This document shows positions 1-64,000 of a stretch of 64,000 bases of DNA, one piece after another; positions within the stretch are counted from its first letter, which is position 1, and each line of letters begins with the position of its first letter. A program made the translations under genes and the position numbers. The stretch spans positions 1,891 through 65,890 of the forward strand of contig JBDRWW010000007.1 of the NCBI GenBank assembly GCA_039802605.1. Reading direction: 5' to 3'. The notes under the pieces are model-generated. The model was not told the DNA's origin. It saw only the letters and a list, made by a program, of their open reading frames with translations, and ran no database searches. Source of the DNA: a candidate division WOR-3 bacterium (GTDB taxonomy: Bacteria > Hydrothermota > Hydrothermia > LBFQ01).

Positions 1-41
1 GGTGCCCGCGTTCAAGGCTAGTGCTTCCCTAAAAGCCCTGG

Positions 42-608
42 TTGCGGGTAAGAAGTAAAATTAACCTAACCAAAACCCTGCCCCCCTTGATTATCATACT
101 ATCGTGCAACTATTTTTCCTTACCTTCCCCGCCAAACCCTTCAAGCGAAGGCAACGAAATATTCCCGGATGAACCCTCCAAGGTTTTAACCAATTTTAAA
201 AACTCCTTGGAACTCTTTTACGACAAAACCGTTTATTTAAACTGCTTCTCCTCAAACTTTACATTTCAACCCGATAAGGGATTACCCTACCCTTTAAACC
301 AACCTTGGGAAAAGGGTGAGGAGGACAAAATTATTTCTAACCTTTTATACTCCCTTGATTTCAGTGTGTCAAATCCCGCAAGGGTATCATATACGGTTAA
401 TCACTCTTCAATTTCCTCCGATAGCGCGTATATGAATGTTTCTTTTGAGTTCAGGTTTATCTTCAAAAACATCGGGGAAAAGTTTGCAAGGTCACAAGCG
501 GATATATACCTTTTTAGGCAGGGGGATGGGAGGTGGGTTATAACATACTGGCAAGACAACAAACTGGATACCCTATCTTTTGGGGAGTTAAAATTTGAAT
601 TTAAATAA
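42..608 (+). CDS. hypothetical secreted/lipoprotein (start uncertain, TTG at 42)
   Basis: Open frame with an N-terminal hydrophobic stretch ending in a lipobox-like LSC (RVRSKINLTKTLPPLIIILSC). No recognisable catalytic motif. The ORF is closed upstream by a stop at 19-21 in another frame. Confidence 0.35.
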   Translation: MRVRSKINLTKTLPPLIIILSCNYFSLPSPPNPSSEGNEIFPDEPSKVLTNFKNSLELFYDKTVYLNCFSSNFTFQPDKGLPYPLNQPWEKGEEDKIISNLLYSLDFSVSNPARVSYTVNHSSISSDSAYMNVSFEFRFIFKNIGEKFARSQADIYLFRQGDGRWVITYWQDNKLDTLSFGELKFEFK

Positions 609-625
609 TCCACGGAAAAGGGTGT

Positions 626-2878
626 TTATTTAACCACTATCTTCTTTATACCCCCTCCTGTCTTTACGAAGTAGGTACCGGAGGTTAAGTAAACCCAACC
701 TTCGCCCTCAAAAACCTCTTTACCCGAAATTGAATAAACCCCGGCCCTATATGGCAGATAAAGCATTTTGCCTTCCAACCTTATGTCTTCTCTTGTTTTC
801 CCCTTTTCTTCAACGGCAAGTTCATCATCACCACCCAGGGCGCATGTCAACACCGTCCAGTACATATCCAAATCGGTAGCGGAATACCTATACACCCATA
901 ACGCCCCAAACCACCATTGTCCATAGGCACTTGGGGTTATTTTGTATGTGGTTCCATTTATCTGCCACCAGTTTTGCCAAAAACCACCACCCGAGAAAGA
1001 TGGAGGCCTAGGGGTTGATATGGTATCCGCCCGTGTAGTTCCACAATATTCGGGACCCCAAGAGGTTGGGCTTGTCCAAAGTGCCTTCATAACCGCAACC
1101 CTAAAAGTGTTGTTATATACCGTATAAGGTTCGGAGCAAAAAGGACCATCCCAAGTGTTGGGGCATTTGTGATAAAAAGCGGCATGGAATTCGTCCGCCG
1201 TTACCGATGTAATACCCGGACACCATTGCCACCTCGCCTCGGTATGAACCGTGGGTGTTCTGCTTTCAACGGTTGAATTGTCCAGGGCAAACCATGACCA
1301 TCCGGAAGGCGGAATACCGGTGGCGTGAAGGCCGTGAATATCACCATCCGTTGAAGACCATTGCCTCTCGTAAAGGATTAAACTCCTTGTGCTGCTAGCA
1401 CTCAAACTCCTTGAAACCGAAAGCCAAGGCTGGTTTACGGGTCTTGATGTCATATAAACCGTTGTTGATGTCCAAGAACCTCCCCAACCCCTGGAGGCAT
1501 CCGTAAACAAGTGTTCTATACGGTTACTGTTAGTATTGTTACATGGATCCGGACAACTGTTGGGGTTTTTCCAGTTATAAACCGCTTGTATAGTGTTATC
1601 GCCACCGTTAGACGAAGGGCAAACCGGAGAACTACCCCTAGGGTCATTTGAGGTTTCAAGCATTATTTGATTGTTATCGTATGCGGAACCGTTTCTGTTC
1701 GGTCCATCATAGGAGGTACTCCATGAAGCCCCACAATTCGTACTCCTTGCTATCCTAACACCCACCCCATCCGCAATACCATCACGGTCGGCATCAGAAG
1801 AGAAATTCAATTTATTCATCCCTATAAACCACCAATTGTCAAGTCCTGTGCATCCACAACTGCTCGTCCATTGTCCATAACATCCGCTCGTTCCCCAATT
1901 GAATTCCGCATTTACATAAGGTGTTATTGTGGATACGGTAGTATTATCAACCCAAACGCTAAAGCTATAAGAAAAGGGGTTGGATGCATGGAAAACGAAT
2001 GCCCCCACATCGTAATCGGGGAAATAATAATCGCTTGTATATGCCAAAACGAGGATTTTCCTATAATCCTCCTCCCCTATGGCAACCTCTCCGACATTGT
2101 AAGAAGGACTTTGGACACAGAACCATAGGTTCCATGTATTACCCTGATCGATGGATCTGGCAACTACGGCGCACTCATTTGTATGACTAACAGAACACCA
2201 TACACTGCAATTGCTAACATTAAAGGCCGCAACCAATGTGTCCGCACTTCCAACCTCAACGATTGTGGGATTATACTCATAAGCCGTACTCGTAGCAACG
2301 GCAATATTTGACCAGTTTGTACCGTCAAGGGGTGTGATTATTCCGTCATCCCATTTAAAGGGTTTTTTCATAACATCCTGTCTTGGTGGTGCGATTTGGG
2401 CGGGTTCAAGGTTTGCCTTTAACTTTTTCGCCTGTTCCTCATCCCTTATGGCATTTGCAAGTCTTATGGCATCGTCTATATAATCCTCCAAAAATACAAA
2501 ATCCCAAGGGTTATATGTTGATAGGAATTTGGCCTTGTATTCCAATATCCTCTCGTTTAACGGGTGTTCTTGGGGGCATGGCAGTCCCTTAACCTCGTAC
2601 CTTTCACATGTGGCCCTTTTTGCAGTCTTCTCGTAATATTCGTTCAATATCGGCCTTATGGATTCCCAATTTTGCGTAAGAGATTGGAATTTCTTTAAAG
2701 CGTACTGTAAATTAAACTCATCAACCCTCTTCTGCCTTTCGGGAGACCACCCGGGAAATGGGGCGGTTATACCCTCTTCGGTTTTTGATGTTATAACGGG
2801 GTTATCCCCTTTTATAGCTTGGGGAACCCCTTTAAAATCCTTCAACTGCGGCACCGATGTAATGAGTATCCACATCAT
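626..2878 (-). CDS. BNR/Asp-box repeat (sialidase-like) protein with T9SS-type C-terminal sorting domain
   Basis: Several Asp-box-like motifs ([23 protein letters not shown]) and a Trp/Gly/Ser/Thr-rich body. The C-terminal ~80 aa (…[45 protein letters not shown]) looks like a Por_Secre_tail / FlgD-like beta-sandwich. No obvious Sec signal peptide at the annotated N-terminus (MMWILITSV…). Confidence 0.55.
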
Positions 2879-2938
2879 AGAAATAATATTCTAAGGCTGA
2901 ACGGTTTCTTTTGTCAAACCCCTTTAAAATACCCGGTT

Positions 2939-3808
2939 ATGGCCGTGCTCCTAACATCCGAGAATAAGGTTATAGTTCAGGGGATAACGGGAAGGGATGG
3001 TTCTTTCCATACAAAGTTGATGCTTGAATACGGGACAAAGGTTGTTGGGGGGATAACACCCGGAAAGGAAGGGCAAGAGGTTCACGGGGTTCCCGTTTTT
3101 AATACCGTAAAGAAGGCCGTAAGGGAAACGGGTGCGGATACGAGTATTATATTCGTTCCCGCAAGGTTTGCCGCCGATGCCATAATGGAGGCGGCCGATG
3201 CCGGAATAAAGTTAATAGTTGTGATTACGGAGGGGATACCGGTTAAGGATATGTTGGAAGCCAAAGCTTTTGCCGAAAGTAAGGGGGCCAGGATAATAGG
3301 CCCAAACTGTCCTGGGCTTATAACTCCTGGGCAATCAAAGGTTGGGATATTACCCGCACACATATTTAAACCCGGAAAAATAGGGGTTGTTTCAAGGAGC
3401 GGAACACTAACATACGAAATAGTTTCACATCTTACGGCGAATGGTTTCGGTCAGAGTACGGCCATTGGGATAGGTGGAGACCCAATAATAGGCACAAAGT
3501 TCGTTGATGTTTTAAAGTTGTTTAAAGAGGATCCGGATACGGAGGCCGTTGTACTAATAGGTGAAATAGGTGGAACGGATGAACAGGATGCCGCCGAATA
3601 TATAAAAAACGAATTCAACAAACCGGTTGTGGCGTTTATAGCGGGTAGAACGGCACCAAGGGAAAAGAGGATGGGGCATGCGGGTGCGATAATAATGGGT
3701 TCAGAGGGAACTTATGAAGAAAAGAGGAAAAAGTTTGAAGAGGTTGGGGTGAAGGTTGCCGATCTACCCGAGGAGGTGCCAAAGTTGTTAAAGGAGGTTT
3801 TGGGATAA
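2939..3808 (+). CDS. sucD: succinyl-CoA synthetase alpha subunit
   Basis: [26 protein letters not shown]… CoA-binding N-terminus; phospho-His motif [14 protein letters not shown]; typical SucD C-terminus. Start set at the internal ATG (2939), because the longer ORF (2819) overlaps the convergent upstream gene. No sucC adjacent. Confidence 0.85.
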
Positions 3809-4530
3809 TGCCGAAGGTTGATAGGTTCTTTTATGTTGAAGGTGGTGAGGGGGATAAAGAGGTTTTATTTATACACGGGGCTGGGGGTTCCCATCAAAAC
3901 TGGATATTGCAGATAAGGAATCCTTTGGAAGGGTACCGTTTTGTATCCCTTGATTTACCGGGACATGGTAAGACAGAGGGAAGCCCAAAGGATTCGGCGG
4001 AAGGTTATGCGGAAGATGTAATAGAATTTGTTGAGAAGAAGGGGCTTAAAAATATCGTTTCTATCGTCGGGCATTCCCTGGGTGGGTGTATAGCCTTATG
4101 GTGTTATTTTAAAGGTTTGGATACCAAATCTTTGGTTCTGGTTTCATCCGCTTTGAAACTATGGGGGGCGAAGGCCTTTAACGAACCCCCCGATAGGTAT
4201 GCGATATGCGATTCCCTTTTTTACGATTGGAGGTTAAGGGCTCAGTGCAAGAAAGGTAATATAGGATTGTTTAACCTGGATTTTGAGGTTTTGAAGGCGG
4301 ATTTAAAGGCGGCAGAAAACTGCGATTTAAGGGGATTTGCCGATAAAATCCAAGTGCCGGTTTTGTTCGTGTACGGATATTTTGATAAGATGTTGCCTTT
4401 TTGGGCGGTTGATGAAAGCTTTTACCTTCTAAGGGATAGGGCTAAAAAAGTGGGCGTTGAGGCCGCACATATGCCAATGGTGGAAAAGCCCGAGGTTTTC
4501 AATTCAATATTAAAAAACTTCCTACCATAA
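3808..4530 (+). CDS. alpha/beta-fold hydrolase (esterase/lipase-like)
   Basis: Nucleophile elbow IVGHSLGGCIAL. Protein of ~240 aa. ATGA overlap with the sucD stop suggests translational coupling. Confidence 0.65.
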   Translation: MPKVDRFFYVEGGEGDKEVLFIHGAGGSHQNWILQIRNPLEGYRFVSLDLPGHGKTEGSPKDSAEGYAEDVIEFVEKKGLKNIVSIVGHSLGGCIALWCYFKGLDTKSLVLVSSALKLWGAKAFNEPPDRYAICDSLFYDWRLRAQCKKGNIGLFNLDFEVLKADLKAAENCDLRGFADKIQVPVLFVYGYFDKMLPFWAVDESFYLLRDRAKKVGVEAAHMPMVEKPEVFNSILKNFLP

Positions 4531-6157
<1,627 letters not shown>

Positions 6158-6161
<4 letters not shown>

Positions 6162-7813
6162 TAAACCTTTTACTTTTGACATTACCCTCGGTTGATAGCA
6201 TTAAGGCAAATGTGTATTTCCTAGCCTCGGAAAAATGCGAGGGTAGATTTACGGGCTCAAAGGGCGAAAAAATAGCAAGGGAATACATAAAGAAAAAGTT
6301 GAGATCTTACGGTTATAAAGTTGGGGAACAAGGGTTTAAGGTTTTGGTAAAGTTGGAGGCAGGAAAGGGAACTTTTTTCAAAATCGGGAAAAGCGAATTT
6401 CAATTGAATAAGGACTTTTTGCCCCTTTCGTTTTCATCCGAGGGAAAGGTTAAGGGGGAGGTGGTTTTTGCGGGATGGGGAATAGACGATTCCACATATA
6501 GCGATTACCAAAACTTGGATGTAAAGGATAAGATAGTTTTATTGTTCAGATATTCAAAGGAGGATAGCGCCAACCGTTTTGAAAGTTTCGCGGATATACC
6601 CACAAAACTAAGGATAGCAAGGGAAAAGGGTGCTAAGGGTGTAATACTCGTAAATCCACCGGATTATGAGGATGAACTGAGGCCTATAAGGGTTAATGAA
6701 TTCCAGAATTCGGGAATATTGGCTGTAATGGTAAAAAGGGAGGTTGCGGAGAGGATACTAGGCAGGGATATTAAAACCCTATACGATAGCCTGAAATTAA
6801 AATATATGTCTTTCAACACGGGTAAAACCGTTGAAATGGGTGTAAAGTTCAAGAAGCTATATAAAAAATCCGCAAATGTTTATGCCGTTTTGAACGGTAA
6901 GAGGGGAAAGTGGATAATTTTTGGGGCACATTATGACCACCTAGGATGGGGGGGAATTGGGAGCGGTTCTCTAAAACCCGATACCAATGCAATACACCCC
7001 GGTGCGGACGATAACGCCTCGGGCGTTTCCCTGGTTTTGGAGGCCGCAAGGGTTATGTCAAAGAACAAACCAAATGTTGGGTATATCTTTGTGTTTTTCA
7101 GTGGGGAGGAATTGGGTTTGTTGGGTTCAAAGGAGTTCGTAAAACACCTTCCCGTTCCCAAGGAAAGCGTTATAGTTTATCTGAACTTTGATATGGTTGG
7201 AAGGTTAAGGGATTCCGCGTTTTCTGTTTTGGGAGCAAAAAGTGGAGAGGGTTTTGACGAGTTGGTGGAAAGGGTAGCCCAAAAAAACGGTTTTAAGATT
7301 GCCTTGGGTGAGGGGGCCGTTGGTCCGAGTGATCACACATCCTTCTACCTCGCGGGTATACCTGTCGCCTTTTTCTTCACGGGAACCCATGAGGATTACC
7401 ACAAGCCTTCGGATACACCCGATAAAATAAATTACGAGGGGATAAGAGAAATCCTAAAAATAGCCCTTGAAATTGCGGACAGTTTGGGTAATAGGGGTTA
7501 TATGAAGTATGTTAGGGTTAAGGAAGAGTACGAGGGTAGAAGGACGGCTAGGTTAAAGGTTAAATTGGGAATTATACCCGCTTATGGGGCTCCGGTTGAG
7601 GGGGTACAAGTTGATGGCGTTGTCCCGGGTGGCGTTGCGGAAACAAGCGGTATTAAGGCTGGGGATATTATTGTTTCCATTGGCGGTAAAACGATAAAAA
7701 ACCTTTACGATTATATGGATGTTATGTCAAGGTATAATCCGGGGGATAGAACCGTAATAGTGGTCAGGAGGAGTGGGGAATTCGTTGAAATACCCGTTGA
7801 ATTTCCAAAATGA
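6158..7813 (+). CDS. M28-family zinc aminopeptidase with PA domain and C-terminal PDZ domain
   Basis: M28 metal-ligand region HYDHLGWGG…HPGADDNASGVS…FFSGEELGLLGS. C-terminal PDZ-like segment GVQVDGVVPGGVAETSGIKAGDIIVSIGGKTI. Confidence 0.7.
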
Positions 7814-8142
7814 GGGGGAAAAGGAAAAAAGATGTTAAAAAACTCTATTACACAAAATCCGAGGTAATGCAGATCACGGGTTTAAATTACCAACAAATAA
7901 AGGCTTTTGAGGATAAGAAGTTTATAACCCCGGCAAAAATCCAAAACCGTAGGAGATATTACTCATACGAAAGCCTAAAAAAGTTAAAATTGGCATCCGC
8001 CCTTTTGGAAAATCATAGCATAAACGATATAGTTTCAAATTTTGATAAGATGGTTTTGGAGGCAAAGATGAGCCTCTACAAAAAGACCCTTTCGCAAATA
8101 AAAAATAAGATAGAAATGCTCCTCAACGGTCATCAATCCTGA
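7810..8142 (+). CDS. MerR-like HTH transcriptional regulator (short)
   Basis: YYTKSEVMQITGLNYQQIKAFEDKKFITPAKIQNRRRYYSYESLKKLKL matches the MerR-family HTH plus wing pattern. The 110 aa contain no effector domain. Confidence 0.45.
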   Translation: MRGKRKKDVKKLYYTKSEVMQITGLNYQQIKAFEDKKFITPAKIQNRRRYYSYESLKKLKLASALLENHSINDIVSNFDKMVLEAKMSLYKKTLSQIKNKIEMLLNGHQS

Positions 8143-8683
8143 CAAATGTGCGTTTATCTATAAACGAAACTAGACTGTCCTTTATGAATAAGCTATCACC
8201 CCCAAGGGCAATGGAGCTTATCCCGTATTTGCAAAACTTAAAGGTATAGTGCCTTATGCTGTAAATGTTATTGCTATCCCTTGTAATCCTGCTTTCTACT
8301 ATAAAACAATCCCCTTCCCTAATTTCTCTCCCCGAAGATGTGGTATTATACCCCTCCAATTGCCAAGAGGTTTCCGAAAGGGGGTATATAAATAGGGGTA
8401 TTCCATCGGCCTTTATCCATTCCCCATCCCTTTCCATAACCATCCTCTCCCCCGCAATCTCCCAATAATAATTCCCCTCGGAATGATAAGCCTTAAACTT
8501 CGTATAGTATTTCCCATCCCCCAGCATATCAACCTCATAATCCTCCCCAAAATTGATATAATCGTAGGTAAGGTATCCTATGTTTTTACACGAAATTAGG
8601 AAAAAAACTATAATAAGCCTTTTCAAGGGGTTTGGGAATTTTAAGGTTGTCCCTTGTGTTGGGTGAATTTCAATCGGGCTCAT
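8123..8683 (-). CDS. hypothetical lipoprotein
   Basis: Lipobox-like LISCKN near the N-terminus. No recognisable motifs. Last gene of a long minus-strand co-directional block. Confidence 0.35.
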   Translation of the reverse strand: MSPIEIHPTQGTTLKFPNPLKRLIIVFFLISCKNIGYLTYDYINFGEDYEVDMLGDGKYYTKFKAYHSEGNYYWEIAGERMVMERDGEWIKADGIPLFIYPLSETSWQLEGYNTTSSGREIREGDCFIVESRITRDSNNIYSIRHYTFKFCKYGISSIALGGDSLFIKDSLVSFIDKRTFVRIDDR

Positions 8684-9608
8684 GACCCGGATTTATTGTA
8701 AGGATATCTAATCCCCTTACCGTTGCATATGGCACATAACCTTTCTTTTTTGCTTTTGAATAAAAATCATCAATTAGATCCTTTTGGGTAACATAGTCTA
8801 TAACCAAAACAAGTTTGCCAGCCCGTCTAAAAACATCAAGATGGGCTATAATACTATCAGTCTCTTCGGGTGAACGGGGTGTGTTATCAATATACCAAGT
8901 ATCTTCCCTACCAATACCATCGACTACCTGAAGATAATCCGGGTGAGAAGAAAGGGCCTCGCCATTTTGTGGAATGATTAAGAAATTCTTTCTGCCTTTG
9001 GTTACCCGGGCGTAGTTGGCAATGGCTTTCACAAAATCCACCATTTCCTGCTCTGCTGTTTCTCTGTTCAAGCCACTCTCACCTCCTGGTCCCCAATATT
9101 CGTAAGCATCAATTACATCAAGATATACACCATCAAAATTTGCTTCAATGACCTTGTCAAGATACTGAAAAATTATAGATTGCCACTCCTTTTCCCAATA
9201 TTTCACTTTATAATTTCCAGGCCAATCAGGGTTTTCAGGCCCAAGCCAGGATGGTGCTTCGGGGTCAGGGATGCCATTCGCGTCCGCATCCCAACTGTCG
9301 TTCCAATACCACCTATAGTTTTCAGCCTCACCAATGCTCATATACGCCAACACGAGCTTGGGTCCGCCGGGACTATTTTTAAGGGCAGCAATTTGCTCAG
9401 CATTGAATTTACCACTTTCACTTCCATTGGAGGAGTAATCAATTATAACTAAATCGTATTTTGTTTCCCCTATTGCTGTCAGGTCTATATTTTGCAACTG
9501 ATATACAAAGTCATTAACATCATCGAGTGTTAAGGGTTCCAAGGGATTTTTATAACAACGGGCAAAAAACAAAGTAACTATTAATAAACCCCCTCTCAAC
9601 TTCTTCAT
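8670..9608 (-). CDS. glycoside hydrolase family 114-like (TM1410-type, putative endo-alpha-1,4-polygalactosaminidase)
   Basis: Signal peptide MKKLRGGLLIVTLFFARC. The motifs VLAYMSIGEAENYRWYW and GVYLDVIDAYEYW are typical of the GH114/TM1410 TIM-barrel family. Confidence 0.55.
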   Translation of the reverse strand: MKKLRGGLLIVTLFFARCYKNPLEPLTLDDVNDFVYQLQNIDLTAIGETKYDLVIIDYSSNGSESGKFNAEQIAALKNSPGGPKLVLAYMSIGEAENYRWYWNDSWDADANGIPDPEAPSWLGPENPDWPGNYKVKYWEKEWQSIIFQYLDKVIEANFDGVYLDVIDAYEYWGPGGESGLNRETAEQEMVDFVKAIANYARVTKGRKNFLIIPQNGEALSSHPDYLQVVDGIGREDTWYIDNTPRSPEETDSIIAHLDVFRRAGKLVLVIDYVTQKDLIDDFYSKAKKKGYVPYATVRGLDILTINPGHEPD

Positions 9609-9636
9609 AGGTAAGCATTATAAGATTGGAAAAATT

Positions 9637-10335
9637 TTAGGATAACAACTCAATAAGGAAGTCTGTGAGTTTTTCGTATATCTCCTTGTTCAAACCACTT
9701 AAAGCCTTTTTGTGCATTTCAACGGTTTCGAAATCACCCCTGCGAACGGGCCCCGTTAAGCCTTCCTTCCCAAACTTTAAAAAGTTTTTTACGGATGTCA
9801 ATAAAAGTTTTTCGTAATCCTCCCTTTGCAAACCCAACCCTTTAAATATCCTCTCTGAGGTTAGAAGGGGCACATATATTAAGTTTGAAAGCAAGACGGC
9901 GGCGGCGTGGTATAAAACCTTTTTATCCCTTTCAATAGTCTTAAACCTCAAACCCAGATTTTCGGATAAACCCCTTAAAACATTAATAGCCCTATCGGTT
10001 CCCTCCACCACAACGGTTATACCATTCCACAAATCCGGGTCGGGTTCGGAAAAGGCCTGTAAGGGATGAAAGGATGCCCTTTCTTTATCCTTAGGAAGTA
10101 TTTCAGAGGTTAATGCACCGGAAAAATGGCAAAAAACCGGAAAGTCCAAATGAAAGTATTGCCTTGAAACCTCCTCAATTTCCGCATCCTTGGAGGCTAT
10201 AAAAAGTATATCCCCCCTTTCAAACAATTCACCACCTTTGCGGCGGGAAAATATTTTAACATCAAAACCCTTACCCTTTAAAAACAGATAGAAAGAATAC
10301 CCAACCCTACCCTTGCCTATTATTTGAACCCTCAT
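9637..10335 (-). CDS. Rossmann-fold NAD(P)-binding protein, DUF2520-like
   Basis: N-terminal dinucleotide-binding motif MRVQIIGKGRVGYSF. C-terminal YHAAAVLLSNL segment typical of DUF2520 proteins. Confidence 0.5.
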   Translation of the reverse strand: MRVQIIGKGRVGYSFYLFLKGKGFDVKIFSRRKGGELFERGDILFIASKDAEIEEVSRQYFHLDFPVFCHFSGALTSEILPKDKERASFHPLQAFSEPDPDLWNGITVVVEGTDRAINVLRGLSENLGLRFKTIERDKKVLYHAAAVLLSNLIYVPLLTSERIFKGLGLQREDYEKLLLTSVKNFLKFGKEGLTGPVRRGDFETVEMHKKALSGLNKEIYEKLTDFLIELLS

Positions 10336-11041
10336 ACTTCCAAGCCTTTTGAAGAATAAAGGAAGATGAAACCAAGGCGGCGGTTTCCACGCGGAGGATT
10401 ATACCCCCAAGGCTAAAACCCTCAAAACCCGATTTTATTATATTTTCCTTTTCTTCATCCGTGAAATCCCCTTCCGGACCTATGAGGATAATGGTCTTTC
10501 TCCCGTAATCCGCATCATATATGTATTTTTCCGAGCCTATCAAACCGGCGAGTTTTTTATCAAAATCTCCGGATATACTCAAAACCTCTTCCAAAGGTTT
10601 GGGTTCCGTTATTTCCGGTATATCCGACCTTCCGCATTGTTTAACGGCCGATATTATAATCCTCTCCCACCTGTCCTTTTTTTCCTTTGGCCTTTTAACC
10701 GTCCTTTCGCATATAGTCGGTATAATCCTTGAAACCCCTATTTCCACGAGTTTTTCTATTAAATCGTCAAACCTCGTACCCTTTGGAGGGGATACCGCCA
10801 CTGTTAATTCTATTGGAGGCAGGAGTTTTGGCAATTCTTGCAAAATCTTAACCTTAGCAACATCCCTTTCAAAGGAAACTATTTCTGCCAAGTATTCCCT
10901 TTTCCCATCAAAAACCCTAAGTTTGTCCCCCAATTTCATCCTCAAAACCCTCTTTAAGTGGTGATATTCCCCACCCTCTATTATTCCAAAATCCCCTTCA
11001 AACCTTCCCAAAAATCTATGAAGAGATCCTATATTGAGCAT
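10307..11041 (-). CDS. rsmE: 16S rRNA (uracil1498-N3)-methyltransferase
   Basis: RsmE pattern: PUA-like N-terminus (HHLKRVLRMKLGDKLRVFDGKREYLAEI) and SPOUT C-terminus ILIGPEGDFTDEE…GGIILRVETAAL. Confidence 0.8.
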   Translation of the reverse strand: MLNIGSLHRFLGRFEGDFGIIEGGEYHHLKRVLRMKLGDKLRVFDGKREYLAEIVSFERDVAKVKILQELPKLLPPIELTVAVSPPKGTRFDDLIEKLVEIGVSRIIPTICERTVKRPKEKKDRWERIIISAVKQCGRSDIPEITEPKPLEEVLSISGDFDKKLAGLIGSEKYIYDADYGRKTIILIGPEGDFTDEEKENIIKSGFEGFSLGGIILRVETAALVSSSFILQKAWKYEGSNNRQG

Positions 11042-11411
11042 AGGTTATTAACCAAATAATGCATAAGGTTATTAATAATACGGTGGCTGAAAAGTTTGAC
11101 TTCCACAAAAGTGTCCTTAAAATCACATCCAAAATGTAGTATCCGGATGACGCCAAGGCAACCAATACCCAACTAAAAGATAGCCTACTAAGGGTTATAA
11201 CGGCAAGGGTTAGTAAAAATGGGGAATACCAAGGCAATGTTGTAAAAAGGCCATCCCTGATTATCCCCATAACAACGAATATTGCCAAGGAGAATGTCCT
11301 TTTAAGGGTTGGGGAAAGGGGCAAAACCGCAAAAGTAGGATCAAAATATATTTTCACCGTGGTGCTTAAAAGCGTTAATATTCCCCCGATTACAACGATT
11401 ATGTAGTTCAA
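11016..11411 (-). CDS. hypothetical integral membrane protein
   Basis: 131 aa with 3-4 predicted TM helices. Overlaps rsmE and abuts the GGR gene in the same operon. Confidence 0.35.
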   Translation of the reverse strand: MNYIIVVIGGILTLLSTTVKIYFDPTFAVLPLSPTLKRTFSLAIFVVMGIIRDGLFTTLPWYSPFLLTLAVITLSRLSFSWVLVALASSGYYILDVILRTLLWKSNFSATVLLITLCIIWLITYAQYRISS

Positions 11412-12626
11412 CTAGCCAAATATGGCCCTTTTCAGGTAATCCACAAACTGCGGTCCGCCTTTTTGTGCGGCGAATGTTAGCAATGCGGGTGCGGCCTTCA
11501 AGATGAATTTCGCTATCTCCGTTGCGTTTATCGTGTCTATATCCTTTCCGTGGAATAGGGGTTTTAACTGCTCAAATAGATATTGAATATCTTCGTCATT
11601 CATTTTTAGGAAAACCTTCCTAACCTCATAGGCCAATTCGTATTCCCTTCTGTTTATCGCCTTCCAAAACCTATCGTGATATTCCTTTAACCTTTTCTTT
11701 GAGAGGTCTCCCTCTTTTAAGGCTTTTGCACCAACTTCACCCGCTATTGAACCCGAAAGTAAAGCCGCCGGTATTCCCCCACCCGAAATTGGCTCGGCTA
11801 ACCTCGCCGCATCTCCAACAACCATAACGCCATCCCCGTATATTTCCATTTTATGCCCACCAACGGGGACAACGCTACTTATAACACCCAATATTTTACC
11901 GCCTTTAAAGTAGGTATTAACGAACCTTTCGAGGTAGGGTTTGGCGCCTATTTCCGGGGGAACCAAAGCAACACCAACCCCGACATTGCCGTAATGCCCA
12001 CCCTTTGGAAAACTCCAACCGTATCCCTTATAACAATACTCGTCGCCCGTAAAGAAGTCTATCCTCCCATCTTCAATTGCGGGATGAACCATAAAGTATT
12101 CCATAACATAGTGATAATCCTCTGGATCCATATCCAACTTTAAACCCGCCTGTTTCCCCACATTTGAACCCGGCCCATCCGCACCTATTACAAGCCTACA
12201 CTCAACTATTTCCGTCTTACCCCTATGTGAAAAATGCACAAGCCATTTGTCCCCTTTCCTTTCAAGTTTGTTAAATGTGGCGTTTGTCAGTATTTCCGCA
12301 CCGGCCTCCGCGGCCTTTTGGGCAACAAACCTATCAAAAATCCTCCTTTCCAACACATAACCTACACCCTCCTTTTTTATTTCCATGTAATCCCCGTTTG
12401 GAGCGTAAAACCTGGCCTTGTTTATCCTTGATGCTATGAACCTCGGATCGGGTTCAAAGAACAGGGTTAAGGATTGGTGAGATATACCCTCGGCACACTG
12501 AACCACCATCCCTACCTCGGGTTTCCTTTCAAGTAGCAGGACCTTTGCGCCCCCTTCTGCTAACTTCTTGGCCGCCATTGAACCGGCAGGACCCGCACCC
12601 ACTACTACGGCATCGTACTTTTCCAT
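11412..12626 (-). CDS. geranylgeranyl reductase family FAD-dependent oxidoreductase
   Basis: FAD motif YDAVVVGAGPAGSMAAKKLAEGGAKVLLLERK. Conserved Cys region VVQCAEGIS characteristic of GGR / digeranylgeranylglycerophospholipid reductase. Length of ~400 aa fits. Confidence 0.75.
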   Translation of the reverse strand: MEKYDAVVVGAGPAGSMAAKKLAEGGAKVLLLERKPEVGMVVQCAEGISHQSLTLFFEPDPRFIASRINKARFYAPNGDYMEIKKEGVGYVLERRIFDRFVAQKAAEAGAEILTNATFNKLERKGDKWLVHFSHRGKTEIVECRLVIGADGPGSNVGKQAGLKLDMDPEDYHYVMEYFMVHPAIEDGRIDFFTGDEYCYKGYGWSFPKGGHYGNVGVGVALVPPEIGAKPYLERFVNTYFKGGKILGVISSVVPVGGHKMEIYGDGVMVVGDAARLAEPISGGGIPAALLSGSIAGEVGAKALKEGDLSKKRLKEYHDRFWKAINRREYELAYEVRKVFLKMNDEDIQYLFEQLKPLFHGKDIDTINATEIAKFILKAAPALLTFAAQKGGPQFVDYLKRAIFG

Positions 12627-12634
12627 AATGGGAA

Positions 12635-13396
12635 TTATACGCTTGAAAAGTCCTTTGGCTTAAAGTTTTTTGGATTTAAAACCTTAACATCCTTGCCGTC
12701 CTTGTGCTTTAAAACGATAAGCCCCCTTTTGTTGGCATACCTATCCGCAAACTGATGGAACTTCATCCCCGCAACCGCACCGTACAACTTATAACCTTTG
12801 TACTCGGGGAAAAACTTTAAAAACCTCTTTTCCAACTCTTCAACAAACTCATCAACATCATCAACCCTTAATGTTGTCTTCACCTCCAAAACTATAACAT
12901 AATCGTCGCCTAAAACAATGCCATCCACTTCCATATTGTCATCACCCTTTTCAACCTTCACATTTGACATAACCTTAAAACCTTTAAATCCCAACTTGCT
13001 TAACGCATACTTTAAACCCTCCCTTATTGTATCTTCCGTATAGTCTTGCCAAATGCCGTTTAAATTTGCTACCGCTTTGGTTGTGTTCCTTACCTCTTCG
13101 GAAACTTTACTTATTTGAATACTTAACTTTTTTATTTGTTCATCCGTTTCAGCCTGTCTCTCAGCAAGTTCTTTTATCTTTTTATCCGTTTCTTTCAGCA
13201 TTTTATCAGTTTCCTCCTGTCTTTTTGCAAGGCTATCAACCAATTTCCTCGTTTCTTTTAACATCTTATCCGTTTCCTCTTGGCTCTTTGCCAACCTGTC
13301 AAGCCTTTCGCCAACATCATCAAGCCTTCTACCAACATCATCAAGCCTTTTTCCCACCTCTTTTAGTATCTCCCATATTTCTTTTGCATTCTCCAT
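12635..13396 (-). CDS. coiled-coil repeat protein with C-terminal PD-(D/E)XK-like (DUF3782-like) domain
   Basis: N-terminal tandem ~20-aa repeats (LAKSQEETDKMLKETRKLVDSLAKRQEETDKMLKETDKKIKELAERQAETDEQ; RLDDVGRRLDDVGERLDRL). C-terminal VDGIVLGDDYVIVLEVKTT resembles a D…(D/E)xK nuclease core. Start placed at the first ATG (MENAKEIW…); the ORF track begins 8 codons earlier at a TTG. Confidence 0.45.
   Translation of the reverse strand: MENAKEIWEILKEVGKRLDDVGRRLDDVGERLDRLAKSQEETDKMLKETRKLVDSLAKRQEETDKMLKETDKKIKELAERQAETDEQIKKLSIQISKVSEEVRNTTKAVANLNGIWQDYTEDTIREGLKYALSKLGFKGFKVMSNVKVEKGDDNMEVDGIVLGDDYVIVLEVKTTLRVDDVDEFVEELEKRFLKFFPEYKGYKLYGAVAGMKFHQFADRYANKRGLIVLKHKDGKDVKVLNPKNFKPKDFSSV
13140..13350. 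repeat. in-frame tandem DNA repeats (coding coiled-coil repeats)
   Basis: Repeated DNA words (ttatccgtttc…tttcagca / ttatcagtttcctcctgtc…; catcatcaagcct x2) that encode the repetitive coiled-coil segment of the gene above. Not a CRISPR-like array. Confidence 0.6.
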
Positions 13397-13460
13397 ACAA
13401 CGAGAATTATAAACCCGCAAAGGTGATTAAAACCTATAAAAACCGCGTTAAAATATACAC

Positions 13461-15077
13461 TTGAACCTTTTGGATTCCCTGTTTTTAATTGCCGGTATAT
13501 CTTCACGGGATTTGGGATTCTATAAAGACATTTCGGATGAAACCCTTTTAAAACCGCCTCCGGTACTTCAATTCTTTGAAAAACCCTTAAAAATGTACGA
13601 ATTTGGGGATACTTTGGTCGCACAATTGGGTGATTTTGATTTCAAAAAATTGTTAAATCTACCTTGGTGGGTAAGATTTTCGGAAACCAATGTTTCCAGC
13701 AGGATTACTTACAGGGATTCGTTTGTTGTGCACATAATGGATATTCTATACTGTCAAGAATACTTTGAAAAAAGGGCTTTTTCAAAACTCAAGAGCGACT
13801 TTATTCAAAGGGTTAGGAGCTCAATTACACACATTTGGGATACGGTTGAAACATCGGACACCCTTTCAAAGGATGATTACAGAGTATTGGAAGAAGGGGT
13901 TAATTGGAACTTTTTGTTGAATTCCTTTAACTGCCTTTTGAAATTGGATACCACAAAGTTGAAACCTATACCCGATACGGGTATTTACATATATAAAACC
14001 GCTTTTGGCGATGTAGCCATTGGTGGTAATGGAAATAACATTTTTGAAGGAAACTATAAGGCTATAATAGACTTCGGCGGGGATGATAGGTATTATCTTG
14101 ATAGTACGGTTTTGGTGGTAGATTTTTCGGGAAACGATTCGTATTACGGAAACATAGGCGGGGGTTTTATGGGTTCATCGGTTGTTTATGACTTTGAAGG
14201 CGATGATTTTTATAACTGTACGAATTACTCCTGCGGGAGCGGATTATTGGGTTTTGGTATGATTTTTGATAAGTCTGGAAACGACATATATGCCGGAGGA
14301 ATACATGTTATGGGTGCGGGTACTTTTGGTGGTGGTTTTCTCGTGGATATGCAAGGGGATGATATTTATAAAGGGGTAATTTATGGGCAGGGTTTTGGTG
14401 GGCCTTTGGGCGTGGGGCTTTTATACGACAAAGGGGGGAACGATCTTTATACCATTGGGTACGGCCCTATACACGAACCCTTGTATAAATCCCAAAGGGA
14501 AGGGTTTGGACAGGGTTTTGGTTTTGGTATAAGGGAGGATTTGGGTGGAGGGTTTGGTATTCTGCTTGACTTTTCCGGAAACGATGTTTATAACTCGGGA
14601 ACTTTCGCACAAGGGGCATCTTATTGGTATGCTTTTGGTTTCCTTTACGATGGGGATGGGGATGATAGATATATTTGTACGCAATACTGCCAAGGTTCCG
14701 GGATACATTTATCTACGGCGCTTTTTAAGGATGTAGGGGGGAATGACATGTATTTTTCCTTCGGAGGTCCTTCCGTTGGCGCCGGACACGATTTATCCGT
14801 TGGTATTTTTTACGATTCTACGGGAAACGATTTTTATAGGACGCACTCCGGTATTGGTTTGGGTTGGACGAATTCCGTAGGCATTTTTATAGACCTTATG
14901 GGTGATGATACATATTCCGTTATAGGGTGCGATTATTCCTTTGGTGGGGCAAATGTTGAGAGGGAAATGGGTGGAATTGGTATATTTTTGGATGGAGAAG
15001 GGAAAGACTCTTACAACTGTAATGTTAAAAAGGGTTTTTGGGTTAAAGGTCAATGGGGTTTTGGTTGGGATAGGTAG
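13461..15077 (+). CDS. Gly/Asp-rich ~26-aa repeat (beta-solenoid/beta-roll-like) protein, paralog A
   Basis: About 12 tandem units of the form G-h-h-h-D-x-x-G-(N/D)-D-x-Y…QGxG, for example VLVVDFSGNDSYYGN, GMIFDKSGNDIYAGG, GFLVDMQGDDIYKGVIYGQGFGG, GLLYDKGGNDLYT. N-terminal ~190 aa are unknown. TTG start; no clear signal peptide. Confidence 0.6.
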   Translation: MNLLDSLFLIAGISSRDLGFYKDISDETLLKPPPVLQFFEKPLKMYEFGDTLVAQLGDFDFKKLLNLPWWVRFSETNVSSRITYRDSFVVHIMDILYCQEYFEKRAFSKLKSDFIQRVRSSITHIWDTVETSDTLSKDDYRVLEEGVNWNFLLNSFNCLLKLDTTKLKPIPDTGIYIYKTAFGDVAIGGNGNNIFEGNYKAIIDFGGDDRYYLDSTVLVVDFSGNDSYYGNIGGGFMGSSVVYDFEGDDFYNCTNYSCGSGLLGFGMIFDKSGNDIYAGGIHVMGAGTFGGGFLVDMQGDDIYKGVIYGQGFGGPLGVGLLYDKGGNDLYTIGYGPIHEPLYKSQREGFGQGFGFGIREDLGGGFGILLDFSGNDVYNSGTFAQGASYWYAFGFLYDGDGDDRYICTQYCQGSGIHLSTALFKDVGGNDMYFSFGGPSVGAGHDLSVGIFYDSTGNDFYRTHSGIGLGWTNSVGIFIDLMGDDTYSVIGCDYSFGGANVEREMGGIGIFLDGEGKDSYNCNVKKGFWVKGQWGFGWDR

Positions 15078-16507
15078 GGTTTTACTTTATCTTCCACTTC
15101 CCTCAACCTTTTAACAACCCTGTTTTTGCCGAGGTATTCCAACATATGGAACAAACTCGGGCCAACGGAAACCCCCGATACCGCTACCCTTACGGCATGA
15201 ATTAATAGCGCGTGCTTTGCACCTATTTCGTCGGCATATCCCCTTAAAACCCCTTCTATCCTTTCAAATTTCCAATCATCAATTTCCTCAAATCTATTTG
15301 CCAACTCCCGTAAGTATTGGAATATGTTCTCATGCGACAACCTTTTCCTTATGGCATCCGGATCGTAAGGAAAATCATCCCTATATACAAAAACCCCATA
15401 CTCAAAGAAATCCCTTAATGTCTTTACCCTTTCCTTAAAGAGTTTTACCAGTATGGGTATGTAATCCTCATCTACATCGTACCCCTCACCCTGGGCCTTT
15501 AAATATTCGTTGTAATCTTTTATCTCCCTCACGAGGGTTTCGTCATCCCTCATCCTTATATACTCCGAGTTCATCCATAAAAGTTTTTGATGGTCGAAGA
15601 CCGCGGGACTTTTATTAACATTTGTGATCTCAAACAGTTTGATCATCTCATCCTTGCTTATGATTTCTCTATTGTCACCCGGAGACCATCCCAACAAAAC
15701 CAAATAGTTGAAAAGGGCATCGGGTAATATACCCTGATTCCTAAACTCTTCAAGGGATGTTGCGCCGTGCCTCTTTGAGAGTTTTTGCCTATCCGGACCC
15801 AAAATCATCGACAGATGCGCGAATTTTGGTATTTCCCAACCAAATGCCTGGTAAATCAATATCTGCTTTGGGGTATTGGCCAAATGGTCATCCCCCCTTA
15901 TAACATGCGTTATACCCATAAGGTGATCATCTATTACAACCGCAAAGTTGTATGTTGGAAAGCCGTCCGAACGGACTATTATAAAATCCCCTCCCAAATC
16001 CTTGGTATTATAAGTTACCTTTCCGCGAACCAAGTCTTCAAAGGTTATATCCATATAGTCGGGCATCTTAAACCTTATAGAAAATGGCTTTCCTTCCTTT
16101 AAGTTTTTTTCTATTTCTTCCGGGCTCAACCTCAAACATTTCCGCGAATACCTGTAAGGCTTTTTCATCATCTCCGCCAACTTCCTCTCCTCTTCCAACT
16201 CCTCCTCCGTGCAAAAACACCTATAAGCATGCCCCATATCTATTAACCTTTGGGCGTGTTCTTTATAAATATCAAGCCTTTGGCTTTGATAAACTTCCGG
16301 TTCATCCCACTCCACACCCAACCACCTTAAACCCTCTATAATCCCCAGAACCCACTCCTCTTTAAACCTGCTCCTGTCGGTATCCTCTATTCGCAAGAGA
16401 AATTTCCCCTTTTTTGCCCTCGCATAAAGGTAGTTATAAATACAAGTCCTCGCACCTCCCACATGCAAAAACCCCGTGGGACTTGGGGCAAACCTCGTTT
16501 TAACCAT
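15050..16507 (-). CDS. gltX: glutamate--tRNA ligase
   Basis: HIGH region RFAPSPTGFLHVGGARTCIYNYLYA; KMSKS-like KLSKRHG; 485 aa. Confidence 0.95.
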   Translation of the reverse strand: MVKTRFAPSPTGFLHVGGARTCIYNYLYARAKKGKFLLRIEDTDRSRFKEEWVLGIIEGLRWLGVEWDEPEVYQSQRLDIYKEHAQRLIDMGHAYRCFCTEEELEEERKLAEMMKKPYRYSRKCLRLSPEEIEKNLKEGKPFSIRFKMPDYMDITFEDLVRGKVTYNTKDLGGDFIIVRSDGFPTYNFAVVIDDHLMGITHVIRGDDHLANTPKQILIYQAFGWEIPKFAHLSMILGPDRQKLSKRHGATSLEEFRNQGILPDALFNYLVLLGWSPGDNREIISKDEMIKLFEITNVNKSPAVFDHQKLLWMNSEYIRMRDDETLVREIKDYNEYLKAQGEGYDVDEDYIPILVKLFKERVKTLRDFFEYGVFVYRDDFPYDPDAIRKRLSHENIFQYLRELANRFEEIDDWKFERIEGVLRGYADEIGAKHALLIHAVRVAVSGVSVGPSLFHMLEYLGKNRVVKRLREVEDKVKPYLSQPKPH

Positions 16508-16516
16508 AGGCGTTTA

Positions 16517-16540
16517 TTCTACACCCGTTCAGCCGTAGAA
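16517..16540. promoter_or_regulatory. palindrome TTCTAC-N12-GTAGAA in the divergent gltX / aminotransferase intergenic region
   Basis: Perfect 6-bp inverted repeat seen directly in the 41-bp divergent intergenic region. Candidate operator or terminator-like hairpin. Confidence 0.25.
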
Positions 16541-16548
16541 TATCAACT

Positions 16549-17898
16549 ATGACTGCGGTTGAAAGGCCGGAAATAAAGACGGAGTTGCCAGGACCGAGGG
16601 CAAGGGAGATTCTGAAAAAGCATAGAAAGTACATTTCGCCCTCTTATCCGAGGGCTTATGATTTGGTGGCGGAGAGGGCTAGCGGCGTATGGGTTTGGGA
16701 TGTGGATGGGAATAAGTTCTTGGATATGGTGGCGGGTGTGGCCGTTAATTCAACCGGGCATTCCCATCCCAAAGTGGTAGAGGCGGCAAAGGAAATGCTT
16801 GAAAAACTCATACATATAAGCACGGACTTCTATCACGAAAAGGAGGCCCTATTGGCGGAAAAACTTTCATCAATATTTCCCGCAAAGGGTAATAATATGG
16901 TATTTTTCACAAATTCGGGAACGGAATCAAACGAAGGGGCATTAAAACTTGCAAAATTCACCACAAAAAGGATATACATCTTGGCCTTTGAAGGGGCATT
17001 TCACGGCAGAACCTACGCATCAATGTCCGTAAGCGCATCAAAAACCTTGCACAAAAGATACTTCGGCCCGCTTATGCCCGGCGTGTTCTTTGTACCCTTC
17101 CCAAACGCTTACAGACCGCCTTTTAACGCACCACCCGAAAGGGCTTCTGATCAACTCATAGACTATATTGAAAATGTTGTGTTTCAAAGGATAGTACCGC
17201 CGGAAGAGGTTGCGGCCTTCATATTTGAACCCATACAGGGTGAGGGTGGTTATGTGTTCCCCCTTGAAGACTTCTTCCCAAAACTTAGAAAATTGGCCGA
17301 TAAATACGGCTTTCTACTCATAGACGACGAGGTTCAGGCCGGATTGGGGAGAACTGGTAAATGGTTTGCCATTGAGCATTACAACACTATACCCGACATT
17401 ATTACGATAGCAAAGGGTATAGCATCGGGAATACCCATGGGGGTGTTTATATCTAAGGAAGGGTTAATGGACAAGTGGCCTATGGGTGCCCACGCCAACA
17501 CATTTGGCGGGAATCCCGTTGCGGCGGCTGCGGCTTTGGCCACATTGGAACTCATAGAAAACGAACTTATGGAAAACGCCCGTAAGGTTGGCGAGTATTA
17601 CCTCATGAAACTAAAAGAATTACAAAAGGAATTTGAAGAGATGGGCGATGTTAGGGGTAAGGGTTTGATGATAGGTATAGAATTTGTTAAGAACAGGGAA
17701 ACCAAGGAGTATTACCCGGAGTTTAGGGATAGGGTGGTTTTAAAGGCCTTCCATAAGGGTGTGTTGTTCTTGGGGTGTGGTCCCTCCACTATGAGAATAG
17801 TCCCTCCCTTAATAATTACCAAGGAGCATGTGGATATTGCGGTTGATGTACTCGCAGAATCTATAAGGGAAACGAGGGAGGAATTGGCCAAGAGTTGA
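16549..17898 (+). CDS. class-III pyridoxal-phosphate aminotransferase (GabT/ArgD-like)
   Basis: SGVWVWDVDGNKFLDMVAGVAVNSTGHSHPKVV; PLP region LLIDDEVQAGLGRTGKWFA (DEVQxGxGRTG). 449 aa. Confidence 0.85.
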   Translation: MTAVERPEIKTELPGPRAREILKKHRKYISPSYPRAYDLVAERASGVWVWDVDGNKFLDMVAGVAVNSTGHSHPKVVEAAKEMLEKLIHISTDFYHEKEALLAEKLSSIFPAKGNNMVFFTNSGTESNEGALKLAKFTTKRIYILAFEGAFHGRTYASMSVSASKTLHKRYFGPLMPGVFFVPFPNAYRPPFNAPPERASDQLIDYIENVVFQRIVPPEEVAAFIFEPIQGEGGYVFPLEDFFPKLRKLADKYGFLLIDDEVQAGLGRTGKWFAIEHYNTIPDIITIAKGIASGIPMGVFISKEGLMDKWPMGAHANTFGGNPVAAAAALATLELIENELMENARKVGEYYLMKLKELQKEFEEMGDVRGKGLMIGIEFVKNRETKEYYPEFRDRVVLKAFHKGVLFLGCGPSTMRIVPPLIITKEHVDIAVDVLAESIRETREELAKS

Positions 17899-18842
17899 AC
17901 GAACTGGATATAAGACCCAAAAGGCTAAGGGATTTTGTAGGTCAAAGGCAAGTGGTTGAAAATTTAAAGGTTTTTATAGAGGCGGCAAAAAAACGCGGGG
18001 ATGCCGTCGAACACATCCTTTTGATAGGACCCCCCGGACTTGGGAAAACCACCTTGGCCACAATAATAGCAAACGAAATGGGTGTGCAGATGAAAGCCAC
18101 AACAGGCCCTTCCTTGGAAAGACCGGCGGATTTAGCGGGTATATTAACCTCTTTACCTCCCAAAGGAATCCTTTTCATAGACGAGATCCACAGGATCCCC
18201 AAGCCCGTTGAGGAATACCTTTACACGGCCATGGAGGATTTTTACATAGATGTCATAGTTGATAAGGGTCCGGGTGCAAAAACATTGCGGCTTCATTTAC
18301 CAAAATTTACCCTAATAGGGGCGACAACCCGTATGGGATTGTTATCAAAACCCTTGCTAAGCAGGTTTGGAATAGTTTTGAGACTTGATTATTACTCTCC
18401 CGAAGAAATAGTTCAAATACTCAAAAGGAGTGCGGATATTTTGGATGTTAAGGCTGAGGAAGGGGCACTTATTGAGATAGCCAAGAGGTCAAGGGGAACC
18501 CCAAGGATAGCAAACAACCTTCTAAAAAGGGTTAGGGACTTTTTGCATGTAAGGGGTGGAGATGTTATTACGAGAGAAATGGCAATAGAGGCATTAGAAA
18601 AGATGGGTATAGATGAACTCGGATTAAACGAAGAAGATTTAAGGTATTTAAGGGCGTTGTTTGAAAAGTTTAGGGGGGGGCCTGTTGGGTTAAAAACCCT
18701 TTCGGCAGCCTTATCCGAAGACGAAGGGACACTGGAAGAAGTTATAGAACCCTACCTTTTGAGGATGGGATTAATAGAAAAAACGCCGAGGGGAAGGGTT
18801 TTAACATTGAAGGGTGTGGAACATATAGGCAAACGGGTTTAG
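17895..18842 (+). CDS. ruvB: Holliday junction branch migration helicase RuvB
   Basis: LRPKRLRDFVGQ…ILLIGPPGLGKTTLATIIANEMG; Walker B ILFIDEIHR; winged-helix C-terminus. ATGA overlap with the upstream gene. Confidence 0.95.
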   Translation: MNELDIRPKRLRDFVGQRQVVENLKVFIEAAKKRGDAVEHILLIGPPGLGKTTLATIIANEMGVQMKATTGPSLERPADLAGILTSLPPKGILFIDEIHRIPKPVEEYLYTAMEDFYIDVIVDKGPGAKTLRLHLPKFTLIGATTRMGLLSKPLLSRFGIVLRLDYYSPEEIVQILKRSADILDVKAEEGALIEIAKRSRGTPRIANNLLKRVRDFLHVRGGDVITREMAIEALEKMGIDELGLNEEDLRYLRALFEKFRGGPVGLKTLSAALSEDEGTLEEVIEPYLLRMGLIEKTPRGRVLTLKGVEHIGKRV

Positions 18843-18854
18843 AATTTCCGGATT

Positions 18855-19820
18855 ATGGATACCTTGCTACAAAACATCCTAAACCCACCCATTTTGATGT
18901 TTTTTATGGGTTTAATCGCATCGTTGCTGAAAACCGACTTGGAATTTCCCCAACCACTTCCAAAACTCTTTTCCCTTTACCTCCTCATTTCAATAGGCCT
19001 TCAAGGTGGGTACAAACTATCGCATAGCGGACTGGATATAAATGCCGTTAAGGTTTTAAGTTTGGCGGTATTTATGGCCACTTTGGTTCCATTATACACC
19101 TTTTTCATACTTAGGAGAAAAATGGATATATATAACGCCGTGGCAATAGCCGCAACATACGGTTCCATAAGTGCGGTAACTTTTGTCACGGCTGTATCAT
19201 TTTTGGAAACAATTAAAGAGGGTTTTGGGGGTTATATGGTTGCCGCCATGACCCTTATGGAATCGCCGGCTATAGTCGTAGGTCTGATACTACTCAGGAT
19301 ATTTAGGGATAGGAACAATGACAATGGCATCAATTGGGGTGAAGTTTTAAAGGAAGCGTTTTTAAACCCCTCGGTCTTTATACTTTTGGGTACATTAATA
19401 ATCGGATTTGTTGTTGGGGAAAAGGGTTGGGAATCGGTAAAACCCCTATTCGGCGATTTGTTTAGGGGTTTTTTGGCCCTTTTCCTGTTAGATATGGGTA
19501 TTGTTGCCGGTAGAAGGTTTTGGGATATAAAAAATATGGGATTTTTCTTAATAGCGTTTGCCATACTGATCCCCCTGACAAATGCCTTTATTTCCATAGG
19601 TTTAGCAAAACTGTTTGGTTTTTCAAAGGGTGATGCCCTGTTATATTCCGTTCTCTGCGCGAGCGCATCGTATATAGCCGTACCCGCCGCAATGAGGCTA
19701 TCCGTTCCCGAGGCAAATCCGAGTATATATGTAACTATGTCCTTGGCAATAACATTCCCCTTTAACATAATCGTGGGAATACCTCTTTACTACCATATAA
19801 TTAACATCTTATGGGGGTGA
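18855..19820 (+). CDS. sbtA: SbtA-family (sodium-dependent bicarbonate transporter-like) permease
   Basis: Multi-TM protein. C-terminal region LCASASYIAVPAAMRLSVPEANPSIYVTMSLAITFPFNIIVGIPLY closely parallels the cyanobacterial SbtA motif …SSSDISGPPTLRAGIPSANPSAYIGSST…, and LFGDLFRGFLALFLLDMG parallels DPLFRGLLSILMLIMG. It is shorter than cyanobacterial SbtA and has no long cytoplasmic loop. Confidence 0.65.
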   Translation: MDTLLQNILNPPILMFFMGLIASLLKTDLEFPQPLPKLFSLYLLISIGLQGGYKLSHSGLDINAVKVLSLAVFMATLVPLYTFFILRRKMDIYNAVAIAATYGSISAVTFVTAVSFLETIKEGFGGYMVAAMTLMESPAIVVGLILLRIFRDRNNDNGINWGEVLKEAFLNPSVFILLGTLIIGFVVGEKGWESVKPLFGDLFRGFLALFLLDMGIVAGRRFWDIKNMGFFLIAFAILIPLTNAFISIGLAKLFGFSKGDALLYSVLCASASYIAVPAAMRLSVPEANPSIYVTMSLAITFPFNIIVGIPLYYHIINILWG

Positions 19821-19823
19821 GAA

Positions 19824-20117
19824 ATGAAAGAGATGAAGAAAGTAGAAATAGTTATTGATAGTCTCCATATACATAGAGTTGTTGAAATCCTTGAAAGCAA
19901 CGGCGTTTCCGGCTACACTATAATAAAGGATGCTCAGGGGAAGGGGGAAAGGGGTATTATGGCTGGGGATGAGCTAACGGATGTTTTTAAAAACAGCTAT
20001 ATATTTACGGTTTGCAATGTAGAAAAGGCTATAAAAATAGCCGAAGCCATAAAACCCCTACTGAAAAAAGTGGGTGGTATATGCATCATTTCGGATGTCC
20101 TTTGGGTATCACATTAA
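19824..20117 (+). CDS. sbtB: PII-like signalling protein SbtB
   Basis: 97-aa PII-fold protein directly downstream of sbtA. GVSGYTIIKDAQGKGERG matches the SbtB/PII core (GYTV…GKG). It lacks the cyanobacterial C-terminal CGPxGC extension. Confidence 0.65.
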   Translation: MKEMKKVEIVIDSLHIHRVVEILESNGVSGYTIIKDAQGKGERGIMAGDELTDVFKNSYIFTVCNVEKAIKIAEAIKPLLKKVGGICIISDVLWVSH

Positions 20118-20136
20118 ACCCGCTTAAAATTCTTAG

Positions 20137-21789
20137 ATGTTATTGGGTTCGGGAGTATTTGTAATACCCTTGTACGCAATAGATTTTTGGGGTGGTACAA
20201 AACCCCCTTTACCCATATTCAATATGGCATTCTCTAATCCAAACCATTTGTATAACCTCGCCCATTCCATAGCCTTGAAGTATTCTAAGGAAACTACGGA
20301 TGTTTTCACCACCTGTGCCCTTTTATCCAAGCTATCTGGAAGCAACATCAGGGCCGGTTTAATATCCGATGTTTATGAAGAAACCGTAAGAGATATAACG
20401 GGTGATAATCCCTTGGGAAAATTCATATTTGATAACAACCCAAAACTTTCGCAAAGTATTAGGGATTCCTTGCAAATGATTCCATCATTTGTACCAAAGG
20501 GCATAAACAGAATAATAACGGCCATTTTAAAGGTTTATCTGTCCATAAGGATGGAACCTCCAAGGGATTGGAGGGCATATGTTTGGGATAGTTTATCCAT
20601 AGAAAATAAAGTAGCCTTTGAAGATAGGTTTTCATCCTTTGACATTGAAAAAACATCCTTTGCCTTTCAGGTTATGTGTGTTCTATTAGATTCCTTAAAA
20701 GTGGAGGTTAATAAGAGGGGCAAAAACATAAAGAGTTTTTATTTACCAACCCCATACGGGTATATATCCTTTGGATCGGAAAACCCAGACAGTTTTCCAA
20801 ATTCTTTAATCGTCGTTGATGCCGGTGGGGACGATGTTTATAACGATGTTAAAATAGGTTTAGACATCGATGGAAACGATGTATATCTCGGGAATGTGGG
20901 TTTTGGGATTTTTGATATATCCGCTTTTATTGATTTATTCGGAAACGATACATATAAGGGGGATTATTTGGGAAGTGGGTTCTTTGGGTACGGCTTGCTT
21001 TGGGATTCCGAAGGGAACGATATATATAGGTGTAAGGTTTTTTGTTTGGGTGCGGGTTATAAGGGTGGCGGTATGTTGGTTGATTTAGAGGGGAAAGACG
21101 AGTATTACGCCATATCAAAGGCTCAGGGTTTTGGATGGGTGGGGGGTGTTGGGATACTCGTGGATGCCGAAGGGGATGATGTCTATAAATTGGAAGACAG
21201 CGCCATTGTTTTTCCATCACCGCAAAGCCCAAAGCATAACACGAGTTTGGGGCAAGGTATGGGATTTGGTGAGAGGAGGGATTTTTATAACGGCAAATCT
21301 TTGGGTGGAGGTTTGGGAATGCTCGTGGATATAAATGGAGACGATAGATATTATTCGCATGTGTTTTCACAGGGTTCGGGGTATTGGTTGGGTATAGGTG
21401 TCCTTTACGATGGCGGTGGAAACGATGCGTATTCGGGAGTATGGTATTCACAAGGTGCATCCGCCCATTTTGGGATAGGTGCCCTTTACGATTTAAAGGG
21501 GGATGATGTTTATTTCTCTTCAATATCGACATCCCAAGGTGTGGGACATGACTTTTCATATGGGATACTATTTGACGGCGAGGGAAGGGATACATATACT
21601 TGTGGAAATCTATGCCTAGGGAGTGGAAACGCGCAAGGTGTGGGTGTTTTTTGGGATATGGATGGAAATATGAAGGTAAATTTAAATGGAAGGGGTATGG
21701 GTACCGAAAATCCCGCGGTTGATAGCACCAGTTTCAGGGCTTCTTTCCCAACAAAAGGGTTTGTGTGTAAGGGTAAAACTTGCCCTTAA
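20137..21789 (+). CDS. Gly/Asp-rich ~26-aa repeat (beta-solenoid/beta-roll-like) protein, paralog B
   Basis: Same repeat architecture as 13461..15077 (LIVVDAGGDDVYND, GLDIDGNDVYLGNVGFG, IDLFGNDTYKGDYLGSGFFG, GLLWDSEGNDIYRC, GMLVDLEGKDEYYAISKAQGFGW…) after an unrelated ~200-aa N-terminus with a hydrophobic leader (MLLGSGVFVIPLYAIDFW). Confidence 0.6.
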   Translation: MLLGSGVFVIPLYAIDFWGGTKPPLPIFNMAFSNPNHLYNLAHSIALKYSKETTDVFTTCALLSKLSGSNIRAGLISDVYEETVRDITGDNPLGKFIFDNNPKLSQSIRDSLQMIPSFVPKGINRIITAILKVYLSIRMEPPRDWRAYVWDSLSIENKVAFEDRFSSFDIEKTSFAFQVMCVLLDSLKVEVNKRGKNIKSFYLPTPYGYISFGSENPDSFPNSLIVVDAGGDDVYNDVKIGLDIDGNDVYLGNVGFGIFDISAFIDLFGNDTYKGDYLGSGFFGYGLLWDSEGNDIYRCKVFCLGAGYKGGGMLVDLEGKDEYYAISKAQGFGWVGGVGILVDAEGDDVYKLEDSAIVFPSPQSPKHNTSLGQGMGFGERRDFYNGKSLGGGLGMLVDINGDDRYYSHVFSQGSGYWLGIGVLYDGGGNDAYSGVWYSQGASAHFGIGALYDLKGDDVYFSSISTSQGVGHDFSYGILFDGEGRDTYTCGNLCLGSGNAQGVGVFWDMDGNMKVNLNGRGMGTENPAVDSTSFRASFPTKGFVCKGKTCP

Positions 21790-21814
21790 ATAATCAAGCA
21801 TATAATACCCGGCT

Positions 21815-22930
21815 ATGGCAAAGGACAAAATCCGTGTTGCTATAATAGGTGTGGGGAATTGCGCATCTTCATTGGTTCAGGGGGTTTATTATTATAGGAA
21901 TGCAAAGCCCGGTGAGTTTATACCCGGCATAATGCATGTTGAATTGGGGGGATATCACATAAGCGATATAGAATTTGTGGCTGGTGTGGATATTGATGCG
22001 AGAAAGGTTGGTAAGGACCTATCCGAAGCCATATTTGCCCCTCCTAACAATACATATAAATTTACGGATGTACCCAAGTTGAACGCCAAGGTTTATAGGG
22101 GCATGACACATGACGGCATAGGTAAGTACCTTGCGGATGTTATAGTAAAGGCACCCGGACCCACTGACGATATAGCAAAGATTTTTAAGGATTTGGGTGT
22201 TGATGTGGTTGTGAATTTCCTACCCGTGGGGAGCGAAGAGGCTACAAAATGGTATGTTGAACAGGTTATAGCGGCTGGTGCCGCCTTTGTAAACGGAATA
22301 CCGGTATTTATAGCATCATCGGAGTATTGGAGTAAAAGGTTTGAGGATGCGGGTCTTCCCGTAATAGGCGATGACATAAAATCCCAAGTTGGGGCAACAA
22401 TCCTTCACAGAACATTGGTTCAACTATTTATAGACAGGGGTGTTAAACTTGAAAGGACATACCAGATAAACTTCGGCGGTAATACGGACTTCCTCAATAT
22501 GCTTGAAAGGGAAAGATTGAACTCAAAGAAAATATCAAAAACAAACGCCGTAAAATCGTTATTGCCTTACGATATAGGCGACGAAAACATACATATAGGC
22601 CCTTCGGATTACATCCCTTGGCTTAAAGACAGGAAATGGTGCTATATTAGGATGGAAGGAAAGACATTTGGAGATGTCCCGCTAAATATAGAGGCAAAAC
22701 TTGAAGTTTGGGATAGTCCCAATTCGGCGGGTGTTATGATAGATGCCATTAGGTGCGCGAAACTTGCAAAGGATAACGGCTTAAAGGGTGCAATACTTGA
22801 ACCTTCTATGTACTTTATGAAAACCCCACCAAAGCAGGTACCCGATTGGAAGGCAAAGCAGCTTTTGGAAGAGTGGATACAAAGGTACTCAATAAAGGAT
22901 AAAAAGAACAAGGAAAAGAAAGAAGGGTAA
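21815..22930 (+). CDS. myo-inositol-1-phosphate (inositol-3-phosphate) synthase, short archaeal/bacterial type
   Basis: NAD-binding N-terminus [23 protein letters not shown]; ~370 aa; characteristic internal SKKISKTN region. Confidence 0.8.
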
Positions 22931-22933
22931 AGT

Positions 22934-23530
22934 TTGCTCGGTTTAGCAATTGGAACATTTGTTTTAAGCGTTATACACTCTTCGTTGCCCAACCATTGGC
23001 TTCCGATTGTACTTATAGCCAAAAGTGAGGGTTGGGGAAGGGGTAGGGTTGTGTTCTTCACGGCCCTCCTCGCCCTCTCACATACTTTAAGCACCGTTTT
23101 AATAGGTTTGATTATAGGTTTTATAGGATATACGATTTCCCAATATCACGAAATCCTTTCAAAGCTTGTAGCCTCCCTTGTCCTTGTGATTCTCGGAATT
23201 TTTTATATTTCGAGGCATTTTAGGTTTGGTAATCCCCACCATCATGGATTTGGCGTATTTTCCTTTTTTGGCCTTTTGGTAGCTATGTTTTTTTCACCTT
23301 GTGTGGAAATAGAGGCATATTACCTATCCGCAGGGGTTATGGGATGGGAGGCAATAATCGCCATATCGCTAATTTATGTTATAACCACGGTGATACTAAT
23401 GGAAACGTATGTTATGTTGGCTTTGAAGGGTTTTGAGGTTGCGAGGATGAGTTTGCTTGAGCATTACGAAAACCTTATAATAGGTTTGGTTTTGGTGATT
23501 TTAGGGGCGCTTAACTTTATAATGCAATGA
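22934..23530 (+). CDS. hypothetical integral membrane protein (His-rich loop, possible metal binding)
   Basis: About 6 TM helices; SSLPNHWLP near the N-terminus and a GNPHHHGFG loop. I could not make a confident family assignment. Confidence 0.35.
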   Translation: MLGLAIGTFVLSVIHSSLPNHWLPIVLIAKSEGWGRGRVVFFTALLALSHTLSTVLIGLIIGFIGYTISQYHEILSKLVASLVLVILGIFYISRHFRFGNPHHHGFGVFSFFGLLVAMFFSPCVEIEAYYLSAGVMGWEAIIAISLIYVITTVILMETYVMLALKGFEVARMSLLEHYENLIIGLVLVILGALNFIMQ

Positions 23531-24225
23531 AAATAGTTATATTAACGGGTGCGGGGGTATCCGCGGAAAGTGGAGTTCCCACCTTTAGGGATAAGGGGGG
23601 ATTATGGAAGAATTTTAGGGCGGAGGATTTGGCCACACCACAAGCCTTTAAAAGGGACCCAAAACTCGTATGGGAGTGGTACAATTGGAGGAGGGGAATA
23701 ATTTCCAAAGCCAAACCCAATAAAGCGCATTTGATAATAGCCGAGATGGAGGAGAAATTCGGGGTTAGATTGATTACCCAAAATGTTGATGGATTACACC
23801 AAAAGGCTGGAAGCAAAAGTGTTGTAGAATTGCACGGGAACATTTGGAGGGTTAAATGCACACATTGCAACTATAAAGATTACGATTATTCCGTCCCTTT
23901 AAAAGAAATACCCCCAAAGTGTCCAAAATGTGGAGGATTACTTAGACCGGATGTTGTATGGTTTGGGGAACCTTTACCCGAAGATGCGATAGAAGAAGCC
24001 TTCTACCTTTCGGAAAATTGTGATATAATGATAGTTGTGGGAACTTCGGGCGTTGTTTATCCTGCGGCCAATTTACCCTTTATTGCAAAATATAGGGGGG
24101 CAAGGGTAATAGAAATAAACCCAAAGGAAACCCCAATAAGTTCAATAGCGGATTTAAAAATCGGAAAAACGGCCACTGAGGGAATGGAAGAGGTATATCA
24201 TTGGATTGAACGATCGTTCAAATAA
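23527..24225 (+). CDS. cobB: NAD-dependent protein deacylase (Sir2 family)
   Basis: ILTGAGVSAESGVPTFR; zinc-ribbon CTHCNYKDY…CPKCGG; Rossmann GTSGVVYPAA; 232 aa. Confidence 0.85.
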   Translation: MKIVILTGAGVSAESGVPTFRDKGGLWKNFRAEDLATPQAFKRDPKLVWEWYNWRRGIISKAKPNKAHLIIAEMEEKFGVRLITQNVDGLHQKAGSKSVVELHGNIWRVKCTHCNYKDYDYSVPLKEIPPKCPKCGGLLRPDVVWFGEPLPEDAIEEAFYLSENCDIMIVVGTSGVVYPAANLPFIAKYRGARVIEINPKETPISSIADLKIGKTATEGMEEVYHWIERSFK

Positions 24226-24245
24226 CTACCATAGAATAAACACTT

Positions 24246-25376
24246 ATGGAAATTTTCACCATATCCTTTGTGGTTTTCACAATAATGAGCGGTTTTAGCA
24301 TTTTATTCCCAATACTCCCGTTTTGGGCTACGAATCTCGGGGCAACACCATTTGAAGTGGGTTTGGTATTCTCCGCATACCCGTTGGCGCAGTTTATCTT
24401 CGCACCCATATGGGGAAAAATATCGGATAGGCTTGGGTATAAATTCGGTATTTCTGTGGGGGCATTGGGGTTTGGTTTGACATCCTTACTTATACCCATA
24501 TATCCATCGGTTATTTATCTGATAATCATTAGGTTTTTGGGCGGCATAATATCATCCGCCGCTTTACCATCAACGAGCGCGTATATAGGGGCCATATCGT
24601 CCGAAAGGGTTTCTACAAGGAATTTTGGGATTTATGGGGCGGCCATTGGCCTCGGAATAGTCGTCGGACCTTTCATAGGGGGCTTTGCGTCAAATTATGG
24701 TACCACGATACCGTTTATAATATCGGGAATTTTTGGTTTTTTGGCATTTCTTGTATCAATATTGGCGCTTAAAAATGTCAAAGGGAACATATCTTTTGGT
24801 GTAAAAGCAAAGGGATTAAAGACCGATAAGAAAATCCTCGTATTATTTGCCTTCGTAATAATGGTTATAATGGTTAATTTTGAGGTCATACTCGCCTTGC
24901 TAATAAAGGATAAGTTTTCCTTGGGTTCCCGTGAAGTTGGTTATTTGTTGGGTTTTTCCGGATTAGTGGGGGCAATCGTTCAAGGTAATGCTGGGAGAAT
25001 AACAAAAATCACGGGAGAATGGGGGGCAATATTCTTGGGGTTTATGGCTTCTGCGGCTATATCCCCTTTAATACCATTGGCACCTAGTTTTAAAGTTTTG
25101 TCTTTACTTGTCGTTTTAATTGTATCTTTTTCTGGGATTTCCCAACCTTCAATGTTGAGTTTGCTTTCAAAGGGAGCCGAAAATAGGGGTGAGGTTATGG
25201 GTGCTTATCAATCGGCCAGTTCTTTGGGAAGGATAGTTGGTCCGATCCTTGGGGGCTATTTGTATTCCCTTAGCATTAAACTCCCGTTTTTATTCGCCTC
25301 CATTTTGTCGCTTGTTTGCTTGATTATTTGGTGGAGGGTTAAAAAATTATACACGAAATCATTAACCGGCGTATAA
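24246..25376 (+). CDS. MFS transporter
   Basis: 12-TM-type hydrophobicity; MFS loop motif GKISDRLGYKF between TM2 and TM3; 376 aa. Confidence 0.75.
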   Translation: MEIFTISFVVFTIMSGFSILFPILPFWATNLGATPFEVGLVFSAYPLAQFIFAPIWGKISDRLGYKFGISVGALGFGLTSLLIPIYPSVIYLIIIRFLGGIISSAALPSTSAYIGAISSERVSTRNFGIYGAAIGLGIVVGPFIGGFASNYGTTIPFIISGIFGFLAFLVSILALKNVKGNISFGVKAKGLKTDKKILVLFAFVIMVIMVNFEVILALLIKDKFSLGSREVGYLLGFSGLVGAIVQGNAGRITKITGEWGAIFLGFMASAAISPLIPLAPSFKVLSLLVVLIVSFSGISQPSMLSLLSKGAENRGEVMGAYQSASSLGRIVGPILGGYLYSLSIKLPFLFASILSLVCLIIWWRVKKLYTKSLTGV

Positions 25377-25388
25377 TACCCCTCTTTT

Positions 25389-26537
25389 ATGATAATGTTC
25401 CTATCCTTCATAGGTTTGGAAAGTATCAAATTTGAGGGTTTGGGCAAAGGTTTGAAAATAGTTATAAAATATGACACGACTTTAAGGGTGGATTCCGTAA
25501 AGTTGTTTAAAACCACAAAAACCCACCCTACGGATAATCCCCTTACAATTGGAACCCTATCCTATCCCGATAGCGCGTTAGTTGATACCACGGGTGAAGA
25601 TGGAAAATATTTGTTAAGGGTTTATTATGGTGGAGAAAAGTTTGATACGGGTTGGATAGCGATTAATTCGGATCCCCAAACATCCATAGTCCAAGAAAAT
25701 CGGAAGAATAACGAGAAAGCACCCTCGATAATTGCCTTTGATTCAACAAAGACAAATATTCTCATTTCAATCTTGCTTTTTGCCTTTTTGTTTTCCTATA
25801 TGTTGTTTATGGCAAGAGTAAACCCCAACTTATACATAAGGAGGATTGCGGGTTTGGATGCAATAGATGAGGCCGTGGGTAGAACGGCCGAGTTGGGGAA
25901 ACCGATAATATACACCACCGGCATAGGGAGTATAGATTCTTTGTCAATATTGGCCGGTCTTACGGTTTTAAAGCATGTAACGAAAAAGTCGGCTTTGTAC
26001 GAGGTTCCCGTAATAATGCCTAACAACGACCCTTTGGTTTTGGCCACCGCCCGTGAGGTTGTAAAGGAAGCGTATATGGAAAGCGGAAGACCCGATTTGT
26101 ATAATGAAAACGATATATTTTTCCTGACAACGGAACAATTCGGTTTTGCTTCGGGTATCAGCGGTATGATGCATAGGATGAAACCGGGTGCCGTATTTAT
26201 GATGGGTTATTTCTACGCGGAATCCCTCATTCTTGCCGAGAATGCAAACATTAGTGGGGCGATTTCAACCGCCGGGACAACGGCGATAGACCAATTGCCG
26301 TTTTTCGTAGCCGCATGCGACTATACCATAATAGGGGACGAGTTATATGCGGCCTCTGCGTATATATCCCGTAATCCCCTTGAAGTTGCCAGTATAAAAA
26401 CGGGAGACTGGTTTAAGGCTTTGAGTGTGTTTTTCGTACTCTTAGGTTCCCTTTTGGCCACATTGACACTTTTCAATCCGCAACTTAAAGTTTATCTTGA
26501 TTTCTTAACGGGTACAGTATTCGGAATGGGGAGGTGA
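25389..26537 (+). CDS. hypothetical membrane protein (N-terminal soluble domain plus multi-TM C-terminal domain)
   Basis: 382 aa. TM segments at ~125-145 and towards the C-terminus; no recognisable motif. Tightly linked (4-bp gap) to the next membrane protein and to ftsK. Confidence 0.35.
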   Translation: MIMFLSFIGLESIKFEGLGKGLKIVIKYDTTLRVDSVKLFKTTKTHPTDNPLTIGTLSYPDSALVDTTGEDGKYLLRVYYGGEKFDTGWIAINSDPQTSIVQENRKNNEKAPSIIAFDSTKTNILISILLFAFLFSYMLFMARVNPNLYIRRIAGLDAIDEAVGRTAELGKPIIYTTGIGSIDSLSILAGLTVLKHVTKKSALYEVPVIMPNNDPLVLATAREVVKEAYMESGRPDLYNENDIFFLTTEQFGFASGISGMMHRMKPGAVFMMGYFYAESLILAENANISGAISTAGTTAIDQLPFFVAACDYTIIGDELYAASAYISRNPLEVASIKTGDWFKALSVFFVLLGSLLATLTLFNPQLKVYLDFLTGTVFGMGR

Positions 26538-26540
26538 AAT

Positions 26541-27326
26541 ATGCAAAGGCAAGGACCAATTGCGGTTGTAGTTTTAAGCGCACTCTTTTCAACCATAACA
26601 TTTTTCCTAAAAGGGGCGGACGAAATACAAACTTACGGAATACTTGTAGCAATAGTGATCTCTGGGTTTGCATTGCTCTTGGGTGTGGATAGCCTGATTT
26701 TATACCATACCAGGAACATTCAAAGGGGTAATAATACCCTTTTCAGTGGGGTATTGCTGATAAGTTTCTGGATAACGGTGTTTTGGGGGTTATTTGCCTG
26801 GTGGAAGTACGGTTCCCCCTTTGCCCAAGACTCAACATTTATGTGGTTGTTTACCAATGTGTATTTACCCTTAGATGCTACAATGTTTTCAATCCTGGCG
26901 TTTTATATAGCTTCTGCTGCTTATAGGGCTTTTAGGGCCAGAAACGCAAATGCTCTAATCTTATTACTAACCGCTTCCACAATAATGATAGGTAGGGTAT
27001 TGTATTCGGATATTGTCTTCCCATTGGCTCTTAGTATCTTTTTGTTTTTGGCGGGATTTTGGATATTTACAAATACCGGGAGGTTATACGGCTCGGAGTT
27101 GCTTTTTAGGAGATTCTTAGGAGGTCTTCTTATGGGTGGGGCCTTGATAATACTGGTTCCCCCTATATTTAAATTTGTAGGGAGCAATATAGCAGCCGTT
27201 ACGGATTGGATTCTAAGTGTCCCACAAAATGCGGCAAAGAGGGGTATGATTTTGGGTTTGAGTTTTGGTCAGGTTGCATTTGCGCTTAGAATAATGTTTG
27301 GTATAGAAAAGTCCTGGATAAAATAA
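26541..27326 (+). CDS. hypothetical polytopic membrane protein
   Basis: 261 aa, ~7 predicted TM helices, no recognisable motif. Confidence 0.35.
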   Translation: MQRQGPIAVVVLSALFSTITFFLKGADEIQTYGILVAIVISGFALLLGVDSLILYHTRNIQRGNNTLFSGVLLISFWITVFWGLFAWWKYGSPFAQDSTFMWLFTNVYLPLDATMFSILAFYIASAAYRAFRARNANALILLLTASTIMIGRVLYSDIVFPLALSIFLFLAGFWIFTNTGRLYGSELLFRRFLGGLLMGGALIILVPPIFKFVGSNIAAVTDWILSVPQNAAKRGMILGLSFGQVAFALRIMFGIEKSWIK

Positions 27327-27355
27327 CTATTTTCACCACTTTAAAATACCGTCTC

Positions 27356-29383
27356 TTGAAGGGTTGGGTAATTCTCATATTATTCGTGATAATTTGGATT
27401 TTATACGGTTTTACAAGAAAGGATGGGTTTGTAAGGAAGGTATCCCCATTTGTGGGGATATTGTTGTCTTTAATTTACACATTTTCAAAAAACCCTTATA
27501 TAGTCGCTTTAAGGGATATGGTTGGCCCGGCCCCCGTAATACCCTTTATATGGATGGTTCTGGACCCGTTTTATGCCACCCATCAACTGGTTATAGTTTC
27601 TTCATTTTTATTCGTCTGGGGTGCTTATTTACTCCTTATGGGTAAAAGTATCGTATGGGGTAGTGTATTGATTTTCCTCTCTCCCATACCACTTATGGGT
27701 TTTTTGGCCCCTTTGATGCGCGGGGAAAAGAAAGAGGAGGAAAAATTAAATTCGGAAAACAAATTGGAAGCCAAAATTGAAACAAAAAAGGAAGATAAAG
27801 TAGATGTGGTGGATGAGAAAGAAGCCGTTATGGAAACCGAGGAAGGGTTTGTTTCTCTCGTACAGAAATTGCTGGAATTCGGTATAAGGGGTAGGATAGT
27901 TAATATTTCAAAGGGGCCGGTTTTAACCGTATATGAGTTTGAACCCGCGCCTGGGGTTAGGGTGCAATCCATAAGCAAATTGGAAGATGATTTGTATGTT
28001 AGGTTAAAAAAGCCCGTAAGGATAGTGGCACCATTACCCAATGGGAATATAGGTTTTGAAATACCAAATGATGAAAGGATTTTTTACAACTTAAAGGATT
28101 TTGAGGGGGAGATTTTTAAGGGTTATCCATTAGAGGTTCCCATAGGTGTAGATGTTTTAGGAAATCCTTTTAGATTCAACATATCATTGGCACCGCATAC
28201 CCTTATAGGAGGCGCTACGGGTTCCGGAAAAAGTATCCTCTTAACCACCATAATATCCGCCCTTATTAAGAAAAACTCCCCCGAGGATTTAAACCTTATC
28301 CTTATAGATCCAAAAAGGGTGGAACTATCAATATTTGAAGGGCTACCCCACTTGGTTTTGCCGGTTGCCAAGACGGTTAAAGAAGCCTCATTTGCCCTTA
28401 AAACGGCGGTTAATATTATGGATGAAAGGTATGCCATGATGTCGGCCATAGGGGCCCGGGACATAGAATCCTTCAACTCAAAGGTTGATAGGTTTGATAT
28501 GGAAAAGATGCCCTATCTCGTAATAGTTATAGACGAATTGGCGGATTTGATGATGTTGTCCCCAAAGGAAACCGCCGAAAGCATTCAGAGAATAGCCCAA
28601 CTGGCCAGGGCGGTGGGTATTCATATGATAGTGGCAACCCAAAGGCCCTCGGTTGATGTTATTACGGGTGTTATAAAGGCCAATTTCCCAACAAGGATAG
28701 CCCTAAAGGTGGCTTCAAGGTTTGATTCAAGAACGATTTTGGATACAGAAGGGGCCGAGAGGCTCCTGGGAAAGGGTGATATGTTGGTATTGTTGAGCGA
28801 TAGGGCCGAGCCTGTAAGGGTTCATGGGTTTTATACATCCCATTCGTATGCAGAAGGTATCATATTGGATTATGCTTCGCGAAAACTATCGCAAATGTGG
28901 AGCGTTGATACCGAACATTTAAAGAAATTCTTGAAAATTGCAAGGGAAGAGGGTGTGTTTTCCGCCATTTTCCGCGATGACGAGCCCGCTTATGCTGAAA
29001 GGGTGGAGAGGTTATGCCATTTGGCAGAGGAAATACTAAGAATACCGGATGAAAGTTTTAAGAATTTGATAAACGAAACCCTTGAAAATTATTACCCTTA
29101 TAGGTTCATACCCGACGAGGAAGAGGGGCAGGCTTATACCGGTGGTATTAGGAAGGTGGATAGGAAAATTTTAGATGCGGCAAAGATTTGCGAGGAAGTG
29201 GGTTATGGTTCGGCGAGTATGATTCAGAGGAGGTTAGGGGTTGGTTTTCCGAGGGCGGCTAAAATAGTAGATCAACTTGAAAAATTGGGATTTTTATCCC
29301 CACCCGAGGGTCCCAAACCCCGCAGAATCCTTATGAGTGTTGAGGAGTTGGAGAAAAAACTCAAAGAACTCGGTTTAAGGTAG
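27356..29383 (+). CDS. ftsK: DNA translocase FtsK/SpoIIIE
   Basis: N-terminal 4-TM anchor, acidic/Lys-rich linker, motor with Walker A IGGATGSGKSIL and Walker B LVIVIDELADLM, and a C-terminal gamma-like winged helix. Confidence 0.9.
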   Translation: MKGWVILILFVIIWILYGFTRKDGFVRKVSPFVGILLSLIYTFSKNPYIVALRDMVGPAPVIPFIWMVLDPFYATHQLVIVSSFLFVWGAYLLLMGKSIVWGSVLIFLSPIPLMGFLAPLMRGEKKEEEKLNSENKLEAKIETKKEDKVDVVDEKEAVMETEEGFVSLVQKLLEFGIRGRIVNISKGPVLTVYEFEPAPGVRVQSISKLEDDLYVRLKKPVRIVAPLPNGNIGFEIPNDERIFYNLKDFEGEIFKGYPLEVPIGVDVLGNPFRFNISLAPHTLIGGATGSGKSILLTTIISALIKKNSPEDLNLILIDPKRVELSIFEGLPHLVLPVAKTVKEASFALKTAVNIMDERYAMMSAIGARDIESFNSKVDRFDMEKMPYLVIVIDELADLMMLSPKETAESIQRIAQLARAVGIHMIVATQRPSVDVITGVIKANFPTRIALKVASRFDSRTILDTEGAERLLGKGDMLVLLSDRAEPVRVHGFYTSHSYAEGIILDYASRKLSQMWSVDTEHLKKFLKIAREEGVFSAIFRDDEPAYAERVERLCHLAEEILRIPDESFKNLINETLENYYPYRFIPDEEEGQAYTGGIRKVDRKILDAAKICEEVGYGSASMIQRRLGVGFPRAAKIVDQLEKLGFLSPPEGPKPRRILMSVEELEKKLKELGLR

Positions 29384-30739
29384 TTTATCGCACTCGTACA
29401 AGGAAAACTTTTTAGGGCTTTTGGGATGTATTTTTTTACAGTTTGGGGGGATGTACTTGCACCCTTCAATATCCACAAGGTTGTATTTTTGCCAACCAAA
29501 AACAAATGTCCATTTTAAATACCTCTGGGCTATTGCCACCGTCTCCCAATCTGAAAAGAGTTTGTCGGGGCAAATGCCGACTTTAAGGTGTATCTTTTCT
29601 ACTGGGGGGTTTATAACGAGATCGGTATAAAATGGGTTTTTGGATCTGACCTTTCCCATGGAATTGTATGCCAAGAGTAGGTTGATTAGCGTTAAAGTTA
29701 GTATTAAGGCGAATTTATAACGGGATTTTATTTTATCGAATGATTTTTCAAGTCCGTCAAGAGCCAATAATTCGGAGAAAGCCAAGGCAAAAAAGGGCAA
29801 AGAGGGGACTATATAAAAGGGCATCTGTTTTATACTAACCAAAAAGGGAAGTGAGGAGGATAAAGCCAAAACGGTATATAACCAAAAATTGCGGCTTAAA
29901 ACCACATTATTTAACTTGTATAGCCGTAAAATTAAAAGGGCGAGTATGGGGATAAGTTCTCGTGTTAATCTAAGGATAATATACCACCTTTCCGGTGCCC
30001 TTTCCCTATTACCCACAACCCCTGCAATTATCTGCTCTTTAAAGTAGTATTCAAGCAAAACCCTAAAATCTTTAAACATCAACAGGCCTAGAAACGGAAT
30101 TAAAAAACCAAGGATTAAAAGGGTATAAACCTTAAACACCCTTTCAAACCTTTTATCATAAATGAAACCGTATAGGAATGGATAAACCAAAACAAATAGC
30201 CCCACAGGACCTTTCGTCATAAAGGAACAGAATATAAAAAATCCGCCAAAGATTGCCCATACGCTCCTCCCTTTAAATGACAGGGTTAAGAATATTAGGG
30301 CAAGGGATGTCCAAAACTGGATAAAAACTTCCAAAATATTGTTTGAGATTGCCCAAGGGAATATAGGCATTGCAACCAATAAAATGATCCACGACCATTT
30401 AACTTTACCGTTTAACAAATACACCCAAACCGCTAATAATACCAAAGACATAATGCCGAACGATATGCTTATATACCTTTCCAAGAGGGGTATATCCCCG
30501 AAAATCTTAAAAAACAACGCCTCTATCCAAAACGCCAAAGGTAAATGCCCATAAGACGGGTTTCCAAAAGATAGGGTGTATGCCGGTTTGAAAGGTGTTC
30601 CCACACCTTCCGCCATGTTTCTTGATATACTCGCATAAGTTAAACCGTCAAGAAAAATACCATAGGAAAAAACCCTAAAAGATACCGGTAATAGCAGAAT
30701 AAGGAAGGCAAATAAAAAGTTCTCTAACCCTTTACGCAA
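29375..30739 (-). CDS. glycosyltransferase family 39 (ArnT/PMT-like) membrane protein
   Basis: Polytopic, 454 aa. N-terminal YGIFLDGLTYASISRNMAEG…FGNPSYGHLPLAFW resembles the GT39 first periplasmic loop. Confidence 0.6.
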   Translation of the reverse strand: MRKGLENFLFAFLILLLPVSFRVFSYGIFLDGLTYASISRNMAEGVGTPFKPAYTLSFGNPSYGHLPLAFWIEALFFKIFGDIPLLERYISISFGIMSLVLLAVWVYLLNGKVKWSWIILLVAMPIFPWAISNNILEVFIQFWTSLALIFLTLSFKGRSVWAIFGGFFIFCSFMTKGPVGLFVLVYPFLYGFIYDKRFERVFKVYTLLILGFLIPFLGLLMFKDFRVLLEYYFKEQIIAGVVGNRERAPERWYIILRLTRELIPILALLILRLYKLNNVVLSRNFWLYTVLALSSSLPFLVSIKQMPFYIVPSLPFFALAFSELLALDGLEKSFDKIKSRYKFALILTLTLINLLLAYNSMGKVRSKNPFYTDLVINPPVEKIHLKVGICPDKLFSDWETVAIAQRYLKWTFVFGWQKYNLVDIEGCKYIPPNCKKIHPKSPKKFSLYECDKLP

Positions 30740-32364
30740 ATGGCCGTAAAGACCCCGTGAATCTCCACCGTACCTATTACCCGGTATCCTTCATATCCGC
30801 CGTTTCCTATGATGAAGGGCGTAATCTTGCTCTCGTTTTCCGCAAGTAATACGCATATACCCTCGTTGTCATCCCTAAAAACCTTTAAATTCTCTTTATC
30901 TTCCATTTCTAAAAACCTTTCAACGGAGGAGTATGCGAAGGATATGATTTTTGAGAGCCTTTTTTCATCGGTTGCGACCCTGAAAGTGTCTTCAAGCGAA
31001 TAGTACACCCTCCTTATAATTTTTCTGGGAACACCTTCCAAAATATCGTATAACCTGTTTAACTTTGAAACGGTTATTTTCCTCAACCCCTCATCAAAAT
31101 CCCTAAACTTTGGAATGAATTGCGATAAAATGCTTTTAATTTCCTGATATACTTCCTCTTGACTTTCAAACCTAAGAATCCCGGTTGAAGTTTGAAATAC
31201 CAGAATTTTTATGTCTTTATCCTTTTCCCTTTTGGTGTTAAACTTGGGGGATTGAAAGGAAAACCCCCTCTTGGAAAACTCCTTTGCCAAATCCTCTACA
31301 AAATTTTCAAATTCTCCCGCAACGATAACCCTAAATATCGGCCTTTCCGGATCCGTTTCTTCGGGAAATATTAATAACTGCGTTATACCCGTGTTTATAT
31401 ACTCCTCTATAAGCCTTGGAACCATCACCCTGCCTATGATTTCCAATCCGAATTTTATATCCACATACCTTTTGGTTTTCGGTTTCTTTAAAGTCTCTTC
31501 TATGGTTTTGGCAATTTGGGCCAATTTTCCCTGAGGTACCTCTAAGGTTTCAACCCTAACCACGGATATACCCTCTGGATAAATGAATTCCTTCTCATAA
31601 ACCTTTTCTAAGCCTTCTTCTCCGAGAATACTTAAAACGCTATCCAAAGATACATATTTATCAAGGCCCACAACCGTAATGCCGGACATATTTATGCCCT
31701 TTTTTGTGGTAAAGTTGTGGAAGAAAACCCTAACAATGGAAGGGTTATCCTTTACCTCCCTATAGAACCTATTCTGCCAAAAAACTATTTCCGCCAATGT
31801 TTTGGAATCCCTTTCCTCCAAATACGCCTCGGTTCTTGACTTAACAAATTTTATGACCTCACCATCATCGCCTAAGAAAAATCTCTGTTCTTCCGTCGGA
31901 GCCATTTTTAGGATTTCGTCAATTATCTCCTTGTATTTTCTAATCTTCACACCGCTTATGGATATAAGGGATTTTAACCCTATTCCACCCTTGGCGGCCG
32001 TTCTCAACAATTCTATCATATCTTGCCTATCCTTCAAAATTTCCGAATCCCCTTTAATGTTTGCTATTGACAACACTATAAGGGCATAGGGTGTGGGGTT
32101 TAATACGGTTGCAAATATTTTGTTGATATTGTATCCCTTGTCGTGTACAACCCCAGAAACCGCATCCAAAAGTCCCGCCCAATCCTTGGCAACAACCACA
32201 AAATACACCTCATAACCCGATAAAAATATATCCGCCTGTGGTTCCCCGGTCCTTTCCAATTTGTTTAATAAAACCTTTGTGGCCTCCTTTAAGGGTTCGG
32301 TTAAATCAAACCAATTACTTTTAACTACATTCCCCCACTTATCCCTTTCCTTAACACCCTTCAC
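30724..32364 (-). CDS. hypothetical protein with multiple ACT-like regulatory domains
   Basis: 546 aa. Repeated beta-alpha-beta-beta-alpha-beta-like segments (YEVYFVVVAKDWAGLLDAVSGVVHDKGYNINKIFAT; KILVFQTSTGILRFES…) recall ACT domains. No catalytic motif recognised. Confidence 0.3.
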   Translation of the reverse strand: MKGVKERDKWGNVVKSNWFDLTEPLKEATKVLLNKLERTGEPQADIFLSGYEVYFVVVAKDWAGLLDAVSGVVHDKGYNINKIFATVLNPTPYALIVLSIANIKGDSEILKDRQDMIELLRTAAKGGIGLKSLISISGVKIRKYKEIIDEILKMAPTEEQRFFLGDDGEVIKFVKSRTEAYLEERDSKTLAEIVFWQNRFYREVKDNPSIVRVFFHNFTTKKGINMSGITVVGLDKYVSLDSVLSILGEEGLEKVYEKEFIYPEGISVVRVETLEVPQGKLAQIAKTIEETLKKPKTKRYVDIKFGLEIIGRVMVPRLIEEYINTGITQLLIFPEETDPERPIFRVIVAGEFENFVEDLAKEFSKRGFSFQSPKFNTKREKDKDIKILVFQTSTGILRFESQEEVYQEIKSILSQFIPKFRDFDEGLRKITVSKLNRLYDILEGVPRKIIRRVYYSLEDTFRVATDEKRLSKIISFAYSSVERFLEMEDKENLKVFRDDNEGICVLLAENESKITPFIIGNGGYEGYRVIGTVEIHGVFTAICVKG

Positions 32365-32407
32365 AATGCTGAAATTATATACCGGTTTTGTTTATTATTT
32401 TCGCATT

Positions 32408-33016
32408 TTACCATTTATCCGTTGCAAAGCCCACCATAATCTGGCCGAATAAACCCTTAGAATCCACATTGGGTGCGCCATAAACCTCCCCAAAATCCGT
32501 GTTCCAATTACCTTTAAAAATTGGGAAGGTATAACCGAATCCCAAACCCAAGTTAAACCCGAAATCAAAATGCCCTCTAAGGGCAACGATCCCTATATAT
32601 TGGGAGTGATTGATATATATTGATTTTTGGGGGTTTTCAAGTAAATCGTTGAAGTTGGCATTTTCAATAACTCCCCCCTTTACCTCAAACCTCGAATAAC
32701 CAACACCGAGGGAAGGATAAACTATAAACCTCCTCTCCCTAAGATTGTTGTGATATAATACATACCCCACATCGCCCGAAAAAGCCATATTGTTAAAATA
32801 TACCCTTTTGTTTTCCGAAACCCCCTCAACGCTAAGAAATCTAAACCAATTACCGACGAATAAAAAATTATCCCATAAAATATACCCACTTAATCCCAAT
32901 ATAACCCTGTTAAATTCCCCAACCTCATAACCCCGGGATGTAAAAGCGTTTATAACCGGATTAAAATCCACCTGATACCAACCGGCGGTTAAAAAAAGTC
33001 CGAAGTTCATTTTCAA
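32408..33016 (-). CDS. small Gly/aromatic-rich outer-membrane beta-barrel-like protein (paralog family)
   Basis: Alternating aromatic/Gly beta-strand pattern with a C-terminal aromatic (…GFATDKW). Overlaps the recJ stop, so co-transcribed. Confidence 0.35.
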   Translation of the reverse strand: MKMNFGLFLTAGWYQVDFNPVINAFTSRGYEVGEFNRVILGLSGYILWDNFLFVGNWFRFLSVEGVSENKRVYFNNMAFSGDVGYVLYHNNLRERRFIVYPSLGVGYSRFEVKGGVIENANFNDLLENPQKSIYINHSQYIGIVALRGHFDFGFNLGLGFGYTFPIFKGNWNTDFGEVYGAPNVDSKGLFGQIMVGFATDKW

Positions 33017-34611
33017 ATTTCACCCAAAACATCACCGTATATGGTCCCATCCCTCCCCCTCCTCAGATTGGTAATAACCAAATCCCCCTTGCCCCTAACC
33101 TTTCCCTTAACATTAAATTCGCATATCCCCTTGTCCCCCAATACCAAAACCCTGCTATTATCCGAACTTATAAGGGTTTTCTTTGTACTTTTTAGTAGAA
33201 GAATGGGTTCTGGAAAGCCGGGTCCATAAGGTTCGAGTTCGTACTTATCCCTCCAAAAATCGTCGCCAATTAAATCTTCGTAAAACACCTCCGCATCTAT
33301 TTTTATAATTTTCTTAAAACCCCCAGGTGCAACCTTTAAGGCATAATCGTTTAAATGCTTTCTCAATTTTTCAAGTAAGTGTGTTTTTATCGTAAAACCC
33401 CCCGCCAAGGCATGACCCCCGTAATTCTCAAATATTTCACCGATTGTGTTTAAACTTTCAAAGACATTAAAGGGTTCTATTCCCCTAGCAGACCCCTTTG
33501 AAGTTTCCCCCTTAATGCTGATAACAAAGGCTGGCTTGTTAAAGGTTTCCGATAGCTTCGAAGCCACTATCCCTATTACACCTTCGTGTAATCCTTCGGC
33601 ATACGCAAATACAACGGGTTCATCCGGGTTTATTTCTCTAACTAAGATTTCATATATGCGATTTTGGAGTTTTTGCCTTTCCCTGTTCAAGCTCTCTATC
33701 TCCTCCGCGAAAACCTTAACATCTTTCCCCCTAGTTTTCGTCAGCAATTCGAAGGATTTCATAGCGGTTTTTAACCTACCGGCGGCGTTAAGCCTCGGGG
33801 CTATTACAAAGGATATATGCCAAGTCTTTATAGGGGGTGATATTCCCGCCCCTTTATATATAGCCTTAAAACCCGCCTTTGCCGTTCCGTTGGATAAAAC
33901 ATTTAATCCGTGTTTAACCAAAAGTCTGTTTTCACCCAACAAAACCCCCAAGTCCGCTATGGTGCCCACCGCCACCAAATCCATAAGGTTGTAAAGTTTG
34001 GCTTTCCAGTTTTGCAAGTCCATATGTTGGTACAAGGCGTGCGCCAACTTGAAGGCTACCCCCACGCCCGTTAAACCCCCATTTGGATACCCTTCCGGAT
34101 GGACTATTATCGTTCTCGGCACTTTGGGTGGTTTTAAATGGTGATCCGTAATTATTACATCTATTCCCTTTGATTTTGCCTCCTCAACCTCGTTATAAGA
34201 AGAAATACCACAATCCACCGTAATAATTAAACTTACACCTTCCTCCTTGGCCTTTTTTATAGCATTTAATGAAAATCCATAACCTTCCGAAAACCTATTT
34301 GGTATATACGGTATAACCTTAACGCCGAGATCCCTTAAAACCCTAAAAAGTAAAGCCAAAGATGTTATACCATCCGCATCGTAATCCCCATGTATTAAAA
34401 TCCTCTCATCCCTTTTTATCGCAAACGAAATCCTATCAACCGCCTCGTACATCCCATCCATTAAAAACGGGTCATATGTTTTTACCAGTGTTAAATCTTC
34501 AAACTTTACCCCCCTATTGGCCAAGATTTTTCTAAAAATTGAACCAATTGGGGCTTCCACCTCCTCATCAAGGGGCAACACAAACTCCACCATAATATGG
34601 ATATTATACAT
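33013..34611 (-). CDS. recJ: single-stranded-DNA-specific exonuclease RecJ
   Basis: DHH motifs ILIHGDYDADGITS and VIITDHH; DHHA1 region GGHALAGG; 532 aa. Confidence 0.9.
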   Translation of the reverse strand: MYNIHIMVEFVLPLDEEVEAPIGSIFRKILANRGVKFEDLTLVKTYDPFLMDGMYEAVDRISFAIKRDERILIHGDYDADGITSLALLFRVLRDLGVKVIPYIPNRFSEGYGFSLNAIKKAKEEGVSLIITVDCGISSYNEVEEAKSKGIDVIITDHHLKPPKVPRTIIVHPEGYPNGGLTGVGVAFKLAHALYQHMDLQNWKAKLYNLMDLVAVGTIADLGVLLGENRLLVKHGLNVLSNGTAKAGFKAIYKGAGISPPIKTWHISFVIAPRLNAAGRLKTAMKSFELLTKTRGKDVKVFAEEIESLNRERQKLQNRIYEILVREINPDEPVVFAYAEGLHEGVIGIVASKLSETFNKPAFVISIKGETSKGSARGIEPFNVFESLNTIGEIFENYGGHALAGGFTIKTHLLEKLRKHLNDYALKVAPGGFKKIIKIDAEVFYEDLIGDDFWRDKYELEPYGPGFPEPILLLKSTKKTLISSDNSRVLVLGDKGICEFNVKGKVRGKGDLVITNLRRGRDGTIYGDVLGEI

Positions 34612-35364
34612 CCGTATAATTCCCGGACTATGCTGTACATATATCCCTTTATGACCTTTGGTTCTGTTGCACTAAACCATTATAACCTTTGGGCGGATAG
34701 GGCGCGGGCCGATGGCTCTCCAATAAAAAACCAGAATTCCGCCTTCGGGATGGGTATAGGGCTTGGTTATAGGGTTCAATACCTTGAATTGGGCATAGGT
34801 TTTTCCACGCTCTACACATCCGCAACATCGAATTGGAGGGAAGGAAGTTCAAACGCATATACGGATTACACATTAAGGCATAGCCTTTTAAGCTTTCTTA
34901 TATACCTTCCCATCGGCCTCAACTACCCATTAACCGAGCAGTTTTCCGTATATTTTGGTGTTAAACCGATAATGGGTTTTTCCAATTTGTCCTGGTATGA
35001 TTCCGCTTATGTGTATTTGCTGGGTCTTTCCTCCTACGGTGTCCGGGATGCCTCTTTGGGTAAGTCTTCTTTCGGCTTGGGTTTTGATTTCGGCGGGGAT
35101 TTCGGTTTTTCAAGGTCATTAGCCCTATATGTCAGGTTCGGTTATGATGTTATAAACTTTAAGGGTTATGAGGGTGAATATGAGGAAAGGTTATCCGATG
35201 GTACAAGAACCAAAAAATTGGCTTACTTAGTTTTTGATACCGATAACAACACCTTGTCCGTAAAGGACAGGCCTTATGACCCGTCAAAGGGTGAAATACC
35301 CGGTGAAGAAAACCTAAGCGGTTTTAGGTTTTCGTTGGGTATAAAGGTGGGTATTGGTAGATGA
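34597..35364 (+). CDS. Gly/aromatic-rich outer-membrane beta-barrel-like protein (start uncertain)
   Basis: Beta-barrel-like alternating pattern (GMGIGLGYRVQY, GLGFDFGGDFGF). The N-terminus overlaps the divergent recJ start, so the true start is probably an internal Met. Confidence 0.3.
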   Translation: MDIIHPYNSRTMLYIYPFMTFGSVALNHYNLWADRARADGSPIKNQNSAFGMGIGLGYRVQYLELGIGFSTLYTSATSNWREGSSNAYTDYTLRHSLLSFLIYLPIGLNYPLTEQFSVYFGVKPIMGFSNLSWYDSAYVYLLGLSSYGVRDASLGKSSFGLGFDFGGDFGFSRSLALYVRFGYDVINFKGYEGEYEERLSDGTRTKKLAYLVFDTDNNTLSVKDRPYDPSKGEIPGEENLSGFRFSLGIKVGIGR

Positions 35365-36617
35365 GGGTTTTGGTTGTGGGTAAGGGGGGAAGGGAGAGTG
35401 CCATAGTTTGGAAGTTGTTTCAATCCCCTATCAAAAAGGAGATTTACACGGCCCCCGGAAATCCCTTCACTTTGAGGTTTGGAAAGAATGTGAAAATTGA
35501 AGAAGAAAATGTTGAATCTCTGGTCAAGTTTGCAAAGGATGAAAAAATAGACATCGTTTTTCCGGGAGGGGAAACCGGTATAGCCTTGGGTATAGCGGAC
35601 GAATGCGAGAAGAACGGCATAAAGGTTGTGGCACCCAAGAAACATGTCGCAAAACTTGAAAGTAGTAAGGTTTGGGCAAAGGATTTTATGAGAAGATACG
35701 GTATTCCCACGGCCGATTTTGAGTATTTCCATAAGGATGAGGTTGAGGAAGCGTTTAGGTTTTGTGAGAATGTCGAATATCCTGTGGTTATAAAGGCCGA
35801 TGGGCTTGCCGGAGGTAAGGGTACATTTATAGCCAAAAACTTTAAGGAGGCTTTGAAAATAGTTGAAGATTTACTGGTTAAATCAAAATTCGGTAGGGCA
35901 TCCGAAAGTATAGTCATAGAAAGGTTTTTAAGGGGGGAAGAGGTTTCCGTGTTTGTAATATCGGACGGGAAAGAATGGGATGTTTTTGCCTATGCGAGGG
36001 ATTTTAAGAGGTTGTACGATAACGATGAGGGTCCAAACACCGGGGGAATGGGATCCATAGCGCCCGTTAAATTGGATAATGAAACGGAAAGTTTAATAAG
36101 GGAAAACATCATACAAAGAACCTTTGAGGGTTTGAACAAAGAGGGTTTGAGGTATAGGGGAATATTGTATTTTGGACTTATGATAACCGATAACGGCCCA
36201 TTTGTTTTGGAGTACAATGTAAGGTTTGGGGATCCGGAAACGCAGGCCATATTACCCCTGATAGAGGGAGATCTCCTTGAGGCCTTGCTACTAGTTGCCG
36301 ATGGGAACTACAAGAAATCCACATTAAGGGTTAAGGAAAACCTATATTCCTGTTGTGTTGTTTTGGCATCCAGGGGTTATCCGGAAAATCCGGAGAAGGG
36401 GAAAGAAATTAAAGGGGTTTCCGACGCGGAAAGGATTTCCCTTGTATTCTTTGCGGGTGTTGAGGAAAAAGATGGTAGGTTATACACATCCGGTGGTAGG
36501 GTTCTATCGGTGGTGGGTTTGGGTGAGAGTAAGGAAGAGGCCAGGTCTAGGGCGTATGAAGGGGTTTCAAAAATACACTTTGAAGGTATGCATTATAGAA
36601 GGGACATAAATTGGTAA
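35361..36617 (+). CDS. purD: phosphoribosylamine--glycine ligase
   Basis: MRVLVVGKGGRESAIVWKL; ATP-grasp core; 418 aa. Confidence 0.95.
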   Translation: MRVLVVGKGGRESAIVWKLFQSPIKKEIYTAPGNPFTLRFGKNVKIEEENVESLVKFAKDEKIDIVFPGGETGIALGIADECEKNGIKVVAPKKHVAKLESSKVWAKDFMRRYGIPTADFEYFHKDEVEEAFRFCENVEYPVVIKADGLAGGKGTFIAKNFKEALKIVEDLLVKSKFGRASESIVIERFLRGEEVSVFVISDGKEWDVFAYARDFKRLYDNDEGPNTGGMGSIAPVKLDNETESLIRENIIQRTFEGLNKEGLRYRGILYFGLMITDNGPFVLEYNVRFGDPETQAILPLIEGDLLEALLLVADGNYKKSTLRVKENLYSCCVVLASRGYPENPEKGKEIKGVSDAERISLVFFAGVEEKDGRLYTSGGRVLSVVGLGESKEEARSRAYEGVSKIHFEGMHYRRDINW

Positions 36618-36970
36618 ACAAATTTTGGGGCCTGTTTTTGGTTTTTATAATCCTTCTCGTTGTAAGGTTTGTACCGGAGCAATCCGTTGTTTGTTTTTAC
36701 AGAGAATTAACGAATATTCCGGATGGTGGTTGTGGAACATTGAGGTCTTTAAAAAGCCTTGCGGTCCTTGACATCCTTTCATCCTTTAACTATAACCCCT
36801 TGGTCCCCTTTATACTCCTGTTTATCGCCGCTTTTCCATTTATTAGCGAGAAAATGAGGATGCCGTTTATAACCTTTATACTTTTGTCATTTTTTATCCT
36901 TACCGTTTTAAGGTTTTACCTACACATCAAAGGTATCCGCATACCGGTAATATACCCCCCTAATCTATGA
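36611..36970 (+). CDS. hypothetical small membrane protein
   Basis: 119 aa with 3 hydrophobic helices. Overlaps the purD stop. Confidence 0.3.
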   Translation: MVNKFWGLFLVFIILLVVRFVPEQSVVCFYRELTNIPDGGCGTLRSLKSLAVLDILSSFNYNPLVPFILLFIAAFPFISEKMRMPFITFILLSFFILTVLRFYLHIKGIRIPVIYPPNL

Positions 36971-37601
36971 GTATTCCCAAACCCAAACCCAGGTCAAATA
37001 TTATTCCTCCAAGGGCGGTTGATGGCCCTCTTACCCTTCCAACCCCCTTTATTTCCCAAGGGAATTTGTAAATTGGTAGAATATATCCAACCCCTCCGGA
37101 TAAAAATAAAACCCATTTTTTCTTTGTAAATACCCGTAAGTAAGGTGCCAAAACAAGGGATTCCCTGTTTAGATCCATAATACTTCCCGGATTACTCAAA
37201 AGCGAATCAAAATCCACAACATTTTTACCCACGATTAAATCCACTTGCGACTTGCCTATACCTATTTGTGGTAGAAATTTTATATCCTTAAAGTCAAAGT
37301 ATTTTCCAAATGAAAGGTACCAGCAACTGCCTCCAAAACCCACAAGGTTTGAGGAATTGTAATAGTTCCTATGCCATAGGTTTAAATTCCGCTTGGATAC
37401 AAAATACCTTTTTGCAAAAATCCCCAACTCTCCGGATGTGAATATGTTAAACGGCGAAACGCTTGGATAACCAGAGTTTTGAAGGTGTTTGTTGAGATCA
37501 TTAACATTAACCGTACTTCCACCCAATGACATAAAATAAGCCACACCCCAACCACCAAAAACCGAGAAGAATTTCCCTACTAATTGGGATATACCGAACA
37601 T
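36960..37601 (-). CDS. Gly/aromatic-rich outer-membrane beta-barrel-like protein (paralog family)
   Basis: Similar composition and length to 32408..33016. Gly-rich start (…GGIIFDLGLGLGILID at the C-terminus, hydrophobic leader at the N-terminus). Confidence 0.3.
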   Translation of the reverse strand: MFGISQLVGKFFSVFGGWGVAYFMSLGGSTVNVNDLNKHLQNSGYPSVSPFNIFTSGELGIFAKRYFVSKRNLNLWHRNYYNSSNLVGFGGSCWYLSFGKYFDFKDIKFLPQIGIGKSQVDLIVGKNVVDFDSLLSNPGSIMDLNRESLVLAPYLRVFTKKKWVLFLSGGVGYILPIYKFPWEIKGVGRVRGPSTALGGIIFDLGLGLGILID

Positions 37602-37607
37602 TTCACA

Positions 37608-38096
37608 TTAATCTCCCCTTTTGCCCATTTCCACATCAAGCAAGAGTATCGCCGATGGGCTATTTCCCGCCAATTCCAACCTACCCACGACTTCGGATGT
37701 TATTTTCTCCTCTTCAACCTGTTCTTTTGCAAACCATTGAAGCATTTCAAAGGCCGCGTGATCGTTATATTCCCTTGCCAATTGTATGATTTCGTATATT
37801 AGGGAAGTTATCTTCCTCTCGTGTTCGTAGGCATCTTTGAAGGCTTTCAAAGGGCTTTCCCATTCATTAGGAGGCGCAGGGATTTCTCCCAATTCAACCT
37901 TTTCGTTTCTGTCAAGCAAGTGGTCAAAAAACTTCATAGCATGCTCAATCTCTTCTCTTGCCTGTATCCTTAACCACTTTGAAAATCCCGTAAGGTTTAA
38001 ATTCTCAAAGTATGCACTCATAGAGAGGTACAGGTATGCCGAATAGAACTCATTCACTATTTGTTCGTTAAACTTTTTTCGCAGCTCCTCTTTCAT
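37608..38096 (-). CDS. ferritin (non-haem, Ftn-like)
   Basis: Four-helix-bundle ferroxidase residues: EQIVNEFYSAYLYLSMSAYF…QAREEIEHAMKFFDHL…FEMLQWFAKEQVEEE. Start moved to the internal Met (MKEELRKKFNEQ), giving ~163 aa. Confidence 0.75.
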   Translation of the reverse strand: MKEELRKKFNEQIVNEFYSAYLYLSMSAYFENLNLTGFSKWLRIQAREEIEHAMKFFDHLLDRNEKVELGEIPAPPNEWESPLKAFKDAYEHERKITSLIYEIIQLAREYNDHAAFEMLQWFAKEQVEEEKITSEVVGRLELAGNSPSAILLLDVEMGKRGD

Positions 38097-38140
38097 ACTT
38101 AGGTATTCTAAGGTTGTTTCAACTTTAAAATTTTCGGTGG

Positions 38141-39718
38141 ATGCGGATAGACGATATTTTAAGATTTTTGGAAATTGAAACCGGGAATAAGGTTTTAACA
38201 ATTTCGGAAAATATATTTGAGGTTGGCGATGTTAGGGTTGAGATAAGGGATAGAGGTATCGTTATACAAAGCGTACCCTTTCCCGAGGTCTTACCCCATA
38301 TCGCCTTTACGAATAATGGATGGCGTTTAAGGTTTTTTTCAACCAATCTATCCTCGGTTCCGCAAAAACCACTTTTAAGAGAAATTGAGGACAACGGGTT
38401 AAAAGATTTATTTTTACCGTTTTTTCAAGGGGGCTTTACCATAACCTTCGTTAAGGAGAATTTGCAGGTTTATAGCGTTGATGAACTTCTAAGAAAGTTA
38501 AAAGTCCCGGCAATTGAACCTTCGCTTTATTCCTTTTTAGAAATCCGGTATGAAGGCGGAAGATTACCAGAGGCATTTTTAAAAATCCTTAGATTCCTCA
38601 GGAAAACTTATACGGATTTCCTACCGCCGAGAAGGGAAAGGATGGAGAAAATAGTTAGGGCTTTGGATTTGAGGGTTTATAAGGCCGTTGGTGTTGAATG
38701 GATAGAGGCGGATGGTAAATTCGGCAAGTTGATTATTTCCCGCGAAGTTGGTGGGAATTCCTACGGAATATTTTTAAACAAACCATTAAACTTTGGGAAA
38801 AATTTGTTTAAGATTTCTAAGGATTTTGGAAACGCCCCGTTCACATGCGGTGCCATACCCGATACGTTGGGCGACTATGTGTTTTTGGGATACGATACGG
38901 ATATTAATTCGGTTTTGGAAAAATTGGAAGAAATTTCGGAAGAAAAGACCACAATATATTTTGAGGGATTAACGGAAAAGGAGGAAGAAGTCATCAACCT
39001 ATTAAACAAGTATGGCAGCGTTTTGCTCGTAGGACCACCGGGGACGGGTAAAACATATACGGCGAGAAGGGTTGCAGAATATTTGGCGGGTTTGGGGGGT
39101 GAGGGGTGGATATTGGTTCAAGCATCCCCTTCCTTTGAATACGAAAACTTTGTAGAGGGGTTAAAGCCCGTTGAATCAAATGGTATAATAAACTTTAAGG
39201 TTGTTGAAGGTCCATTTTTAAAAATGGTTAATAGGGCATTAAACGAGAGGAATAAGAAATTTGTCGTTATAATTGATGAAATAAACAGGGGAAATGCCGC
39301 CGCACTGTTGGGGGAAATCCTTTACGCCGTTGAATACAGGGAAAGCCCGGTAATAAGACCGTATTCCTCAAAGCCCCTGGTTATACCCAAAAACCTTTTC
39401 ATAATAGCCACCCTGAACGAAAGGGATACAAACATAGTAAAACTGGATCAGGCTATACTCAGGAGATTCCCCATAGTTAGGTTTGAACCTTCAAGGGAAT
39501 ATTTAAAGATGTTTTTGGTTGAAAGGGGTTGGAATGAGGGGGATATTGAAATGGCTTTGGGGGTTTTCGAAAGGGTAAATCAACTTACGGGAAATTCCGT
39601 TGGACATACATATTTCTTTGCGGAGGGTTTGGACGAATTTTATGAAAAACTTGAATACTTTATAAAGCCTATGCTCAAAATACACTTCGGCATAAACCCC
39701 GAGGAGTTGGGTATTTAA
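38141..39718 (+). CDS. McrB-like AAA+ (AAA_5) GTPase/ATPase with unknown N-terminal domain
   Basis: Walker A LLVGPPGTGKTY. McrB-type Walker B / sensor VVIIDEINRGNAAALLGEILYAVEYRE. FIIATLNERDTN matches McrB NxxD. RRFPIV arginine-finger region. N-terminal ~280 aa unassigned. Confidence 0.65.
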   Translation: MRIDDILRFLEIETGNKVLTISENIFEVGDVRVEIRDRGIVIQSVPFPEVLPHIAFTNNGWRLRFFSTNLSSVPQKPLLREIEDNGLKDLFLPFFQGGFTITFVKENLQVYSVDELLRKLKVPAIEPSLYSFLEIRYEGGRLPEAFLKILRFLRKTYTDFLPPRRERMEKIVRALDLRVYKAVGVEWIEADGKFGKLIISREVGGNSYGIFLNKPLNFGKNLFKISKDFGNAPFTCGAIPDTLGDYVFLGYDTDINSVLEKLEEISEEKTTIYFEGLTEKEEEVINLLNKYGSVLLVGPPGTGKTYTARRVAEYLAGLGGEGWILVQASPSFEYENFVEGLKPVESNGIINFKVVEGPFLKMVNRALNERNKKFVVIIDEINRGNAAALLGEILYAVEYRESPVIRPYSSKPLVIPKNLFIIATLNERDTNIVKLDQAILRRFPIVRFEPSREYLKMFLVERGWNEGDIEMALGVFERVNQLTGNSVGHTYFFAEGLDEFYEKLEYFIKPMLKIHFGINPEELGI

Positions 39719-39740
39719 TTTCAACCTTAAAATCCCTAAC

Positions 39741-41654
39741 TTGTTGGGTTGGTATCTCTGGACTAATACCGAGAATTTGTTGGATGTTTGTAAAAAGAAT
39801 GATACTTTTTATTTGGCAACACCTGGGGGTTTGATAAAAACCTTAGGTGATAGTATAGTAAAGATATACTCAAAGGTTGATGGGATAAACACGGCGGAAG
39901 TTTTATCCGTTTCTTGTGAAAACGGATTGTGGATTTTAACGGGGGCGGGATTACAATATTTTGACAACGGTAAGTTTAAAACCTTGGATTTAATAGCATT
40001 TGAAAACCCCGAAGAAATATTAAGTGGAAGCAAAATAAGGATAAGGGGCGAGTATATGTTTATCCTTGGGAAGACTAAGGTTATGGTTTATCGCTTTACC
40101 GATTCCGCAGAGGTCCCCATAAATATAAGATTTACCAAACCAAAGTTTTTGGAAATTTTCAACGATTCCCTACTGATAGGCGATACATTGGGGTTTTATA
40201 AGGTTAAGTATGATGAGTTTTACCTAAGCGCGTGGGATACGGTTTTTATGGGTAGGCCGGTTTTATCCGCCGTAAAACACCCGAATTTTGGGTGGATAAT
40301 GGGTACGGATAGCGGTATACTTGATACCCTTGGAAACACCCTTTTCCTTCCCGGAAAGATTATAAGGTTTATGGCTTTAAGGGGTGATACTATATATCTT
40401 GCTACGGATTCGGCGGTTTATAACCTATCCCCCCATTCATATACCCCAAACAGGATTAAAGACGGTTATGCGGGTTTCCTATCCCCCTGGTTTTTCGGCA
40501 TTGGTAGAATAAACGCCCCTTATTATATGTTTGGGTACGGAATATATGAAATCCCATCTTTGCAAAAGTTGGAAAGCCGGGGATTACCGTACACAACTCT
40601 GACAGGGGTTATAACCCTTGGGGATAGTGTGATCGTATGCGGGAGGGGAGGGGCAAATGCCTGTGCGGTTTGGCCGTCCGGAAACACTTTTGGATTCGGT
40701 TTAACGAATTTTGTAAGGAAACACAAGGATAAAATATTTTTCGGTTTAAACGGCGGTGGATTGGTGATTACGGATAGTCTATTTACGGATACCGTTATAA
40801 TAACCGCTTCGCAACTAGGTGGATTTGGATATGTTTTTGATATGGCGGTTTTGAAGGATACCGTTTACTTTGTGTCTTGGGAACCATTTGGAAATTCAAA
40901 GGTTTTTAAGCTCGTGGATACGATACCTTATGAAACCGGAATAGTGGATTATGCCACATCTATCCTGTTTTCAACCGGTGATAGGTTAATATTGTGTGGG
41001 CAAAGCGTTTGCAAGATATATTATGATGATTTAACCCCTTATGGTTCCATAAGCGTCCAGGCCAATGTGGTTTATTCCTTTGGAGATACTTTACTTTTTG
41101 GAACCAATAAAGGTGTGGAGATGTATTCCCTTAAAACACTCGGATATATCGGCAAAATTCTTGATAATTATACCATAACGGGCTTATGGGTAGGAATGGA
41201 TGGTAGGATCTGGGCATCGGGGAGTATGGGATTATCGGAATATGACGAAAAGAACCTCCGTATTTTCTCTCCTACAAATTCCCCTTTACCCGGTATATCG
41301 GTTTCCCCAAGCGCATTGTACCCTTTGAGATTTACCCTTTTCGGTGATGTTGAAAGAGGTAGGTTGATAATCTTAACGGAAAAAGGGGTGGCTTTCTTTG
41401 AGGATACCTCAATCGTATCGGGTTGGTGGGATAATTTGGTGATATATCCAAATCCTGCGGGTAAGGGTAAAACCGTAAGGATAAAAAACTGTCCAAATGG
41501 TGCAAACCTTTATATATTCACGCATTTCGGAAAGAGGGTTAAGAATGTAAAGGGTTGTTCTTTTAAAAACGATTTACCACTGGGTTTGTATGTGGTTATC
41601 GTGGAATACAACGGAAGGAGAAAACCTTTAAAGGTGGTACTTTTAGATAGATGA
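39741..41654 (+). CDS. beta-propeller (two-component-regulator-propeller-like) repeat protein with T9SS C-terminal sorting domain
   Basis: Reg_prop-like repeats (GLWILTGAGLQYFDNGKF; GLWVGMDGRIWASGSMGLSEYD). C-terminal Por_Secre_tail-like VIYPNPAGKGKTVRIKN…LYIFTHFGKRVKNV…LPLGLYVVIVEYNGRRKPLKVVLL. TTG start, no signal peptide recognisable. Confidence 0.5.
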   Translation: MLGWYLWTNTENLLDVCKKNDTFYLATPGGLIKTLGDSIVKIYSKVDGINTAEVLSVSCENGLWILTGAGLQYFDNGKFKTLDLIAFENPEEILSGSKIRIRGEYMFILGKTKVMVYRFTDSAEVPINIRFTKPKFLEIFNDSLLIGDTLGFYKVKYDEFYLSAWDTVFMGRPVLSAVKHPNFGWIMGTDSGILDTLGNTLFLPGKIIRFMALRGDTIYLATDSAVYNLSPHSYTPNRIKDGYAGFLSPWFFGIGRINAPYYMFGYGIYEIPSLQKLESRGLPYTTLTGVITLGDSVIVCGRGGANACAVWPSGNTFGFGLTNFVRKHKDKIFFGLNGGGLVITDSLFTDTVIITASQLGGFGYVFDMAVLKDTVYFVSWEPFGNSKVFKLVDTIPYETGIVDYATSILFSTGDRLILCGQSVCKIYYDDLTPYGSISVQANVVYSFGDTLLFGTNKGVEMYSLKTLGYIGKILDNYTITGLWVGMDGRIWASGSMGLSEYDEKNLRIFSPTNSPLPGISVSPSALYPLRFTLFGDVERGRLIILTEKGVAFFEDTSIVSGWWDNLVIYPNPAGKGKTVRIKNCPNGANLYIFTHFGKRVKNVKGCSFKNDLPLGLYVVIVEYNGRRKPLKVVLLDR

Positions 41655-43249
41655 CTTATAGGAGGGTTATATTCGTTTTTGGGTTATGTTTGTTGAGTTT
41701 TTTATTTACATTGTTTGTGTATATCAATAGGATTTCCGACGAGTCCTTAAAGGGCAAGGATGTTGAAAATTATAGGAAGGTTATAGGAATGGGTAATATA
41801 AGGGGTAGGTTTTTGGATGCCGATGGGAAATTTTTAACAGACTTAGAGGTGAATTACAATGTTATACAACTAAATTCCCGCACGGGAGAACACTTAAAGG
41901 AAAGAGTGTTGATGGAGAAAATTTTGGGTAAAAAACTCGAATTTAAGGAGTATAAGTTCTTGGGGTATTCGGAAATTAGAGGGATTTCACAAGAAGATGT
42001 TTATAAACTTATGAGGAATAAGTATAGGTTAAAAACCGTTATTTTTGTTCCAAGTGTTAAAAGGAAACTGGTTTGCAAGGAGTGTTTCCACATAATAGGT
42101 AGTGTATCTTCGGATGGTATTGGGCTTGGAGGGCTTGAAAGACTTTACGATAAATCCCTTAGGGGAAAATTCGGAAATATAATCATCGAGAGCGATGCGT
42201 TGGGGAATGTCGTTTCAACCCCATATATGGATATAAACCTATTACCCCGGGATGTGAAATTAACCCTTAGGTATGATTTGTTTCTACTGGCAGATAGCCT
42301 TTTCAAAAATTACGATAGGGGGGCTGTATTCATGTTTAACCCCAAAAACGGTTATGTGTATCTTTCATACTCAAAACCCTCACCCATTGACACAACTGAC
42401 CCCTCTTATGCACCACTATTAAACAGGGCACTATCCGGCTTGTATCCTCCGGGTTCAACATTCAAACCTCTAATAGCCCTATTGTCTTTAAAATACGGGG
42501 TAATTGATACCGGTTTCGGTGTGTCGTGTAAGGGAGCCATATCCGTGGGTAATAGGGTTTTTAAGTGTTGGAGTGTTCACGGATATGTTAAAATTGAGAG
42601 AGCCATCTCCCATTCTTGCAATGTGTTTTTTTATAATGTGGGTGGTAGGTTCGGGGCGGGGAGGATTTTAAATGCCTTAAAGGAAACGGGATTATTTAAC
42701 AGGAGATTTACAAATTTATTGGAAGAGGTTCCATCCCGGATACCCGTAAAGGCCATATATTTGGGAACGGCCTTAAACATAGCCATAGGGCAGGGGGAGG
42801 TTTTGGTTACTCCGGTTTTTATGGCGGTTGAGGCGGGTTTGATAGGGAACGGTGGGTGGGTGGTTTTGCCGAGGTTCTCCAACTTTGAAAGACAGGAAAC
42901 CCTAAAAGTCATGGCTCCGGAATGGGCTTATGATATTGTTAAAAGGGGGATGTTAAAGGTTGTTGAAGAGGGTACGGCATATTATTCACGAATTCAGGGT
43001 TTTCAATTTGGTGGAAAAACCGGTACCGCCCAAAACCCTCATGGGGAAGACCATTCCCTTTTCATAGCCTTTGCCCCCTATGATGACCCAGAGGTTGCAA
43101 TAGCTGTGGTTGTTGAAAACGCCGGACACGGGAGTTCCGCCGCGGCACCCATAGCCTCCGCTTTAATAAGGCATTTTTTCAACCTTAAAATAACAAGAGA
43201 TGAGAAGGTTTATATTACTTCTTATCCCCTTAATTCTGAGTTGTGGTAG
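41651..43249 (+). CDS. penicillin-binding protein 2-type peptidoglycan D,D-transpeptidase
   Basis: N-terminal TM anchor; SxxK (PGSTFKPL), SxN (SHSCN) and KTG (GKTGTAQ) motifs. Confidence 0.85.
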   Translation: MTYRRVIFVFGLCLLSFLFTLFVYINRISDESLKGKDVENYRKVIGMGNIRGRFLDADGKFLTDLEVNYNVIQLNSRTGEHLKERVLMEKILGKKLEFKEYKFLGYSEIRGISQEDVYKLMRNKYRLKTVIFVPSVKRKLVCKECFHIIGSVSSDGIGLGGLERLYDKSLRGKFGNIIIESDALGNVVSTPYMDINLLPRDVKLTLRYDLFLLADSLFKNYDRGAVFMFNPKNGYVYLSYSKPSPIDTTDPSYAPLLNRALSGLYPPGSTFKPLIALLSLKYGVIDTGFGVSCKGAISVGNRVFKCWSVHGYVKIERAISHSCNVFFYNVGGRFGAGRILNALKETGLFNRRFTNLLEEVPSRIPVKAIYLGTALNIAIGQGEVLVTPVFMAVEAGLIGNGGWVVLPRFSNFERQETLKVMAPEWAYDIVKRGMLKVVEEGTAYYSRIQGFQFGGKTGTAQNPHGEDHSLFIAFAPYDDPEVAIAVVVENAGHGSSAAAPIASALIRHFFNLKITRDEKVYITSYPLNSELW

Positions 43250-44204
43250 GAATGAATTGGAAATATGGTATTGGTTTGGTGAGATTCACGACTATCATTT
43301 TAGACAACTTTTAAATAGAACTTGGCGAAAGGTAAATGTTAGCCTGATAAGGAAAAACTTTTCTTCCATTCAGGAAATGGAGGAATCTTTAAAGGTTAGG
43401 CAACCGGATTTAGCACTCGTATATCCGCAAACCCTGAAAAACCTCATAAAATCCGGAGAATTGGAACCTTTATCGGATGGTGAAATACTTCCTAATTATT
43501 GTGGTAATTACTGCTGGCCTATGTTTAAAAGCGTTTTGGGTTTTTATGTGAATGCGGATTTGGCGAAAGAAGTGGGTTTTCCCTTGAATTTCAAATTATC
43601 AGATTTGCTAAACTTAAATAGCAACTATATAGTTTTGGGCGTTTATCCCTCTGCCACCTTTTACACGGGTTTGATGTTTAAGTTTTTATCCGAGGGGTAT
43701 GATACACTGGAATCTTGTATAAAATCTTATGAGTTCCTCAAAGGCCTCGCCCATAAACCCTATGTTAGAATTTATCCCAATCCGAGATATGCGGAAGCGG
43801 ATATGGTTTCTCTTAAGATCGTTGTTATCGTTGGAACAAGTGCGTACAAACCCTATATTGAACGGGAAGGGATAAATTTAAAGTTTGTACCCATAATAAA
43901 CGATAGGGGTGAAAATGTATATTTCCTTTCAGGCCCGGATTTCGTTGTATTTAAAGGGGGAAATACAAAGAAAGCAAAAGAATTTATAAGGGTTTTGGAT
44001 GAAATCCTTAAAAGGGATACCTTATGGGAAAGGTTTGGGTATTTTTATGTTGGGAGGTTGAAGGGCTTAAAGAATATATTTACGGATATAAATTGGGATG
44101 TTGATAGGGATGGGTTGAGGGTTTTGTCAGAAAGGGCTTTAAATCCACAGGATTCTTTACCCCAAGATTCGTTAAAAAACCTTTGTAGAAAATCTTTAAA
44201 ATGA
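43200..44204 (+). CDS. lipoprotein, possible periplasmic solute-binding-like protein
   Basis: Lipoprotein signal MRRFILLLIPLILSCG. Overlaps the PBP2 3' end by 50 nt. alpha/beta composition; solute-binding assignment is tentative. Confidence 0.35.
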   Translation: MRRFILLLIPLILSCGRNELEIWYWFGEIHDYHFRQLLNRTWRKVNVSLIRKNFSSIQEMEESLKVRQPDLALVYPQTLKNLIKSGELEPLSDGEILPNYCGNYCWPMFKSVLGFYVNADLAKEVGFPLNFKLSDLLNLNSNYIVLGVYPSATFYTGLMFKFLSEGYDTLESCIKSYEFLKGLAHKPYVRIYPNPRYAEADMVSLKIVVIVGTSAYKPYIEREGINLKFVPIINDRGENVYFLSGPDFVVFKGGNTKKAKEFIRVLDEILKRDTLWERFGYFYVGRLKGLKNIFTDINWDVDRDGLRVLSERALNPQDSLPQDSLKNLCRKSLK

Positions 44205-44207
44205 TTA

Positions 44208-44531
44208 TTACCTTTCTTCACAGGAATATACTTCCGCTGTGTAAAAAGTTATGGTTGTAGGGATTATAATATTTGCCAAAAGTGTTAAAAGGTAGTCAGT
44301 AACCGTTGATTTTGTTTCTATTCTAATCTTTTTACCCCTTGGTACTATGGTTTCCGTTGAGTTATCACCGAGTGGGACTAAACCGTACAAGAAGTAAATA
44401 TACCTTTTCTCGGAAACCTTCGTATAGCAGAAGTCCCCTCGTGATGCCAACCTTGCGTCTCCCGTTACCACAACCGTCATGCAATTTGCAAATACCAGGA
44501 CCAGCAATGCGAAAAGCGATAACCTTTTCAT
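44208..44531 (-). CDS. small secreted lipoprotein (copy 1 of tandem pair)
   Basis: MKRLSLFALLVLVFANC lipobox; 107 aa. Has a frameshifted paralog immediately upstream. Confidence 0.45.
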   Translation of the reverse strand: MKRLSLFALLVLVFANCMTVVVTGDARLASRGDFCYTKVSEKRYIYFLYGLVPLGDNSTETIVPRGKKIRIETKSTVTDYLLTLLANIIIPTTITFYTAEVYSCEER

Positions 44532-44589
44532 GGTGCGGGTATTATAATGTAGGATAAATTATGTTTTTTTAACTTTACAAACTACCATA

Positions 44590-44626
44590 CAAAAACTAAA
44601 TTTTTTCAAGAAATTCAACAATGTCC
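44590..44626. repeat. copy 1 of a ~37-nt conserved element upstream of the small lipoprotein genes
   Basis: caaaaactaaattttttcaagaaattcaacaatgtcc, versus copy 2 caaaaactaatttttcccaagaaattccaaaagttcc, 411 bp apart. Part of a ~410-bp tandem duplication unit. Confidence 0.6.
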
Positions 44627-44642
44627 TATCCAAAACTTAAAA

Positions 44643-44968
44643 TTATTTACACTGAACTTCCATAGTCATAGGTATTATGGTGCAGTTTGCCGTGCAAATA
44701 CTTATTAGATGGTCATCAACACCGAAATAAGTTTTTACTTTTACGGTTTCTTTGCACGGAGACATCATATCCGCGGGTGTATTATTGGTAAGTGGCACAA
44801 GTCCCAGAGCGCAAACCATACCTTTTTCTTTTGAACATTAGGGAGATATTCTCCTTCCTCGGCGAGTCTTATATCCGTATTAGCTGGGGCTTGTGAAATC
44901 GTGGCCATGCAGCTACCAAAACTTAAAGCAACAACGGATAATAAAATCACCAATAAACCCATTTTCAA
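44643..44968 (-). pseudogene. frameshifted paralog of the small lipoprotein gene (copy 2)
   Basis: N-terminal frame MKMGLLVILLSVVALSFGSC…VQKKK ends shortly after an A-run (caaaagaaaaagg). The adjacent frame continues GLVPLTNNTPADMMSPCKETVKVKTYFGVDDHLISICTANCTIIPMTMEVQCK, which aligns with copy 1 (GLVPLGDNSTETIVPRGKKIRIETKSTVTDYLLTLLANIIIPTTITFYTAEVY). Confidence 0.45.
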
Positions 44969-45000
44969 TAGAAATTTTTAAACTTTTGCGGAAACCTCTG

Positions 45001-45037
45001 CAAAAACTAATTTTTCCCAAGAAATTCCAAAAGTTCC
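45001..45037. repeat. copy 2 of the ~37-nt conserved element (overlaps the 3' end of the PRTase gene)
   Basis: See copy 1. In the minus frame this copy encodes the PRTase C-terminus EELLEFLGKN*. Confidence 0.6.
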
Positions 45038-45636
45038 TCGTCCGAGAACTGTTTAAAATCCCTGTAAAACATACCAACTGAAAAATAAATACTCCTGACA
45101 ACTTCTAAACATATAATCTTATCAAAGTATTCCTTCACCAATTCATAAGCCAAATCGGATGCAACGGGAATAGCAAGGGTTAATTTATTTACATTGTGCT
45201 TCCTTATAAACTTGGCTGCCGCAATTACTGTGTATCCCGTTGCTATTCCATCATCAACCAAAATCACATTTTTATTGGCATAGTCTTCAATAATAAACTC
45301 CTTGTATAATTCATACTGTTTTTTAGCCTCTAAGAGTTTGATTTCTACGATTTCCCTTAAATCATCCTCATCAACTCCCAAAATTTTGGCGTATTCTTGG
45401 TCGTATATATATGTTCCGTCATAAACCACCGCTCCAAATCCCGATTCCGGGGATTCTGGGGGTGCTATCTTTTTCACCGGCAAAACCCCGAATGGTATGT
45501 TTAAACATTTGCCTAATATTTTAGCCATATATCCCCCACCTCTCAAAACCCCTACAACGACCGTATTACTTAAATCTTCACCCTTTAATTCATCACATAA
45601 TTTTAAAGCCGCATCCTCCCGATTTTCAAATATCAT
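45007..45636 (-). CDS. predicted phosphoribosyltransferase (type I PRTase fold)
   Basis: PRPP-binding loop NVILVDDGIATGYTV; N-terminal FENREDAALKL typical of the COG1926-like PRTases. Confidence 0.65.
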   Translation of the reverse strand: MIFENREDAALKLCDELKGEDLSNTVVVGVLRGGGYMAKILGKCLNIPFGVLPVKKIAPPESPESGFGAVVYDGTYIYDQEYAKILGVDEDDLREIVEIKLLEAKKQYELYKEFIIEDYANKNVILVDDGIATGYTVIAAAKFIRKHNVNKLTLAIPVASDLAYELVKEYFDKIICLEVVRSIYFSVGMFYRDFKQFSDEELLEFLGKN

Positions 45637-46064
45637 TCTCCTATAAGCCTCATATATTCTTTATACATACACCTATCCTGAACCACTATTATTCCCCTTT
45701 CAATAAGAGGTTTAACGGCTTCATCATTCCTTATCCCCTCTTGGAGCCAGAAAACCTTTACATCACCCTGTCCCTCTATTCTCCTTAATACATCCTCAAC
45801 CACCTTTGGTATCTCATCACTCGGCCTAAATACATCAACCCATTCAACGGTTTCGGGAATCTCGACAACCGATTTATATGATTTCCTACCGAGTATTTCT
45901 TCCGCCGTTGGATTTACGGGGATAATGTTGTATCTCTTTCCCAAGAAAAACCTCGGCACTTTATGGGCTGGCTTGCTCGGATCTTTTGAAAAGCCCACAA
46001 CGGCAATGTTTTTATACTTAAAAAACAAATCCCTAATTACCTCATCCGGAGGGTTTTGAAGCAT
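45633..46064 (-). CDS. CoA-binding domain protein (YccU-like)
   Basis: KNIAVVGFSKDPSKPAHKVPRFFLGKRYNIIPVNP Rossmann CoA-binding signature; 143 aa. Confidence 0.65.
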   Translation of the reverse strand: MLQNPPDEVIRDLFFKYKNIAVVGFSKDPSKPAHKVPRFFLGKRYNIIPVNPTAEEILGRKSYKSVVEIPETVEWVDVFRPSDEIPKVVEDVLRRIEGQGDVKVFWLQEGIRNDEAVKPLIERGIIVVQDRCMYKEYMRLIGE

Positions 46065-46071
46065 ACTGGCA

Positions 46072-47058
46072 TTATATCCCCGAATGGTTTATGACATCGG
46101 CCAAAAGTTCAACATTTAAATCCTTTGTTATAATTTCCAACCTTATGCCATCCGGATGTATGACTATATAAGAACTGGAATATCCCAACGGGTAGTTTAA
46201 AGCCTTTGATACCATTTCCCCCAAAATCTCGCTTTCTTTACTCGTATGGTAAAACCTTACATATTGTTCCCCATACCTCAAAAATATAACCCTTTTAAAG
46301 CCGGCCTTAACCATTTTCATTGCGGTTGCAAATTGTGAAGGCTGAACCGACATTCCAAAGTGATAAAGTTTTCCCCCTATCCTATTCACCAACTCCACCG
46401 CATCCCAAAAAAGCCTTCCATCCCCCAGAACAACGGCCCATTTTCCGCTTTTTAATTTATTTATGCCCCTTCCAAAGTTTGTCGTTAAATATCCCTTGGG
46501 TTGGGAATACCTTCCAAAGGACCTATATAAATCCATTTCCCTCGCAAAGCCTACATTTATAACATTTATTATGGCATTTTTTAAAATTCCCACCTCCGTT
46601 TCCATAAGTTTATCATCCATTTCTTCGGCGAAGAATAACTCCGTTAAAACCTTTATTTTTGCCTTTGCCTTTAATACGGTGAATTTTGAGGGTAAAACCC
46701 TAAAATCCCTATCGGGAAAAACTTTACAAATTTCATTTTGCAAAAAATAGCCCAAATCATAAGAGGGCGAAACCAAACTCCAAGATGTATATACCTCGGA
46801 ATAAAATTTTGTTTCTTCCTCCGAGGCGTTGTGATGAATACTTATAAGGATATCCGGCTTAAAATCGTTTGCAACCTTCAACCTTTCCCTTAAAGAAAGG
46901 TTCTCGTCTTTAAACCTCGTGAGATTAACCCAGGTAAGACCCTTCAAAGCCTCGTATAACATAAGTGAAACTTTTAAGTTAATATCCTTTTCGGGTATTT
47001 TTCCCCTAAGGGTTCCAAGACTATCCCCGCCGTGCCCAGGGTCTAATAGGATTTTCAC
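46072..47058 (-). CDS. N-acetylmuramoyl-L-alanine amidase (Amidase_3) with extra C-terminal domain
   Basis: ILLDPGHGG…ILISIHHNASEEE zinc-ligand motifs of Amidase_3 in the first ~170 aa. The C-terminal ~150 aa (KWAVVLGDGRLFWDAVELV…) form an unassigned Rossmann-like domain. Confidence 0.55.
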   Translation of the reverse strand: MKILLDPGHGGDSLGTLRGKIPEKDINLKVSLMLYEALKGLTWVNLTRFKDENLSLRERLKVANDFKPDILISIHHNASEEETKFYSEVYTSWSLVSPSYDLGYFLQNEICKVFPDRDFRVLPSKFTVLKAKAKIKVLTELFFAEEMDDKLMETEVGILKNAIINVINVGFAREMDLYRSFGRYSQPKGYLTTNFGRGINKLKSGKWAVVLGDGRLFWDAVELVNRIGGKLYHFGMSVQPSQFATAMKMVKAGFKRVIFLRYGEQYVRFYHTSKESEILGEMVSKALNYPLGYSSSYIVIHPDGIRLEIITKDLNVELLADVINHSGI

Positions 47059-47906
47059 TGTCCTTCAAGTATTTTCCTAATCCTTTCAACCGCTTCTAGG
47101 GCTTTTTTGTTCTTGGGGTCAAGTCTTAAAACCTCTTGAAAAAAGAACAATGCTTCGGCGTATTTACCCTTTGAATACGCGTCAAGCCCTCTAAGGTATA
47201 AGTTTTCAACAACCCTCGGGTCGGCCTTTACCGTATCTTTTTTCGCACTTGTATCGGCTTCGCTCCCTTTTTGTATATCCCTCTTTTCCCTCCTAACATA
47301 AAGGGTTTCCACCATGATTACGGGAACCTGTATATATACGGGCACTTCAATCCTGACAGTATCCTTTTTCATAAACTCGGGTTCTAAGAGTATAGATATT
47401 GCGAGATCAAGGGATGGACTATTTGAGGGTTTTAAGCGGGTAAATGCGTAAAGGAATTTCCATCTATATCCGCCGAATATACCGAAAGCCGTGTCAAAGG
47501 TTAAACCCCCTTGAAACCCCTTAAATGTATATCCCCCTATGAATTCTAGGTTTGGATATAGTTCCCCTTCATTTGAGGATAATTTAAAAATAAGCCCTCC
47601 AAAAAATTGGTTGTATTGCAATAAACCGTTTATGTAAAGCCCTTGGAAACTCAAAGCGGAAAATATCCAAAAGTTTTCAGAATATGCACCTCCGCTTAGA
47701 AGCAAAAGGGAATCTTCTATTCCTACCCCCCCAAAACCATTGTAAAACTTGAAATTCAAAGAATACACCTTTTTTCTCGGCGTTATGTAAAGGAATGTGT
47801 TTGTGTAATTCGTATTATACTGGAAAAAAGCCCCAATTTGCCCGGAAAAAAATGGAGAAACGACGATTAAATTCGGGTATAAATTAAACCCTGCAAAGGG
47901 GAACAT
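47055..47906 (-). CDS. Gly/aromatic-rich beta-barrel-like N-terminal domain fused to C-terminal TPR repeats
   Basis: N-terminal region resembles the small OMP-like paralogs (GFGGVGIEDSLL…FGIFGGYRWKF). C-terminal TPR ENLYLRGLDAYSKGKYAEALFFFQEVLRLDPKNKKALEAVERIR. Confidence 0.35.
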   Translation of the reverse strand: MFPFAGFNLYPNLIVVSPFFSGQIGAFFQYNTNYTNTFLYITPRKKVYSLNFKFYNGFGGVGIEDSLLLLSGGAYSENFWIFSALSFQGLYINGLLQYNQFFGGLIFKLSSNEGELYPNLEFIGGYTFKGFQGGLTFDTAFGIFGGYRWKFLYAFTRLKPSNSPSLDLAISILLEPEFMKKDTVRIEVPVYIQVPVIMVETLYVRREKRDIQKGSEADTSAKKDTVKADPRVVENLYLRGLDAYSKGKYAEALFFFQEVLRLDPKNKKALEAVERIRKILEGQ

Positions 47907-47931
47907 CCAAGTATTATAAAGTTGAAAGGTT

Positions 47932-48741
47932 TTATCGTATCACAATCTCTTTTATTACCCTGCTCATAAACCTAAACTCCCCGAAGGCATACCCGTAATC
48001 AAACAAAACCCTATAAACATTAACCAATTCCAACCTTATAGGCCCTTCGGAGTAATAGCATTCATCGGAATTTTTTGGTATATATACGGTTATTGAGGGT
48101 AATGTATCCAAAACCTCCTTATAACAATAGTAAAATCCGAATGTGGTATCCCTCCCTACAAATCTCAACATATACCAATTTGCCTTATATCCCCTTTGCC
48201 ATATAAAGGTGTATTCCCTATCCGTGTACAATGTGTCGGGTAAATCGTTTAAATAAAATGTATCCGATGATAAAACCAGCAGGGTATCGTAAAAGTTGTA
48301 TTTCGGTTTGCTTGGGAAAACCCCTTTTAGTTTTAGCGTTTCTTTGGCAACACCATTTACAATATTTGCGGCACAAAAGGTGTATATCCCACCCTCCTTA
48401 AAAACCCTATCCTTTAAGGTATCATCCCAATTGTAAAATGTGTATCTATACCTCTTATCAAACTCGTCGCTCTGATATAACTGATAAACATCCCTATCCA
48501 TGAAATCCCTTGAACAAGCCGTATCCGATGTATCCCCCACCACAAACCACACAACCCCTCCCGTCATCCCATACCCAAGCTTATCCGTTCCGGTATAAAC
48601 CGTATCAAAATAAACAATTGATGTATCCAAGGTATCCGTCCACAATTCCCCAAACCAAACATAATCCCCAACCCTGCTTTCCGGCAATTTGTACTTACAC
48701 GAAATAACCAATAAAGACAAAATTAAAAATGCCCTTTTCAA
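47932..48741 (-). CDS. hypothetical lipoprotein
   Basis: MKRAFLILSLLVISCK lipobox; Tyr/Asp/Thr-rich; no motif recognised. Confidence 0.35.
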   Translation of the reverse strand: MKRAFLILSLLVISCKYKLPESRVGDYVWFGELWTDTLDTSIVYFDTVYTGTDKLGYGMTGGVVWFVVGDTSDTACSRDFMDRDVYQLYQSDEFDKRYRYTFYNWDDTLKDRVFKEGGIYTFCAANIVNGVAKETLKLKGVFPSKPKYNFYDTLLVLSSDTFYLNDLPDTLYTDREYTFIWQRGYKANWYMLRFVGRDTTFGFYYCYKEVLDTLPSITVYIPKNSDECYYSEGPIRLELVNVYRVLFDYGYAFGEFRFMSRVIKEIVIR

Positions 48742-49136
48742 TACTCGTCCTCCACCAATTCTATTAAAAAACCGCCCGTTGATTTCGGGTGTATAAAGGC
48801 AACGTTTCCCCCTTTTGCCCCCTTCATATCCTCAACCGCAAACATAAACCCATTACCCTTTAACCTATTAACCTCATCCTTCACGCTTTCAACCTTCAAT
48901 GCAAAGTGATGGATACCGTTCCCCCTTTTTTCCAAGAATTTATCTATGGTTGAACCGCTTTCCGTGGGTGTGATTATCTCCAAGGTCGCGTTTTCAAGTT
49001 TTAAAATGGCCACCTTTATCTTCTGATCCTCCAAAACCTTTTCGTAATATTCACTTTGCAGAACATCTTTAAATCTCTTGATTACATCCTCATACTCTTC
49101 CGGTTTTACCGCTATTGCTATATGCGAAAGCCTCAT
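48738..49136 (-). CDS. methylmalonyl-CoA epimerase / VOC (glyoxalase-fold) family protein
   Basis: LSHIAIAVKP…GNGIHHFALKV…GFLIELVE metal-binding pattern of the VOC family; 132 aa. Confidence 0.65.
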   Translation of the reverse strand: MRLSHIAIAVKPEEYEDVIKRFKDVLQSEYYEKVLEDQKIKVAILKLENATLEIITPTESGSTIDKFLEKRGNGIHHFALKVESVKDEVNRLKGNGFMFAVEDMKGAKGGNVAFIHPKSTGGFLIELVEDEY

Positions 49137-49206
49137 CCGAAGATTTTAAAGGGGACAAAGTGATGGCCGCATTGCAGGAAGATATACAACAGTAGAATAG
49201 CAAACC

Positions 49207-52107
49207 TTGAAAAGACTTATTGATTGGAGCGTTGAACATCCCATAAGCGTGGGTATAATCTTTTTCGCCTTGGTCTTTACGAGTTTATATTCCATAAGTA
49301 GGTTAAAGTTGGAACTCTTCCCGGATATTTCCCTTCCTACAATCACCATAATATCGGCATATCCGGGTGCTTCGGTAATTGATGTTGAGGAAAATATCAC
49401 AAAACCCCTTGAAAATGCTTTAAGGGCTGTTAGGGGAATAAGGGAAATAAGTTCAAGGAGTATAGAGGAATACTCCCAAATAACCGTATATTTCAATGCC
49501 GGTGTTGATATTTCAAAAGCCTATATTGAAGTGGTGGATAAGGTTAGGGGCGTGGAGTTGCCAAACGGTGCATTAAAGCCGAGTATTATACCCTTTGACC
49601 CTTCGGTTTTCCCGGTTATGACCGTAGCCTTTCCCGAAGATCAATACGAACTCGTTAAAACCCTATGGGTGAATAGGGTTTTGTCAATTGTGGGTATATC
49701 CCTAGTTCCAACCCTTAGAACCTATGAAGAGTATATATCCGTAAATGTGTTTCCCGAAAAATTGGCAATTTTCGGCATAAGGCCCTCAACTATATTCGGG
49801 CTTATAGGCGAAAGGGCATACTCCTTTCCCCTTGGAAAATCCTCTGTTATAAGCGGGAAATTGGATTTAAGCGGCATTAAAGACATTATAATCGGCAAAA
49901 GGGGGGATAGGCCCGTTTTCCTATACGAAGTTGCGGATATAAAGAATTACCGTGAAAATTACGAGGTATTACAGTTAAACAAAGGGATACCTGTGATAAT
50001 ATCCCCCGTATTCAAATCTTCCGATGCGAATACCTATGAGGTTTCAAGAAAGTTGAAAGAGGTGTTAGAGGAAATAAAAAGGGATGGTAGGTTAAATTTT
50101 TGGGTGGCGATGGATCAAGGTTTTTTAATAGAAAAGGTTGTAAAGGAGGTTATAAATACGGCTATTTTTGGGGGAATACTGGCTGTTATAATTATCCTTC
50201 TATTCACGAGGAGTTTTAGGCTTTCGGCGGTTATATCCTTGTCCATACCGATTTCATTGGGATTAACCTTTATATCCATAGACCTCTTTGGGTACAAGCT
50301 CAACGCCATGACATTAGCGGGCATAGCCTTGGCAATAGGTATGATAATTGACAATTCCGTTGTTGTAAGCGAGAACATTTACAGATATATAACCGAAGGG
50401 TATAATCCTAAGGAAGCCTCTAAGGAGGCAACTTATGAGGTTTTAAGGCCTATATTTTCATCCACAATTACAAACATTATAGTCTTTGTCCCCGTTATAT
50501 ATTTATACGGTGCAATAGGGGAAATAGCCAGAAATGTGGGTATATCTTTTGTTTCCGCATTGTTATCCACCCTCTTGGTATCAACAGCAATAACCCCCGC
50601 TTATGCCCATTACATCCTTGCAAAATCAAAGAGGGTAGAGTTTAAACTGGCAAACATCTATCGTAAGGTTCTAAGCTTTATGATTAAAAGAAAACTGCAA
50701 TTCCCCTTAGCTTTTGTATTACTTTCACCATTGGCTCTAATCCCCTTTGTAGGTGGTGAGTTTGTGCCAATATTGGACTCGGATTTTATATTCCTAGACA
50801 TTGAACTTCCCTCAAACACCCCATTTGAAAAAACCTCTTTGTATATGAAAAATGTGAGCAGATTGCTTTCAAAAATACCCGAAATTGAAAACTACGCGGT
50901 ATTTGTCAGCGCCCCCAAGGATGTCCCAAAGGGTATTATAGCATATGGTGGCGGTATAACGGAGACCTATAAAGGGCAGGCCTTTATAAGGTTAAAGGAG
51001 AGGGCTAAGAGAAAAAGGGCGCAGTGGGAGATAGAGGAAACAATAAGGAATAATCTCCCAAAATTTCCGGGATTAAAGGTTAGGTTTTTACCCGTTGAAA
51101 GGATAACCCTGTTTGGGATGAAGGGTAAGTCCGTATCCATAACGTTTTTAGGACAAGATAGGGAAACCCTTAAAAAGTTGGCCAACAGGTTTGCAGAGGA
51201 TTTAAAAAGGGTTAAAGGATTAACAAATGTCGTCGTTGAAATTCCTCCCGAAATGGATATTTTGCTTTTTAGGCCTAAGGAAATGGTAAAGATCACGGGA
51301 CTTCCAATATCCGAAGTCCAAAAGGATTTAGCACTTTTAAAGCTTTCACCGAAGGCAGTTGAAATAGAAAATACAACGGTCAAACTCAAATATGACGGGG
51401 ATGTATCCGTTTTACCTTTGGTTGGTCAAAGGACAAGGGCATATTTTGTTGATTTTGTTGAAGTTGAAACCTTAAAAACACCTTCAATAATTACTAGGCT
51501 TAACGGGCTCCCTTCCATAACCGTATCCGCCGATAGGACAACACCCAACCTATTAAGTGTATCCCTACAAATCCAAAAAATCCTATTGTCTTACAAACTC
51601 CCACGGGGTTATACATATGTTTTATCCGGTGAGATGTACGAACTCTTTGATATGCTTAAACAACTCACATTAGCCGGGATTTTAGCGGTTGTATTGATAT
51701 TAGCCGTAATAGTATTGCAGTTTGAATCCTTTAAAGAACCCCTTTTCATATCTTTGAGTACCATATTTTCGTTGGCGGGTTCCACATTGTTTATCTATGC
51801 CTTTGGTATAACCTTTTCCATTGTATCACTACTCGGTGTTTTAATTTCCTTCGGAGTGGTGGTTAATAACGGCATAGTAATGCTGGAACTGGCAAAGAAG
51901 ACGGGTATATTAAAGGCCGCCGAAATAAGGTTAAGGCCCATATTAATAACCAATTTAACCACGATTTTCGGCCTCCTACCTTTGATATTTGTGAAAACGG
52001 AAGGTTTTGAGTATAGACAGCCAATAGCCGTGGCTTTATTGGGTGGTATGATATTCGGCTTAATATACTCACTCTTAATATTACCCCTAATATACAAGAG
52101 GCCTTGA
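49207..52107 (+). CDS. RND-family efflux transporter (AcrB/HAE1-like), no adjacent adaptor or OMF gene
   Basis: 12-TM architecture with two large periplasmic loops; LAGIALAIGMIIDNSVVVSENIYRY (AcrB TM4 motif); 966 aa; TTG start. Confidence 0.85.
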   Translation: MKRLIDWSVEHPISVGIIFFALVFTSLYSISRLKLELFPDISLPTITIISAYPGASVIDVEENITKPLENALRAVRGIREISSRSIEEYSQITVYFNAGVDISKAYIEVVDKVRGVELPNGALKPSIIPFDPSVFPVMTVAFPEDQYELVKTLWVNRVLSIVGISLVPTLRTYEEYISVNVFPEKLAIFGIRPSTIFGLIGERAYSFPLGKSSVISGKLDLSGIKDIIIGKRGDRPVFLYEVADIKNYRENYEVLQLNKGIPVIISPVFKSSDANTYEVSRKLKEVLEEIKRDGRLNFWVAMDQGFLIEKVVKEVINTAIFGGILAVIIILLFTRSFRLSAVISLSIPISLGLTFISIDLFGYKLNAMTLAGIALAIGMIIDNSVVVSENIYRYITEGYNPKEASKEATYEVLRPIFSSTITNIIVFVPVIYLYGAIGEIARNVGISFVSALLSTLLVSTAITPAYAHYILAKSKRVEFKLANIYRKVLSFMIKRKLQFPLAFVLLSPLALIPFVGGEFVPILDSDFIFLDIELPSNTPFEKTSLYMKNVSRLLSKIPEIENYAVFVSAPKDVPKGIIAYGGGITETYKGQAFIRLKERAKRKRAQWEIEETIRNNLPKFPGLKVRFLPVERITLFGMKGKSVSITFLGQDRETLKKLANRFAEDLKRVKGLTNVVVEIPPEMDILLFRPKEMVKITGLPISEVQKDLALLKLSPKAVEIENTTVKLKYDGDVSVLPLVGQRTRAYFVDFVEVETLKTPSIITRLNGLPSITVSADRTTPNLLSVSLQIQKILLSYKLPRGYTYVLSGEMYELFDMLKQLTLAGILAVVLILAVIVLQFESFKEPLFISLSTIFSLAGSTLFIYAFGITFSIVSLLGVLISFGVVVNNGIVMLELAKKTGILKAAEIRLRPILITNLTTIFGLLPLIFVKTEGFEYRQPIAVALLGGMIFGLIYSLLILPLIYKRP

Positions 52108-52131
52108 CAAAAAATTTTACCCCCTTATAAT
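52104..52131 (+). promoter_or_regulatory. sigma70-consensus-like promoter TTGACA-N16-TATAAT immediately upstream of exbB
   Basis: TTGACA at 52104-52109 (overlapping the RND stop codon) and TATAAT at 52126-52131, 9 nt before the exbB ATG. Seen directly in the sequence; function inferred. Confidence 0.4.
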
Positions 52132-52140
52132 ATCAGGCGT

Positions 52141-52779
52141 ATGCAAGTGGAAACCTTGGTAGATTATTTCCAGCGCGGCGGAGGAGTAATGTGGCTTATC
52201 CTATTCGTGGCTTTGATAGCCTTGGCCATATCCCTAGAGAGGCTGTACTCTCTATTCATAAAGATAAGGACAAACCCCGTCAAACTCGTTGAAGAGGTGA
52301 TAGCAATAATAGAGGAAAAGGGCGCGAATGAGGCAATAGAGTATCTAAACTCAAAAAAGAGCCCGATAGCAAAGGTGTTAGCCGCCGGCCTCGAAAAGGC
52401 CGGAAAATCCAAGGTTGTGGTTGAAGAAGCGATGACCCGCAGGGCACTAAAAGAGTTGTCTTTCTTGGATAGGGGAATGATTTATATCGCCGCCGCCGTA
52501 ACCTTGGCACCAATACTCGGATTCTTGGGGACTGTAACGGGTATGATACGCGCCTTTGATGCAATAGCTAAGGCCGGTGAGGTTGAGCCGAGCGTGGTAT
52601 CCGCCGGTATATCCGAGGCATTGCTAACAACCGCTTTCGGTCTCCTGGTTGCGGCGCCCTTTTCATTGCTTTACAGCGTGTTTATGGATAGGATAAACTC
52701 CTATCAAAAGCAAATAGAGGAGGCTTCAAACTATCTAATAGAATACCTCGTTGAAAGCGGTATAGTTAGGGAAATTTAG
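52141..52779 (+). CDS. exbB: MotA/TolQ/ExbB proton-channel protein
   Basis: 3-TM MotA_ExbB topology with a conserved C-terminal TM pair (ALLTTAFGLLVAAPFSLLYSVF). Confidence 0.8.
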   Translation: MQVETLVDYFQRGGGVMWLILFVALIALAISLERLYSLFIKIRTNPVKLVEEVIAIIEEKGANEAIEYLNSKKSPIAKVLAAGLEKAGKSKVVVEEAMTRRALKELSFLDRGMIYIAAAVTLAPILGFLGTVTGMIRAFDAIAKAGEVEPSVVSAGISEALLTTAFGLLVAAPFSLLYSVFMDRINSYQKQIEEASNYLIEYLVESGIVREI

Positions 52780-52781
52780 CC

Positions 52782-53207
52782 ATGGCCATTTTCAAAAGGG
52801 TTCAGCTAGAAGAGGAGGCCGAAATCCCAACGGCCTCTATGGCGGATATCGCCTTCCTCCTTATAATATTCTTTATGACCACGACAAATTTTGCAAGGGA
52901 AAAGGGGTTAAAGTTTGTATTACCCGAGAAGAAAGATCAACCCCAGGAGTTAAAAGTAAAAAGCGAAAACTTACTAAAAATTTCTATAAACGACAGGGGA
53001 GAGGTGTTTTTAAACGATGAGCAAGGGGATTGGAACAACCTTGAAAGGGAGGTTAAAAGGCGTTTGGAGAAAAATCCCAAGTTGATAATATTTATAAGAA
53101 CCCACAAAGACGCCCCTTATGAGTATATGATAAAAGCCTTTGACGCGGTAAAGGCCGCCGGGGGAACAAGGGTTGGTTTGGGTATAATAGGGGAGGTTCA
53201 ACAGTGA
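52782..53207 (+). CDS. exbD: ExbD/TolR biopolymer transport protein (copy 1)
   Basis: IPTASMADIAFLLIIFFMTT single TM with the conserved Asp; periplasmic C-terminal domain. Confidence 0.8.
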   Translation: MAIFKRVQLEEEAEIPTASMADIAFLLIIFFMTTTNFAREKGLKFVLPEKKDQPQELKVKSENLLKISINDRGEVFLNDEQGDWNNLEREVKRRLEKNPKLIIFIRTHKDAPYEYMIKAFDAVKAAGGTRVGLGIIGEVQQ

Positions 53208-53611
53208 GGCTACCCAGAAAAAGGCTGTACAAGGCATCAATACCGACGGCCTCCATGTCCGACATTGCATTCCTCCTTATAATATTCTTTATGACCGTTA
53301 CCATTTTCAGGAAGGCTAGGGGTTTACCCGTTCAACTCCCTTATGCCAAAACCACGGAAAGGATCCTTAAACAGAGGGATTTGTCCTATATATGGATTTC
53401 CAAGGATGGTAAAATCAGTGTTGATGATAACCTCGTTTCAGCCAAAAGGGTATCTTTAATATTCCGGACAAAGATACAGGAAAACCCCGCACTCATAACA
53501 TCAATTAAGGCGGATAAAGATGTCCCTTACAGGTATGTTTATGATGTTATGGAGGCTTTGAGGGATGCCAACGCTTTGAGGATAGTATTCTCAACCCGTA
53601 AGGGGGGATGA
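53204..53611 (+). CDS. exbD: ExbD/TolR biopolymer transport protein (copy 2)
   Basis: IPTASMSDIAFLLIIFFMTV. Paralog of the preceding gene, with ATGA overlap. Confidence 0.8.
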   Translation: MRLPRKRLYKASIPTASMSDIAFLLIIFFMTVTIFRKARGLPVQLPYAKTTERILKQRDLSYIWISKDGKISVDDNLVSAKRVSLIFRTKIQENPALITSIKADKDVPYRYVYDVMEALRDANALRIVFSTRKGG

Positions 53612-54258
53612 TGAAAAAGGTTAATTTTATTGAAAAAATTCGGAGTGAAAATATCCTTGAACTTGAATATCCAAGGGATTTAAATATTGCCTTTACGGTT
53701 TCCTTAATTTTAACGATTTTGGTCTCTCTCTTCGGTAAGGGTTGTTCCGTTGAAAACTACAATCCGAAAAAAACTTCGGAAATTATGGGGGAAGAAATTA
53801 ACATACAAGCCGAAATAGAACAACCACCACCTCCACCGCCAAAACCAAAGGTTTCCTTACCGGAGGAAATAGTTGAAACCTCGGAGGAACAGGCTGATAC
53901 CGTAGAAGTTCAAGAGACCATAAACTTTCAAGAGGATGTACCTCCACCGCCCGCACCAACCCAAACGGTCTTTGAAGTTTATGAGGTTGATGAACCCCCA
54001 CAACCCATATTACAAGTTCAACCCCAATATCCGGAAGTGGCCAGAAAGGCGGGTTTAGAGGGAAGGGTTATAGTTGCCGCCGTAGTGGATGAAAACGGCA
54101 ATGTGATTCAGGCTACAATCCATAGTAGCACAAATCCGATTTTTAACGAGGCGGCCTTAGAGGCGGCAAAGAAGATGAAGTTTAAACCCGCGAGGCAAAA
54201 GGATATAGCCGTTAAGGTAAAGGTTTTAATACCTTTTGTGTTTAAACTTACAAAATGA
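53608..54258 (+). CDS. tonB: energy transducer TonB
   Basis: N-terminal TM; Pro-rich spacer QPPPPPPKPKV / VPPPPAPTQ; TonB_C domain YPEVARKAGLEGRVIVAAVVDENGNV; strong SD AAGGGGGG upstream. Confidence 0.75.
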   Translation: MMKKVNFIEKIRSENILELEYPRDLNIAFTVSLILTILVSLFGKGCSVENYNPKKTSEIMGEEINIQAEIEQPPPPPPKPKVSLPEEIVETSEEQADTVEVQETINFQEDVPPPPAPTQTVFEVYEVDEPPQPILQVQPQYPEVARKAGLEGRVIVAAVVDENGNVIQATIHSSTNPIFNEAALEAAKKMKFKPARQKDIAVKVKVLIPFVFKLTK

Positions 54259-54272
54259 AAGGGGGTAGGAAA

Positions 54273-57200
54273 ATGAAGAGGCTTTTTTCATTATTCTTAA
54301 TTTTATGGGCTGCGCCCCTTTTTGCACAGTATGGTAAAATAGTGGGTAGGGTTACGGATGATAAGGGTAATCCCCTACCCGCCGCAACCGTAAAGATAGT
54401 TGAAGGCCCTTCAAAGGGAGGTGCCTATGCGGACGATAAGGGTTATTTCGTGATCCTAAGACTTCCACCCGGAAAATACACCCTTGAAGCCAGTTATATA
54501 GGTTATAGATCCCAGAGAATTAAGGATGTTGTGGTTGAAAGCGATAGGACAACGGAGATAAATTTCAGGCTTGTGGAGGAAGGGGTACAGGTAAAGGAGG
54601 TGGTGGTTGAGGCGAAGGAACCACCCGTTAAGAAGGATGAAACCGAAAGTAAGGCTACGATAAGGAGCGAAAATATCCAAAATATACCCGTTGCCTCGTT
54701 GGAGCAGGCCATCTCTTTGAGCTCCGGTGTTAGGGTTTCGGGTGGGGTTATACAGGTAAGGGGAGGTCGTCCCGGTGAGGTTTCCTATGTGGTTGATGGC
54801 GTTGAGGTGGTGAACCCGTATACCGGTGTTCAAAACATAAGTTTGCCTCTGAACGCCATTCAGGAAGCCAGCGTTAGTAAGGGCGGCTTCGGTGCGGAAT
54901 ACGGTTCGGCTTCCTCGGGTGTGGTGGCCGTATCGACAAAAGAGGGTTCAAACAAATATGAGATTTCCCTGCAAATGTTTTCAAGCGTTGGCACAGGTGG
55001 CTTTTTCAATACAGAAGTTGGAGATCCTTATCTCAAATATTTTAGGAGGGAATTTTTCTACGGGGGTGACAAATACCAAGTTAAATATAATAACAACTAT
55101 ATAAGTGGGGGTGCATATTACGATACCCTTATGAAATTTGACAAAGAAAGGGCAGAAACATACAAGAATAAGCTCTCAGAATTTTCTCAAAAAGACCCAT
55201 TATTTAAAGATTTTGGATACACGCCAGTGGTTCGGGATTACTACGCATTTCCGTGGAGGGAAAATTATTTCAGGCCTATTATAGGCTTTGGAGGTCCAAT
55301 TTTACCATTTTACGACGCCCTAAGGTTTTATGTATCTTATGATTATACCAATACGCAGGGGAGGTTCCCAACCGAAGGTTCGGTTCAGGGGTCATATCAG
55401 GCAAAGATTTCTTGGTTTATAACACCACAGCTAAAGGTGTTTTTCGGTTCCGTTGGGACTAAAAGCGGATTTAGTGTGCTTGGATACCCATCCACATTTA
55501 GACTTATATTGCCGAGAATACCATATGCGGTAAGGGATGCAAGGCAATACTCTTTTGGTATAAACTACGCCCCTTCAACGAAAACATATCTTGAATTCAG
55601 GCTTGGCTATTTCTCCACCAAGACGAAATCCGTAACATTTATAGATGTTAATCAAAACGGTATAGCGGATATGGCGGATAGGGATGGGGACTTTCTCCCC
55701 GAGATAGATACCGGTATGTTAAGACTCATAGGTAGGAGTTTAAACCCAACATATGTACATGAATCCGACCCCAACGGTTGGGTGGAGTTGAAGTATTTCT
55801 GGTGGGAGGATGTACCGCAAAACTATAACCCAACATTTGCAAAGGGAACTAAAAGGCAAAACTATTTTGTAGGTGTCGTTAAAGGGACAAACGATACGGT
55901 TTTACTCGTGGTTGGTGATACCCTTTACGATTCCAACAATAACCCCGTTCAAGTTGATACCGTTTATACGGTAAGGAACTGTTATATACCCTATGAGAAC
56001 AAGGTTAAGCCCTGCACCACAAAGTATGTTTTCTCCAACATTTATACACCTACCCCTTACACTTGGTACACCCGCATTTTGGACTTTTTGGATAATAACA
56101 TCACTTGGAATGGTAGGATAGATCTTTTGGCACAAGACCCATTCGGCCTCAAAGGGCATGAGTTTAAGACCGGATTTGAATATTATAAATACTTCCTGAA
56201 CAGGAGGAGTATTGACTACGCGTCGGGCGGAAATATATACATAAACTATGTTGATGTGTCACCCGTAAAGTTTGCTTACTACATAAGGGATAAGATGGAA
56301 TTCGAAGGGTTTATAGCAAATGTCGGTATAAGGTTTGATTACTTTAATCCGAATTCTTGGTTCCCCGAGAACATAGAGGATCCGGTAAAATCGGTTAATT
56401 TTGCAAAGCAAAGCTTTATATTCACAAGGGATTCCGGCGTCTTCTACAATCCGGACATTAGGGATACATTCTTCCTAAAAAACCCCAAGAGGGCTCCTGC
56501 GAGTTGGTATTTAAGCCCTAGGATAGGTATATCACACCCGATATCCGCAAATCAAGTTCTACACTTCACTTATGGGCACTACTTCCAAATCCCAAACCTT
56601 AGGTGGTTGTATAACAACCAGTTCTGGATAATGACGGGTGCGTTTAACGTTATAGGCAACCCCACACTCAAGCCTGAAAAAACCATATCTTATGAAGTTG
56701 GGGTTAAAACGGCGATAACACCTTGGTTGGTATTTGACATTACGGCCTTCTACAAAGATATAGCGGACCTTGTTCAGAGTAAATGGATATACATAGGAAA
56801 TACCGGCCAACAATATACTACATTTGTTAACCAAGACTTCGGTTCCGTTAGGGGGTTGGAGTTCAACCTCTCAAAGACACCCGGAGGGGGCTCAGGATTG
56901 CTTGCACCTTTGACTTTAAGCATATCTTATACTTTACAGTTTGCAAAGGCGAGTTTTTCAAGCCAAACCAGTTCTTATGCATTAACATGGGCGGGCTTGG
57001 CCCCGGAATACTCGGAAGAACATTATGTTGATTGGGATGAGAGAAATGTTATAAATGCCTTAATATCCTACGATATCCCAATAATCAAATCCCAACTCTT
57101 AGAGGGTTATGGTATCTCCTTCATTTACACGTACGGAAGCGGTACCCCTTGGTCCCCACCTTATAGGGATGTTAGGGATGTTATAGAGAAGACCAACACT

Positions 57201-57446
57201 CTCAGGTTTCCGGCAAGGCCAAACCTCGATTTTAGGGCTTATAAGAGCTTTGCACTTCTCGGTGCAGATTTGAGGTTCTTCGTTGATATATACAACCTCC
57301 TGAATTTCAGGTATGAAACCGGTTACAGCGATCAGAATTATTACTACTATTTCGGTGATCCCGAAGGCGCTTCTAAGGATCCTACCGTTTGGAACAGGGG
57401 TAGGCTAACGAGGTACGGTTTGCAAATAACTTGGAGGCAAAAATAA
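54273..57446 (+). CDS. TonB-dependent outer-membrane receptor with N-terminal CarbD_reg-like domain (SusC/RagA-like)
   Basis: Signal peptide MKRLFSLFLILWAAPLFAQ; carboxypeptidase-regulatory-like GKIVGRVTDDKGNPLPAATVKIVEG; plug region; C-terminal aromatic (…ITWRQK). ~1060 aa. Start moved to the second ATG, which follows the SD AAAGGGGGT. Confidence 0.85.
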   Translation: MKRLFSLFLILWAAPLFAQYGKIVGRVTDDKGNPLPAATVKIVEGPSKGGAYADDKGYFVILRLPPGKYTLEASYIGYRSQRIKDVVVESDRTTEINFRLVEEGVQVKEVVVEAKEPPVKKDETESKATIRSENIQNIPVASLEQAISLSSGVRVSGGVIQVRGGRPGEVSYVVDGVEVVNPYTGVQNISLPLNAIQEASVSKGGFGAEYGSASSGVVAVSTKEGSNKYEISLQMFSSVGTGGFFNTEVGDPYLKYFRREFFYGGDKYQVKYNNNYISGGAYYDTLMKFDKERAETYKNKLSEFSQKDPLFKDFGYTPVVRDYYAFPWRENYFRPIIGFGGPILPFYDALRFYVSYDYTNTQGRFPTEGSVQGSYQAKISWFITPQLKVFFGSVGTKSGFSVLGYPSTFRLILPRIPYAVRDARQYSFGINYAPSTKTYLEFRLGYFSTKTKSVTFIDVNQNGIADMADRDGDFLPEIDTGMLRLIGRSLNPTYVHESDPNGWVELKYFWWEDVPQNYNPTFAKGTKRQNYFVGVVKGTNDTVLLVVGDTLYDSNNNPVQVDTVYTVRNCYIPYENKVKPCTTKYVFSNIYTPTPYTWYTRILDFLDNNITWNGRIDLLAQDPFGLKGHEFKTGFEYYKYFLNRRSIDYASGGNIYINYVDVSPVKFAYYIRDKMEFEGFIANVGIRFDYFNPNSWFPENIEDPVKSVNFAKQSFIFTRDSGVFYNPDIRDTFFLKNPKRAPASWYLSPRIGISHPISANQVLHFTYGHYFQIPNLRWLYNNQFWIMTGAFNVIGNPTLKPEKTISYEVGVKTAITPWLVFDITAFYKDIADLVQSKWIYIGNTGQQYTTFVNQDFGSVRGLEFNLSKTPGGGSGLLAPLTLSISYTLQFAKASFSSQTSSYALTWAGLAPEYSEEHYVDWDERNVINALISYDIPIIKSQLLEGYGISFIYTYGSGTPWSPPYRDVRDVIEKTNTLRFPARPNLDFRAYKSFALLGADLRFFVDIYNLLNFRYETGYSDQNYYYYFGDPEGASKDPTVWNRGRLTRYGLQITWRQK

Positions 57447-57458
57447 AGGGGGTGTGAA

Positions 57459-59768
57459 ATGAAAAAGGTTCTTGTAATTTTATCCTTAGCACTGGCGCTG
57501 CCATTATGGGGTAAGGACAGGTTTCCAAAAAGGGCGGGGGATTTTAGGGCTTTTGCGGCCGTTAACGATGCATGGTGGGTTTTAACCACAAACGAAATAT
57601 GGACAACCCTATCAAACTTTGGAGAACACGGAGATGCGAACACGGTTTTACCGGGATATTCTTGGCCGGGCAATGCCCCGGGTCAGAATGTATATTATCT
57701 TTGGGATGGTAGGGTTTGGTTGGCCGCTTATGTAAACGGAACGAAATATGTTACGCATTACGACTACGGCCAAAAGGAGTTTGCCCCAAGTGAAACCAAT
57801 ATGGGTTCGGGTTTTGCTTGGATAGGCCCGGATAAGTCTTCCCTTGATGTTGAGGCCCATTACGACGATTGGAGGCGTAATCCCAATTACAGAAACGGCG
57901 CAAACGGCTTGGGTGTTAAAATCATTGAAAGGATCCTTGCATGGCCTCAATATCCCTTCTCTCAATTCTATGCTTATGAGTTGGGTGTAATATACAATAG
58001 GAGTGAGGCTTCGGTCTCACCCGCGCCGGATACATTGGAATTTTTCATTGGTTGGCAGTACGATGCGGATGTTTGCGGTGCGGATAATACGAGCCCTCAT
58101 ATAGACGACCTCGTGTATTACGACGGGGCGCCGGAGGAATGCGGTATATACTTTACAAAAACCTACAAAATGGGTTGGGAAGATAGTTTAACCGTTCTTT
58201 CGGATACGATTATAAGCCGTCCGGATGGGATCCCCGACGGTTATATCGTTTGGGGTGATGACCCTTGGGAAAAGGCGATTACGCAAGCATATTATTCCGC
58301 AAAGGGCCTTACCGGGCCCGATAGTTTCCCATTGACGAGGCCAAAGAGGGATGGGAGCGGCGATACAACGGTGTATTATTACTACCTGATACCGAGGAAT
58401 ACATCCTTCATTTATGATAGCGATAACCCGACTGAGCCGGGTGATGATACCGGTGATAACGGTTTGTGTCCCGGTTTCATAGGCATGATGTTGTTATACG
58501 CCCCTCCAACATCAAACGACATAACGGGTGTGGGAGGTGGTCTTTCATCCTCTTGTAGTGGAATTACATTGGCCCGCGGTGTAGACCCAAGGGATAGTAT
58601 GAGGATAATATATCCGAGGGCACATCAGTGGTGGAACTGGGAAAACGACCCCGGTGACGATGCCGCAAGGTTTGACTATATGGTAGGAGACCATCCCGCT
58701 ACGAGGCCTTATAGGTTCGCGCCACATCCTTATGATGTGGGTGCAAGGGAGTTTGATTACAGGTTCTTGCTAACAAGCGGTCCCCACAAAATAGCCGATG
58801 GGGATACCCTGTGGTTTGTGGTTATTGGTGCCGTGGGTCAGGGATTAAACGGTGGAAAGAATACGCTTTGGTATAGCGGACAATGGAAGATGGGGTTGAG
58901 GCAAGTAATGGAGCAGGCTTTGAGGACATACTATACGGGTTCGGAGGGTTATTGCGACCCCGCGCATCCTTGTCCCCCTCGTGGTCCTTACAACGGGAAG
59001 CATTGGAGGATTCCCGTTCCCCCATCTTCGCCAACATTGTCTTACGGCCCTTCGGGTGATTCGGTTGTGTTGATATGGGATAAAAAGCCGGAATACACGC
59101 CAGATCCAATAAAGAATGTTATAGACTTTGCCGGATATGCGATTTATAGGGCATTGCATGGTCCAAACTTCAACGACGCTCCTATAAAAATCCTCGTTGA
59201 TGCCACAAAGCCTTACAAAGATAGCGTTAAAAACTATTGGATGTCAATATACCCCGATGTACCCATAGAGGAAGTTAATTTTGCGGGCACCGAGAATAGG
59301 TATGTTGACAAAAGTGCTCCCAAAGGTTTCCCCTTGTTCTATGCCGTTACGGCCTTTGACTGGGAACCATCCATAGGGGCCAGCCTTGAAAGTTCAAAGA
59401 ACAATTATCTAAAATACGCCTCCGGAGCGCCGAGGCCCATATATGTCGGAGGTTCTCCGGGTGGGCAAGATTGGAAGGATAAAATAGTTGTTGTACCCAA
59501 CCCCTTAATAGGTTGGTCAAAATGGTCTGCTACAAAGCAAACCCCCGAGATTCGCTTCTTCAATGTACCCGCGGGTGCCAGAATAGACATATATTCAGCC
59601 ACGGGTGACCATATTAAAACCTTAGAAAACAGGTCTCCGGCTTCCGGTTCCATATCTTGGAACCTCTTAACACCCCAGGGAAGGCTTGTAGCACCCGGCA
59701 TATATTACTTCCGAGTTGTTGATGAGAAAGGCGAGGATTATGTTGGTAAGTTTGTAATCTTGAGGTAG
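57459..59768 (+). CDS. large secreted protein of unknown function with T9SS-type C-terminal sorting domain (cargo 1)
   Basis: Signal peptide MKKVLVILSLALALPLWG. Trp/Tyr/Asp-rich body, FN3-like segment, C-terminal VVVPNPLIGWS…RIDIYSATGDHIKTL…APGIYYFRVVDEKGEDYVGKFVILR. No HEXXH or other catalytic motif seen. Confidence 0.5.
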   Translation: MKKVLVILSLALALPLWGKDRFPKRAGDFRAFAAVNDAWWVLTTNEIWTTLSNFGEHGDANTVLPGYSWPGNAPGQNVYYLWDGRVWLAAYVNGTKYVTHYDYGQKEFAPSETNMGSGFAWIGPDKSSLDVEAHYDDWRRNPNYRNGANGLGVKIIERILAWPQYPFSQFYAYELGVIYNRSEASVSPAPDTLEFFIGWQYDADVCGADNTSPHIDDLVYYDGAPEECGIYFTKTYKMGWEDSLTVLSDTIISRPDGIPDGYIVWGDDPWEKAITQAYYSAKGLTGPDSFPLTRPKRDGSGDTTVYYYYLIPRNTSFIYDSDNPTEPGDDTGDNGLCPGFIGMMLLYAPPTSNDITGVGGGLSSSCSGITLARGVDPRDSMRIIYPRAHQWWNWENDPGDDAARFDYMVGDHPATRPYRFAPHPYDVGAREFDYRFLLTSGPHKIADGDTLWFVVIGAVGQGLNGGKNTLWYSGQWKMGLRQVMEQALRTYYTGSEGYCDPAHPCPPRGPYNGKHWRIPVPPSSPTLSYGPSGDSVVLIWDKKPEYTPDPIKNVIDFAGYAIYRALHGPNFNDAPIKILVDATKPYKDSVKNYWMSIYPDVPIEEVNFAGTENRYVDKSAPKGFPLFYAVTAFDWEPSIGASLESSKNNYLKYASGAPRPIYVGGSPGGQDWKDKIVVVPNPLIGWSKWSATKQTPEIRFFNVPAGARIDIYSATGDHIKTLENRSPASGSISWNLLTPQGRLVAPGIYYFRVVDEKGEDYVGKFVILR

Positions 59769-59778
59769 GAGGTGGAAG

Positions 59779-60768
59779 ATGATGTGGATATTGTTGGCCC
59801 AGGCGGATACATCCGGTAATCCCTTTGCAAAGGTGGGGATAGTGGGGTCCAAGATTTTAACTATAACCACATCCCCAAAGGTGGCGGCTCTGGGTGAGGC
59901 CGCCGTTACACTTTTGGGTTCAGACCCGTTGCTAATGCTAAGCAACCCCGCATCCGTCATATTTGCAACGAATAGGGCCGTTGGAGTCGGTTTTGTCCCT
60001 TATTGGGTTCAAACATACATATCGGATGTTGCATACATTCACCCAATGCGTAGGTATACCTTAGGCTTTTACATACACGGCGTATATTCCGGGGGGTTTA
60101 AGCATACTATCATAGATGAAAGCGATCCAAAGGGTTATAAGGAGTTGGGGACATTTAGTTATACCGGCATGGTTCTCGGGACCGTCGCGGGTGGAAGGCT
60201 AACCGATAGGTTCTCGGTTGCAATAGCGCCAAAATTTATGTGGGAAGGTTTTGGGAATTTTACAAATGTGTGGGCCTTAGCATTTGATGTTGGAACCTTA
60301 TACGAAACCGGTTTCAGGGGAATAAACATAGGTATGAGCGTATTAAACTTTGGGTTTGACCCTTCCCTCAGCGGAACTTACACGAGGTATATATACAGCG
60401 GAGGGGATTTAATAGAAGACACATCAAAATTCTCTTCCTACAAACTACCCTTAACATTTAAGGCGGGCATATCCTTGGACATTTTCAGGGGTGCTTACCA
60501 CTCACTTATGGGCATGTTTGAGATAAATCACCCAAGCGATAATTCGGAGTCCATAAATGTGGGTTTAAAGTATTCATATGCGGGTGATCTTGTATATTTC
60601 AGTTTTGGTAAGAAGTTTAGGGATGGGTGGTGGGTTTCCCCAACCCATGACGAACTCTTCGCCGCGGGTTTTGGATTAAACCTATTTGGCATATCCTTTG
60701 ATTACTCCTACACGGTTAATTATCGTATGCCGGATATTAGCAGGTTTGGTTTTGTTTATACATTTTAA
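59779..60768 (+). CDS. PorV/PorQ-family (FadL-like) T9SS-associated outer-membrane beta-barrel protein
   Basis: N-terminal family signature VAALGEAAVTLLGSDPLLMLSNPASVIFAT (compare [24 protein letters not shown] of PorV/PorQ). Beta-barrel alternation with a C-terminal aromatic (…FGFVYTF). Short N-terminal leader (MMWILLAQA). Confidence 0.55.
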   Translation: MMWILLAQADTSGNPFAKVGIVGSKILTITTSPKVAALGEAAVTLLGSDPLLMLSNPASVIFATNRAVGVGFVPYWVQTYISDVAYIHPMRRYTLGFYIHGVYSGGFKHTIIDESDPKGYKELGTFSYTGMVLGTVAGGRLTDRFSVAIAPKFMWEGFGNFTNVWALAFDVGTLYETGFRGINIGMSVLNFGFDPSLSGTYTRYIYSGGDLIEDTSKFSSYKLPLTFKAGISLDIFRGAYHSLMGMFEINHPSDNSESINVGLKYSYAGDLVYFSFGKKFRDGWWVSPTHDELFAAGFGLNLFGISFDYSYTVNYRMPDISRFGFVYTF

Positions 60769-60774
60769 AGGGGG

Positions 60775-63588
60775 TTGAAAATGAAAAGGTGGTTGTTTAT
60801 TTCGTTATTCGGGGTTATGCCCCTATGGGCTTTGAACATAGGTGATACCATAGAGGTATATTTACCCCAGTTGCGCTCTTCATTCGCCTGGGATAAATTC
60901 CCAACAAAGGCGTATATAGCCGACACGGCATACGGGGCTTATATAGCGGTTTTTAGATACAATTTGTACCCTTTCAGGATAATAGAGGTTGCGAATTTTA
61001 GGGACTTTCCGCCCGCAGCCTGGGAGGCAGGTCCGCAATGGTCCAAGAAGATAGAAATAGAGGGTTCAAGTATATACTATCCCTTTATAAAATACACTTC
61101 TGACGGCTTTACGGGTACCACCTATGTGCAAACCCCTCCAATAAACCTATACATCACAAATACGGTGGATACCGTTGTATTCACATATAAACTGACATAC
61201 CTAAACCCCAACGATACCATAAAGGTTATGTTTGCCAAGGTTTCCGATACCACCTGTTGGGTTTCGGCAGGTGTTATCACCCCTTCACCAACAAGAACCC
61301 AAGGGAGATTCCCCGTGCCCATAGGTGGCCCTTGTGGTTTATCGGATAACGATACGGTTTTTGCCAGGATAGTTTTTGTGGATAATTCAAACCTTTCATT
61401 GGATACCACAAGGTATTTTGCTATATACGATTTCTATGTTGGTGGTAGAACATATAGGCCTTACAGGAAAGCTCCAAGAGATGTCGCACCCGATACCCTT
61501 TCCATTTCAAAAGCCGATAGCATAGTTTCCGATATTAAAAATGCATGGAACGGCGTTAAAAGCGCAATAGACAACTTTATGGGTGTTAATCCGTCCGATT
61601 TGGTCGATAAGGATGGAAACGGCAGAGTCATAATACTTGTAGGCCCATATCATACGGTTAGTCCTGCCGATGTCAGCAACTTTCCCGATGCCGCGTTGTG
61701 GCCACCCTTGGTATTCTACGATGTATTTGACGAGAACAATGCGGAGATTATATATTTAAATACCGCTTGGAACCTTTATTATAGCAAATTCCCAACCTCA
61801 GATCCCAATAGGATTGATTATTTGAGAAAGGCTTTGGCGTTTTATTACGCAAAATATGTTGCTTATAGTGTTGATAGGACCGAAGCGGATACATCAAGGT
61901 ATTCAAGGGCCTTTATAAACATGAACCTGTCGTTTAAAGCCGCTTGGATTGCCCACAAAGCGATGGTTAGCTCCTTTGACCCCGATAGTCTGTACTCTTA
62001 TGCCAAGGGTATATTTAACGATATACTTTATTCGTTTGGAACGGGAGCCGATGCAACATATCTATTTTCTACGGCAACCCTTTACGATGGCAAGATGGCA
62101 AGATGGCGCGACATAGCGAAAAATGCAATTTGGATGCTTTACCTGGAAGAGATCACAAGTGAAAACGATGTCAAAAACGCCATAAGGGAAAGGGATATTC
62201 CGTTTATATATTTACCGGTAATACCCAACTCCGCTTTGAACCTAATAAATTCAAGGGGTAAGACCTTCCAAGAGGCCTATGAAGAATTTTCTTTAAAGGT
62301 TTTTGCGGCGGGCAGGCCTTATATTTCAAGGATTAGTGGCTTTCCAACATTTTCAAACCCGCTACTTAGAAATACCGTTTTATCTTCTAATCCTCCATCC
62401 ATAAGTTTAAAGGCGAATCAGTTAACCCTTTATTCCGCCACGGCATTCTCTTTTGGCTCGAGTTCGGTGTGGCTAACATTTGATGGGGATGATAATAACT
62501 TTATAAACGACACATTAAGCGGGTATAAGGTTTATGTAATAGACACGGTTTCAAACACATTTAACACGTTAAACCTTGATAGCAGAAATAGGGGTTATAT
62601 AACCAGAGCCCCATCATTCGCCTTGATTATAAACTACGGAAATCAGGGTGTATATGTAGCGGGGGATAAGGATACAACGGACGCTTTGGTTAGGCCTGTG
62701 ACCTTGCTAGGTTTCTTCGTACAACCCAATTATGCATTTAAGAGATATGTGGATGTTTATGCCATAACCGATACATTTGCATACTTTGACGCGAGTTATA
62801 ACCGCAGCGCCGATGGATTAGAAGTTATATTCTATCCCAACGACACTTCGAGGTACGGTTATACCATAATAACACTTAAAGGGGTTGCAAACCGCGTATA
62901 CGGTGCTAGTACATACCTTTGGTTTAAGGATATAGCGAATAACTCCTATTACGGGCCTATATACTACAAGATATACCGCCTGCAGAGCTTTGCCGGATTT
63001 GATTATAGGAAGCCCGACAGCGTTTCCGATAGCGGTGTAATACAAAGCGTTAAAATCGGAAAAGAAATTGTTGAGGCTTATCCTAATTTGTTGTATATGA
63101 GATCCCTGTCCTCCGAAAGGGACATACTCGTATTCCATAATCAAAAGGGTGAATTCACGTTTTCCGAGCCCGTTGATGCCGAAGTAAGGGTAAAGTCTCA
63201 AATGGGCGACAGAATTTTTGTATATGACGGAATTGATTGGAAAGAATCGGAGACTTTCTACGATATTAATAAGGGTGAAGCCGTTGCTTATGTATCCGGC
63301 GCTTATAGGGTTTATGTGGGCAAGGACAAACCTTACAGCTCACCATCAACATTTAAAGCCTTTTCCGAAGTTGGAAGAGTTAGGGTTTTAATACCTTACA
63401 AGTCAAATCTCAACATTATAATATACGGGTTGTCCGGAAGAAAGGTTAAGGAAATAACCCTTAAAGACCTACCAGCAGGTGGATACGAGTTTAGTTTAAA
63501 AGATTTACCAAAAGGTGTTTACATGGTTAAAGTTTTTGCGGGCAACAATAAGGCCGTTGTGAAGGTTATAAACGGAGGTGGGAGATGA
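60775..63588 (+). CDS. large secreted protein of unknown function with T9SS-type C-terminal sorting domain (cargo 2)
   Basis: Signal peptide MKMKRWLFISLFGVMPLWA; 937 aa; C-terminal …NLNIIIYGLSGRKVKEITLKDLPAGGYEFSLKDLPKGVYMVKVFAGNNKAVVKVINGG. No catalytic motif recognised. Confidence 0.5.
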   Translation: MKMKRWLFISLFGVMPLWALNIGDTIEVYLPQLRSSFAWDKFPTKAYIADTAYGAYIAVFRYNLYPFRIIEVANFRDFPPAAWEAGPQWSKKIEIEGSSIYYPFIKYTSDGFTGTTYVQTPPINLYITNTVDTVVFTYKLTYLNPNDTIKVMFAKVSDTTCWVSAGVITPSPTRTQGRFPVPIGGPCGLSDNDTVFARIVFVDNSNLSLDTTRYFAIYDFYVGGRTYRPYRKAPRDVAPDTLSISKADSIVSDIKNAWNGVKSAIDNFMGVNPSDLVDKDGNGRVIILVGPYHTVSPADVSNFPDAALWPPLVFYDVFDENNAEIIYLNTAWNLYYSKFPTSDPNRIDYLRKALAFYYAKYVAYSVDRTEADTSRYSRAFINMNLSFKAAWIAHKAMVSSFDPDSLYSYAKGIFNDILYSFGTGADATYLFSTATLYDGKMARWRDIAKNAIWMLYLEEITSENDVKNAIRERDIPFIYLPVIPNSALNLINSRGKTFQEAYEEFSLKVFAAGRPYISRISGFPTFSNPLLRNTVLSSNPPSISLKANQLTLYSATAFSFGSSSVWLTFDGDDNNFINDTLSGYKVYVIDTVSNTFNTLNLDSRNRGYITRAPSFALIINYGNQGVYVAGDKDTTDALVRPVTLLGFFVQPNYAFKRYVDVYAITDTFAYFDASYNRSADGLEVIFYPNDTSRYGYTIITLKGVANRVYGASTYLWFKDIANNSYYGPIYYKIYRLQSFAGFDYRKPDSVSDSGVIQSVKIGKEIVEAYPNLLYMRSLSSERDILVFHNQKGEFTFSEPVDAEVRVKSQMGDRIFVYDGIDWKESETFYDINKGEAVAYVSGAYRVYVGKDKPYSSPSTFKAFSEVGRVRVLIPYKSNLNIIIYGLSGRKVKEITLKDLPAGGYEFSLKDLPKGVYMVKVFAGNNKAVVKVINGGGR

Positions 63589-64000
63589 AAAGGATTATAA
63601 TTCTAACAATACCGATATTGGCCCTTATAATGTCCTGTAAGGTTAAGGAAAACGCTCCGAAAGCCTTCAACAAAGACGATATGCTTGGAAGGGGCTGGTC
63701 GTACTATAAAGATGGCAAGTACGATTCCGCTGCCGCGATTTTTGACAGCATAATAAACGAGATAGATCCCTCCGATATGGAGGCGCATTTGGGTCTCGGT
63801 TTATCGTATGCGGGGTTGGGTTATTACTCTTTGGCCCATAACGAGTTTTCACTCATTTACTCCAAAGACTTACCCTCGTTCATATGGGATATAAACCTTT
63901 ATGTTGATACGGCATACGAAGACACCATTGGGAATACATATAATGCAAAGGCAAACGCGGAGTTGGTCGGAAGACTCCGTGTATTTAGTACAAACCCACC
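63585..64000 (+). CDS. TPR-repeat lipoprotein (5' partial; continues beyond window)
   Basis: MKRIIILTIPILALIMSCK lipobox; TPR-like GRGWSYYKDGKYDSAAAIFDSII…AHLGLGLSYAGLGYYSLAHNEF. ATGA overlap with the preceding gene. No stop codon before the window ends. Confidence 0.45.
   Translation, partial: MKRIIILTIPILALIMSCKVKENAPKAFNKDDMLGRGWSYYKDGKYDSAAAIFDSIINEIDPSDMEAHLGLGLSYAGLGYYSLAHNEFSLIYSKDLPSFIWDINLYVDTAYEDTIGNTYNAKANAELVGRLRVFSTNP

What the first reader, a model, noticed from the sequence alone, without database searches (positions are those of the whole stretch)
20137..21789. Second paralog of the Gly/Asp 26-aa repeat protein, 5 kb away, with a different N-terminal domain and a hydrophobic leader
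It shares the same repeat grammar (VVDAGGDDVYND, IDGNDVYLGN, FGNDTYKGDYLGSGFFG, GLLWDSEGNDIYRC, KAQGFGWVGGVGILVDAEGDDVYK) with 13461..15077. The first ~200 residues diverge, and it starts with a possible signal or anchor (MLLGSGVFVIPLYAIDFW). This suggests a modular family in which a common solenoid scaffold is fused to variable N-terminal heads. The gene sits directly downstream of sbtAB on the same strand.
Basis: seen in the sequence. Interest (0 to 1): 0.5.

Follow-up and report, generated by a model that had tools for sequence, protein, structure and literature searches.

The report
Undescribed RTX-like beta-solenoid protein family
The gene is real and is one of two ancient sister copies of a widespread but unnamed bacterial protein family, a helical cap on a rod-shaped beta-solenoid that most resembles a calcium-bound antifreeze/adhesin domain; its function is unknown and it has no real link to the neighbouring bicarbonate-transporter genes.

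Summary
ORF A (20137-21789, 550 aa) and ORF B (13461-15077, 538 aa) are true paralogs. BLASTP gives E=1e-51. The solenoid alignment scores 555, against 73±13 for residue-shuffled B and 355±37 for coil-order-permuted B.

Neither protein matches Pfam, NCBIfam, PHROGs or any PDB sequence. Yet the family has about 4,400 clusters at 50% identity and occurs in at least 361 GTDB species, including WOR-3, Zixibacteria, Armatimonadota, Planctomycetota, Acidobacteriota, Ignavibacteria and Caldisericota.

The two "different heads" are homologous (hhalign 95.6%, E=1e-8). Real modularity is C-terminal: HEAT repeats in B-type relatives. The "hydrophobic leader" aligns with an internal N-domain segment. Distant members carry true signal peptides, which this lineage has lost in both paralogs. 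The sbtAB adjacency is a lineage-specific insertion.

Function is only inferred: an ancestrally exported, cation-stabilised rod with a conserved His/Asp/Arg/Trp site.

The parts
20137..21789 (+). ORF A: A-type member (550 aa) of an undescribed beta-solenoid family
   Evidence: Intact ORF. >3,487 homologs, all named 'hypothetical', none with a Pfam domain. Scores 447 bits against the A-type HMM and 285 against the B-type. pN/pS 0.12. AlphaFold pLDDT 94.8, pTM 0.94.
20137..20196 (+). Hydrophobic N-terminal segment (res 1-20, MLLGSGVFVIPLYAIDFWGG): homolog of an internal N-domain element, not the ancestral signal peptide
   Evidence: Aligns with L-T-x-x-x-A-R-I-D-x-x-D-M-x-F-[FY]-G-G of distant members, which have 22-81 further residues upstream. 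The N-domain HMM match starts at A residue 15 = profile position 47. Modelled as part of the fold, pLDDT 81-87.
20137..20727 (+). Alpha-helical N-terminal domain (res 1-197)
   Evidence: 12 helices in the AlphaFold model. Homologous to the N-domain of distant A-type members (E=8e-10) and of the B subfamily (hhalign 95.6%, E=1e-8). Least conserved part: 1.83 bits per column; pN/pS 0.18.
20728..21771 (+). Right-handed parallel beta-solenoid (res 198-545), about 10-11 coils of 15 to 28 residues, each with a D-x-x-G-[ND]-D-x-Y turn
21172..21336 (+). Long coil 6 (res 346-400) with an inserted loop carrying the family's most conserved non-repeat motif: FPSPQSPKHNTSLGQGMGFGERRD
   Evidence: 55-residue coil against 27 elsewhere. 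Near-invariant P360, S361, Q363, H367, N368, S370, Q373, R380, D382. SL-QG-G-G-R is kept in the B subfamily.
21337..21666 (+). Coils 7-10 (res 401-510) carrying the conserved Y416-W417 / H444 / H471-D472 / N498 column at 27-residue spacing; candidate ligand-binding or catalytic site
   Evidence: Highest conservation in the protein: 3.21 bits per column over res 346-510. The same W/H/H-D column occurs in B (W389, H416, H443-D444) and in the B-type consensus.
21766..21783 (+). Clade-specific C-terminal C-x-x-x-x-C tail (C544…C549) replacing the last coil and cap (~50 residues) of canonical A-type proteins
   Evidence: Alignment A1 and the hhalign consensus extend ~50 positions beyond A's end. 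The Cys pair is invariant in the clade and absent elsewhere.
13461..15077 (+). ORF B: B-type paralog (538 aa), same architecture (helical res 1-160, solenoid res 175-537)

Best explanation
ORF A encodes the A-type member, and ORF B the B-type member, of an old, undescribed two-subfamily protein family of diderm bacteria.

Shown:
- Each protein is a two-domain rod: an alpha-helical N-domain on a right-handed parallel beta-solenoid.
- The solenoid is built from a 26-28-residue coil with an invariant D-x-x-G-[ND]-D-x-Y turn.
- The nearest solved fold is the Ca2+-bound, RTX-like beta-helix of the Marinomonas adhesin MpAFP region IV.
- The A/B split predates the divergence of several phyla.
- Most members carry Sec-type signal peptides.
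- Conservation beyond the repeat skeleton concentrates in coils 6-10.

Inferred:
- The paired Asp turns bind one cation (Ca2+) per coil along one edge and rigidify the rod, as in RTX-type solenoids. I put this at about 0.5.
- The conserved insertion loop (FPSxQxxEHN…QGxGxGxR-x-D) and the stacked Y-W / H / H-D / N column form a site that binds or processes a conserved cell-envelope polymer. A glycan is most likely, because carbohydrate-active enzymes and adhesins dominate this fold class. I put this at about 0.3.

In this Caldipriscus-like thermophilic WOR-3 lineage both paralogs lost the signal peptide and gained co-varying Cys pairs. They may therefore act in the cytoplasm or be exported atypically.

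The position downstream of sbtAB reflects a local insertion of that cassette, not a functional link.
For: Paralogy and register.

No known family: Pfam and NCBIfam give 0 hits. All 62 alignment members scanned at E<=1 give nothing, and no HemolysinCabind. PHROGs gives 0 hits. PDB sequence and profile searches find nothing.

Family size and spread: >3,487 and 2,237 hits. 4,400 50%-identity clusters, 2,585 of them at E<=1e-30. 361 GTDB species-level loci across about ten phyla.

Two ancient subfamilies: reciprocal HMM scores separate 120/120 and 120/120 database hits, and A and B fall on opposite sides.

Same architecture.

RTX-like turn: the MpAFP-RIV consensus is xGTGNDxuxuGGxuxGxux, with peptide IDAGTGNDEIYIK (PMC3492233). 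The RTX unit is XUXGGXGXD, with Asp-9 and Gly carbonyls binding Ca2+ (PMC6891781). A has VVDAGGDDVYND and LVDAEGDDVYKL.

Conserved site.

Signal peptides in distant members, absent here.

sbtAB not conserved.

Real gene: pN/pS 0.12.
Against: Cation binding and any ligand or activity are inferred from fold analogy and conservation only. No coordinates were available to confirm that the conserved His/Asp/Arg/Trp residues cluster in space or face the solvent. Some may be structural ladders.

No conserved operon partner supports a glycan role. No neighbour family occurs in more than 12 of 83 loci, and those that recur are generic.

The loss of the signal peptide in this lineage conflicts with Ca2+-dependent folding if the proteins are cytoplasmic. 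MpAFP cannot fold at cytosolic Ca2+ levels (PMC3492233).

Foldseek found no significant PDB match (best E=0.33), so the MpAFP similarity is at fold level, not evidence of homology.
Confidence: 0.5

Rival explanations
1. Purely structural or adhesive rod. The solenoid is a Ca2+-stiffened spacer or scaffold on or in the envelope, like the RTX-adhesin region it resembles. The conserved Q, H, W and N columns are internal or edge ladders that stabilise the fold. There is no catalytic or specific ligand site.
For: The best structural match is a domain of a giant adhesin. The next matches are adhesins and autotransporter passengers (EtpA, SRRP, Vag8, HMW1, TibA, Ag43). The conserved residues recur at a fixed coil position with 27-residue spacing, as stacking ladders do. 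HEAT-repeat fusions suggest protein-protein scaffolding. No enzyme-type neighbours were found.
Against: Adhesins usually evolve fast and vary in repeat number. This family keeps a fixed coil count and near-invariant polar residues across about ten phyla at 33-45% identity. Conservation is concentrated in only half of the coils plus a non-repeat insertion loop. The genes occur as one or two copies in housekeeping-like contexts.
Confidence: 0.25
2. This is a modular family in which a common solenoid scaffold is fused to unrelated, variable N-terminal heads. A starts with a signal peptide or membrane anchor and works with the upstream sbtAB bicarbonate transporter.
For: The N-domains show no pairwise similarity (z=-0.3). 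B's N-domain is missed by an A-type N-domain HMM. A's first 18 residues are hydrophobic, specifically in this clade. A starts 19 nt after sbtB with no terminator between them.
Against: The N-domain profiles are homologous (95.6%, E=1e-8) and the full-length profiles align from the first N-domain element onward. The hydrophobic start aligns with an internal domain segment downstream of the true signal peptides of relatives, and it lacks an n-region charge. sbtAB is absent next to A in Ca. Caldipriscus (ruvB-A, 11-nt spacer) and in the 58-61% relatives.
Confidence: 0.08
3. In this lineage A and B are cytoplasmic metal-handling or assembly scaffolds, comparable to the beta-helix proteins SufB/SufD or NosD. 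They would use the His/His/Asp column and the clade-specific Cys pairs to bind a metal or cluster.
For: Both paralogs lack signal peptides. H444/H471/D472 resemble a 2-His-1-carboxylate set. The clade-specific Cys pairs co-vary. SufBD and NosD appear among weak structural matches.
Against: The family is ancestrally exported. The Cys pairs are absent outside the clade, so they cannot be the family's core function. The SufBD Foldseek hits are insignificant (prob 0.03). No Fe-S or metal-trafficking neighbours were found.
Confidence: 0.1
4. The ORF is not a real gene: a low-complexity Gly/Asp stretch that happens to be open.
For: Gly makes up about 20% of the solenoid. A 222-aa shadow ORF is open on the opposite strand.
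Against: pN/pS is 0.12. There are thousands of full-length homologs. The AlphaFold model has pLDDT 94.8. The shuffle z-score is 38.
Confidence: 0.01

Closest known systems
MpAFP / MpIBP region IV (PDB 3p4g): Ca2+-bound right-handed beta-helix of the Marinomonas primoryensis RTX adhesin
   Different: The coil is 26-28 residues, not 19. There is no sequence-level match (PDB phmmer and profile searches negative; Foldseek E=2). The family has an N-terminal helical domain and Sec signal peptides instead of belonging to a 1.5-MDa T1SS adhesin. The organism is a thermophile, so ice binding is irrelevant. The family also has a conserved His/Asp/Arg/Trp site and an insertion loop that have no counterpart in the published 19-residue MpAFP-RIV repeat consensus.
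RTX (repeats-in-toxin) beta-roll, nonapeptide GGxGxDxUx (Pfam HemolysinCabind PF00353)
   Same: The turn h-L-h-D-x-x-G-x-D-x-Y matches the nonapeptide at U2, G7, D9 and the following U2'. It has the Gly/Asp-rich character of a cation-binding turn.
   Different: There is only one partial nonapeptide per 27-residue coil, not tandem nonapeptides. G4 is replaced by Asp. PF00353 is not detected in any of the 62 members even at E<=1. The family has N-terminal Sec signals, not a C-terminal T1SS signal. No T1SS genes lie nearby.
Pectate-lyase-like right-handed beta-helix proteins (polysaccharide lyases, hydrolases and epimerases; phage tailspike depolymerases; autotransporter and TPS adhesins)
   Different: No Pfam Beta_helix, Pectate_lyase or PbH1 signal. 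The repeat is far more regular and Gly/Asp-rich. The rmsd values are higher (3-5 Å). No catalytic motif of any CAZy family could be recognised.

Membership tests
RTX beta-roll proteins | Tandem nonapeptide repeats GGxGxDxUx, detectable as Pfam PF00353 HemolysinCabind | tested here: not met
   No PF00353 hit for A or B, nor for any of the 62 family members at E<=1. The sequence shows one partial nonapeptide per 26-28-residue coil.
RTX beta-roll proteins | Secretion by a type I system through a C-terminal signal, usually with T1SS genes nearby | tested here: not met
   Distant members have N-terminal Sec-type signal peptides. No ABC, MFP or TolC trio lies next to the gene in the window or in the loci examined.
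RTX beta-roll proteins | Ca2+ binding at the Gly/Asp turns, with Ca2+-dependent folding | not testable with these tools
   Only inferred from the D-x-x-G-[ND]-D turn and the fold match to 3p4g.
MpAFP region IV-type Ca2+-bound beta-helix | Right-handed parallel beta-helix superposable on 3p4g | tested here: met
MpAFP region IV-type Ca2+-bound beta-helix | 19-residue repeat xGTGNDxuxuGGxuxGxux | tested here: not met
   The coil length is 26-28 residues. Only the G-[ND]-D-x-u turn is shared. No sequence match to PDB chains.
Pectate-lyase-like beta-helix carbohydrate-active enzymes | Sequence membership (Pfam Beta_helix, Pectate_lyase or PbH1 families) and a recognised catalytic motif | tested here: not met
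The unnamed family itself, A-type subfamily | Full-length match to a profile built only from distant A-type members, scoring higher than against the B-type profile | tested here: met
   A scores 446.7 bits (A-type) against 285.4 (B-type). B scores 306.5 against 484.3. All 240 database hits separate the same way.
SbtA/SbtB bicarbonate-uptake module (as an accessory component) | Conserved adjacency or co-occurrence with sbtA-sbtB | tested here: not met
   The adjacency occurs only in the window and its 93% relative L008. It is absent in L010 and L011 (ruvB-A) and in L015, where lon is upstream. No sbtA hit was found in any other of the loci searched.
Known anti-phage defence or phage protein families | Match to PADLOC or PHROGs models | tested here: not met
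   PHROGs gives 0 hits. PADLOC gives only a marginal 17.6-bit hit (E=5.5e-4) of the helical N-domain to the candidate family PDC-M63B, and none for B.

The most novel reading that the evidence does not exclude
A and B represent a new, phylum-spanning enzyme or receptor family. A cation-stabilised 27-residue beta-solenoid would carry a novel active site: a stacked Trp/His/His-Asp/Asn column plus an Arg-bearing insertion loop, possibly a 2-His-1-carboxylate metal centre. It would act on a conserved envelope polymer. The A-type and B-type proteins might work as a pair, and in thermophilic Caldipriscota the pair would have been jointly relocated (signal peptides lost) and restabilised by new Cys staples.
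Probability: 0.2. Interest if true: 0.65.

Novelty: new variant of a known kind. Interest (0 to 1): 0.4.

Why it matters
About 4,400 sequence clusters in at least ten mostly uncultured phyla encode this protein. These include WOR-3/Caldipriscota, Zixibacteria, Armatimonadota, Planctomycetota, Acidobacteriota, Ignavibacteria and Caldisericota. Yet the family has no Pfam or NCBIfam model, no solved structure and no name.

Defining it would improve annotation of many MAGs. The definition would cover two subfamilies, a fixed architecture, a new 27-residue RTX-like coil and a sharply conserved site. It also gives a concrete target for structural and biochemical work.

The parallel loss of signal peptides and gain of Cys pairs in both paralogs of one thermophilic lineage is a neat natural experiment in protein relocation and thermostabilisation.

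For the original finding, the useful outcome is corrective. The 'modular heads', the 'leader' and the sbtAB association should not be propagated.

Tried and rejected
1. Known-family assignment. All of the following were negative: Pfam and NCBIfam on A and B; Pfam on all 62 alignment members at E<=1; PHROGs and PADLOC; PDB by sequence and by profile. The single PADLOC hit (PDC-M63B, 17.6 bits, helical N-domain only) was judged a chance or helical-composition match.

3. Function from gene context. I examined four individual loci and clustered all flanking ORFs of 83 loci. The only recurrent neighbours are an ABC ATPase, SDR, HAD, GlnA, a helicase, UDP-glucose dehydrogenase, an M16 peptidase and an ECF sigma factor. 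These are generic families and within-lineage synteny. The one suggestive case, an overlapping downstream SLT lytic transglycosylase in a WOR-3 species, is not general.

4. sbtAB linkage was rejected by synteny.

5. Rfam on the whole window gave no hits, so the window contains no RNA marker with which to identify the organism. It was placed through protein relatives instead (WOR-3 / Ca. Caldipriscus).

6. The promoter and terminator scan around A found nothing above the shuffle expectation.

7. My first signal-peptide anchor, the column of A's Met1, was misleading because MAFFT split 'ML' into the signal-peptide columns. I redid the test anchored on residue 3.

8. The literature search for a prior description of the family found none.
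Full report
**1. The observation**

The window carries an intact 550-aa ORF at 20137..21789 (+), here called A, and a 538-aa ORF at 13461..15077 (+, TTG start), here called B.

BLASTP with composition-based statistics aligns A139-511 with B115-482 at 34% identity, E=1e-51.

Both proteins contain a unit G-h-G-h-L-h-D-x-x-G-[ND]-D-x-Y. It recurs every 23-28 residues, 10 times in A and 12 times in B. The coils widen from the N-terminal end: 15/17, 23, 24/26, 26, 27. One long coil of 55 residues in A and 47 in B carries an insertion.

| Comparison | Smith-Waterman score |
|---|---|
| Native solenoid vs solenoid | 555 |
| B residues shuffled | 73±13 (z=38) |
| B coil order permuted | 355±37 (z=5.5; 0 of 300 reach native) |

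The repeat skeleton explains roughly two-thirds of the score, but the coils also correspond one to one. Six of A's 10 coils have their positional counterpart in B as best match.

A six-frame HMM scan finds only these two copies in the window.

Against the 93%-identical orthologs, pN/pS is 0.12 for A and 0.20 for B. Within A it is 0.08 for the solenoid and 0.18 for the N-domain. Both are therefore real, constrained genes. The 222-aa ORF on the opposite strand (20927..21595) is a shadow of the Gly/Asp-rich frame.

**2. What it belongs to**

Neither protein matches Pfam, NCBIfam or PHROGs. PADLOC gives nothing beyond one marginal hit of A's helical N-domain (17.6 bits). Neither protein matches any PDB chain, by sequence or by profile. 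Scanning all 62 members of the family alignment against Pfam at E<=1 gives nothing, and in particular no HemolysinCabind.

Yet A has more than 3,487 database homologs and B has 2,237. All are 'hypothetical' or, for some B relatives, 'HEAT repeat domain-containing'. An exhaustive profile search of 1.84 billion representatives finds 4,400 clusters at 50% identity, 2,585 of them at E<=1e-30.

A pattern scan of GTDB species representatives finds 361 loci. They come from WOR-3 (Caldipriscus, Hydrothermus, Stahlbacteria), Zixibacteria, Armatimonadota, Eisenbacteria, Ignavibacteria, Caldisericota, Planctomycetota and Acidobacteriota.

The closest relatives are an uncultured MAG (93%), WOR-3 MAGs and Ca. 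Caldipriscus (70%). The window therefore comes from a Caldipriscus-like thermophilic WOR-3 (Caldipriscota) bacterium. The first cultured WOR-3 strain is diderm with a thick wall (PMC12285271).

**3. A and B are ancient sister subfamilies**

I built HMMs from distant members only.

| Protein | A-type profile (bits) | B-type profile (bits) |
|---|---|---|
| A | 447 | 285 |
| B | 306 | 484 |

All 120 best hits of A and all 120 best hits of B fall on their own side. The duplication therefore predates the divergence of several phyla.

Within the Caldipriscus-like clade the two genes stay loosely linked. They lie 1.7-5 kb apart in 6 of 10 loci, on the same or opposite strands. They are never adjacent, and distant loci hold a single copy.

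**4. The 'different heads'**

At pairwise level the N-terminal ~200 residues are unrecognisably diverged (z=-0.3). An A-type N-domain HMM misses B.

Profile-profile comparison tells a different story. The two N-domains align with 95.6% probability, E=1.1e-8, over 150 columns. The full-length subfamily profiles align from the first N-domain element to the C-terminus (probability 100%, E=3e-120, 600 columns).

The AlphaFold models agree:
- A (pLDDT 94.8, pTM 0.94): helices over residues 12-197, then strands to residue 545.
- B (pLDDT 93.2, pTM 0.94): helices over residues 2-160, then strands over 175-537.

The heads are fast-evolving homologs, not swapped modules. The genuine modularity in the family is C-terminal. 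Many B-type proteins of 800-940 aa add HEAT repeats at about residues 700-830.

**5. The 'hydrophobic leader'**

In the family alignment, A residues 3-20 (LGSGVFVIPLYAIDFWGG) align with an internal segment of distant members, for example LTKQTARIDRDGMNLFGG.

All 51 distant A-type members have 22-81 further residues upstream (median 35) that contain a hydrophobic core. Of these, 43 of 51 have K/R at positions 2-8, for example MKRKLLLIILVAVNLVSALEP. These are the real Sec-type signal peptides. The A clade has only 1-2 residues there.

B-type proteins behave the same way. Of 44 distant members, 39 have an extension of at least 15 residues, while the B clade has 0-10. No upstream start is possible for A, because the ORF list starts at the first start codon after a stop.

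This lineage therefore lost the signal peptide in both paralogs. One caveat remains. The aligned segment is polar in distant members (median Kyte-Doolittle hydropathy (KD) -0.53) but hydrophobic in the A clade (+0.7 to +1.3). An atypical anchor or signal therefore cannot be excluded without a dedicated predictor or an experiment.

Both paralogs also acquired clade-specific Cys pairs that co-vary:
- In A: C60/C181, C299/C303, C489/C493 and C544/C549.
- In B: C98/C158, C253/C258, C406/C410 and C490/C520.

A clade proteins also lack the last ~50 residues of canonical A-type proteins.

**6. The sbtAB neighbourhood**

The gene order here is B - gltX(-) - aminotransferase - ruvB - sbtA - sbtB - A - inositol-phosphate synthase. 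The 93% relative has the same order.

In two Ca. Caldipriscus MAGs the order is B - gltX - aminotransferase - ruvB - A, with an 11-nt ruvB-A spacer and no sbtAB. In a 58% relative, lon lies upstream. sbtAB is therefore a recent insertion, not a partner.

Clustering all flanking ORFs of 83 loci finds no neighbour family in more than 12 loci. Those that recur are generic: an ABC ATPase, SDR, HAD, GlnA, a helicase, UDP-glucose dehydrogenase, an M16 peptidase and an ECF sigma factor.

**7. Fold and mechanism**

Foldseek finds no significant PDB match.

MpAFP-RIV is built of 19-residue RTX-like repeats, xGTGNDxuxuGGxuxGxux, with one Ca2+ per coil (PMC3492233). RTX nonapeptides, XUXGGXGXD, bind Ca2+ through Asp-9 and Gly carbonyls (PMC6891781).

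The turn here, h-L-h-D-x-x-G-[ND]-D-x-Y, keeps U2, G7, D9 and the next U. It occurs only once per 26-28-residue coil, and Asp replaces G4. I infer one cation site per coil along one edge of the rod. This is not shown.

Conservation is uneven.

| Region of A | Mean conservation (bits per column) |
|---|---|
| N-domain (res 1-200) | 1.83 |
| Solenoid, res 201-345 (incl. coils 1-5) | 2.59 |
| Coils 6-10 (res 346-510) | 3.21 |

The near-invariant residues that are not part of the repeat skeleton lie in two places. One is the insertion loop: P360, S361, Q363, H367, N368, R380, D382. The other is a column at a fixed coil position: Y416-W417, H444, H471-D472, N498.

The W/H/H-D column and the QGxGxGxR arginine are also invariant in the B subfamily: W389, H416, H443-D444, R358. 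This looks like a binding or catalytic site, not pure scaffold. Because this fold class is dominated by carbohydrate-active enzymes and adhesins, and because the family is ancestrally exported, I favour an envelope glycan as ligand. The probability is only about 0.3.

**8. Comparison and novelty**

The protein works like a Ca2+-type beta-solenoid, but it fails the defining sequence tests for RTX and for MpAFP-RIV. There are no tandem nonapeptides, no 19-residue repeat and no T1SS. It also fails the tests for pectate-lyase-like families.

It is best described as a new variant of a known kind. It is an unnamed, widespread family with a novel 27-residue RTX-like coil, a helical cap domain and a sharply conserved site.

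**9. Verdict**

Function remains inferential. Interest is moderate at 0.4.

Noticed in passing
window 18855-20117 (sbtA 18855-19820, sbtB-like P-II 19824-20117); compare L010 9060-10001 and L011 3135-4076: The sbtA/sbtB cassette (PF05982, E=3.5e-120, plus a P-II-like protein) sits exactly in the ruvB-A intergenic spacer. In Ca. Caldipriscus MAGs that spacer is only 11 nt. The cassette looks like a recent 1.3-kb insertion of a bicarbonate-transporter module in a non-cyanobacterial thermophile. The WOR-3 genomics paper does not mention bicarbonate uptake.
   Followed up: partly
window A: Cys at residues 60, 181, 299, 303, 489, 493, 544, 549 (nt 20314-21783); B: Cys at residues 98, 158, 253, 258, 406, 410, 490, 520: Clade-specific cysteines occur in co-varying pairs in both paralogs. 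They are invariant in the Caldipriscus-like clade and replaced by A/S/G/L elsewhere. C299/C303 are present or absent together, as are B C490/C520. This suggests disulfide or metal staples acquired in parallel, together with loss of the signal peptide.
   Followed up: partly
window 12635-13420 (-), divergent from B: A 261-aa protein with a long coiled coil and a NERD-like nuclease domain (PF08378, 24 bits). It gives many weak coiled-coil hits to SMC-like defence proteins (JetC, DndD, LmuB) in PADLOC. These are probably compositional; it is not conserved next to B in relatives.
   Followed up: no
L004 8001-12090 and L005 4897-8986 (WOR-3 MAGs): In one WOR-3 species the A-type gene overlaps by 11 nt a downstream 715-aa SLT-domain lytic transglycosylase gene. 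A UDP-glucose dehydrogenase gene lies just upstream, and it recurs upstream in 4 loci. This is the only hint of a cell-wall or glycan connection, and it is not general.
   Followed up: partly
P0135 (Ca. Caldipriscus sp., 440 aa): This protein is 59% identical to the N-terminal half of B and then continues into an ABC-ATPase/AAA_21 fragment. It is probably a frameshift, assembly or gene-call chimera, not a real fusion.
   Followed up: no
L015 and L017 (GCA_013154295.1 and a sister MAG, labelled Thermotogota/Thermotogae): MAGs deposited as 'Thermotogota bacterium' carry A and B orthologs at 58-60% and 49-50% identity, as do WOR-3 MAGs. They are probably misclassified WOR-3/Caldipriscota genomes.
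   Followed up: no
window 20927-21595 (-): A 222-aa ORF lies antisense to A, and similar ORFs lie antisense to B (14421-14708, 14793-15053). These are shadow ORFs produced by the GGN/GAY-rich sense frame, not genes.
   Followed up: yes
window 21815-22930 (+): The gene 25 nt downstream of A encodes a myo-inositol-1-phosphate synthase. It matches PF01658 and scores 511 bits against TIGR03450, below the 638-bit cut-off. This synteny is shared only with the 93% relative.
   Followed up: no
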